A stretch of DNA of 63,996 bases, counting the filler, from Bonamia ostreae (Eukaryota): NCBI GenBank assembly GCA_040357525.1. It is 22 parts of 22 records of this genome, joined end to end, with 100 filler letters (N's around TTAATTAATTAA, not from the genome) between each part and the next. Parts side by side here need not be neighbours in the genome. Positions count along the whole stretch, not along the records: positions 38,178 to 41,003 come from JBDODL010000684.1; 21 more parts are not named here. One strand, given 5' to 3'. Shown here in pieces: positions 1 through 63,996 of the stretch. Numbering within the stretch: position 1 is the first letter of the stretch; every line of letters starts with the position of its first letter. A model generated the notes under the pieces. The model was not told where the DNA came from, did not search any database, and was given only the letters and a program-made list of their open reading frames with translations. A program made the translations under genes and the position numbers.

Positions 1-13718: not shown

Positions 13719-13813
13719 TTTTTTTTAATTCTGGAATGGAATAAAAACAAAATTTTTTACTGCCCCTTTTAATGTGGATTAAATTAAAACAATAAAACTT
13801 AGCCAATATAAAA

Positions 13814-14547
13814 ATGACAACTTTTTATAAAGGAACAACTATAGAACAAAGTTATTTGTTTAAAGACAAGCAGAAGAAATTGAAGTCGAAAATGGCTTTC
13901 CCGAAATGTTTCAGGAGGAAAATAGACATCAAAAAGGTCAATATTGACGTTATTGCGATTTGGATTAAAAGGAAAACAAACGATATTCTTGATTTTGACG
14001 ATGACGTCTTAAATGGAATGATCGTCAATATGTTAAAAGAAGTTTATTAGTTCAAAAAACAATTTTAAAATTTTTTCTTTTTTTACCAAAATTAGATCAA
14101 AAATTTATTTCGAAAATAGAGCTCAAAAAGTTTCTATTTACAAAATAATTTTCAAATTCAAAAAGGGCACAGATCCCAAAGAAATCCAAATTTTTGTGAC
14201 AGGATTTCTAGAAAAAAAAGCTTACGACTTTATGAAGGAATTATGGAAACTTTTAATAAAATGTTCAAAATCAGAAAGCGGTATTTCAAAGGAACTTTTA
14301 GAAGAAGAAAAAAAATTTTTCAAGTTAAAAAAAGTTTAAAAATTAAATCAAAAGATTGACAAAGAAGAAAAGAAAAAACGAGAAAGACGAGAGTTTAGAG
14401 ATAAAATGGATTCAAAAACGAGAAGAAGATTGGATCAGATTGAAGCTGAAACCGAAAAATTGACTGAAAGAAAAAAGGTTGTCTATTTTTAACAAAAAGA
14501 AACGACGATATTTTTCAGAGAAAACCATTTCCGAAAAACGCGAATAA
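13814..14547 (+). CDS. SRRM1: PWI-domain splicing protein (SRRM1/SRm160-like), short, no RS domain
   Basis: FYKGTTIEQ..F.DK.KKL...F...ID.KKVNIDVIAIWI....L.FDDDV, then DPKEIQIFVTGFLEKKAYDFMKELWKLL. Three introns; stop at 14545-14547. Confidence 0.85.
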
Positions 14548-15474
14548 ATTTTTAGTGCTAAAATGTTTAAAAAGACGACATGTTAAAAAATTTTATCTGG
14601 AAATGGCTAAAATGCTAAGACGACANNNNNNNNNNNNNNNNNNNNNNNNNNNNNNNNNNNNNNNNNNNNTTAATTAATTAANNNNNNNNNNNNNNNNNNN
14701 NNNNNNNNNNNNNNNNNNNNNNNNNAAAAACAAAAATGATTATTTCGACTTATTAAAGAATCGACGATTCTTTAACAAATTTCAAAGAATGGAAAATTGA
14801 TCTTCCATTTTTGGAAAAAAGCTTTGCGAAAACCTTCACAGACCTTCTCGTCGCGAAAGCCATTAAGATAAATTTTTTCGCAAATCGGAAAAGACAAAAT
14901 TTGATCCGCGGCTTTAAAAAACCCATTTTTGAGGCGTTGGCGCCATTATTAAAAAAAGCTGATTTGGAAAGTGAATTTGAAACTTTGAAAAGATTGCTCG
15001 GCGACGCAAATGAGAACTCTTACTCTGTCAGAACTAAAGTTCTTATTTGAAATTTTGTTACAAAAGAAGCCGCTAAAGGAAATCATAAAGAAAGCGGTGT
15101 CTCAAGACTAATTTGTGTTGATTAAATGTGTAAGACGGATTTTGTTTTTGCGGGATATTATTAAATTTTAAAATAATAAAATAAAAAAAATAATAAAAAC
15201 GTTGAAAAATAATAATAATAAAAACATTAAAATTATTAAAATAACAAAAACGTTGAAAAATAAAATAAAAAAATGACGTTAAAAAATTAATATTCAAAAA
15301 AAACAAATTTAATTAAAATCAAACCAATAAAATTATTAAAAAAATAACTATTTAGTTAAAAATCTAAAAGAAAAATGTTTCCAAAAAAGATATTAAATTA
15401 CAAAAGACAATTAATATTTCATATTATTAAACATATCATAAAAGAAAACCCAATTTGAGCCATAATTTAATTTA

Positions 15475-16342
15475 ATGGAAAAACACCAGAAACACGAAAA
15501 TCTCAGTTTCATTTTCTAATTTTGAATTAATTTCAAAAAAATGAAAACTAAAATATTTTAAAAGCGTTACAGGAGAAGTTAAAGATTTTTTGGGAAGAAC
15601 AGTCAAATTCAATGATCGGTTTAAATTTATAAATTTCAGAATTAGATATAAACGATGTAAAACATTCAATTCTACCTTTATCAAGAATAAAGAAAATTAT
15701 TAAAAGGGATCAAGATATTAGAGTTTTAACAATTTTTAAATTTTTTCCAATTTTCTTGATTTTTGACCAATTTTTTAAAATCAAAGATGATAAGAAATGA
15801 AGTGCCTCTTGTGTTTTCAAAAGCAGCAGAACTTTTTATTCTCGAAATGACTATAAAGGTTTGGGAAGTGACAAAGCGCAACAACAGAAAAACTATTCAA
15901 AAATCAGACGTCCTTAAAATCATCCAAGAAGATCCACATTATGATTTTCTCAATGACGTTCTGCCCAATGTTTGGAATGTTTTTAGTTAACATTCAAAAA
16001 TCGATTTTTTTATTTAAACCAAAATTTTCAATAAAAACAAAGAATAATATTTTAATGAACGAAAACGCTCCGATAACAGTGCCCCCAGATTTCCCAGAGC
16101 CAGAAAATGGAATTTGTACTTTTCAAGAGAATCCATCGAATGGCTACAACAATTTGATAATGGGATGCTTCGAACCAGAATTCCAAGGAATGCAAGTTCC
16201 GATGGGAGAAACGAATGGAACGAAAATTGTTTCATTGGATGGAGAAGAAGAAATGGAAGCAAACGGTTTCAAAGAATATCGGAATGAAGAAGTACAAGAA
16301 GAGTACAAGTTTGAAGACGATCCTGGAGAATTTTTGGTGTGA
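15475..16342 (+). CDS. NF-YC/HAP5-type histone-fold transcription factor
   Basis: Spliced LQEKLKIFWEEQ, HSILPLSRIKKIIKRDQD and MIRNEVPLVFSKAAELFILEMT....NNRKTIQKSD..YDFL, followed by an acidic C-terminal tail. Confidence 0.85.
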
Positions 16343-16752
16343 ATCAATACGAATAAATGTAACATTATTGTGAATAAGTTTGTAATGTTATTGTAAGTGA
16401 CTTATAACAAATTCAATACCAAATAATCGTTCCATTTTAATCGAAAGAAAAGAGACATGTTGAAAAAGAGACATGTTAATAAAAAAATTTTGATCATATT
16501 GAGCAAATGATGTTTTTAGAAATAAAAACATCCTTTAAATCACTTTTTTTAAATCACTTAAAATGAAATTTAAATAAATTATCTTCAAATGTGACAAAGA
16601 GTACAAATTAAATTTGTAACATCGAATTTGCAGAAGAGGATACGTAAATAGCTAATTTTTACCAAACATCGATTTAATTTTTATCCAACTTGGCTAAATC
16701 CTTATACGAATATTTAAACTAGAAACACTTTATTTTATAACAATCGACAATA

Positions 16753-17561
16753 ATGGACAATTCCAGAATTTTTATCGGCGGTAATTGGAAATCAAATTGT
16801 TCGCTTGAAAAAGCCGAAAAACTCACAAAAGAGCTTATTTCTGAACTTTCGAAAATGGACAAAAACATGAAAGAAAATAAATATGTGGTCATTTCCCCGC
16901 CATTTGTGTACTTGAAAGAGATCAACGAATTGGTCAAAAGAACAAAGTTCGCCAAATTCAATTTTGCTGTTTCTGCGCAGAATTGCAGTGAAACTGGGAA
17001 TGGAGCGTACACGGGAGAAATTTCAACTGAAATGTTAAAAAGCATTGACGTGAAATGGGTTATTGTTGGCCACTCTGAAAGAAGAAGTTTGTTTTGTGAG
17101 AATGACAATGTTTTTGTATTAAAATTGAGACAATCGCCCAAAAAATATCGTTGTGTATGAAAGAAAAGTTGTCAGTCATCGCGTGTATCGGCGAGACTTT
17201 GAAAGAACGCAAAAACGGGCAATTAGAAGAAATATTGAATAGACAATTAGAGGGAATTCAAAACAGTCAAAATTTAGACTGGTCTAAAATTGTTATTGCT
17301 TATGAACCCGTTTGGGCCATTGGAACGGGTGAGGTTGCAACACCGGAACAAGCTCAAAAAGTGCATTGCTTTATCCGGAAATGGTTAAATAAAAGGGTTT
17401 CCCCCGAGATTGCTAATACAATTAGGATCATTTACGGCGGTTAAAATTTTATCGTTTTTGTATTTCTTTTAATTATTTTTTGTTTTCGCAAAATTTATTT
17501 TTTTTCAAGTTATTTTTTGTTTTCGCAAAATTTATTTTTTTTTTAATTATTTTTTATTTTC
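16753..17561 (+). CDS. TPI1: Triosephosphate isomerase; 3' end truncated inside a repeat-filled intron
   Basis: FIGGNWK, GAYTGEIS, IVGHSERR, IACIGET, IAYEPVWAIGTG, IRIIYG. 20-nt intron at 17110-17129. Confidence 0.97.
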
Positions 17562-17661
17562 NNNNNNNNNNNNNNNNNNNNNNNNNNNNNNNNNNNNNNN
17601 NNNNNTTAATTAATTAANNNNNNNNNNNNNNNNNNNNNNNNNNNNNNNNNNNNNNNNNNNN

Positions 17662-19561
17662 ATTACCAATATAACGAAAATTCCACGACCAAATTTAGCG
17701 ATAAATTTCAGCGGTAAACGATATATCAAAAATTTTAAAATTTGTCAATTTTGAACGATTTATGAAATCTAAAACGATTTCTAAACCAGAAGGAAGTTGC
17801 GCCGCCGAACCTGTTTTGCTCGACGACGTCGATTTTTCTCAAAATTTACCAAACGACGACCCATTTTCAAAAGAATTGCTTCAATATCCTCCCGGTAGAC
17901 TAAATTTTAATCTTTTCTAAACTTAATTAAAGTTAAATCCACTTTTATATTGACAAAATTAACAAAAAAGCAAAATTTTAAATTTTTTAAAAAGGTAAAA
18001 ATGCGACGACAGTAATTACGAAAGGAGATTTGGTGCGTTTGGCACCAGATTGTTATTTAAATGACAGTTTAATCGATTTTTATTGTTCGTTCATTTTCGA
18101 AAAAATTTCGAATGAAAAATCGAAAATTTTAGTGTTCTCTTCATTTTTCTATCAACATTTAAAAATTCTCGCGGAATCGTTTAATGACGTTTTAATTTTT
18201 GACTTCTTTTTTAACAATTTAATTTTTTATCGATTAATTTAACAATTTTTTGCAAATTTTCTACCGATTTTTTTATTTTTTTTGCAAATTTTTTAGCAAT
18301 TAATTTAACGATTTTTGCAAATTTTAAATTTATTTTAACACAAAGATGAACAAATCGAAAGAAAATTGGTCGAAAAAAGCTAAAATTTTGGAAAAATCTC
18401 ATTTGATCATTCCGATTAACGAAGATTATCATTGGAGCCTTCTGATCGTCAGCAATTTCGATAAAGCTGTTTCTGCAGCTTTAAACAATAGTTCAGAAAC
18501 TTCGAAAATCGCAACCATTTTTCATCTTGATTCTTTTAAAGGAAGTCACGATCGTAAATATATTTGCGAAGTTTTGACAAAAAATTTTCATAATTTGCTA
18601 AAATCAGTCAAAAAATTAATTTTCTAGCGATTATTTGCAAAAAAATCTGTAAAAATTAACTAAAAGATTCTTAGAGAATATTTGAGTTGTTTGCTGAAAA
18701 ACAACTCCAAAAAAGAAATCGATTCGAATTTTCGATTCGACGAAAAAAATTTTCCGGATAAAAATATCAAAGTTCCGCAACAAAAAAATTTTTGCGATTG
18801 TGGACTTTATTTGCTCAATTTCGTTTCTTTGTACATAAACGTTTTTAATCTTGACTAACCACAAAAACCTTTTTTTATTTTTAAATTTGGAATATTTTAG
18901 AGTATTTTTGAAACGGGAAACAATGTCACTAGAAATGTCAAATTTGATAAGAAAGAAATAGGTAAATTTTAAAAATTTATTAAGACCAAATGAGACAGAA
19001 AATATATTATCTCATTTTAGAATTAGCAGGCAAAAAGGCGATGAGCTACGAAAAATTTGGGGAAAAGTACAAAAACTACTTTAACGAAAATATCGAAATA
19101 AATGATTTTCGCCAAAACAGCTCAAAAAAAATTGTTTTGGCAAAATTTTATTAAAGAGGTTGAAAATAAAAGAAATCGGTGATATCGACCAAATAAGAGA
19201 CGCAATTTTGACCAAGAAATCGAATTTGAAGAAAAGCGAATCGTTAAAAGATTTTATGTTCAATCTTATCGTCACTAAAAAAGAATCCACAAAAAACAGA
19301 TACAATTTGACATTGAATTATGAACAAGCGGAAAAAATTGGCGCTCTCAAAAAAATTATAAAATTCTTCAAACAAAAACTTTGGAAATGCCAAAAATGCG
19401 GTCGTTCAAACAGTTTCAGAAACAGATTTTGTCAGCAATGCGATGTCGAAAAGGTTAAATTTTTTTAAAATTAGACAAACCTGAAAGACATAATAGCAAA
19501 ACTAAAAACAAAAAATGATTATAGTCTGGAAAAAGCTTTATTGCTGTTTTTTGGAAAATGA
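17662..19561 (+). CDS. Ulp1/SENP (peptidase C48) SUMO protease, possibly extended by a RanBP2-type zinc finger and a UBA-like helix; 5' truncated
   Basis: YLNDSLIDFY, SSFFY, IIPINEDYHWSL (His), HLDS (Asp), VPQQKNFCDCGL (Cys). Downstream WKCQKCGRSN....FCQQC. Joining the downstream part is inferred. Confidence 0.8.
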
Positions 19562-19846
19562 TTTGCAATAAATTAAATTTTTGAATTTTCGATAATATTA
19601 TTTGTCCAAATAAATGATAATTTTTGAATTGCTGAAAAAATTATTTTAGTTATAAAATGGCCATTTTTTGTACTTTTTCGCTATTCTCCACTTTTACCAA
19701 AAAATTGAATCTTTATCGACTAAAAAATAACTAGTTGACATAAATTAGCGAATCCAATATAATTAAAAAAAAACAAATAAAGTGCGATATATAGAAAATC
19801 GCATAAACAGAAACACATAGCCGTTATTATTAACTTACAACTAAAA

Positions 19847-20190
19847 ATGAGAAAATGGTCAATGAACGAAGAGGACGAGTTTATAGAAGATAAACACGAA
19901 AAATATCTGGAAATCAAAACAGAAATTGACAAAGCCAAACAACAGAAAATGGAAAAAATAAACGATGTCTTGATCGGCGTTTTTGGTTTTAAACATAAAA
20001 ACAATAAAAAGCAAGTGCTGGAATCGCTTTTTTGTTACCTATCATTTTCAAAAAAATTGGTTTGCCCAAATCGGCGTTGGTGGGCGTATTGATTGGGATA
20101 AGTTTCGGTGGATTCTTCGGATTGGTCGTTGGATATGTGGCGAATATTATTTACGTTCAACTTTTCTTTGCAAAATCATCGTATTTGTAA
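19847..20190 (+). CDS. Small membrane protein with a glycine-zipper-like C-terminus
   Basis: Removing the 26-nt intron GTTTTAAACATAAAAACAATAAAAAG gives IGVFASAGIAFLL...SALVGVLIGISFGGFFGLVVGYVANII. Confidence 0.55.
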
Positions 20191-20595
20191 ATAAAATTGT
20201 CTTTTCCAATTCTATTATTTTTACAATTAATTTTACTAAAAACGATAAACAACAAAAATTTAATAAATTAAACATCTAAAATTCACTTAAAAAACAAAAA
20301 AAAATAAAAAATATAAAAAAAAAACACAACTTGACCACAAAGACTTTACAATAATTACAACATAAAACATATAAATCAAATACACATATGAAAAAAATCA
20401 AACAATCAAAAAATACAAAAACACAACAATATATCTAAAAATAAAATTCAAACTAACAGCAACATATTTTTTATTATCAATTATAATAATTTGAANNNNN
20501 NNNNNNNNNNNNNNNNNNNNNNNNNNNNNNNNNNNNNNNTTAATTAATTAANNNNNNNNNNNNNNNNNNNNNNNNNNNNNNNNNNNNNNNNNNNN

Positions 20596-22632
20596 TGACG
20601 TCAGGAAAAATTTTAAACTTATTGATGTCTGTTCTTAAAATTGTTTTTGCTATCAAATCCTACAAAGCTCTTTTCACAAACGTCTACAAATTCACAAGCC
20701 AATCTGATAATGTGCAAATGACCAATTCCGAGATACAAGCAAACACCGGTAACAAAGATCCCGGAATTTTCATTTTACTTGTAAGCAATATCGGCTATCT
20801 TTCCACTCTTCTGGGATTTCTCTCTGCGTATTATTATTCAACAGATAGATTCTTAGATATGAACAGGACCACATTTTTGGTATTGCTGTTTGTCGTCGAG
20901 TTTTGTTGGGTTACTTTTCTAGGAATAATATTTTTATTCGAATTTGTGTTTAGCAAAAAATATAAAATTTTGATGGTGACAGTGGATACATACATTGGAT
21001 GGGGTTTAGTTTGGAGCAAAATAAGTGTTGCTATTTTCATAATCGGATTGTTCCTTGTGATGGTTTCTTATTTGATCGGGGGTTCAGCTGGTCACATCAA
21101 AAATTCGAATGATTGTGATGATGATAATGAAGTACTTGGTTTAACAATAATTTTTATTGCTGTTACAATCCCATTTTACAATAAAAATACATTTAATAAT
21201 AGAAAAATTTGTTTTGGATCCGATGAAAACAATTATTTGTCCTGTATTTGCTGATATTAAAGATAAAGACGCAAATTCGTGCACTGTTATCTGCAACAGA
21301 ATTTGTTGTTGTTACGAAAAAGAAGAAGAGAACGAGATTTATTATTTAAAATATATTTTTTGTCCTGTTTGCACTGAATTAGATCCCGAAGACGATAAAT
21401 TATTAGTGCGCAATTTGTTATCTAATTATCTTTGTTGCTGTTGTTACGACAGTTTTTATCTTTATTTGTAGTTACAATGAAAAGAAGAATGAATCCGTTG
21501 AAATGTCTATGTTGTGTACAAAATTTTATTGAACTGAGAGAATTTAAAAGAAGAATGGATGAGGAAAAAGATATTTCGAATATTTTTGACAACAATGACA
21601 AAAATGACGAATTAACATACAGTTTTAAATCTAAAATTCAGACGAATTAAGAGAAAAAATATACTCCATTAAAGAAAATCAAATAAACGAAAATATAAGT
21701 TCGAGAAATGCAAAATTTTTTGCAGACGAATATTCTCAGAAAAACCATTGGCCATTTTTGCATAAATTCAAAGGCATTTTCCAAAATGGTTTTACCAAAT
21801 TTGTGCAATATTTGACGCCATTGTTCTTTATTCCGATCGTCTTCGTTTATGTTTATAAAGCAGTACACAACAATTGGCTTGTAGCCGATTTTGAGCCGAA
21901 AGGCATTTTAGCTGCTGTGTTAGGGGATACAAGTGTGACCTCTAATACAGATCATATTTCTGAAATAAATCAAACAAAGCAATCCCTTTGTCCATTATTA
22001 GATTTGCTAAGCGCAATCAAAGATTTGATTTTTAAACTCGTTTTTTCGTCTCTTAAAGGAATTTTTTCACGTTTTTATGTTAACAATTTTTTGTTGCGCA
22101 TACACCAAATTTAATTGATATCATTTGCCAATTTTTGAAAACGCTAAAATTTTAAGAATACGACCGATTTCAGAAAAGTTTTGAAGAGATAGCAAACTTT
22201 CTGTCGAAGATGGAAACCAAAGATTTATTACCAAAGACTACAAGATTTATGTTGTTGCTGCCAGCCATTATTTTCTGCTTTCTGTTGTTATTGTGCTCCA
22301 TTTTATCCGCGTTTTTCGCCTTTTTCACACGACTTCATTATCTTCTAATTTTGGCGCCATTTTTTATTTTGTTCTTTGGAATGTTATCTATTCCGTCGCA
22401 AATTGTTTCGATTTTTAAGATGATCCCGTTCCTCAAAATAAAAGTAACTTATGGAAATGGGTATTATTGCGGCCAAGTAGTTTTGATGTTGATGTTGACA
22501 ACAATAGTTTGTACTTTGGTGGATCATTTTATGCCGCCGGTTTATCCAATGCCTTTGGACGACCGGTTTAGCGAAGTCGCTGCTGAAATGTATGAAAAAG
22601 AAATCAGAAATCCAATTAAATCAGATTTTTAA
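20596..22632 (+). CDS. Multi-pass membrane protein with Cys-rich inserts (probably one spliced gene, 5' truncated)
   Basis: Successive plus-strand ORFs with many hydrophobic helices and two ICPV..CCC(C)Y segments; family not recognised. Confidence 0.5.
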
Positions 22633-22715
22633 TATAAATTTTTAAAATTTTTAATCCAATTAAATCATTTAAAAAAAATTTGGATTACAAATTTGAAATT
22701 TTTTTGTAGAATTTA

Positions 22716-22949
22716 TTACAAATCCTTTATTTTGATGCTGGGCGGCAACGACTGTTTCAATTTTTCAGCTTTTTGGAAGTCGTTTACAACAAGTGTATAA
22801 AGATATCGAGAGCTTCTCACCTTAAACTTTATCCTCTTTTTCAGCTTTTTGATTTTTATGTGCTTCACATTAGTTCCGCGTGCTATTTTAAGGAATTCAC
22901 GGATGTCTTTAACTTCTTTGGGCTATTACAAAATGACTATTAAAACCAT
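22716..22949 (-). CDS. RPL38: 60S ribosomal protein L38 (eL38)
   Basis: ATG, then a 24-nt intron (22923-22946), then PKEVKDIREFLKIAR..KFKVRSSRYLYTLVVNDFQKAEKLKQSLPP. Missed by the ORF track. Confidence 0.97.
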
Positions 22950-23529
22950 TAAAGGGTTAGATATGTCGAGCTTTAATTATTATACACAAAACGTTAATGA
23001 ATTGTTTTTGTCTAATTTATAAATAATGGAAGTTCTGTGATTCGCATATTTGAAAAAGCTAGCGACTATTTTAATAAATTAGAATGGCTAATTTTAGTCC
23101 CATGACTTTTTTTATTTTGGTAAATCTATAAATTTGATAATTTTGCGTTTGCTCATCTTGCCTCGAACTTGATGTAAGGAAATTTGATTGTCCCTTAAAA
23201 CGGACGCAACAATTTTTCCGGCTGACTACTGCTTAAATGGTTAAAATCAACCGTTGATTTGGACTGTTTTTGTAAGTTCAGCCCATTTTTAAAATTTTTG
23301 TTTTCCCAAAAACTCTTTTTCAGTTCTTTCATTTTTTTCAGTTCTTTGTTTTTTAAGTTCTTTTTTCATTAATAGAAAAAGGATCAATTTTTTTCAAAAA
23401 GTTCGATTTCCTCTCTTTTTGTCTTTTTCNNNNNNNNNNNNNNNNNNNNNNNNNNNNNNNNNNNNNNNNNNNNTTAATTAATTAANNNNNNNNNNNNNNN
23501 NNNNNNNNNNNNNNNNNNNNNNNNNNNNN

Positions 23530-23898
23530 AAAATCGCCAGTTTTTTGGAATCGAGCCAAGCATACCATTTCGTTGATAATGGACCGATAAAAAGTGCTCC
23601 GTAGATTAAAAAACGAAACGAACTTTAATTCCAAAATTTTTTCTGAAGAGTCGAAAATTAAAAAAATGCAAATTTTAATTCGTAGAAGAAACCGCTTATA
23701 ATCCCATTCCATTTGTTTACTGGAAATAGAAAACTGCATTTTCTGACAAATAAAATCGCCCGCGAGGTACATCAAAGCGGAAGAATAGATATTTGTGAAC
23801 ATTGGTCTAATTTCAAGTTGACGAGAATACCATTTCAGAAAAAGAGGAAGAGTTTTAAACGTTCTGGCAAAATTCATTTTGCCAAGTATATTAAACAT
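23530..23898 (-). CDS. Mpv17/PMP22 family membrane protein, 5' part
   Basis: WYSRQLEIRPMFTNIYSSALMYLAGDFICQ....WDYKR matches the Mpv17 Y...L..RP..T.......GD..AQ...D..R pattern. Confidence 0.85.
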
Positions 23899-24347
23899 TT
23901 CTGATATATGCCAATTCCCGAGTTCCTTTTGTTTTCATTTTGAGGCTTTTCTATAACGGCTATTCCAACCAAAACAAGAGAAGACGTTTTACAAAATCAT
24001 TTGAAAGATATTATTGTTGAAAGATAATTTACAGAGGAATTTTTAGAAAATCTTAACCAAAATTCAGCCAAATTTAAAGTCCAGGAAAGATAAATGAACA
24101 AATTGTATAAACTTCAGACAGAGTCTCGATCCAACAATCAGAACATTGAAGAGTTCTCAATGTTACAGGTTAGAATTTTTACAACATCAAAAACAACATT
24201 TTCTAAAGTAAAAACAACTGTCAGGGTAGAGATGATTGAGTAAATCATTATTAACTAAAAAAATAAAAATGAAAAAAGATTGAAAGCAAAACGAGAAAAC
24301 ATCAAAAAAGATTAAAAAGAAGAGCATTTAAAAAGGAAAAAAGAAAA

Positions 24348-25543
24348 TTGATAAGGACTTTATTAAAAAACATTTCAGAAAAAAATAGTGAAAAAGTGGA
24401 TGAAACGATTGAAAAATTGCAAAACTGGCAATTTTGCACTTACAAAAACACCGACTTAAATTTGTGGAATAAAACAAAATGGCGGAAAAGTAACCGAAAT
24501 CCTTTACATCTAGCTATTCGCAACTTCTACAACGATTTAAAATTGGAAAATGGCGAATGTAAAAATCACAAAAACGAAAAAATTGTTAAAACGCTCTTTA
24601 AAAACGAATTGGGACTTTTTGCATTCGACAAAAAAAAGAGATTTCCTTTTGAATTTTGTATCCAAAACCGTGCGGAATTTATCAATCTATTTGAGTTCGT
24701 TATTAAAGAATATTCAAAGTTTTTAAATTTGTTAAGTTGGAAAATTTTTATTTTGTGTGATTAACAAAATGAAGAAGGTACAAAGAAGTAATGTTTGATT
24801 GGGAAAGTTTTGGAGTGTTTTTTGGAACAAGGATTATCAATAATATATTAAAATTCGTTTTTAATTTTTATAAAATTTGCTAATTTTTTTGCCTATCTCA
24901 GCAAAATTTGCTAAAAATATTTTATAAAATTTCTACTCAGATGTTCTATTCTCAAAAAAAATTCAATTTAAAAGATTTGGATATCGATTTTGTTTAAAAT
25001 AAAAATGATATTGAAACTGCTTTTAAAATTCGGCAGTTTTTACAAAAAGAACCGGAAATTATGAAAATATTGTTTGTTCTTTTATGTCTTTTTCTGCTTC
25101 AAATTGGGAACACTGTTTTTTTGTCGGCGAATGGAATAAAAAACTTTTTTTTCCTTCCGACGGATAGTTTTGGGAAGTCTTTGCTAACTTTGTTGTCACC
25201 ATATTTGTCTCACGTTTTGATACTGAACTCGATGGTTATAATTGGATTGACGACAGTCCAAATTAAAGGTTGGGAAAAGTTTTTGATTGGCGTTTGTCCC
25301 GTTTTAACGCAGTTTACTCTTTGTTTCTTTTTCGGTTTAAAATTTGCTTTAAATTGAAATTTCTTAAAACTACGACAATTTGCAATATTTGGTAATTTAA
25401 AAATAGGTTACGACATATTTCTGAAGCTGACAGAAGGCAATTACAATCTCTGGTTTTTGCTAAATCACAGTTTGCTTATATCTGTTGCTCTTTTGATCGC
25501 TCTCATATCCCTTGTCTCGACTTTAATGCACAAAAAGGATTAA
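24348..25543 (+). CDS. Ankyrin-like repeat plus C-terminal transmembrane protein (boundaries uncertain)
   Basis: NPLHLAI..IVKTLF...D...RFPF is ankyrin-like; downstream exons are hydrophobic. Confidence 0.4.
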
Positions 25544-25703
25544 ACTTGAAAATATATTTTTAATTTATCAAAATTTGTTTCTATAAACGAATTGCAAAAA
25601 TTATCTTTGAACAAAAAATCGCGCTATTTCCAATATAAGTAATCTTATATAACACAATAACGTCACAATTTCTGCGTAAATAACACCACAATCAATCTAA
25701 AAA

Positions 25704-26333
25704 ATGGTTTCAGTAATCGATTTTGTGATATGTTTTTTATTCGTTGTGTTTGGATTATCGTTTTGGCCTAAGCTAATTTCAATGGTAAACCTCAAATTAG
25801 AAAAGAAATTGAAATCGGAGAATGAAAAGGAATTTGACCGTTTCATCAAAATTCGGTTCGATCAAATCGTTAAAATTGAAAAAACCGACAAAAAACAGTT
25901 TTATCGTCAATTCCTCGAAGCCATTGAAGAAGTGGAAAGGGAATATTCACCCCATAAAATGTACAATCTATTGTTCAAATTTTTTTTCGCAGAGGACTTT
26001 GTCTCTCAAATGACCAAAGTTCGATTCGTCAATAAAATTGTGAATCTCGATTTAAATCGTTTCATCGGGCATTTTAGAAGAGAGATTCTGGAAAGTGACA
26101 ATTTGGAAGACAAAAAGACTCTCTCAGAAATATTGACGATCGCTGAAACAGCTCATTTAGAAAAACTGAGAGACAAAACGGATTTGATTGCTTTGTTAAA
26201 TGCCAAGTTAGTGAGCTACGAGAACTTTTTTAAAATTTGGGAAAGCATTGATTATTTGTTCGACGAATTGAATAAAAAGAAAAAGGAGGAAGTGCTTAAA
26301 CAGCTGAAAAGATATGTTTGTAGAGCGAGTTGA
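25704..26333 (+). CDS. Hypothetical protein with N-terminal membrane anchor
   Basis: Intronless 209-aa ORF with a hydrophobic N-terminus and a helical charged body. Confidence 0.55.
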   Translation: MVSVIDFVICFLFVVFGLSFWPKLISMVNLKLEKKLKSENEKEFDRFIKIRFDQIVKIEKTDKKQFYRQFLEAIEEVEREYSPHKMYNLLFKFFFAEDFVSQMTKVRFVNKIVNLDLNRFIGHFRREILESDNLEDKKTLSEILTIAETAHLEKLRDKTDLIALLNAKLVSYENFFKIWESIDYLFDELNKKKKEEVLKQLKRYVCRAS

Positions 26334-26579
26334 TTAATATGATCATGATTTGGCAACTACAANNNNNNNNNNNNNNNNNNNNNNNNNNNNNNNNNNNNNN
26401 NNNNNNTTAATTAATTAANNNNNNNNNNNNNNNNNNNNNNNNNNNNNNNNNNNNNNNNNNNNTCTACAAACACACAAAGAATAGGAAAATGGAGAGATTT
26501 TATTTTGATTAAAAATGCTTTTAGCTGAATTTGTACAAAATATTGATTCTGCTAATTTCAAGTGTTTAGCAAAAAATTT

Positions 26580-27302
26580 TATATAAACAATTCGGTTTTA
26601 GCGGACTTGTCCGAAAATGGGAACAAGTCTTCAGATGGATTGCATTGAACCCATTTGTCGTCGTGTATCTTTTGGTTTTCGTACATTTCGTCGATTGCAA
26701 AAATTGTTTTGTGCAAAGGATTTTCTTTCCCTGTGCAAGTTTTTTCTTTGACAATTTCGGGGAGATTTTCTTGCGCTTTAGATCTAATTTGGCATTTTTG
26801 CTGATTTTTGAGTTCGTTTTGGACTAAAATTGTATTTTAAACTTTTTTGGAAAATTTGTTTGGATTCGATTGATTTTGCGGTGTTAGGTGACGCTTGAAG
26901 GAGTTCTTTGGGAATTTTGGAATTTCTTTTTTTCTTTCTGTGGAGTCGTCTTTTATGTTCTCCTGTGTGGTTCAGATGCTTTTCTGAAACATCTTCTTTT
27001 GATTTCGAAGGTGGTTTTTCCAAATCGGGTTTTTTGGGCGAAAATTTTTCCGAACTCAATTTTTTGGAAAGGGATTTTGAACTGTCCTTTGTTTTTTGCT
27101 GTATCTTAGATTTTGTGTTCTTAGTCGTCCTACTTGAGTTTTTCTGCCATTTGATAAACACGGCGGCGTCTTTTTGCCCAAAAATTTCAATGACGTCATT
27201 TTCACCCATTTTTTTCATTTCTTCTGGCGAATAAATGTAGTTATCCTCTAACGCTTCGATATAAGACTCGTCCAGTTTCAAATCATTCAGAATTCTTTCC
27301 AT
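26580..27302 (-). CDS. Protein with N-terminal SAM-like domain and Lys/Ser-rich tail
   Basis: ILNDLKLDESYIEALEDNYIYSPEEMKKMGENDVIEIFG fits the SAM pattern L..L.L..Y...F..N.I.....L..L...DL..G. One probable 19-nt intron. Confidence 0.55.
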
Positions 27303-27593
27303 AAATTCAAATTAAAGCTTATTTACTATTGTTTCTACTATATCCGAAAGCTTAAAAAAATCGACAAATGGAATATGAACAAAACCGACCAAAATTTTCA
27401 AACAAAATGAACATGAAGCCACACAGCGTGACAGATCAAACTGAGAACAACGAGGCGAATGACGGAGAAACAACGATTAATTTGGAGCTAGTAGACGGAA
27501 ACGCACAAAAAAATTACTTCGAGGCGCCATTTATGTAAATAACTTTATTAATTTTCTCAATTTGTTCCGCAATGACCGAGTTAGATGACATAG

Positions 27594-28055
<462 letters not shown>

Positions 28056-28749
28056 TGAGATTTATGAAGTAAATTAGTTATCGTTTTTGTTATCTGATTT
28101 TTAATTCTTATTGATTGCCTGATTTTGTGTTCATTTGTTATCCAAATTCTTATCGATAATGCCAAAAAACGTTTTTGTCTTTGCTCAATATTTTATAACA
28201 AACGTTTTCAATAATTTTTTAATTTTATTGAAAATAATAACAAAAGATAAAAAATTTTTGTTCAAGCAACAAAAAATTTTGACGTTTTTAAAATTTTTTA
28301 AAACTTTTAAAAAATTTTGGCCCAATCGTTTTTAAGAATAAGCAAATCCAATATGGCGTTTCCATCTATAAAAATTAAAAAGTCAATATAAAATTTCGGG
28401 CATCTTAGCAGTTTTAAATTTCCTGCAGTGGCTCGAGGCTTAGTGGTTCGGACTAAGTTTACACATTTGAGCATGCATGGGTTCGAATCTGGGTGCTCTC
28501 GTTTCGAAACTGAAGTCAAAAAGTTTATCTGAACACCTAATTTGATTGAGAAGAAAATATTTTTTTAATCTGTCCAAAGTCGATTGCGTTTTATCCTTAA
28601 CAGTTCTATAATGCTTCTTCGATTGCGTGTTGAAACTTAAATCAGCTGTGTATCGTACCATTAACCAATAAAGTTGAAATTTTAAAAAAATCTCACGCCT
28701 ATTGTTTAAGTAATAAAATTTAATTCATTCTATTCATTGGAAATTCTTA

Positions 28750-29105
28750 TTTACTGCGAAATATTGAAAATCAGTGATATTGGTGAAAGAATTTTTAACA
28801 CAGAGGGAACAAATAGAAACGGTATATAATTGAATATCTGGCAGAAGTCCAATTTAAGAAAAATTCTAGCAATGCCTTAAGGGACTTAGTACAATGTATT
28901 TCATTAATGTATCCATTGAATATGTTTTTGAATTAAACAATTATTAGTGAATTAAATGAAATGTTTAAAACTAGAAACAAAAAAGAAAAAATTTTAATTC
29001 CAATAATAACTAATTTTTAGAATCTTAAAAAACTCCATTTAGAATTAAAAACAAATTGACACTTGATTTCATCGTTTATAAGGGAGGGGCAACTCCACTT
29101 TTACC
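28750..29105 (+). mobile_element. Decayed Merlin/ISXO2-like (IS1595 family) DNA transposon: C-terminal transposase relic and right terminus
   Basis: Broken frames read NIENQ*..VKEFL..RG..RYIIEYLAEVQFKKNSSNALRDLVQCISLMYP. The end GGGAGGGGCAACTCCACTTTTACC resembles the terminus at 59634-59660. Confidence 0.6.
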
Positions 29106-29392
29106 GAAATGCGTATAAAAAACAATGTAACGGAGAATTTTGTAAAAATCAGGTTTATCAAGATTTTACTAAAACAAATAAAATTTTTTTGGAATTTTTC
29201 TTTCCAAACCAGCTAAAACAAAATTACAATTAAACATAAACTATATATCAAAAAACAAACAAATAAGGTCTGTATTATTTGCTCAGTTGATCNNNNNNNN
29301 NNNNNNNNNNNNNNNNNNNNNNNNNNNNNNNNNNNNTTAATTAATTAANNNNNNNNNNNNNNNNNNNNNNNNNNNNNNNNNNNNNNNNNNNN

Positions 29393-30009
29393 AGAAAAGT
29401 GTCCTCAAAATTAAAAACTTTATCCAAATCGACGAAAAAAACATTTTCTCTTCGTTCGACATCCGGAAAATTCAGCTCATCGTACAGTACCTCTTCCTAC
29501 TCTATCACGCCTCCACAGATTCTTTGGGCGAGTCTTCCGAAAACGCCTTCGCACATGCTCGCCTCCTCAACAAGATTTTCCGTCTTCATTCGGAATGCTC
29601 CTGCGAAAGCCTGAAAGAAGAGGAGAAAAGATATGTCGCGTCGGAGAAAATAAAAAATCTTGTTCCCCGGAAATACTCCAATATGATAAACCAGGAGAAG
29701 GTGTCTGAGATAATGAGCATAATCGACACCAACTCTTTTGAGGTGAACGTGAGCAGAGAGTGGAGAGGATGCGGGCTGTACTTGGCTTCGTCGATGGCAA
29801 ACCACTCGTGCGCCTCCAATTGCGGATTCATGTTTAAAGGCGACGGGCTGAAACTGCAACTGATTGCCAAGGAGGAGATTAAGGCGGGGCAGGAAATCAC
29901 CATCTCGTACGATAGTTATGCGGAGACGATAGAAGATCGCTTTAATCGCGTTTTGTATCTGTCGCAGAATTATGGATTTCTGTGTCGGTGCATTAAATGT
30001 TCAAAATAA
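29393..30009 (+). CDS. SMYD-type SET-domain lysine methyltransferase, 3' part
   Basis: TNSF, GLY..SMANHSCASN, IKAGQEITISY and post-SET YGFLCRCIKC. Confidence 0.92.
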
Positions 30010-30574
30010 TTTTTGTTTGTCAATTTCTGTTCCGTTCCAAATCAACAATTCGACGCGATTCTGTACCAAAAATTGACCAAAAAATGGAAATTGACCGTTT
30101 GATTTTCTTGGCGAACTATAAATCAAAAATGGCGAACTTTATGCGCGTTTTAAATGTAAAATTGGAAATTGGAAAAAATGGCGAAAATAAAAATTATAGA
30201 CAAAAAGAAAAGATCACTGACGAAATTGGATTTAGCACTTTGAAAAATTATAATGTTAGTTCGACAAAAAATTTATTACGCGGTCTACAAAAAAATTTAA
30301 ATTCCATTTAATAGTTCAGAAATCTCTTTCTCGTTAACTCTACTTCTTTTCAAACAACGTCTACTTTGCCTTTTTGCTTTCCAAATTTGGTAATTATCTT
30401 TAAAAATATTATTTTCGTTAAAATTTCGTTTTTTCAATTTTAATAAATTTAGTTTTGACAATTTTTTAATTTTATTGTGGTGAGTCGCTTATGTTAAATC
30501 TTGTATTTCAAATTTTAAATATGTTTATATTTCTGTTATAGATTTTTACAAACCGTTTGAATATATACAAAATT

Positions 30575-32132
30575 ATGGGCGCTATTAATTCAAAATTATC
30601 TTGGGGGAAAGTGTTGAAAATATCAAAAGAAGATTTGGAAGAAACAAAATGTTGTTTTGGTGCAAATGGACATGATGGTTGTACAGAAAATTTCACAATA
30701 ACAAAAGTTATCAAAAAAACAAAGTTGATGTCGGTCTATAAAGGTTTAAACAAATAAAAATATCTTTGATGATGATAATATAAAAAATGTAAAATTAAAA
30801 ATTTTTAAGTCTGTTAAGTAATTTTTATATTTATGTTTTGAAATTTTCAATAATATTTTTTCGCAATTGTTGATTAAACAAAATTTTTCAATCAATAATA
30901 TTTCTTTATTCAAAGTTTTTCATTACTTTGACAACAATATTCAAATTAACTTCAATCTACATAAAGTTGTGAGCCAAAAAAATAAACATCTTGCTGTAAA
31001 AATTGTGAAAAAGGGCAAAAGAGACGAGTACACGGAAAATGAAATTGCAATCTTAGCCAAATTGAATGGACTTCATAAAAATATCGTAAAATGTAAACAT
31101 GTGTTTGAAACTAATAAATATTATGTTATTTTTGAAGAATTTCTTATATTTGACATAAGGTTTCTATAAAAATATTTAATCAAAGAAAATATCTAAAAAA
31201 AGAAAAAAGAATGACTTTAGATGCAGGCCGTTTTTAACGATATTTAAAATTTTTATTAAAAACACCAATTTTAATAAATATTTACAACTTTTTTGTAAAC
31301 TTTAAGCAAAATTTTTTGTTCTTTAAAATTTTTGTTATAGAAATACTGACACAACTTTTTGCTAACTTTTTGTTATAGAAACTAACAAAATTAAAAATAA
31401 AGGCGTATTTATTAGAAAAGTGACAAAAATTATTAGGTTTCTACACCAAAATAATATTGTTTACGGTGACCTAAAAACAGAAAATATTATGGTAGACGAA
31501 AAGGGAAATATCAGACTTGTTGATTTTGACCTGAGCATTAGGCTTGATCATAATTACACAGAAGATTTTCAACCACTTGGCACCGTCTATTATACGGGTT
31601 TGAAATTCTTCATCGTCAATTTTTATTTTTTTGTGTTAATTATAAGAAATCTTTTTATTCACAAACTGTTAAATTTAAAAATTAATCGAGAATAATAAAG
31701 CCCCCGAACAAGTTGTGGGTAAAACATGCAAACAATCAGATTGGTGGGGTTTGGGTTGTCTTTTATGTGAAATTTATATGTCACTAACAGCGAATGAAAT
31801 GCTATTTCTAAATAGATCTGAGTATGTAAATCAAGATGCTGCAATAATCGCATTACAACAATTGGACGAAGATTTAAAATTAGAAGATGAAGATCCCTTA
31901 ATGCAGCCGGCATTGCCATTTATAAATGAATGCGTTAAATTAAAAGTTGAAGATCGAATAGATTTAGATAAGGCTCAAAACTTGGGAGAAGTGGAATTCT
32001 TAAAAGATGTGACTGCTGCTCACAAAAATGAGTTTTAACATTTATTAACTAAACAGATTTGTTGATGAAATGAAGAGATTTGCAAATAATGTCATAAGAA
32101 AAGAGCAAAAGGCTTTTTTGATGCTTTATTAA
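30575..32132 (+). CDS. Divergent protein kinase (DFD motif), paralog 2, with an N-myristoylation-type start
   Basis: MGAINS start; LAVK, NEIAIL, YGDLKTEN, LVDFDLS, GTVYYT-APE, SDWWGLG. Confidence 0.87.
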
Positions 32133-32321
32133 AAATTATGGTCTGTAATTTTGCTATTAAACAATTTTGATTAAATTGTAATCTCAAAAATCGTTCGTTC
32201 TAAACCACATTTGAACCATTTNNNNNNNNNNNNNNNNNNNNNNNNNNNNNNNNNNNNNNNNNNNNTTAATTAATTAANNNNNNNNNNNNNNNNNNNNNNN
32301 NNNNNNNNNNNNNNNNNNNNN

Positions 32322-35149
32322 GTAAGAGAGATATACCAGTTGAGAATGGTGAATGTGAACCGATAGTAAGCACGGAAACAAAATATCTGGAAGAAAATGA
32401 ACAGAAACATCTACCAATAGAAAACGGTAAGTACTGGTATTTATTTTTTCCATCCCAAATGCGTCTCTTTTTAAAAAAAATATGACATTATGCTTTAAAT
32501 TTGTACAAATTCTTCTGAATCAGTGTTGCGAAATTCCATCTCTCGAAGATGAGAGCTATACATGTAGTTCTACATCATCAACATCGTAGCAATTTAGGCT
32601 GAAATGTACGCTCCCTTCTACTTTCAAGAGTAGTATTTTCGCATTCTATAAACAGTTTAGATCTCAGAATGACCTTTGCGTGGAAGTTCATAGATTGGCC
32701 GAAAATTTTCATGCAGAGAGCAACGGGTGAAAGAAGAGATGAGTGTATATTTCAGCTGTGGCTTGCAATGATGTTGAATCAATGGAGCCAAAGAGAACGA
32801 TATAGGTTTTATGAATTTATAAATGAATATTGAACTGCAGAATAGCAAAATTAAATTACCAAGGGTAAGTGTCATAGAATATGAAAATTAAGTGTGAGTA
32901 AAATTCACAACATTTTGTCATTCAAAATGAGCATTCACCCTTGGGACTAAGTTGGGACTACAATAGAAATAGGCATAAAATAGATAACTGAATGTAATTA
33001 GAAGGAATTAATTATCAATTAACCAGTATAGTTAAGCATGATTATCTCTTATATTGATTGAGGTGCACGTCTCTGTGTTTTTCTGACTGTAGATGAGAGA
33101 ACAACAGAAGACAAGGAATCGTCATCTCTCCTGGCTAGGAATGAAAATAAGAACCAGAGTAAAGGTTAAGATTTATGTCTGCCCATCTGTCTGTTTTGTT
33201 CGTCTGGCTGTTTATCTGTTTGTCTGTCTATGCGTCCGTCAGTCTGTCCATCCGTCTGTGCTCTATCACTTTCACATTTTGGACTTCTCCTTAACCAGTA
33301 GTTATTGTACCATATCTACTTCAAAGTCCTTGGGTAAAAGGGGACTTGGATAGACTAGGGGAGATGATTTATTGGTAGTTGGTTGGATGTTTCAAATATA
33401 TTCTTAAAACACTTGACCTGGAAAACCAAAACAATATACTGTAAATTAAACTCTGATCAAGTCTTAATTTCTCTGGGCAGGATGAGACCACAGCTGGTAC
33501 TGAGTTCAAAACGTAACACATTAATTATGCACAAAAATATATTTAGGTTTAATTATTCATACCAGGAACATTTGTCAAAGTAATGTAGGTATCATTATGT
33601 ATTGTAGAACATAAGCTTAGGGGTAGGTAATGTACCACACAATTGGGCTTTTGAAAAGTTGATGTAGGAATGTATAAGAATTTTGATAGCTTTTCTAATG
33701 CTCTCCACAGGAAGTATAGGTCTACAAACATTCTCATGAAGTGTACATTTAAATACATTTACACTATGACCCTAGAGCTATGATGAGGCTAATAAGAGTG
33801 AAATCGATATGCGGTATTATATATTAACTCTCCTTATTCTATTCAAAACATTTTAGGGTATTTTCTATTATCAAAATCAGCATGTAACTTTATTCGGGCA
33901 ATAGAAATAAAAACAATATATTTCATGGCAACTGGAGCTGAGGGATGGATCCAAAAGATGAACAAGTTTTGAAATCTTCTTTGCTCCGGGACATCTTCCA
34001 AACAAACTTTATACATGGTCATAATACGCCGGAAGGCCTATACCATAATTTTGAAATTCATGATACATGCATATGTCAGGAATTAATGTGTTAGGATAAG
34101 ACTTTATGTTCAGATAGCGAAAAGTTAGTATTTCTTCAAAAATAGGACATGGCCTTGGGTGGCAGGATGGGGATTTCTGGTTTCTTCATAGTGAGAAAAC
34201 GTAATGTCTTTAAAATTCTTCTTCAGGCATGACCACCAAGCAACTGGTCTGAATATTTGCAAATGACCTGCATGGTAATCGCTCCTGGACGCAATGTTAT
34301 ATTGGAATTGTTTGTCTTTCACTGTAACTTTATGTCCTTGCATTCTACTATATCAAAGAAACATTAGAAGGTTAAACACCTTTGCACAAAAGTCATTTAA
34401 AGAAAGTATTTGTCCCGCAATAGCTTTCTGATGATGGCACATTAGAAACTCCTACTTGACACGAACATATATTTATAAACAGTCAGTGTGTCATGATTTA
34501 CGCTAAAGTCATTTCAAAAGAGATTTTAGAAATATATTTCCTTTGCAATGCAAATATATGTTGGTTTTAGCACGAGGAAAGAAAAAATAGAAACATTTGA
34601 TATGGTCATACCTTCTATTGTGATACCTGTAAGATGTACTAAGAAATAAATTTATTTCTAAAAATGTATGAAATATGAACTGTGACGCTTCATGCTGGCA
34701 AACTTCATGAAGTGAGGTAGACTTTGTCCTGCTCGATGTTAATATAACACATTAGCATAAAGGTTTCCTTGACCTGCTACAGAGGAACTGTATAAAACAA
34801 TATATATGTTCTTGATATATGGAAGAACTTCAGCCATACAGTTAGGGGTAAATTATTTTAGTTTTTCATGGCGAAATATGTTATCTATATAACAGAGATA
34901 TAGATATATGGATTGGAAATTGAGGATTATTTTCATCTTCGCTACCTAAGGGTGTTGCTCCGCAGTGATTCTTTTTTTCACCCATGTCGAATAAAGCCGA
35001 TTCTTGTTAAATTCACGATGAAGTTTAAAAAGAGAAACACCACTAAGTGTCAATATTGGCTAGCGCACATGGTCAACCATTTACTTTTTACCATAACTTA
35101 AATCATTTATTTTCTTTCTTCAATGTTTTGTTCTCGATAAGAACCATTC
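32322..35149. other. Probable host (bivalve-type) contig: an exon end followed by long intron DNA
   Basis: Short coding-like stretch ends in a canonical G|GTAAGT donor at 32427, followed by ~2.7 kb of non-coding sequence containing a GTCY microsatellite element. Confidence 0.65.
33170..33300 (+). repeat. Degenerate (GTCY)n microsatellite followed by ACTTTCACATTTT-GACTTCT, resembling bivalve Helentron-associated (HINE/DINE-like) elements
   Basis: TGTCTGTC..CGTCCGTCAGTCTGTCCATCCGTCTGT..ACTTTCACATTTTGGACTTCTCC. Family assignment is from memory, not from a search. Confidence 0.5.
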
Positions 35150-35249
35150 NNNNNNNNNNNNNNNNNNNNNNNNNNNNNNNNNNNNNNNNNNNNTTAATTA
35201 ATTAANNNNNNNNNNNNNNNNNNNNNNNNNNNNNNNNNNNNNNNNNNNN

Positions 35250-36266
35250 AAAAATTTATTTTTTATTAAAATATTAACTCTTCAAAAATTTCTTTATCTT
35301 CATGTTCAGATTGTCTTAAATTTGGGTAATTTTTATATCGACTTAATCTATAAAATAGTGATTTGTCTTTGTTTTTGTTTACAAGTTCAAAAGATATTCC
35401 GTTTGTTGTTTCTCTTATTTTAGCGTGTTCCAAATCTTGCGAACTTTTAAAAAAATTGAGTTTCATCATCAAAGGAATGTTTTTGATCGACTTTCGTTTA
35501 AAAATCGACAAATTGTATTCGCTTAAACCGGTTAAGCTTTTTTCGATATCGAAAGATATTTTTTCGCCACGACGAAAATAATTTTGGAGAGAAAATTGCG
35601 ATCCCTTTTTTGTGAAAATTTGTTTCGTAATCAAAAACCNNNNNNNNNNTTGTGTTTATATCAGTGTTGAATTTTCCGGTGTATGAAAGTATTTTTTCGA
35701 TATCAAAAATTAGTTCGACTGGAATAGGTTCGTTTCCATCATATTTTTCTTTCGTTTTATTATACAGACCCAATTTTGGATTGATTTTGTTACAGATTCC
35801 AGTTTGGTCTAAATCCTTTTTTTTAATTTTTACAAACTTTCTAAAATAAACGAAAAAAATCAAAATTTGAAATTTATCACAAAACAAACAAAAAATCAAA
35901 ATTTGAAATTTATCACAAAACAAACAAAAAAATCAAAATTTGAAATTTATCGCAAAACAAACAAAAAATCAAAATTTGAAATTCATCGCAAAAAATCAAA
36001 ATTTGAAATTTATCGCAAAACGAAAAAAATCAAAATTTGAAATTCATCGCAAAAAAATTGCAAAACAAAAAAAGTTGAGAAAAAATTATAATAAAAACAT
36101 TTAATGGCGCTTCTATGATTTTCTGAAGTTGCTTGACGGTGTAGACTTTTCCTTTAATGTACGAAAGGGAATCGATTATTTCGTTAAAAGAAGGATTACT
36201 CTGTGTCGCCACAACATTTTTAATTATGACCTTTTCGTTTTCAATATCACTTATTTCCAAAGCCAT
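35250..36266 (-). CDS. Hypothetical spliced protein, divergently transcribed from dyskerin
   Basis: Three minus-strand open segments; the first intron is filled with a ~36-bp tandem repeat (35855-36060). Confidence 0.45.
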
Positions 36267-36368
36267 TACAATCTAAAGCTCCGGATCAAATCGATTTTAT
36301 ATTCAAAATTCTAAATTTCGAACAATTAGACTTTTCGTAAATAAAGTTTGCACAAAATTAGTCTTTTA

Positions 36369-38077
36369 ATGTCAGAAGAATCCTCAGAAACTTCTACCAG
36401 CAACGAACAGAACAGTTCAGAAACAACGATAAAAACGGAAAAGCACCAAATCGCGTCTCAAACACCGTCAAATCCAATCGACACTTCTAAATGGCCTCTC
36501 CTGCTAAAAGTTTATAACTGCAATGTCAGAATTATGACAAACTTTTAGTAAAATCAACCAATTACACTCCCATTCCGATCGGTTACACCCCTTTGAAAAG
36601 ACCAATTCGCGAATACGTAAAGTTTCGACATTTTAACTCGCGAACTGTTTAGATACGGAATCGTAAATCTGGACAAACCAGCAAATCCTTCGTCGCACGA
36701 AGTGGTCGCTTGGATCAAAAAAATCCTCAAAGTCGAAAAAACAGGCCATTCCGGCACACTCGACCCGAAAGTGACCGGCAACTTGTTGGTCTGCATCGAC
36801 AGAGCTACAAGACTCGTCAAATCTCAGCAAAACGCCCCGAAGGAATATGTCTGTGTCATCAACTTGCACCAAAAGACAACTCGGAAAAAACTGGAATCCG
36901 CGCTTGAAACGCTTTCCGGTCCACTCTTCCAACGGCCGCCACTTATTTCCGCCGTGAAAAGGAGACTGCGAGTAAGAACTGTGTACAGCAATAAATTGAT
37001 CGACTATGACGAAGAAAAAGGACTCGCGTTGTTTCGTACCAGTTGCCAAGCCGGCACTTACATCAGAACACTTTGCGTTCATTTGGGGCTGGTTTTGGGA
37101 GTCGGCGCGCACATGGAAGAACTGAGGAGAGTCAAAACGGGTTGTATGGACAAAAGCAAAAATATGGTCACGATGCACGATTTGTTGGACGCGCAGTGGC
37201 TGTTGGATAACAAAAGTTTTTTAAAATTTGGAAAATTTGACTTTTCTAAAAAAATTAATTTTCGATTTAAATTTTTTTGGGGAAATTAATAATTTTTGAT
37301 TTTTTTTCGGGAAATTTAATAATTTTTGACTTTTTTCGATAAAATATAAATAATTTTTGACTATTTTTTTTGGGAAAATTAATAATTTTTGACTATTTTC
37401 GATAAAATATAAATAATTTTTGACTATTTTTTTTTCAGGAAAATTAATAATTTTTGACTATTTTTTTTTCGATAAAATATAAATAATTTTTCACTATTTT
37501 TTCGGGAAAATAAATAATTTTAGACCAACTTTTAAAACGTGAAGATGAAGAATCGTATTTGAGAAGAGTGATCCAACCATTAGAAGCACTATTGATAAAT
37601 TTTAAAAAACTGGTAGTTAAAGACACTTCTGTAAGCGCAGTTTGTCATGGAGCCAAATTGATGATGCCGGGACTGTTAAGATATTCAGACAAAATTGAAA
37701 TCGGAGACGAGCTCGTTTTGATTACTACAAAAGGAGAAGCGATTGCAATTGGAATAGCCCAAATGACAAGTCACCAAGTTTAAACTAATATTCGTTAAAA
37801 ATAAACGACATCAAAAAAATATTTATAAAAACGATTTTAACGAAAATTTTTATTTTACCAAATTTCAATAATTGAAAGATAAATGGATGCGATCACGGAG
37901 TGGTGGCAAAATTAAAAAGAGTAATAATGGAGAACGATTTGTATCCGCGAAGATGGGGACTTGGTCCAATGGCCTTAACAAAGAAAAGACTTATCACGGA
38001 AGGAAAATTAGACAAATATGGCCAATCCAATAACAACACTCCGTCTGATTGGAAAGACTTCTATCTTTCTCTCACAA
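36369..38077 (+). CDS. DKC1: Dyskerin / Cbf5 H/ACA pseudouridine synthase; 3' truncated
   Basis: [59 protein letters not shown] domain and YPRRWGLGP. Confidence 0.98.
37216..37544. repeat. Dyskerin intron expanded by alternating ~30-bp AATAATTTTTGACTATTTT tandem units
   Basis: About 9 related units between the exons ending LDNK and starting NEESYLRR. Confidence 0.85.
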
Positions 38078-38177
38078 NNNNNNNNNNNNNNNNNNNNNNN
38101 NNNNNNNNNNNNNNNNNNNNNTTAATTAATTAANNNNNNNNNNNNNNNNNNNNNNNNNNNNNNNNNNNNNNNNNNNN

Positions 38178-38703
38178 CTTCTTAAGGAATGCTGCGCAGT
38201 TTTGGAAAGGTCTTCTGTTTGGTCGATCACGACAGCTTAAATTTGCACAGTAAACTTTTAAAGTTTTTGCTGTTTTTGCTTTTGAAAGAAGCGGTCGAAG
38301 CCATTTCTTTCAGCGTGTGTTGGACAATGTTCTTGTCGTAGTTGTCTAGACTTTGTAAGCCAAACCAGAGAGACTAGGATTCATCTGAATGTGGTGTATC
38401 GAGCTCAGAGTTTCGAATTCGATTGTTTTGGTTGGAGAGACTTTCAGAGTTTTGGTTTCCGCTTTGGTCTTACAGTTGGTGTTTTTACCTGCAGAGCCCC
38501 CTTTCCGTAGATTGCAGCCAAAAACGATTGGGTCAAACTAGTCTTTCCGGAACCAGACGGGCCGTAAAGGAGAATGTGTGGAACGTTTTCGGATTCGGAC
38601 TTGAAATACAATTTAAAACGAGCTTTTGCAAAATTTGCGAGGATTCTGGTTGTGTGGTAATGTCTCCCAAGCTCAATGGCTTGTAAATCTCTGTCCATAG
38701 CAT
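38178..38703 (-). CDS. RFC3: Replication factor C subunit 3 (38-kDa; yeast Rfc5), 5' part
   Basis: MLWTEIYKP, PHILLYGPSGSGKT, SSIHHIQMNPS, YDKNIVQHTLKEMA, LSKTAQHSLR. Four 20-nt introns. Confidence 0.92.
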
Positions 38704-39283
38704 TTTAAGCTTTGGATAAATTAAATTATAGGTTCAAATATTAAACTGCTTTTTTTGAATATTTGATTATCTTCAAAGTTTTGTGTTGGAGGCGTCAATT
38801 CTGTAATTTAAATTTTCTCTGAGATTTTTGTTAAATTCTGTAATTTAAATTCTCTCAGACTTTTCTTTATCAGATTGTGTACGGATTTTAATATTTAATT
38901 TAAATTCAGTAATTCAATAATATTAGATTATTGTCATTTCGAAAAAATGTCCGTTCCTTCATGTAAAAAGCGCAAAAGGAGAGTTTATTATCTATTTATA
39001 AAGAGAGTCGAAACAGAGAAAAATAAAGAGAGAGAGAGGTCGAAACGAAAAACATCTTCAAAAAAGAAGCCTAGTCCTGCCCAGAAAGGAGGAAATTAAA
39101 ATGGAGAGATTTGATTAAATTTTTATTGTCTAAAAACGGATCCTAAATTTAGTATCGTCGAAAAAAGTTTCAACAACAAAATCAAATTTGTTCATTAGAA
39201 TCAATTTAATAAACTTAAAAGTTTCAGATTAAATTTCAAAATTAAAAAATGTCTCTCGTAAAAGACACTTAACAAAAATAAAT

Positions 39284-40302
39284 TTACTCTTCCTTTTTGA
39301 TAACTTCCTCCTCCGCGTTCCCGGCGATTTTGAGCAGCACCACAGTCACGTTGTCGGCCGCGCCCCTGCTCATCACGGCGTGTTTCACTAGAACTAACCA
39401 AATCAACCTAGTCGCCTACTCACTTCGCGCGCACTCGGCTTTGAAAAGTCGAGCAGTTCTCCGTGTGCAAAGTCCACCGTCTCCTTGATCGCCATGTGAG
39501 ACCAGACTCCGTCGCAGCCCAAGAGCAGAAACGAGTCTCTTTTCGCGTCGAGCTGAACACGCGAGACGTAGGGGGTCGCTGAAACGCCGTACTGCTTTAG
39601 CGTAGGGTCTCCGAACGACCTCGAGACGGCCAATCTGCCCAAAACACGTCCTTCTTTCACGAAGCCTCCTCTCTTCTCGATGCGCCTCCTCTCCTTAACG
39701 AGTTAACTCATAAACTTCCAAAAAGTCGGGGCTGTGGTCTTTGCTGAGTCGCCCTATCTTGAGCGGCCTCTTCCCCCTTTCTCGCGTCAAGACGGCTTTA
39801 GAGTCGCCAACATTGGCGACCCAAGCCACGTCGTCGACGAGCAGACAGACGACCGCAGTGGACCCGTCGTTTTTGCCGCGCCGCTTCAGCTCTTCGAGGA
39901 GGTCCCTGTCCGTCTTCAAGAAGGCGTTCACCAGCACCTCTTTCACGAACTCGATGTGCTCTGGCGAGTTCGGATCCGCGTCTGACGAGAAGTCTTTGAC
40001 GGTGTGCAGTTCTTCGATCAGATTGTGGTGGAGGTGCGTCTCCAAGTATTGCGCTGATGCGCTGCCGCCGTGTCCGTCGTAAACGGCGAAGAAAGAGTAT
40101 CTAGTAATTAGTCTCGCAACGAGTGCTTTCTGAACGGAGAGTTGTTTTCCTCGTCGGAAAACTGTGAGAGCTTCTCGAAGATGACGAATCTGTCTTCGTT
40201 CTCGGCTTTGTTTCCTTTGTCGGAGAACGCGCCCGTCTCAATTGCGATGACCGGGTCTTTCGCTTTCAGCGGGAAAAAATTGGTTCGGGGCGCTTTATTC
40301 AT
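39284..40302 (-). CDS. Protein phosphatase 2C (PPM family)
   Basis: NEDR, FFAVYDGHGG, DGSTA, ANVGDS, LAVSRSFGD, LGCDGVW, ADNVTV. Introns of 20, 22 and 20 nt. Confidence 0.96.
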
Positions 40303-40400
40303 TTTATTGAACTTTAATAAGAGCACTTTAACAAGAACAGTTAAAGTGTTGCTTAGAGCTTATATATTATATAGATTAGTCTAATTGAAGATTTATCAGA

Positions 40401-41003
40401 ATGCGTCTGACAAAAAGTAATCAAAAGTTAGGCAGCTTGAATAAGCCGTCTATATCAAAGTCCGAAAAATACAAACAACTTGTCGGAGATGTCAAGAAGA
40501 TTTCAGAGGCAATAGACAACTACAGAAACCACAAAACAAATTACTTTGCGGGTTTACAATATCCATTTAAGCTTGCAAAAAGTGGCGGATGGTTGATTGT
40601 ACGATGAGGAAGATCAGCTCGTTCAAAGCCCACGAGAAAAAAATCTACGACTGCAAATTCTCTCACCACAATCCCGACTTAGTCATCTCCGTCGCCAACG
40701 ACAAAAAGTTAAAATATTGGAATGTGCACGATAAAAAGCTTTTAAAGGTTATTTAGCATATTATTCCAGCTTCAATCGTTTATATTCAGAAATTTTAATT
40801 AAAAATCAATTTTGTGGATGAACCGAATTAAATAATTAATGTTGTGAAAAGGAATTTGATTTGGAATCTCCGTGGATAACATCCTGCAATATTTCAGATG
40901 ACGAAGCACTAACTTGTGTCACCGATCTTCAGAAAAACTGCACAATTTACAATCTGCGCGAGGAAACCAAAGCTCCTGTCGAAATTCTTTCAGGCCACAA
41001 AGG
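40401..41003 (+). CDS. Divergent heterotrimeric G-protein beta-like WD40 protein, 5' part
   Basis: N-terminal helix, then FKAHEKKIYDCKF..VISVANDKKLKYWN..LESPWITSC..LQKNCTIYNL..LSGHKG, colinear with G-beta GHLAKIY..SASQDGKLIIWD..SSWVMTC..LDNICSIYNL..LAGHTG. Confidence 0.7.
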
Positions 41004-41249
41004 NNNNNNNNNNNNNNNNNNNNNNNNNNNNNNNNNNNNNNNNNNNNTTAATTAATTAANNNNNNNNNNNNNNNNNNNNNNNNNNNNNNNNNNNNNNNNN
41101 NNNTTAGTTAAAGGACAAAATAAATCTTATTAACAAAAGCTGCACATGTCAAAGGACATGTTACCAAACCAAAAATTTCTCCAAAAAAATTGCTAAATCA
41201 TTATTTATAAAAATAAGCTATAAATCAAACTACTTTATTTAGTTTTAAA

Positions 41250-41828
41250 ATGCAAATCTTCAGATGCCTTAAACAATTACGTCTTTTCTCATCAACTTGT
41301 AAAAACAGAAGAACGATGTCGACTTCAACCAGCAAATTGTCTCCGACGCTGTTTTTCACCAACGAAAAGCACATCGCTCTTTTTACAATGTTACACTGCA
41401 AATTCAAAATCACCGACGACCAAAAAGTCGGCTTGCCCATTGAAACCGGGTCCATTCATTTGGATTTAAGAGGTTTCGATAAAAAATCTTCGTTTTGAAA
41501 AGACAAAAATGGCCAAATTTTTCTCTCAAAATATGTTCTCAACTGCACAAATTGCCTAAGTTTTCTTATAGACGGAAACAAAACCAATTTAGTGCAAGAG
41601 CACAAAACAACGGACACCGCGATTGAACTGGACATTTCTAGAAAAAACGGAAAGGTCAATTTTGCGCTCAAAACGTTCATAAACGACAAACAGAATTACG
41701 AAAAAAGCAGCAGATTTTTTCTGAACGAACAAGAAACCAAAATTTTAGACATTTTTCTAAAAGACGCGGTGCCCAAAATGAATTTCAGCAAACAAGAAAA
41801 CACGCTTTGGTGGCTAAAGGACGATTAA
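41250..41828 (+). CDS. Putative mitochondrial protein with a Whirly/MRP-like single-stranded nucleic-acid-binding fold
   Basis: Presequence-like MQIFRCLKQLRLFSS. A 30-nt intron (41473-41502) joins two ORFs. Beta-rich pattern with GSIHLDL and a terminal helix LNEQETKILDIFLKDAVPKM. Confidence 0.5.
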
Positions 41829-42107
41829 ATTTTTGATTAATTTTTTATATTTTTAAAAAAAAACTTCGTTGAAAAAATGTAAAAGCTAAATTTCGTTAAA
41901 AATTTATCGCCGTAAAAACTTTTCGAGAATGGAGTTAAAAATGGAGGTTTCTGGCAAATTTTTTAAAATTTTCAAATTTTAAAAATTAATTTTTAAGAAA
42001 TGTTGACATTTTATTTCTAATTTATAAAAATGACAGTTAAAAAGAATTAAAAATGGTGTCTAATTAAATTTGTCCAAATATTAAAATTTTGAAAATTAAA
42101 AAATTTT

Positions 42108-43816
42108 GTGTCGAAATATAATAAATTAAAGATTGAAAAAATCAAAATAACGTTTTCAAAAATCGAAATTTTGCAAATTATTGACACCAATGATGCGTCA
42201 ATACATATTTATTCTCCAAATCTGAAAATTATAAAAAAGATAATATTAAAAAATTTGTCGTACTGTTACATCCCTCCAAATTTTATAAAAAATAAGATGC
42301 AATTCAAATTAGTAACGAATTCTGAAACGATCGGTATTCTCAAATTGTCTGCAAAAATTAGTTCTGTTCTTCTTTATCAAAAATCTTTGAAATTGTTTTT
42401 TACAAGGAACGGCGAAAAAATTGCTTCTTCTTTTGTTAATATGAAAAAAATTAAAATTGTTTACTTTTCAAATGATTTTTGAGATAAATATTCTCATTTT
42501 TTTTCATATCTCGACAATTTTATTATTGTTACATATTTAAAGAAAAAACCGATATGCATATTGTCACTCGATGGAGGAGGTGTAAGAGGACTAGTTTCAA
42601 TACAGATTTTAAAAGAACTGGAGAACAAACTGAAAGAAAAAGGTAATTTGTTGCAAAATTTTTCCTAAGACGGGAAGAGAAATATTAGAAACAGTTTTGA
42701 TTTGATCGGGGGTACATCGACAGGCGGAATATTAACATTTGCTTTAATCTCTACAAACTTGAAACTTTACGAAATGGAGAAAAAATATTTATCTTTGTCA
42801 AAAAAAATTTTCAAAGGATCTAATTTTCTGAAAAAAATCAAAACGCAAATTTCTTTTCTGTTCAATTGTTCATCTTCAAAGTATTCACAGAAAACTCTTA
42901 AAAAGGAGTTGTTTCGAGTTTTTGGTAACAAGAGACTTCAAGATTTTGCAAATAAAAAGGTAAATATTTGAAAACTGATTTTATATTTAAAAAATGAATA
43001 ATTATTTAAGCCGAAAGGATTCGTCGTGGCTTCAAAAAGCAACTACGAAATGCCACAACTGTATTTGTTTCGAAACTACCTCGGAAAATCGACCAAAGAT
43101 TCAAAGATCAATTCAATAAATGGCACATTTAGAAAAAAAGAGTTGAGCGTTACAATCGTCGACATTTTATCCGCAACATGTGCCGCGCCAAGTTTTTCTG
43201 TAACAGTGACAAATTTGAGATTAATATTTTGAAAAATATAAATTTCAAAAATGCATAATTGGAAAGTTTTCTATCCTCCCGTCAAAATAAACGGAATAGG
43301 CACTTTTGTTGACGGAGCACTTGTCGCTGCAAATCCGACTGAAGCCGCGGTCGTAGAAGCAAGTGAGATGTGGCCAGACAAGTTAACCATAAAATATTTT
43401 GCGGATAAACAATTAAATTTTTAAATTCTGAGCATTTATTAATCTGAAGTCCCATTTCGTTGGTTGTTTCTGTTGGAACTGGAAAGAAGCGACTTTTGCC
43501 AAGGGAACACAACGGCAGAACTAACGCGGAATGGGCAATAACGATGATAGAACTGCTGCTGGAATCCGAGAGAGTGTCCGGAAGGTTGGAGTGGCTAGGA
43601 AGGGAATTGAAGAGGGTCCACCAAAGTGACAAAGTGCCTGATTTTTTCAGGATTAACACTCCGGCCGAACTCGATTTGGGGAACATTGGTTTGGACGAAA
43701 AAAGCGATCGCGTTTTGAAGGAAATGGTCATGAAAACGAGAGTTTGGCTGAAAACAGACCAAGTCGTACAAGCCAAATTATCGCTCATCGCCGATTTGCT
43801 TTGTCGTTACAATTAA
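42108..43816 (+). CDS. Patatin-like phospholipase (iPLA2-gamma/PNPLA8-like); start uncertain
   Basis: ILSLDGGGVRG, FDLIGGTSTGG (catalytic Ser), ATCAAP, FVDGA (catalytic Asp), NPT, VVSVGTG. Confidence 0.93.
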
Positions 43817-44027
43817 TTCTCTTTTATTATTTATTGTCGTTACAATCAATGTTAATTTTAATTATTTTGCAAATTTGAAAATACAATCATAACAACGTTT
43901 AATAAATCTTATTTAGAAATGGTTAAANNNNNNNNNNNNNNNNNNNNNNNNNNNNNNNNNNNNNNNNNNNNTTAATTAATTAANNNNNNNNNNNNNNNNN
44001 NNNNNNNNNNNNNNNNNNNNNNNNNNN

Positions 44028-44279
44028 ATTCCGATAATGAACTCGGTTGACATTTTTTCATTAAACCGATAATATTTAAACCGATAATAATAAAAATATT
44101 TCGATAATATTTAAACCGATAATGAACTCGGAAAGAACCAAATCGTCTATTCCGATGTGGTTTAGCAATTCGGTTGAAACTTTTTTGATTGCACTAAGTT
44201 TTTGCAGTTGTTTTATTGTTTCATTGGGCTTTTTTGATGTGGAATCAGTTTTTTCTTCAAGATTTTTTTGTTCAGTCAT
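44028..44279 (-). CDS. DHX8: DHX8/Prp22 splicing helicase, first exon only
   Basis: LQKLSAIKKVSTELLNHIGIDDLVLSEFII matches the DHX8 N-terminal [27 protein letters not shown]. Confidence 0.8.
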
Positions 44280-44516
44280 TTTGTATATTTTCGTTCTATT
44301 AAAGAATTTAGCCAATCCAGTTAAAAAAAATAATTAAATTTTTCTTTATAATTTAGAGGTTTTTCTGTTTATATTTTTTAGCCAATGTTGATTTAGCAAA
44401 TCTTTCTATTTTTATTTCATCTTCCGTTTCGAAAATTTGAAATTTAGCGAATTGAGTTTTGTTATTTGTAAATTAAAGTTTAAAAAATCAAAGTTGTAAG
44501 TCATTATTTAATAAAG

Positions 44517-46847
44517 TCAGATCATAGAACTCGTCCCTGAAAACACAATTTTCGAACTCTTCAAAATTCGATTTGTGTTCTTAGTCTCCTTTTTAGCCAT
44601 TTGTGCCGGTATTATTTGTATCCGATTGGCAGGGATTCCTTGTTGTTGTTGTTCACCAGGAATTGTTGGTTGCTGATTTTGACTAGGAATTTCTGTCTGG
44701 CCAGGATTTGTGCCATAAGGACCATTTAATCCTTTTTAATTAAATTTTTCGTTTTGAAAATAAAAATTGCAAAATTTTTTCCGACATTTTATTGCGATTG
44801 AAATTTTATTGCGACATTTTAAATTTTATTTCGAATAAACAATTTTTTCCCGACATTTTATTGCGATTGAAATTTTATTGCGACATTTTATAAATTTTAT
44901 TTCGAATAAACAAATTTTTTCCGACATTTTTTGCGATTGAAAATTGCAAAATTTATAAAAACCCGGATTCTGAGGAACTTCGGGTTGCGCTGGTCTTTCA
45001 CCCGGTTGACCATTATTTCCCAAATAAGGAGGCATTTTTTGTAACTTATCCGTTTCTCCGTCATTTATCTCATTCGCATGAAATTCAGCTTTTGGCTTTG
45101 GCAGATTTCCCAACAAAGCGGCATTCGGCCTAATTACATTCATTTTAACGCCATTTTCCGTCAACTCGAAATCAGCGACTTTTTGACGACACTTTTCCAC
45201 CCGACAAATCAGTCTGTTCGAGCTGACGAGTGGGTTCGCCGTCGCGCATTTCGGGCAGTTAATCTGTTGCAGCGTTTGACTACGGAATTTTTGGTTCGGG
45301 TACTTTTTCAAACTCGATTTTTCGTCTGTGCGGAATCGCTCGTTCTCGACGTGGAGAACGTAGTCGTCAGTGCTCTTGAATTCGATGAAATTTTTGGCGC
45401 CTCTGTTTATTGGTGTTTCCAGCGCTACTGCGATATCGAGCACAGAGTTGACCGGAACGCCATTGACGCTGTACAGTAATTTGCCTTGCAACTGGCTTAT
45501 TTCTTGAAAATGCGGACTCGCGTTGTTCACATCGATTTCCAGCGCCATTTGGTCTTTGTCTCTGCGACTGTCATCCGTGAACGCTTCCATTTCGTTTATG
45601 CCGATCATGTTTTTCTGGAGATTAGTGACGACTTCGGCCAAATTGACGACTTTGACGACCATTCCGTAAGTTTCCAAGTAGTCGTTGTTGATGGAGACGT
45701 CGTCTTTGGGGATCATGTCTCTGTTATAAGTGCATTTGTGTTTAATCTCCAAATTTTGGCCATTTCTGCGAACGCTTAGAAGCAAATTCGGTTTCTCGGG
45801 AGTAACGATCGTCGAGAAAACGCCCCACGGAATGTCATAAAGCGTCGAGTCGTTTTCGACGATAGCGATTTTGACGTTTCCTGTGTTATCAATGCTTTGG
45901 CCGTTGACAGCCAAAATGACGTCGTCTGCTTTCAAAGCGCCGATGTTTTTTGAAACGCGGACGCCATTTCCTAATGGCACGTTGAGCAGTCCTGCGGTGG
46001 ATTCGTCGACTGGTTGACATTTGATATTCGAAAACAGATGAGAGATTTGGGTGTTCAGAGAATTGTCAACTGATCTCTGACACTTGAATCGATATAGAGC
46101 CATTTCTATCAGTGGCGCTGGCTACATTTTTGGGATTTTTATTAGTAAAAAAATTTAAAAAAAATTTAAAATTTTAAAAATTTTTTACCAGGACAGCGAA
46201 CCCTTCTTGTTGAAGACCCATCGCCATTCCGCTGAATCGCATATTTTCATTGTACAAAGCGGCGCCCGGAGTCATTTCCCCAAACTCTTTTGATTAAAAT
46301 TGAAAAAAGTTTTCAATGACGGCAAATTTCAAAAACGGTTTTCGACAAATGAAAGCAACCCGACATGGTCAGAGAGACCAAACGCATTCGAACGGATCGT
46401 GGATATAACGCCGGCGGCATCTTTGCAGTTTCCACTTTGGTCGACAAAATATTTCGTCACCAACTTTGTGTTGACTGGAGCTGCTTTGTAAAATTTGACG
46501 TCGTTCTCAAATGGCTTCAAATTTATAGCGTCTTTTTTCGCTTTTTGGGGGAGGTCGTAAGGGCGGAGAAAAGCAATGTTGTAGTGGTCGTCTTCCATCA
46601 TTACAGAGGCGGGGTAGACTTTTTTGTCGATCCCCTTTAAAGACACGACTTTCCGGCCATATTCGTCTAATTTGGTGTAGGAAACTCTGTCGCATGGCAC
46701 CATCACCCCAAATTCGTTTTCGAATCGGAAGACTGTTCCAGTGGAATAGAGATAAATGGGGCGTGGATTGGCCAGTTTGTCACCGGCGATATTTGGGATT
46801 AATTGACAGCTCTCGACTAAAACGATGTTTGATATGTTAAGGGAGAA
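44517..46847 (-). CDS. Deg/HtrA (Deg2-type) trypsin-fold plus PDZ protein with a substituted catalytic triad; 5' truncated
   Basis: STGTVF, YPASV..HYNIAFL, GVISTI, TPGAALYN...GMA, DDVILAVNGQSIDNTGNV and LLYSVNGVPVNSV follow the Deg2 domain order. Confidence 0.75.
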
Positions 46848-47279
46848 NNNNNNNNNNNNNNNNNNNNNNNNNNNNNNNNNNNNNNNNNNNNTTAATTAAT
46901 TAANNNNNNNNNNNNNNNNNNNNNNNNNNNNNNNNNNNNNNNNNNNNTTTGCAATTTTGCAAATTTAGTTTTTGTAATTTTGTTATTTTGTTAATTTGTA
47001 ATTTTGTTAATTTGTAATTTTGTAATTTTATAATTTGCAGTTTTCATTTTAGACTACAAAAGCTTTACTTTAATTATATGCAAAATCTATAATGTTATTA
47101 TAAGCTTGGAAGATTATTTTATTATATTGCAAAAGCTTAAATTTTTATTCAAGTCGAAATGTTTAAATTAAATTCTGTAATTCGATCATCATTTTTCGGT
47201 AATTGAATAAATTACATAATTATATAAGAAAGTGATAAATAACCTTTTGGCTAAATAGATTTTTTTAAACTATTTGAAA

Positions 47280-48449
47280 ATGTACAAAAAGCCGAATCCG
47301 TTTTTGATGTCGATACTTCAAAACGATAAAGATAAACAAACTGCTCTCAAATTCGAAAAACGTTTTATCTTAAAATTTAGTCATTCGAGAATTTTTGGAA
47401 GACGAAAAGTTTTTTTATATAAAATTAGAAAAAACGAAATTTTGTTTAAAAGCGATAACTCGCATAATCGATTTGTTCTTTTCACCGTCTCAGAACATTA
47501 CGGCCTTATTTTCAACAACAAAAATGGAAATGACGTTGTTATAGAAAAAAACAAAAATTCGTCAAATTTTGGTTACGAAAGACTTTCGCTTGCAACAACA
47601 AATTTTATAAATTCTCCTATAAAATCAAACTCGAAAATAACGCCGAAAAACGATTTTTTGGACAAAGGACAAATTCCCAAATTCAAAAAAATTTTGCAGA
47701 GAAAATCGAACCCGACAAAAATTAAAATTGACCAAAATTCGAAAAAAGAATCTGTTGAAGATCTTAACTTAAAAATGCAAAAATGCGAAATCGAAAAAGA
47801 CGAAGCTTACAGAAAAAGCTTTTTTTTTCATTAAATTTGATAAAAAATTTTAATCGAAAAATAAAATATTAAAAAAAAGTGCGAAAAAAAATTTTGGGAA
47901 AAAACGAATCGGAAGAAGAAAACGAAGATTTTGGGGAAGTTATCGACCAAAAGATAGGCAAAGGAATAATTGATGAAGAGACGGGCGTCTGTTACATACC
48001 AAACGAGAAAAAAAATTGGTTTCAATCAAATTCGATCGAACCGAGTTGTTTCTTTCGGGGCGAAGGCCAATCACTCGGAAATGTGCGGTTTTCGAAGAAA
48101 ATGAATGAAAAGCTAAAATTTAAAAATGTCGACAAAAAAGTCGAAAAAGAAATTTCCAATTTGGAAAAAAAAAGACGCAAACGGAAATTTGGTAAAAATT
48201 GATCAAAATTTTGACAATATTTTGGAAATCAAAATAATTGACAAAATCGTTTTTTTTTGTCAAAATTTAGAATGAGCAAAGAATGCAAAAATTCATTTTT
48301 GAAAATGGTGGAAAAATAAAGACTATTTCGGACGGAAAAAAATTGGCTATATTCGAAAATTTCAAATTCGCAGAAAAAGTCTTAAATCATTTTAAAACAA
48401 GTTTCGAAGAAAGAAACTTTTGTTTGAAAAAATGGGACGGAGTTTGCTA
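47280..48449 (+). CDS. Hypothetical Lys-rich spliced protein
   Basis: Consecutive open frames of 186 and 107 aa plus a terminal exon; no family recognised. Confidence 0.4.
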
Positions 48450-48653
48450 AATTTTTTAATTTAGTCCTTTTCTGTTGAAATTTGTCTTTTTAATTTTGCA
48501 CCCAAAAGACAATTATTTATCCGAACAACAGCCATAAAATCTTAATTTAGTCGCATATTTTACTACAGCTAAAATATATTGAAAATGTATATTAAAACGC
48601 AAAGCTAAATATTCCTAGTTTATACAAATATTCTATTTGCCAATTTAGCCTTA

Positions 48654-49767
48654 ATGTCGAATGAGACAAAACTTAAAACGGTATCGGCTTCTCTTTCACC
48701 TTCGGAATCGGCGACCGATAATTCCAATTGGGACAAATTCAAAGACAAAACATCAAATCTAACATTGCCCATCTCTTCTACTCCAAAACAACTAAATCTG
48801 TTGCTCGCAAAACTTCTCAACAATGTTCTTATTGTGAAAGCTTTTGACGCCATTTATGAAAGCTCTTGCGTTATTACATCGCAAACCACTATTTAAAGAC
48901 ACTATTTACAGAATCTCTGAATTAAAGACCGAGTCAGATTTTGCCTTTTACATCAATGGCTTTGAACTAGCTACCGACTTGGAAAAGTTTTTGGAACGCG
49001 AAAAAATCTCGGCCGAAGAACAGATAAACATCGTCTTCGACCAAAAGGAGCCACTTTGGGTTCGCCCGGTCACAAGATGTTCGTCTAGTCTCAGCGGCCA
49101 CGAGAACTCGATTTTAGTCGTTCGGTTTAGCCCCGATAGCAAATCCTTGGCTACCGGCGCCGGCGACAACACCGTGCGCCTTTGGGACTTGAACACCGAA
49201 ATGCCGCGTTTCAAACTAGAAGCGCACGGCGGTTGGGTTCAAGCGCTAGCATGGTCCCCCGATAGCTCTCTGCTGTCTTCCGGGTGCTACAGCGGAATTC
49301 TGTGTTTGTGGAACCCCTCGAACGGGGAGCTCATCCAAAAATTCAGCGCTCATTCGTTTTATTATTTTGGCAAATTTCATCTTTGAAAAAAGGGGCGCGA
49401 TAATGGACATCTCATGGCGTCCTTATCACCTCGACGAAAACTCGGACCGTTTCGTCAGTGCTTCTCAGGACGGAACTCTAAAAGTTTTGACATTTTATGA
49501 AGATTTGGCGAAAGGGAAATAAGGCTCGGTTATTAACGCTGAGCGGCCATTCGGCAGCGGCGACATCGGTTTGTTGGGGCGGGAAGGACTTCATTTATTC
49601 TGGGAGCAGAGACAAGACCGTTCGCGTCTGGAATTCGAGCGACGGCGCTCTGCGAAGTGTCTTGAACGGCCATTCGCATTGGGTGAACCATATAAGTCTT
49701 AGCACTGGCTACGCCATCCGATCCTCGTTTTATGAAAAAGGAGAATCTGTGGACGGAGAAAATCGAA
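48654..49767 (+). CDS. NLE1: Notchless/Rsa4 ribosome-assembly WD40 protein; 3' truncated
   Basis: STPKQLNLLLAKLL, VRPVTRCSSSLSGH, GAGDNTVRLWDLNTEMP, WRPYHL, VCWGG, GHSHWVNHISLST. Confidence 0.95.
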
Positions 49768-49867
49768 NNNNNNNNNNNNNNNNNNNNNNNNNNNNNNNNN
49801 NNNNNNNNNNNTTAATTAATTAANNNNNNNNNNNNNNNNNNNNNNNNNNNNNNNNNNNNNNNNNNNN

Positions 49868-51119
49868 GAAAGCAAAACGCGTCGAAGCCTTCTGCTCGGA
49901 AATAAAAAGCCAGCTCTTGCGCGCCGCCATCTTTCAGAATCAGATCCACCAAACTATCGAGCTCGTCTCTCCATTTTAACAATGATTCGCACGGAACGAA
50001 AATCTCGCCTTCTTTTAGGCGAGAAGCTTTGTCCTCCAAATCGGTTTCGACTTCATTCGAGTCACTTTGGCTGGACTCGCTTCGGCGATCGTCCTCCGAA
50101 GAGACATCGAGAGGCCCGGTCTGGACAAAATTTTTTTCTGTTGCGGTCAACAAATTCTCCACGAAACAAGCTTTTTTCTTGTACGTGTCGACGTCGAAAT
50201 TTTTTCCTTCTTGGGCCAAAGAAGCTTTGGCTGCGAATTCGGCGCTTTCCGCCGCGTTGCCAAGGACGGAATGGATATTTTCCATTGCGCGGTAACAATC
50301 GAAGTACTTTTCGATCAACGTGATGTTCTGGTTGAGCACCATTTTGCCTTCTCTTATGTTCAATTGGATCAGGTTTAGCGTCTGCAGCTCCTTTTCGAGA
50401 TAGATACGCGATATGTGGAAGTCGCGTTTGTTTTTCGAGGCCACCGACAGACCGTGCAAAGCTTGTTGCACTACAATGAGCGTGGAGGGATAGTTGCTCT
50501 GCGCGATGTGCTTGGCGTTTTCCATGTACGAGAGGAAGGTCTCCAGCGCGGAGTCGTCGTCTCCGGCGCCGTTTCGGTTGGCGTACAGACTCCCGAGAGT
50601 GTATTGGATGTCAAGAACGTAGTTCTACGGAAATTAGGTGGAAACGATGTCACAGATTTGAAGGTTGTCGAGGTTAGTGACGCCTTCGAGCACTTTCACG
50701 CAGTGCTCGATGGCCGCGGAATTATCGGAAGATGAGACTAACCCCCGAATTGTCTCAAAATCGGCCTTGAAAGCGGGTTGGTATTGGTTGGCCAATTTGG
50801 ATATCTCGAAGGTGACATCGAGAAGGCCTTTAATGTCAAGCGTTTCTCTGAAGAGAGTGTTAAAATTTAAAAGGGATTTTTCGGTTGTTTCGTCGAGCGC
50901 AAAAGATTTTTTTGCGGTCTCGAAGACTTGTTCCACGGCTAGCGTGGACTTCCTCTTAAAATTCGATTCCACTTCGGGAACGAATCGAATTGCCGCTTTT
51001 TTGACCACTTCGAAAATGCTTTCGAAATCTATGTGGTCGCTCTTCGGGATCGTTGGATTTAAAATGGGATCCAAAGAGCTTTTGCCCTTTTCGGGTTTTA
51101 ATAAGCCGCCGTTTGACAT
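49868..51119 (-). CDS. Helical (TPR-like) hypothetical protein; 3' truncated
   Basis: The 21-nt intron GTTTCCACCTAATTTCCGTAG joins the 161-aa and 237-aa ORFs. YTLGSLY and IHSVLGNAAESAEF are TPR-like. Confidence 0.5.
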
Positions 51120-51458
51120 TTAGCGTTTAATGGTTAAGCGCGAAATTTTTAAATGTTATTTTTGTAATTTTCTAATTTAGCTTTTCTCTGTCCAAGATAT
51201 TGAAATAACTTTCTTATTTAATGTATTCGGAGCAAAATTACTTTGAAAGTTATAAAAACGAAAAATTATCTTCAATGGATAAAATGCAAAAACGACATAT
51301 CTTCGAAAACGAGACTTTTATTGACTAACAAGAACGGAGGGAATGGAAAGTGGTATTGACTAAAAACGAGAAATTTATCTGCAAATCTAATTCGATAAAT
51401 CTTATATAATATTGCGAAAAATATTCATAAATTTTTAGTATAAGTTAGCTTTAAAGGA

Positions 51459-52677
51459 ATGTATTCGACCAATACCTCAAACTTTTTGTAATTTAATTCT
51501 AAACAAAAGCGAGTCGAATCAAAAAGGAGAAATTTACGAATTGAGAAAAGATCTCAATTCTGTTGACCGAGGCATTATCAAAAATGCTGTAAAGAAAATC
51601 ATCGAAAGTTTTTACTTCATAATTAAAAAGTGATGTCTTTAGGAGAAGATTTATCACAACTTTTCCCGGATGTCATCAAAAGCTTATCGACAAAAGATCT
51701 AGAACTCAAAGTTTTGTTAAATTTTAAATCTACTAATGTCTTGCATTCAAATAATTTGAATATTCGGGATACTTAATTAAAACCAGTTAATTCAAAAATG
51801 GCCAAAACAAAAATCATTTCAATTATTTAAAAATGGCAAAAATTGTAAATAATCGCCAAAATAATAAACGAAAATCAGTTCAATTATCAAAATGGCCAAA
51901 ATTTAAAAACAAAAATCAGTTCAATTATAAATAATGGCCAAAATAAAAAAGAAATTAGTTTATCTGTACACAATCCATTACGCCCACAAACAACCAGAAA
52001 AAGCCATTTTGGTCGTAAACACATTCCAAAAAGACGCCAAATCGCATCCGAACCCTTTGATGCGCGCTCTGGCCATTCGCACAATGGGCTGCATCAACGT
52101 CGAAAAAATCACAGAACACCTCTGTGATCCTCTTTCCGACGCCCTCAGCGACTCCGATCCGTACGGTTCTTCTATTCAACGATCCAATTTTAAACAGTGC
52201 GCAAAACCGCGGTCATTTGCGTTGCGAAACTATTCAAAATCAACGAAGAAATGGTCATCGAAAAGGGGTTTCTAGACAGGTTGCATCTCTGTCTCTCCGA
52301 CTCCAATCCGATGGTGGTCTCCAACGCCGTCGCGGCGATCGAAAATATCGCCAAAAAACGGCCTTCGATTCTGTCCAAAATAAGTCCTTCGAATTGTCGT
52401 CAATTGGTGAGCGCCATTAACGAGTGCACAGAATGGGGCCAAGTGTACATTCTGGAAATTTTGGCGATTTGCTTCAACAAGATTTCGGATCCGGTCTTCG
52501 TATTGGAGAGAATAGCACCGAGACTGTCGCATTCAAACCCGGCAGTTGTTTTGTCGGCGGTCAAACTTGTGACGATTTTGGCGAAAGGACTGAAAAATAA
52601 AGAAAATGTCTTTTTGGAGAAGATAAGGCCGTCTTTGATCACTTTATTATGTTCGAAGTCTGGTTTATTTTTACCGA
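51459..52677 (+). CDS. AP-1/AP-2 beta-adaptin; 3' truncated
   Basis: [82 protein letters not shown]. Confidence 0.97.
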
Positions 52678-52777
52678 NNNNNNNNNNNNNNNNNNNNNNN
52701 NNNNNNNNNNNNNNNNNNNNNTTAATTAATTAANNNNNNNNNNNNNNNNNNNNNNNNNNNNNNNNNNNNNNNNNNNN

Positions 52778-54798
52778 AAAAGTCTTTATTGAAAACAGAA
52801 ATCTGTTGAGCAGTGTACATTGCTGTTTGAAAGGCATAAAAGATATGTCAAAAATGATTTTAAGAATACGAAATTTTGTTTCAGACATTGCCGATTGGAA
52901 AGCATTGTCTCTTACTTTAGAAAATTTTGTATTGTTGTTTCAAATAATTCGGTCGTCTAAAATCGATCTCGAAATTTTTTCAAAAATCGAGGAATGTTTT
53001 GACAATGCCATTTTTCAAACAAAGTTTTTTATTAATTTTTTCGTGTTTGATAAAAATTCGAATAATAAAAAAAGTCGTTTGATATCATTAATAATCGATT
53101 TCCCCAATTCATCAACTGGTCGAATACGAATAAAAAATAATGTTTCCGCCCAATTAGATACGTTAAAAAGATATTATCTCGCCCTTGGTAAATAGCAAAA
53201 TTAAAAAAGATGATTATTTAACGGATATCGCTGAAAAGGATATGAAAAATGGTTTGTCTAAACTTTGCTTTAGAATTAGGAAAGTTCCCCGAATCAGTTA
53301 ATTCCGCGAATATAACTTATCTTCCGCAATTGGGATTTTTGGTAATGTTACCGAAAGAAGAGGTATTAGAAGGAGATTTGCCGACATTGGAATATCAAGT
53401 AATTGTTTTAAAATAAAGTTTTCCAACGAAAAATTTTGCTTTTACAAAGTTTCAAAAAATTCGAAATTTGTAAGAATAAGCGCACACTCGATTTAGACAA
53501 CGAATGCGGAGACATAGATGGTATCATAACAGACATCGAAAGTACTTTAAAAACATTAAGGCGAGCATCTTACGGCAATTGTCGGAGAAGATCATCGACA
53601 AGGCGGAATTTTTTATTCAAATTTCAAGATTTGTCAGTGTTCTGGACGTGTTTCTTTAAACATATTTAAACGATCGTCAAAAAATTTCTTCGGTTTTAGA
53701 TTCGTTTCGATGTCGATAACTGCGATCGAAAACAATTTGACTGAACCGCAGTTCAAAGAAGAAAACGGTTTGATCATTAGAGATGGAAAACATCCTTTGC
53801 TTAGTTCCATTTGCGACAACGATTTTATTCCAAATTCTTGTATCGCCGGAAAAAACGGGTTATTTTTTAATCAAAGAAAATCGTTTATTAATATTGTAAC
53901 TGGTCCCAACAATTCCGGCAAATCGGTATACATCAAACAATGCGGTATCATCGCATATATGGCACACATCGGATCCTTTGTCCCAGCGAAAGAAGCAATA
54001 GTCGGCAGAGTTGACATGTTTCTAAATCGCCAATTTGCCAAAACTGTTAAAACGGTAAAGGATTTCGAGCAAGATTCAGACAAAAGACGACAACGATTCC
54101 ACTTTGTCGTCATTCTCCTCTGATGCGAGGCAAGTTTCGTACATATTGAAACACGCGACCTCGAAAAGTCTCATTTTGATAGACGAGTTCGGAAAAGGGA
54201 CATCGACAAACGGTTCCAGTTTTTAATGAAAAAGATGGAATCGGCTTGTTTATGGCGTCGATAAAGTATTTTGAGCGATTCGAAAATGGCCCGGTTGTTT
54301 TCCTTTCAACCCACTTCCACGAAATTTTCGCTTATAACTTGTTGAAACGTACGCGAAAAATCGAGATTTATGGAATGGATTCCATCATTAAAAGGGATTC
54401 GGATGAAATCGTTTTCGTTTACAAGTTGTTTTGGAAAACTGAATCCGATAACAAAGGTTGAAAATGGGCGTATCGAACAGCAGCTTTGGCATAGAATGCG
54501 CAGAAAAAGCTGGTTATTCAGCTGAAGTCATAAAAAGAGCAAGACAGATCGAAAAAAGAATTAAAAATAATAAAGTTTTTGTTCTAACGAGAAAAATTTG
54601 TTTTCGAAATCGCTTTATTTTTCGATGTTTTCAGTTTATTTTGCGAATTTAAAAAAATAGACATTTAAAGGAGCGAAAAGGATAAAAAATGCCAATTTTA
54701 AAAAAAGATGCGATAAAATATTATCATCTTTTAAAAAATTGAATTTCGACGATGAAAACCAGATTTGCTGTTTTCTGGAGCAAATTAAATCATTTTAG
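52778..54798 (+). CDS. MSH5: MutS homolog 5 (meiotic MutS-gamma subunit); 5' truncated
   Basis: YLPQLGFL, DLDNECGDI, TGPNNSGKSVYIKQ..MAHIGSFVPA, SLILIDEFGKGT, STHFHE, SSFGIECA. SGKSVY and DEFGKGT are MSH5-type signatures. Confidence 0.88.
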
Positions 54799-54955
54799 CA
54801 GTTCACTAATTCACTGATTACAAAATTGCTCACAAAACTAAATTTGAATATTTAACATGTTTAATGTAAACAAATTTGCTAAAATAATCAGTATACAAAC
54901 ACCATAAAAAACATTATTTTAAAATAATCAAAAAGCTTAAAAACTTTATAACAGA

Positions 54956-55585
54956 ATGGACGCGAAAAAATCCAAAAAACAACACTTCAAAAAACGTTTA
55001 AAGATTTAAACTTTAGAAAACCTTTCGCTCAAATCGCAGCTGGACAACCCGAAAATTGTAAATTAATTTTATTCAAGTTGCAAAAATTGCAAAAACAACA
55101 AATCGTCCACAGAGAAGAAATTCCACTCGAAAAGAAAGCACCTCTTTTTTTGCACCTTCCTCAATACAACTCTTCGAACCAAATCATCGCACATGTTGCA
55201 ATGATTTAACATAAGGCGGCGAAGTATAAAGATGTAGTGCCGGAAGGTATTGTCAGGTTCTGTGTGCATCGATCGAAGCAAATTTGGAAAGAATCGGAAC
55301 AGAATATAATCGAACTTTTCAGCGCCATAAAAATATTCTTTTCGGTAAATCTTGTGACGTTTAGAACTACAAACCGCTGGAGACGGCGCAGCAAGGAATT
55401 AAAACGGATCTTGAAATCAAAACTAATTTTATTATTCAATTCGTTAGTGATTGTATTGGGATAAGCATCGCGTTTTATATCCTTCTTGGACATTTTGTTC
55501 AACAATCAAATTGTATTGATTTTTCTATTTTTGTTGTCATTAATAAAGACAATTTTCAATTTTTTTTTGTCGTCAAAATTTTGTT
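54956..55585 (+). CDS. Probable divergent eIF2B delta subunit, 5' part
   Basis: After four 20-21-nt introns: KKAPLFLHLPQY (cf. LFSHLPQY), VPEGIVRF, ELFSAIKIFFSNYKP, DLEIKTNFIIQFVSDC. Confidence 0.55.
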
Positions 55586-55879
55586 NNNNNNNNNNNNNNN
55601 NNNNNNNNNNNNNNNNNNNNNNNNNNNNNTTAATTAATTAANNNNNNNNNNNNNNNNNNNNNNNNNNNNNNNNNNNNNNNNNNNNCAACGTCTTAAACTC
55701 AAAACCAGAATCGCGGTGAGGTCCAGAACAAAAGCACATAAGGTTTATACAACATCCACATATAATAAATTTGAGCGGCTAAATGCTCCAGAAAAATAAT
55801 TATACGCGTTTCGCTTATATTTTTTCAAAGTAATTAGTCCAAATTTAACTTCCTTTGTACAGAATTTTTTATTGATCGC

Positions 55880-58489
55880 ATGGATACCAACAAGAACAAT
55901 CTGACGCCCGCCGCGACAAAGGTTACTTTTGCTCTATTCCGCAGAACGGCCGCACTCGCAACAACGCCCCGGCCGCCCCGCAGAGCGCTCAGAGCGTCCA
56001 AAGCGAGCCGCAGTCGACCCACGCAAACTCCAACGGCAAACTGCCCCGCCGCTCCTCGTCCGCGGAGCACTCGCCCCGCAGCAAACCCGCCAAAAAGAAG
56101 AACCGCAACGAATGGGACAGAGCCATCACCGACTCCGCGACCTTCAAAAACGCCAACCCCGCACCACCCAGAACCCCCCGAAACACCGAAACACCGAATC
56201 CCGCCAAACCGAAACCGCCGACGCCGAAGTCGAAGCCGTTCAAAAAAAGCGATTCGAAAAACTCAAAATTCGCTCGAAAGCAATCCCACAAAAAACAGAG
56301 AACAAAGCAATCCCGAAAACAGATTCTCCAGTTTTTCCCGGAAAAGCAATCCGCCAAATTGACCCCAAAAACGGCACATTTCCCGCAATTCAAATCGGCC
56401 CCGGCGCCCCAAACCGCAATCCAAATCGGCGCGCCGAGTCCGTATCCGCTCGCGCAGCCGAACAAAATTTTCTCGAAAGCGAGCGTGATCGCCCAAAGCG
56501 AGAATTTCCAGGTCAGTGTCAACAGAAATCACAACAAGTCGCCGCTCAGTTTCAAAAAACCGTCGCCTCGAATCGAGTCGTTGTACACCAAAAACGCCCT
56601 CGAAAGCAAATTTCTCGCGAAACTCAATTTGCCCAATTCCATTTTTGAGCAAAAGGAGTATTCGAAGGGAGCGCCGAGGAATGGCCCGTTCGCACAGAAA
56701 ACCGTTTTCGCGCCGAAGAAGCCGACTTTCAACATAAACGCCGCCGAGTTCAATCCGTCGTCGAAGACGAAAAAAGAGTTTATCGACAAAATCTCGAGTC
56801 GCGACGCGAATTCGAGCTCGGCGAAAAGGAACAACGCGCTGCAAATCAAAAATCCGCGGACCGACAAAATCGTCGACGTGGAAAGTCAGAAACAAGACGA
56901 AAAAGCGGGTGGGGAAAAAGGCGGCGCGAGAAATGTCGAGATTAACGAGAAAAGTTTGGCGGAGCTCGGAAGCGGGAAAGACGTTCAACGTGCAACCGAA
57001 TTTGTCGGAAGCGAAACAAAATCTGTCGACGGACAGATTTTGTTTAAGAAAAAGAGTTTGGACGAAAAAGCAACGCAAATTAAAGATCTTTTCAAAGAAC
57101 AAGTTTTGAAAGCGGCCAAATCGATGAAAAAGGATATTGGTCTAAAAACGGGAGATGATTTGCAGAAAAACAGGACATCTCGTAATTTGCCAAAATTGTC
57201 GAAAAAATGTTTTTTTTGTAAAACCAAAAATTGTCGAAAAATAATTTTTTGTAAAAAGACAAAAATTGTCATAAAATGTTTTTTTGTAAAATTGTCGAAA
57301 AATTGTCAAAAAAATGTCAAAAAATGTTTTTGGTAAAAAGACAAATTTTAATAAAAATTAGCCGAAGTGCAAGATATCAAAGAAATAGTTGCAAAAACAT
57401 TAAAAAACATAAACGTTGAAATCGAAAAACCAAAAATTGAAAAAATCGAAAAACCAAAAATCGAAAATAATTTTGGTAAAACAAAAATCGAAAAGTCAAA
57501 AAACGCAATGGATGAATTTAAAAAACAGATTTTAAAGATTAATGAGATTAAAAAACAAAACGAAATTAAAAAACAAAGTGAAAATGAGGCATACGAAGAA
57601 AAAATTAATCTAAAATTGCTTGAAAAATTGAAGAAAAAGCAGGCTTTAACGGATGAAGATAGACCAATCATCGAAAAGGAGAAAAGTACTTTTTTCCAAT
57701 TTTAATCAAATTTTTTGTCATTTTTTTAAACAATTTTTTTGCAATTTTAATAATTTTTTTTATCATTTTTTAAACAATTTTTTCATTTTTTGCTATTTTA
57801 ATCAAATTTTTTAAACAATTTTTTTTGCAATTTTATAATAATTTTTTATCATTTTTTAAACAATTTTTTATCATTTTTTAAACAATTTTTTCATTTTTTG
57901 CAATTTTAATAATTTTTTTGCAATTTATTTAATTTTTTCATTTTTTTGCAATTTTAATAATTTTTTTTGTCATTTTTATGCTATTTTTATCAAATTATTT
58001 TTGATCAAAATTTTTTGTTATTTTTCTGCAATTTATTCAAAATTTTTTATCAAAATATTAGCAAAAAAACCAAAATTACCGTCCCCAAAATCGCCGATTT
58101 CCCGCCAACCAAACATTTTAGAAAAGACACATTTCATTACTGAAGAAAAAAGAGTGAAAAAGTTGGAAGGAATCGAATTAGCACACTTTAAATCAAAATC
58201 TAAACACCAAAATCAAGAACCGATTTTAAGTGCGAGAAAAGATACTTTTTCAAAAGGAGCTATCCCGACTCATGTTGCGCGACAAAATAAAGTGCTAGAA
58301 GGAAATCATCGCGAGCCGGAATCGATAAAATTGCAATTAGAAAAGCGTATTGAAAGACGTCGAAGACGGAAAATTAGTTCTAATTTATCGACCAATTTGG
58401 GCAAATCGAAGATTTTAGGGGCTTCGCCGAAGGACGAAGAAAAACATTTCAGGTTTTAGACCAAAAAGCTAAATTTTATTTTTGGCTAA
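55880..58489 (+). CDS. Low-complexity protein with a PAM2 motif, possibly an eIF4G N-terminal region; 3' truncated
   Basis: A 23-nt first intron opens a long Pro/Lys frame containing FNINAAEFNP (PAM2) and ALQIKNPRT (eIF4G-like I.I..P). Introns are tandem-repeat filled (57190-57340, 57700-58020). Confidence 0.5.
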
Positions 58490-58619
58490 NNNNNNNNNNN
58501 NNNNNNNNNNNNNNNNNNNNNNNNNNNNNNNNNTTAATTAATTAANNNNNNNNNNNNNNNNNNNNNNNNNNNNNNNNNNNNNNNNNNNNCAAACAATATA
58601 AAATTTTACAAAATAATGA

Positions 58620-59660
58620 ATGGACATTAAGTTAGTTTATGATCAAAAAGTTGTTTAATTTAAAAAATGGAAATAAAGGATTATGTTATTAAGGATGAAT
58701 ATATTGAAGTTTGAACGCCCCGTTAATTTCCGGATCCTAAATAATTTGCTGCCATAACTATCAAATGTAAGAACTGCCCAGAAAAATGACTTTAATGCGT
58801 TCAACTAAATGCTCGGATGGATTTCGCTAGAGATATAACAATAAAAGATGTGTAAACCCGAAACGAGCTTAAGGAAAAATTCATTTTTTCCAACTCGAGA
58901 TTGCCATTGGGCAAATTATTTCTCCTGATGTACGAATGGTCGATTAATAGTTCTGTTCAAAATATTTGCTGAGACATGGTTATCGGCAAAAAGACCGTAG
59001 TCGATTGGTGCCGATTCTTAAGAGAAGTTGCAGTCTTCAGATACGAAAACAGAGAAAGAAGATAAATATTTATTAGTGTTGAAAACAATAAAGAAGAAAA
59101 ATAATTAAAACTTTAAAGGAAGCAAATCCCCAGATGTTTAAAAATATATAAATGGCGATTTTAAAAATTACTCCAGCGAGAAAAGAAAATTAGATGTGTG
59201 GGTAGATCACATTGAAATTTCTGCTACAACTATGTTTCAATTATATACAGAAATGACAATCATTATGACGCGATTGTAATTTTAATTTATTTTAAGGTTG
59301 AAAGATTCGATTTGATTATTTAATTAAATCAAGATTTAAATTGTAATTTAATTAATACATTTAATTAAAATCATCGATTCGATTCGATTTAATTAAAATG
59401 TAAATTTAATTCGATTAAAATACGACTAAAATAGACTAATAATTAAGTTTGACGGACAACATTTATAAAAAATTTGTATATAATAAAATTTTATCAATTA
59501 GTAGTACACAATATATTTTTTCAAAATAAAGTTTGATCGTAATATATCTTAACATCCTATAAATATATCATAAATGGCCTTGGATGGCCATTTATGATAA
59601 AATTAAAATTGGTTTCACCAAAGGGTCGTTTTAGGGGGGGGGGTGTAACTCCAGTTTACC
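58620..59660 (+). mobile_element. Decayed Merlin/ISXO2-like DNA transposon with internal deletion and right terminus
   Basis: Frameshifted relic KCKNC..MTLMRSTKCSDGFR*R..C..SLRKNSFF.NSRLPLGKLFLLMYEWS...IGKKTVVDWCRFLREVA is the typical Merlin N-terminal zinc-ribbon/HTH region. The end reads GGTAAACTGGAGTTACACCCC on the minus strand. Confidence 0.8.
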
Positions 59661-59817
59661 GAATACTATTTTACCATTATTTTTAAGAAACGAAATTCTA
59701 ATTCTAATTTTATAAATTTTAGTTGTTTACGCTATAAAATTCGGTTTAATAAATAAATTATAAAATCGACATAAAAAAAAGCTAAACCACTTTTACTTTA
59801 AAAATACAGCAAAATTA

Positions 59818-61222
59818 ATGTCAGTTATAATATTTGGCTTATTTTTCACTCTATTCGCTAAACCTTGTTTTTCCAATCCAGCTGAACCTCTGTTCAATGA
59901 AGCGACGGCAGACGGCGTGTCTATTGCAAGTCGTGTATATGGTTTATTTTTGTTAATCTGAAGATACAAGTAATTCAAAGAATATCACAGAACCAAAAGG
60001 TCTTTTAAAAGAAAATCTGCGTTTGAATCAGGGTAAAGAAAGTTTTGTCGAAGACGGAAGAAAAAACTCTAAAAATAGACACACATCAGAAAATAGCGTC
60101 AAAACCAAGGGCTCTTTAAGAACAAAACAAGACAAAAATAGAAGAAGAAAAAGAATTAAAAACGAAAATTCGAATCAAAATCATAAAGATGAAAACACGG
60201 TAGACAAAAATAAAGGCAAAGCCGAAAAAGATGAAGATGAAGATGATGAAGATGATGAAGATGATGAAAGTAATACCGGAGGTGAAGATGATGAAAGTAA
60301 AACCGGAGAAGAAGACGATGAAAGTAAAACCGGAGACGAAGACGATGAAAGTGAAACTGGAGACGAAGACGATGAAAGTGAAACTGGAGACGATGACGAT
60401 GAAAGTGAAACCGGAGACGAAGATGATGAAAGTGAAACCGGAGACGAAAAAATGGAGAAAAAAGAAAATGTAGCAGACGATGAAGATGTGGATGAAAATC
60501 TAAAGAGAGAAGCGCCAAATAAAGAAGAAAGGGACCAAGATGACGACGAAGATAATTTTATAGACATTCGAAATGAGAGAAAACTTTTTTCAAAGCAAAA
60601 CGTAAATTCGAGAATGCCGCCAATAAAGTCTAAAAAGAAAGTCGCTAAAAGGAGAAAAGCACCTTCTAATAAAAAAAGAGCAGGAAGCGTCGTAAAAAGA
60701 AAACGGAAGCATAAAAATCAGCGCAAAGATCACCAAAGAGCAAAGTTATCGTCTTCCAGACAGCACAAAAGAGTCAAAATGAGAAATCCCAAAATAGCTA
60801 AAAATCGCAAAAACAAGAAATCAGGGCCCGGAAAAAAGAAAAAAGTCGATAAAAAATATCGCAGCGAAATCGAATCTGACGAAGATGAGTTCATGGACGC
60901 CGAAGAAAAAGCTTCCATGGTAGTTACCTTAATCAGCGACCCAAACGAAATCGACCCTTCCACTCTTGAAGATGCAGAACAGCATGACAACATTTATGCT
61001 AACTTTGCGCTGTTCATGTTGTTAGTTATATTCGTTGTGTTGATCGTAGTTTTCAGAACATGCAGAAAAACGAATTCTGTGACACAAAGAGCGGCGATGA
61101 TAGCATTTATACCACAAAGTCCTGGCATCAAGAAGAGCTTATCTGAGTCAAATAAACAAGCTCCAATGGATCAACCTCCGCCATACAGCCCTTCGAAACC
61201 TCCCGCACAGCAATATTATTAA
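59818..61222 (+). CDS. Type I membrane protein: signal peptide, acidic repeats, basic tract, TM helix, PPxY tail
   Basis: MSVIIFGLFFTLFAKPCFS, then a 22-nt intron (59942-59963) into the 399-aa ORF. (DDES[E/K/N]TG[D/E/G][E/D]) x7, TM FALFMLLVIFVVLIVVF, QPPPYSP. Confidence 0.85.
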
Positions 61223-61488
61223 ACACTTAAAGCTTTTTTATTGTTACCTTTTTATATTGTTACAAAATCGTAAAAAAGATTAAAAATTTTCCGTTGGCAA
61301 AGATTCCGTAAACCAAGGCCTGTATTTTCATCTTGAAACTGCAAACAAAACTTTTTTCTTTCCAAAATGATCCTCTATCGAATAGTTGNNNNNNNNNNNN
61401 NNNNNNNNNNNNNNNNNNNNNNNNNNNNNNNNTTAATTAATTAANNNNNNNNNNNNNNNNNNNNNNNNNNNNNNNNNNNNNNNNNNNN

Positions 61489-61770
61489 AAACGTTCAAAC
61501 TTTATTACAACAAAACTTTTAACAAGACAAAATTAATAAAAATTGCAAAAATTAAATATTTAAAACGTTCAAACTTTATTACAACAAAACTTTTAACAAG
61601 ACAAAAATAATAAAAATGGCAAAAATTTAATATTTAAAACGTTCAAACTTTATTACAACAAAACTTTTAACAAGACAAAATTAATAAAAATGGCAAAAAT
61701 TTAATATTAAAAACGTTCAAACTTTATTACAACAAAACTTTTAACAAGACAAAATTAATAACAATTGCAA
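61489..61770. repeat. 74-bp tandem repeat, ~4 copies, at contig start
   Basis: AAACGTTCAAACTTTATTACAACAAAACTTTTAACAAGAC recurs at 61489, 61563, 61637 and 61711. Confidence 0.95.
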
Positions 61771-61800
61771 AAATCGATTAAAACGACAAAAGATTGTTAT

Positions 61801-62583
61801 TTAATTGAATCCAGCTTTGCGCATTCTGACCGTTTTAACGACGTCTTCAAGTTCACTATTCTCAAATTTATTTGAATTTTCATATAAATACAGTTTGTAC
61901 TTTTTATTATTTTTTTTATATTTCCAATAGTTCGGTATCGGAGTTACTTGATTCATCTGTAATTTGTAAAGAGGTATTTTCAGAATTTTCGTATTTCCGT
62001 AATGTATTCTTTTAAAAAGTTATTATTTTTGAACAATTAAAATTAGTTTAAAAAATTGAAAAAAATTTATTATCTAAAAACCGAACAAATGAATTTCTGA
62101 TATTGTTTTGGGATCGTTTTAAACTGGGCATTAACAAGTTAATTTTTTTAATGATAGTTCCGCGTTGTTTAAATTCACTAATTGCAAAAAGACCAGAAAT
62201 ACACAAAACTACTAAAAATGAAGTCGTTAGCGGTTTTGCTCTTTTTATATTTCTCGTAAATTCTTTAAATGTGAACATTAGATTATTTAGCGCTTTGAAA
62301 AATATAAAAATTTGCGATCTTAACCTTTGAGAGTTTTCGATTTCAAAATAACATCTAACTCAATTTTTTCATAATAAAAAATTCCAAGCCCAATTATAGC
62401 AGTCAAAACATTTGAATTTTGTGAAATTGGTATTTTATTGAGTTCATAAATGGTCTTCAGAATGAAATATAAAACTTTATTGTATTTGAATTTATTTGCT
62501 TTTTTAATGTTAAATGTCTTGAAATTTTTACTACGATAAAAGAGCTCAACTACACGTTTTGTTTTGAGCGTTCTTCTAAACAT
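61801..62583 (-). CDS. Two-TM putative mitochondrial membrane protein, tandem paralog A
   Basis: Basic presequence-like start and two hydrophobic segments. Spliced C-terminus RIHYGNTKILKIPLYKL..ELEDVVK is colinear with paralog B. Confidence 0.65.
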
Positions 62584-62825
62584 TTAATGGATAAATTTTA
62601 TTTTCTAAACTTAAACAATATTGATATGACGTTCTGCTAAATGTTTTCTAGTCAGTTGATGCCCAACATTAAATTTTTCTGTGTAACAACAACAAATTTT
62701 TTCGTTATTGTCAAACTTTTTTNNNNNNNNNNNNNNNNNNNNNNNNNNNNNNNNNNNNNNNNNNNNNNNNNNNNNNNNNNNNNNNNNNNNNNNNNNNNNN
62801 NNNNNNNNNNNNNNNNNNNNNNAAT

Positions 62826-63556
62826 TTAATCAAATTTAGCTTTGTGCAATTTGATCACTTTAACAATGTCTTCTATCTCATTATTTCTATGTTTGTTTTG
62901 ATTTGTGTACAAAGAGAGTTTGTACGTCTTTGAATTTTCTTCATATTCCCAAATCTTCCAAAAAGGATCAATTTGCTTTATCCGTAATTTGTGAAGAGGG
63001 ATTTTTAAATTGTTGTTATTTCCGTAATGCACTCTTTGCAAAAAGAAAAATTTTGATAAAAAGCGAATTAATAAAAAACTGAAGGAACGAATTTTTGACA
63101 TTGTTTTTAGATTTTTCAAAACTGGGCATTATCAAATTAACTCTTTTAATATTCATTCCGCGTCGCATAAATTGTGCAATTACCGTTCGGAAAGAAATTA
63201 TAAAAAGTACACAAAATGTAGTTGTTAAAGCTTTATTTTGGTTTTTCAGATTTTTCTCAAATTCTTTTTTTAATTATTTAAAAATGCCGATTTTAACCGT
63301 CTGATGTCCTAGATTTCCAAATTTGCCGAATGGCCATTTTCTTAAAATCGAAAATCCCGATTGCGGCTAGAAACATTACTGCGTAAATATTAACAAATGG
63401 TTGTTTTTTAAGCTCATAAATGGTCTTCAGAATGAAATATAAAACTTTATTGTATTTGTACTCAATTGGCTCTTTAGTACAAAAAGTTTTGGAATTCTTT
63501 TTAACACAAAGGAATTTGATCGGATTTTTAGTTTGTTTGAATGTTTTGCTAAACAT
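62826..63556 (-). CDS. Two-TM putative mitochondrial membrane protein, tandem paralog B
   Basis: Shares KYNKVLYFILKTIYEL, RVHYGN...LKIPLHKL and EIEDIVK with paralog A, and has the same intron placement. Confidence 0.65.
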
Positions 63557-63996
63557 TATTAAGCTTAAATTTGGCTAAAATCGATAAAATTTGCAATTGT
63601 TGAAATAGCCAAAAATTCAGAATTTACTAAATTTTTATGTTTTCCTTTGTTTTACGTTTTAGATTTTTAACAATTTCGTTTTTTAGCTTTTTAAGTCTTC
63701 TTTGAAAAACGCTTTCGATTATTCTTTCTTCAAAATTTTTGTTCTATCATTTTCTTTTCCTACATAAACAGAATCCATCCTCTATTTTGCTCCAAACTTT
63801 TTGACCATTTTTGGCTCTACTGTGGGAATGTGATTTAATATTCATACTTGGTTGCACTTAAAAAATGTTGGTAACTAAAATATTCATTTGGATCAACATC
63901 AAAAGTTTTCTGAAACATTTCATTCATCCACCAAAATACAGTTTAAGATCATCGGAAAGTTTTTTAGCACGAAAATGTTTAAATAATCTGAAACGC

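Follow-up and report, generated by a model that had tools for sequence, protein, structure and literature searches.

Very short GT-AG introns and a GTT donor signal in genes of Bonamia ostreae

Several conserved genes of Bonamia ostreae (Haplosporidia, Rhizaria) are interrupted by segments of about 20 nucleotides that begin with GT and end with AG. These segments raise two questions, namely whether they are spliceosomal introns and, if so, whether introns of this size are recognized by their sequence or by their length. A preliminary description had proposed that introns may be defined largely by length, which would amount to a distinct splicing code.

The window analysed is a 64-kb stretch of 22 concatenated contigs of ~2.9 kb from the B. 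ostreae draft genome, and all counts given here are within it. The assembly is a fragmented draft, and intergenic spacers are hundreds of bases long (e.g. 38704-39283). The window also gave a collagen match and weak Sushi and PDZ matches. Together with the literature on short introns, these had suggested a metazoan parasite (dicyemid or myxozoan), an origin that was rejected: such animals have GTa donors and fast-evolving proteins, the dyskerin similarities given below do not point to an animal, and two public proteins that match the window by sequence (P0121 and P0327) are B. ostreae entries at NCBI. The intron set comprises 29 introns in 11 genes, 23 of them first-tier and six second-tier, the latter based on frame logic and the reading of conserved motifs. 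A GT 5' end and an AG 3' end are present in 29/29 introns, in a set built from GT..AG candidates alone. The short class has 21 introns of 19-37 nt with a narrow length mode below 30 nt, centred on 20 nt (exactly 20 nt in 10/21; 19-24 nt in 17/21). The other eight introns are 78-329 nt long, so not all introns are short, a point on which the window differs from ultra-short-intron systems. Only one of the 21 short introns has a length divisible by three; a depletion of such lengths is not claimed, because introns of this kind that lack an in-frame stop are invisible to the method used.

Introns in conserved genes

The clearest case is the RFC3/Rfc5-type clamp-loader gene (Table 1), for which four introns of exactly 20 nt had been claimed. 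All four segments are GT..AG, and without them this 5' part of the gene is an open frame of 148 amino acids, which is identical at 148/148 positions to the public B. ostreae protein NCBI MHBO_002126 and which aligns without gaps, over residues 2-148, to residues 3-149 of human RFC3 (6vvo_E; PDB search, E 6e-27). A word search for RFC3 homologues returned the protein of B. ostreae itself and 11 chance P-loop matches at E>2.

Table 1. Genes, exons and introns located in the window. Empty cells, no entry.
Feature	Position	Strand	Length (nt)	Start	End	Remarks
RFC3/Rfc5-type clamp-loader gene, 5' part	38178-38703	-				ATG 38703-38701; cut at 38178 by contig end
RFC3 exons	38703-38620, 38599-38489, 38468-38366, 38345-38256, 38235-38178	-
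RFC3 intron 1	38600-38619	-	20	GTTTTA	AAG	phase 0
RFC3 intron 2	38469-38488	-	20	GTAAAA	AAG	phase 0
RFC3 intron 3	38346-38365	-	20	GTTTGG	TAG	phase 1
RFC3 intron 4	38236-38255	-	20	GTTTAC	AAG	phase 1
PP2C phosphatase gene	39284-40302	-				318 aa spliced; Pfam PP2C on exons 2 and 3; PDB PP2C chains
PP2C exons	40302-40121, 40100-39716, 39693-39408, 39387-39284	-				stop included
PP2C intron 1	40101-40120	-	20	GTTGCG	TAG	has CTAAT; second tier, frame logic
PP2C intron 2	39694-39715	-	22	GTTTAT	AAG
PP2C intron 3	39388-39407	-	20	GTTGAT	TAG	second tier, frame logic
GDP-L-fucose synthase (GFS) gene	1165-2575	+				7 introns; HMM of 49 homologues
GFS intron 1	1326-1404	+	79
GFS intron 2	1573-1594	+	22
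GFS intron 3	1675-1696	+	22
GFS intron 4	1766-2005	+	240
GFS intron 5	2140-2168	+	29
GFS intron 6	2254-2273	+	20
GFS intron 7	2401-2419	+	19
Protein kinase intron	10393-10470	+	78	GTTTGT		phase 1
Triosephosphate isomerase (TIM) intron	17110-17129	+	20	GTTTTT	GAG
RPL38 intron	22923-22946	-	24	GTTTTA	TAG	directly 3' of ATG; in-frame stops inside
Protein kinase paralogue intron	31598-31700		103	GTTTGA		same codon as 78-nt kinase intron
Dyskerin/Cbf5 gene	36372-38076	+				HMM of 60 homologues
Dyskerin intron 1	36510-36529	+	20	GTT
Dyskerin intron 2	36622-36652	+	31	GTT
Dyskerin intron 3	37216-37544	+	329	GTT
Dyskerin intron 4	37778-37878	+	101	GTT
WD40 gene intron	40748-40851	+	104	GTTATT	AAG	RNA-like run
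Notchless-like WD40 gene intron	49356-49392	+	37	GTTTT		second tier, frame logic and WD40 repeat register
Notchless-like WD40 gene intron	49484-49502	+	19	GTTTT		second tier, frame logic and WD40 repeat register
Adaptin beta-type gene, N-terminal part	51439-52676	+				HMM of 31 homologues
Adaptin intron 1	51608-51630	+	23	GTT
Adaptin intron 2	51711-51951	+	241	GTT
Adaptin intron 3	52166-52197	+	32	GTT

The PP2C introns of 20, 22 and 20 nt given in the preliminary description keep their positions, with different kinds of evidence. The middle junction is exact in Pfam, where exon 2 reaches profile position 143 with three residues over and exon 3 resumes at 147, and also on the PPM1A chain 1a6q_A (166 plus four residues, then 171), and continuity is seen on 6ak7_A too; an alternative of equal length, with a GTTAAC start, exists at 39707-39686. 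The outer two junctions follow from frame logic only: the frame would also stay open with an intron 1 of 23 or 35 nt or with an intron 3 of 14 nt, and exons 1 and 4, each searched alone, gave no Pfam or PDB match.

For GFS, introns of 19-29 nt had been claimed, and the family HMM agrees with those of 22, 22, 29, 20 and 19 nt and adds the introns of 79 and 240 nt. Every GFS intron is the top-scoring open GT..AG option, alignment gaps are absent near the GFS junctions, and four of the introns are used in the public model P0121. Within an A run near 1519-1527 the gene has a one-base frame break, and the public GDP-fucose synthase model, which reads through the 19-nt intron and stops at the frame break, has 143 of the expected ~320 amino acids. 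In dyskerin, junctions 1 and 2 have one open GT..AG solution each, and junctions 1, 2 and 4 are gap-free. A dyskerin exon is 70-74% identical to proteins of algae, fungi and plants, and the named entries among its best 120 matches include no animal. Adaptin matches the Pfam Adaptin_N profile at 59-129 and then at 130-276, and its junctions are gap-free as well. Altogether, the family HMMs of GFS, adaptin and dyskerin rank 14/14 introns first among the open GT..AG options or leave no other option.

Single introns are located in a similar way. The TIM junction falls in the Pfam TIM profile between positions 2-102 plus one residue and 104-207. The claimed 24-nt intron of RPL38 is borne out by the sequence, since the Pfam Ribosomal_L38e match (1-67) begins with the first residue past it. 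The Pfam Pkinase match of the protein kinase stops at 163 and restarts at 175 after eight unaligned residues. No gap column lies within six residues of any short-intron junction in the homologue alignments. By these alignments, conserved proteins are broken up by the short segments and become collinear and gapless when exactly these are taken away, in agreement with the claim that the proteins become continuous only once the short GT-AG segments are taken out.

Direct evidence from RNA was obtained for one long intron. A 1220-nt contig of the RNA-like run X4 skips the 104-nt WD40 intron, with a joint from 40743 to 40848 and GT..AG at the cut +4, and the X4 depth is 36 in the intron bin vs 3000-6900 in the flanks. 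It is the only splice joint from X4 among the 7/97 records listed, RFC3 being outside the X4 cover; the three PP2C introns gave no joint or deletion among these records, though the X4 depth over much of PP2C is in the thousands. Run X8 yielded no aligned record. Run X5, of unspecified RNA or DNA kind, covers 38257-38407 unspliced at depth 2, which is uninformative if it is DNA. Public gene models, the annotation having used transcript reads (PMC11069148, in the part available), splice eight short introns.

Scans without homology were also made. Open frames joined across GT..AG pairs of 10-60 nt gave no length peak, and with a codon-bias filter, at 18-23 nt, there were 11 GT-AG joins, while the counts for the seven dinucleotide pairs used as controls were 0, 8, 7, 11, 3, 8 and 5. 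Neither scan gave more GT..AG joins of 18-23 nt than the controls did, and both are underpowered, given 64 kb of sequence and exons of ~30 amino acids. Because neither open frames nor codon bias gave a length peak, the proof of introns rests on homology.

It is scarcely credible that the 20-nt segments are assembly errors, pseudogene insertions or translational recoding sites. The assembly is a fragmented draft, GFS does carry its frame break and the X4 records listed (7/97) include no spliced RNA for short segments, but 21/21 short segments have GT..AG ends, ten of them are of equal length, and once each is removed the proteins align without gaps to homologues of distantly related eukaryotes. 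Moreover, the independent DNA-like run X1 carries 38204-41003 complete, with seven substitutions only and no 20-nt difference, and the transcript-based public annotation splices the same sites. The segments are very probably ordinary spliceosomal GT-AG introns, mostly shrunk to near the physical minimum, with a lineage-specific signal.

Splice-site sequences and the role of length

The usual donor consensus is GTRAGT. In B. ostreae the donor consensus is GTT(T) instead: T occupies position +3 in 26/29 introns (20/23 in the first tier), vs 45/131 decoys, which are unused GT..AG pairs of the same genes (Fisher p 2.6e-5). T is also found at +4 in 21/29 donors and at both positions in 20/29. Beyond +4 the donor is weakly conserved, with G at +5 in 3/29, T at +6 in 10/29 and T at +7 in 10/29. 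RFC3 intron 2 has one of only three donors with A at +3. The claim of +3 T in a clear majority of introns is therefore correct.

As AT-rich introns tend to have T after GT, the preference might reflect base composition only, a reading to which we assign very little probability. GTT makes up 44% of GTN in the window, and intron interiors have 38% T and 77% A+T. The comparison with background T called for in the preliminary description was run within the window, and 26/29 is far above both the GTT/GTN ratio of 0.44 (binomial p 3.8e-7) and the interior T frequency of 0.38 (p 1e-8). Interior A (0.40) is as common as T, yet A occurs at +3 only three times, and the decoys have 34% T.

Acceptors are AAG in 19 of the 29 introns, TAG in 6, CAG in 3 and GAG in 1. 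The pyrimidine fraction at -10..-4 is 0.507 vs 0.50 in intron interiors, so there is no long pyrimidine tract, and a branch-like YTAA is present in 7/21 short introns. The preliminary description was right on these features, that is, 3' ends often AAG or TAG, no polypyrimidine tract and YTAA in only some introns. In the ten 20-nt introns, A is found at positions 12, 13 and 14 in 6, 8 and 6 cases, position 15 is T in 8/10 and position 17 a pyrimidine in 10/10. These counts come from ten AT-rich sequences, too few to call a branch point, and are uncorrected for the number of positions inspected.

The idea that introns are defined mainly by length, with splice-site sequence of little weight, agrees with the narrow length mode at 20 nt, with the low conservation inside introns past +4 and with the scarcity of YTAA. 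It is nevertheless improbable. The introns of 78-329 nt, often in genes that also have 20-nt introns, use GTT donors in 7/8 and AAG acceptors in 8/8 cases, and the one of 104 nt is spliced in RNA. The bias at +3 and +4 is in itself strong information in the sequence, present also where length is held constant, as 15/17 introns of 19-24 nt have T at +3 vs 45/131 length-matched decoys. Definition by length, as claimed earlier, is unsupported because these GTT donors and AAG acceptors serve the long class too. In short, GTT is strongly preferred, the intron ends are common to short and long introns, and RNA shows the removal of one long intron with a GTT donor.

Recognition of the splice sites

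If these are ordinary spliceosomal introns, the major spliceosome would remove all of them. The signal could be written as exon AAR / GTTT, a weak A patch ~7-9 nt before the intron end, two or three pyrimidines and NAG, mostly AAG. A donor conserved only at +1 to +4 would pair poorly with the 5' end of a canonical U1, whose two pseudouridines would stand opposite the U residues of +3 and +4, and would instead fit the AGA of the U6 ACAGA box (U:A, U.G, U:A). Given the poor U1 fit and the U6 fit, recognition of the 5' site therefore probably depends on a U1 that has an altered 5' end, like that of Entamoeba, or takes place mainly at the U6 step. As 3' site, the first suitable AG at a fixed short distance past the branch A is probably taken. 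Intron length would then result from the pressure towards deletion in the reduced genome of a parasite and would not be a recognition signal.

Within this explanation, a U1 with a co-evolved ACAAAC-like 5' end, as in Entamoeba, is a possible but doubtful reader of the GTT donors. Both +3 and +4 are U in 20/29 introns, so that the donor deviates from GUAAGU at the two positions at which that of Entamoeba does, and an ACAAAC U1 is reported in all five Entamoeba species examined (bioRxiv 10.1101/2022.06.08.495308, available part). On the other hand, +5 G (3/29) and +6 T (10/29) are infrequent here, vs GUUUGU in 87.9-89.5% of Entamoeba introns; canonical U1 is kept in most lineages with atypical donors, according to the same source; and in mikrocytids only U2, U4 and U6 are identified in the accessible text of PMC10245619. 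Rfam models applied to the 64-kb window gave no snRNA at gathering score or at E<=1, with a single chance miRNA match, and no tRNA is present in the window.

A tentative extension, which we regard as rather unlikely to hold, is that B. ostreae, and perhaps haplosporidians generally, would be a second independent GUUU-donor lineage, either via a rewritten U1 5' end or via U6 ACAGA pairing that replaces U1 recognition. Altered 5' recognition, together with AAG acceptors lacking a U2AF65-type tract, would let one spliceosome handle introns of 19-24 and of 80-330 nt.

Comparison with known systems and significance

One of the two closest precedents is that of the mikrocytids Mikrocytos mackini and Paramikrocytos canceri, which belong to the same class as B. 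ostreae (Ascetosporea, Rhizaria). Of their introns, which are highly conserved in sequence, 217/224 are 16 bp long and 7/224 are 17 bp, and the spliceosomal components found are no more than 17-19 proteins and the snRNAs U2, U4 and U6 (PMC10245619). They share with B. ostreae a reduced genome in which housekeeping genes have numerous ultra-short spliceosomal introns that vary little in size. Unlike them, B. ostreae has a mode of 20 nt in a range of 19-37 nt plus the class of 78-329 nt, and little is conserved past GTTT and NAG.

The other is Entamoeba, which has GUUUGU donors with a co-evolved U1 and for which extra pairing with the U6 ACAGA box has been proposed (bioRxiv 10.1101/2022.06.08.495308). 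It resembles B. ostreae in its AT-rich short introns and in U at +3 and +4, the positions facing the canonical U1 pseudouridines, but it is an unrelated, intron-poor amoebozoan with +5 G, +6 U and +7 U conserved and GUUUGN in 96.9-98.5% of introns. Chlorarachniophyte nucleomorphs have introns of 18-21 bp (cited in PMC10245619 and PMC2222250), with a rhizarian host lineage and very many introns in a four-base window at ~19-20 nt as points in common. However, the nucleomorph is what is left of the nucleus of a green alga, and it has tiny spacers between genes and short introns only, unlike B. ostreae, in which spacers reach hundreds of bases and long introns coexist. Myxobolid myxozoans and Dicyema, with a median intron size of 22-27 bp and with U2 and U2AF retained, also have splice signals down to a few bases and no real polypyrimidine tract, but they are animals and their donor is 'GTa', with the opposite base at +3 (PMC13644364). 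Heterotrich ciliates such as Stentor have introns of 15-16 nt (cited in PMC10245619 and PMC13644364), which are likewise at the lower size limit with a conventional spliceosome; in contrast to B. ostreae, these are free-living giant cells with introns of one size class.

As +3U/+4U donors are known in Entamoeba and introns of 16-17 nt in mikrocytids, the claim of a distinct splicing code was overstated. What is found in B. ostreae is ordinary GT-AG splicing in a variant form of this lineage, and the evidence does not establish a new code. The short introns are already in public gene models, and the GTT donor signal appears to be undescribed. The accessible text of the B. ostreae genome paper mentions canonical introns only (PMC11069148), and its supplements may contain intron statistics; literature searches on Bonamia, Haplosporidia, Ascetosporea and Mikrocytos, which did not extend to the older haplosporidian actin papers, found no description of short introns or GTT donors for Bonamia.

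Donors with U at +3 and +4 in a second lineage, unrelated to the first, would be an independent test of the co-evolution between snRNAs and splice sites, in an organism close to the mikrocytids, whose spliceosome is drastically reduced (PMC10245619). Single genes in which introns of 20 nt and of 100-300 nt have identical ends help to distinguish the requirements of the spliceosome from the remnants of deletion pressure. Finally, the public GFS model is short and broken, and therefore the annotation of B. ostreae, a commercially important oyster pathogen, and of its relatives may be distorted: missed short introns may affect gene models, orthology calls and inferences of gene loss.

Short introns in conserved genes

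Bonamia ostreae, a parasite of flat oysters, belongs to the haplosporidians (Ascetosporea, Rhizaria). Its draft genome has 12.24 Mb in 9,705 scaffolds, with an N50 of 1,417 bp and 33.3% G+C, and its mRNAs average 2 introns each. It was annotated with funannotate and published transcript reads; on introns, the main text of the genome paper states that canonical ones are present and nothing more (PMC11069148). The window of 63,996 bases chains 22 contigs sorted by falling size, from 2,850 to 2,508 bases. At each join, every ~2.93 kb, a 12-base linker with stops in all frames is set between two stretches of 44 N. The window is thus an artificial chain and not one molecule, so genes flanking a linker are not genomic neighbours. 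One contig, with a higher G+C of 0.37, has an open frame of 153 aa that matches Pfam Collagen (E 2.5e-18) and consists of perfect G-X-Y repeats of the collagen type. This is surprising in a rhizarian; host DNA contaminating the assembly, gene transfer and a surface protein of the parasite are candidate explanations.

The intron set comprises 29 introns in 11 genes. A first tier of 23 is backed by a public model, an HMM, profile continuity or RNA, and a second tier of six by frame logic and our reading of motifs. In RFC3, the four 20-nt segments of the preliminary description all start with GT and end with AG, and their removal gives a 148-aa open frame that is identical at 148/148 residues to P0327, the public RFC3 model (at NCBI 'hypothetical protein MHBO_002126, partial [Bonamia ostreae]'); the public annotation therefore already uses exactly these four introns. 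Residues 2-148 of P0327 align without gaps to residues 3-149 of human RFC3 (6vvo_E, E 6e-27), and the next-best alignment is to yeast Rfc5.

The full intron set of GDP-fucose synthase (GFS), of 79, 22, 22, 240, 29, 20 and 19 nt, is formed by the best-scoring open GT..AG choices under an HMM of 49 homologues, and its short members fall within the 19-29 nt first described. Dyskerin introns of 20, 31, 329 and 101 nt and adaptin introns of 23, 241 and 32 nt also pass the family-HMM test as best open GT..AG choices, Pfam continuity is exact across the junction of the 20-nt TIM intron, and RPL38 has its 24-nt intron directly 3' of the ATG. The public GFS model P0121 ('GDP-L-fucose synthase [Bonamia ostreae]' in NCBI/UniRef, 143 aa) is 100% identical to the window over part of the gene and uses the introns of 22, 240, 29 and 20 nt. 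It reads through the 19-nt intron and terminates two residues on, thereby missing the conserved 51-aa C-terminal exon; the family HMM scores 281.5 with this intron spliced out and 232.5 with the second-best choice. P0121 begins downstream of a one-base frame change in an A run, between ...NFWLK and KNVNINNN, for which no GT..AG solution was found and which is either a draft-assembly homopolymer error or a real frameshift.

For PP2C, introns of 20, 22 and 20 nt had been proposed. The middle one is exact in length because exons 2 and 3 abut both in the Pfam PP2C profile (exon 2 covers 35-143 plus three spare residues, and exon 3 starts at 147) and on the PPM1A chain 1a6q_A (exon 2 reaches 166 plus four spare residues, and exon 3 starts at 171); it has two equally fitting placements, eight bases apart, both starting with GTT. 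The first and third follow from frame logic, and exons 1 and 4, searched singly in Pfam and PDB, gave no match. The first junction of the WD40 gene is the least certain intron of the set. In two protein-kinase paralogues on separate contigs, a phase-1 intron interrupts the same codon shortly ahead of the APE motif; this intron therefore predates the duplication and has escaped shrinkage to 20 nt.

In blastp alignments with the best homologues, junctions of short introns have zero gap columns within six residues. Two scans of the window by open frames and codon bias found no excess of 18-23 nt GT-AG joins over control dinucleotide pairs, so the case for the introns rests on homology. The observation of short GT-AG introns is confirmed, far above chance.

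Coordinates of introns and other features along the window
Position	Strand	Length	Feature
~1519-1527	+		GFS frame change
2007-2138			span identical to P0121
2401-2419	+	19 nt	GFS intron read through by P0121
2851-2950			first join between contigs
10393-10470	+	78 nt	kinase paralogue intron, starts GTTTG
17110-17129		20 nt	intron
27594-28052	+		collagen-type open frame
31598-31700	+	103 nt	kinase paralogue intron, starts GTTTG
35640-35649			N10
36510-36529		20 nt	intron
38600-38619	-	20 nt	RFC3 intron
38830-38936			RFC3-PP2C spacer, different in one X1 contig
39097-39136		40 bases	AT-rich element in RFC3-PP2C spacer
40552-40571		20 nt	first junction of WD40 gene
40636			extra A after this position in an X4 contig, WD40 gene exon
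40748-40851		104 nt	intron skipped in X4, donor GTTATT
62723-62822			N100

Read runs over the RFC3, PP2C and WD40 genes

The contig with RFC3, PP2C and the WD40 gene, number 14 in the chain (38178-41003), is partly present in 8 of 24 listed sequencing runs. In X4, an RNA-like run, word depth is in the thousands over PP2C and the adjoining WD40 gene, and a 1,220-nt contig skips the 104-nt intron with its GT..AG ends; depth is 36 in the bin with this intron against 3,000-6,900 alongside. This joint and the depth drop show that X4 derives from transcripts and that splicing uses a GTT donor. Among the X4 records listed (7 of 97), no joint, deletion or loose end was found at the short introns, and RFC3 is without X4 cover. 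Support for the splicing of the 20-nt introns in RNA is indirect and comes from the public models, which were trained on transcripts and include eight of the introns. The extra A in an X4 contig (depth 867 of 6,213) may reflect either variation in homopolymer length or an error.

The AT-rich element of the RFC3-PP2C spacer is single copy in the window with up to six substitutions allowed. In X1, a DNA-like run, four other contigs share only this element, where depth is 96 against ~7, and both runs, X1 and X4, have loose ends on either side of it; it resembles a short repeat dispersed in the genome. Elsewhere in the spacer, one low-depth X1 contig has 11 other letters in place of 105 bases, and the spacer there may vary in length between isolates, because it is built of near-repeats of a ~45-base unit.

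Lengths and splice signals

The 21 short introns have lengths of 19 (two), 20 (ten), 22 (three), 23, 24, 29, 31, 32 and 37 nt (one each), and the eight long ones 78, 79, 101, 103, 104, 240, 241 and 329 nt. On the exon side of the donor, A is frequent at -3/-2, and -1 is A or G. The predominance of T at +3 is borne out in 26/29 introns (20/23 in the first tier), and it exceeds background both as GTT/GTN in the window (0.44; p 3.8e-7) and as T in intron interiors (0.38; p 1e-8). At 19-24 nt, +3 T is found in 15/17 real introns against 45/131 unused GT..AG pairs of the same gene spans (Fisher p 2.6e-5). T is present at +4 in 21/29 and GTTT in 20/29, and positions +5 to +8 are unconserved.

The 3' ends are, as described, often AAG (19) or TAG (6), followed by CAG (3) and GAG (1); the AAG preference has p 0.01 against AAG/NAG = 0.425, and all 8/8 long introns end in AAG. 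A long polypyrimidine tract is indeed absent: the pyrimidine fraction at -10..-4 is 0.507, and in the long introns it is 0.485 over -20..-4, against 0.50 in interiors. Introns have 23% G+C against 39% in gene spans. In the ten 20-nt introns, A is found at positions 12, 13 and 14 in 6, 8 and 6 cases, T at position 15 in 8/10 and a pyrimidine at position 17 in 10/10, a hint, from ten sequences and without correction for multiple positions, of a branch A and, after it, a pyrimidine patch of three bases. Among the 21 short introns, a 3n length is found once, in RPL38, whose 24-nt intron contains in-frame stops. In Paramecium, a deficit of 3n introns is linked to nonsense-mediated decay; the deficit here may be an artefact, as the method is blind to 3n introns that have no stop.

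Intron recognition and comparison with other lineages

Donor and acceptor preferences are common to the short and long introns of the same genes. The signal is thus in the intron ends and not in length, and the data do not support the earlier reading of a distinct splicing code defined by length. Both classes are most likely ordinary major-spliceosome introns, and the best reading of the 20-nt mode is a floor reached under deletion pressure, an argument made for the related mikrocytids (PMC10245619).

U1 pairing with the 5' splice site is established (bioRxiv 10.1101/2022.06.08.495308). The GUUU donor, conserved from +1 to +4 only, would form few pairs with the 5' end of a canonical U1 and could pair with AGA of the U6 ACAGA box (U:A, U.G, U:A), a pairing raised by Roy and Bowser for Entamoeba GUUUGU; the U1 pairing site in Entamoeba is ACAAAC, not ACUUAC, in 5/5 species examined (bioRxiv 10.1101/2022.06.08.495308). 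Such pairing would imply either a changed U1 in B. ostreae or a 5' site chosen mainly by U6. By analogy with mikrocytids, for which only U2, U4 and U6 are given as found (PMC10245619), loss of U1 is also conceivable. An Rfam search found no snRNA in the 64-kb window, and we infer the U1 and U6 pairing steps. At the 3' end, the AG chosen is probably the first usable one located a few bases past the branch, since the pyrimidine tract is absent and acceptors are mostly AAG.

Introns of comparable size are cited for chlorarachniophyte nucleomorphs (18-21 bp; PMC10245619, PMC2222250), heterotrich ciliates (15-16 nt; PMC10245619, PMC13644364), mikrocytids (16-17 bp; PMC10245619), and myxobolid myxozoans and Dicyema (medians 22-27; PMC13644364), with 26.2 +/- 1.9 in Dicyema acuticephalum. 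Donors of myxobolids and Dicyema are reduced to GTa, the opposite +3 base to the Bonamia GTT (PMC13644364). Entamoeba shares the +3U and +4U donors, but this unrelated, intron-poor lineage also conserves +5G, +6U and +7U (bioRxiv 10.1101/2022.06.08.495308). For Ascetosporea, a 2026 paper makes the general statement that introns have become drastically fewer and smaller (PMC13746701). Public gene models already include the Bonamia introns. The consensus of GTT(T) donor and AAG acceptor is real and, like short introns in Bonamia, is undescribed in the literature searched; supplements, older haplosporidian actin-gene papers or the mikrocytid logo might already show GTT donors. Bonamia joins two known oddities, ultra-short introns and +3U/+4U donors, in a new lineage. 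It departs from both in detail, in that donors lack conservation past +4, acceptors are AAG and introns form two length classes.
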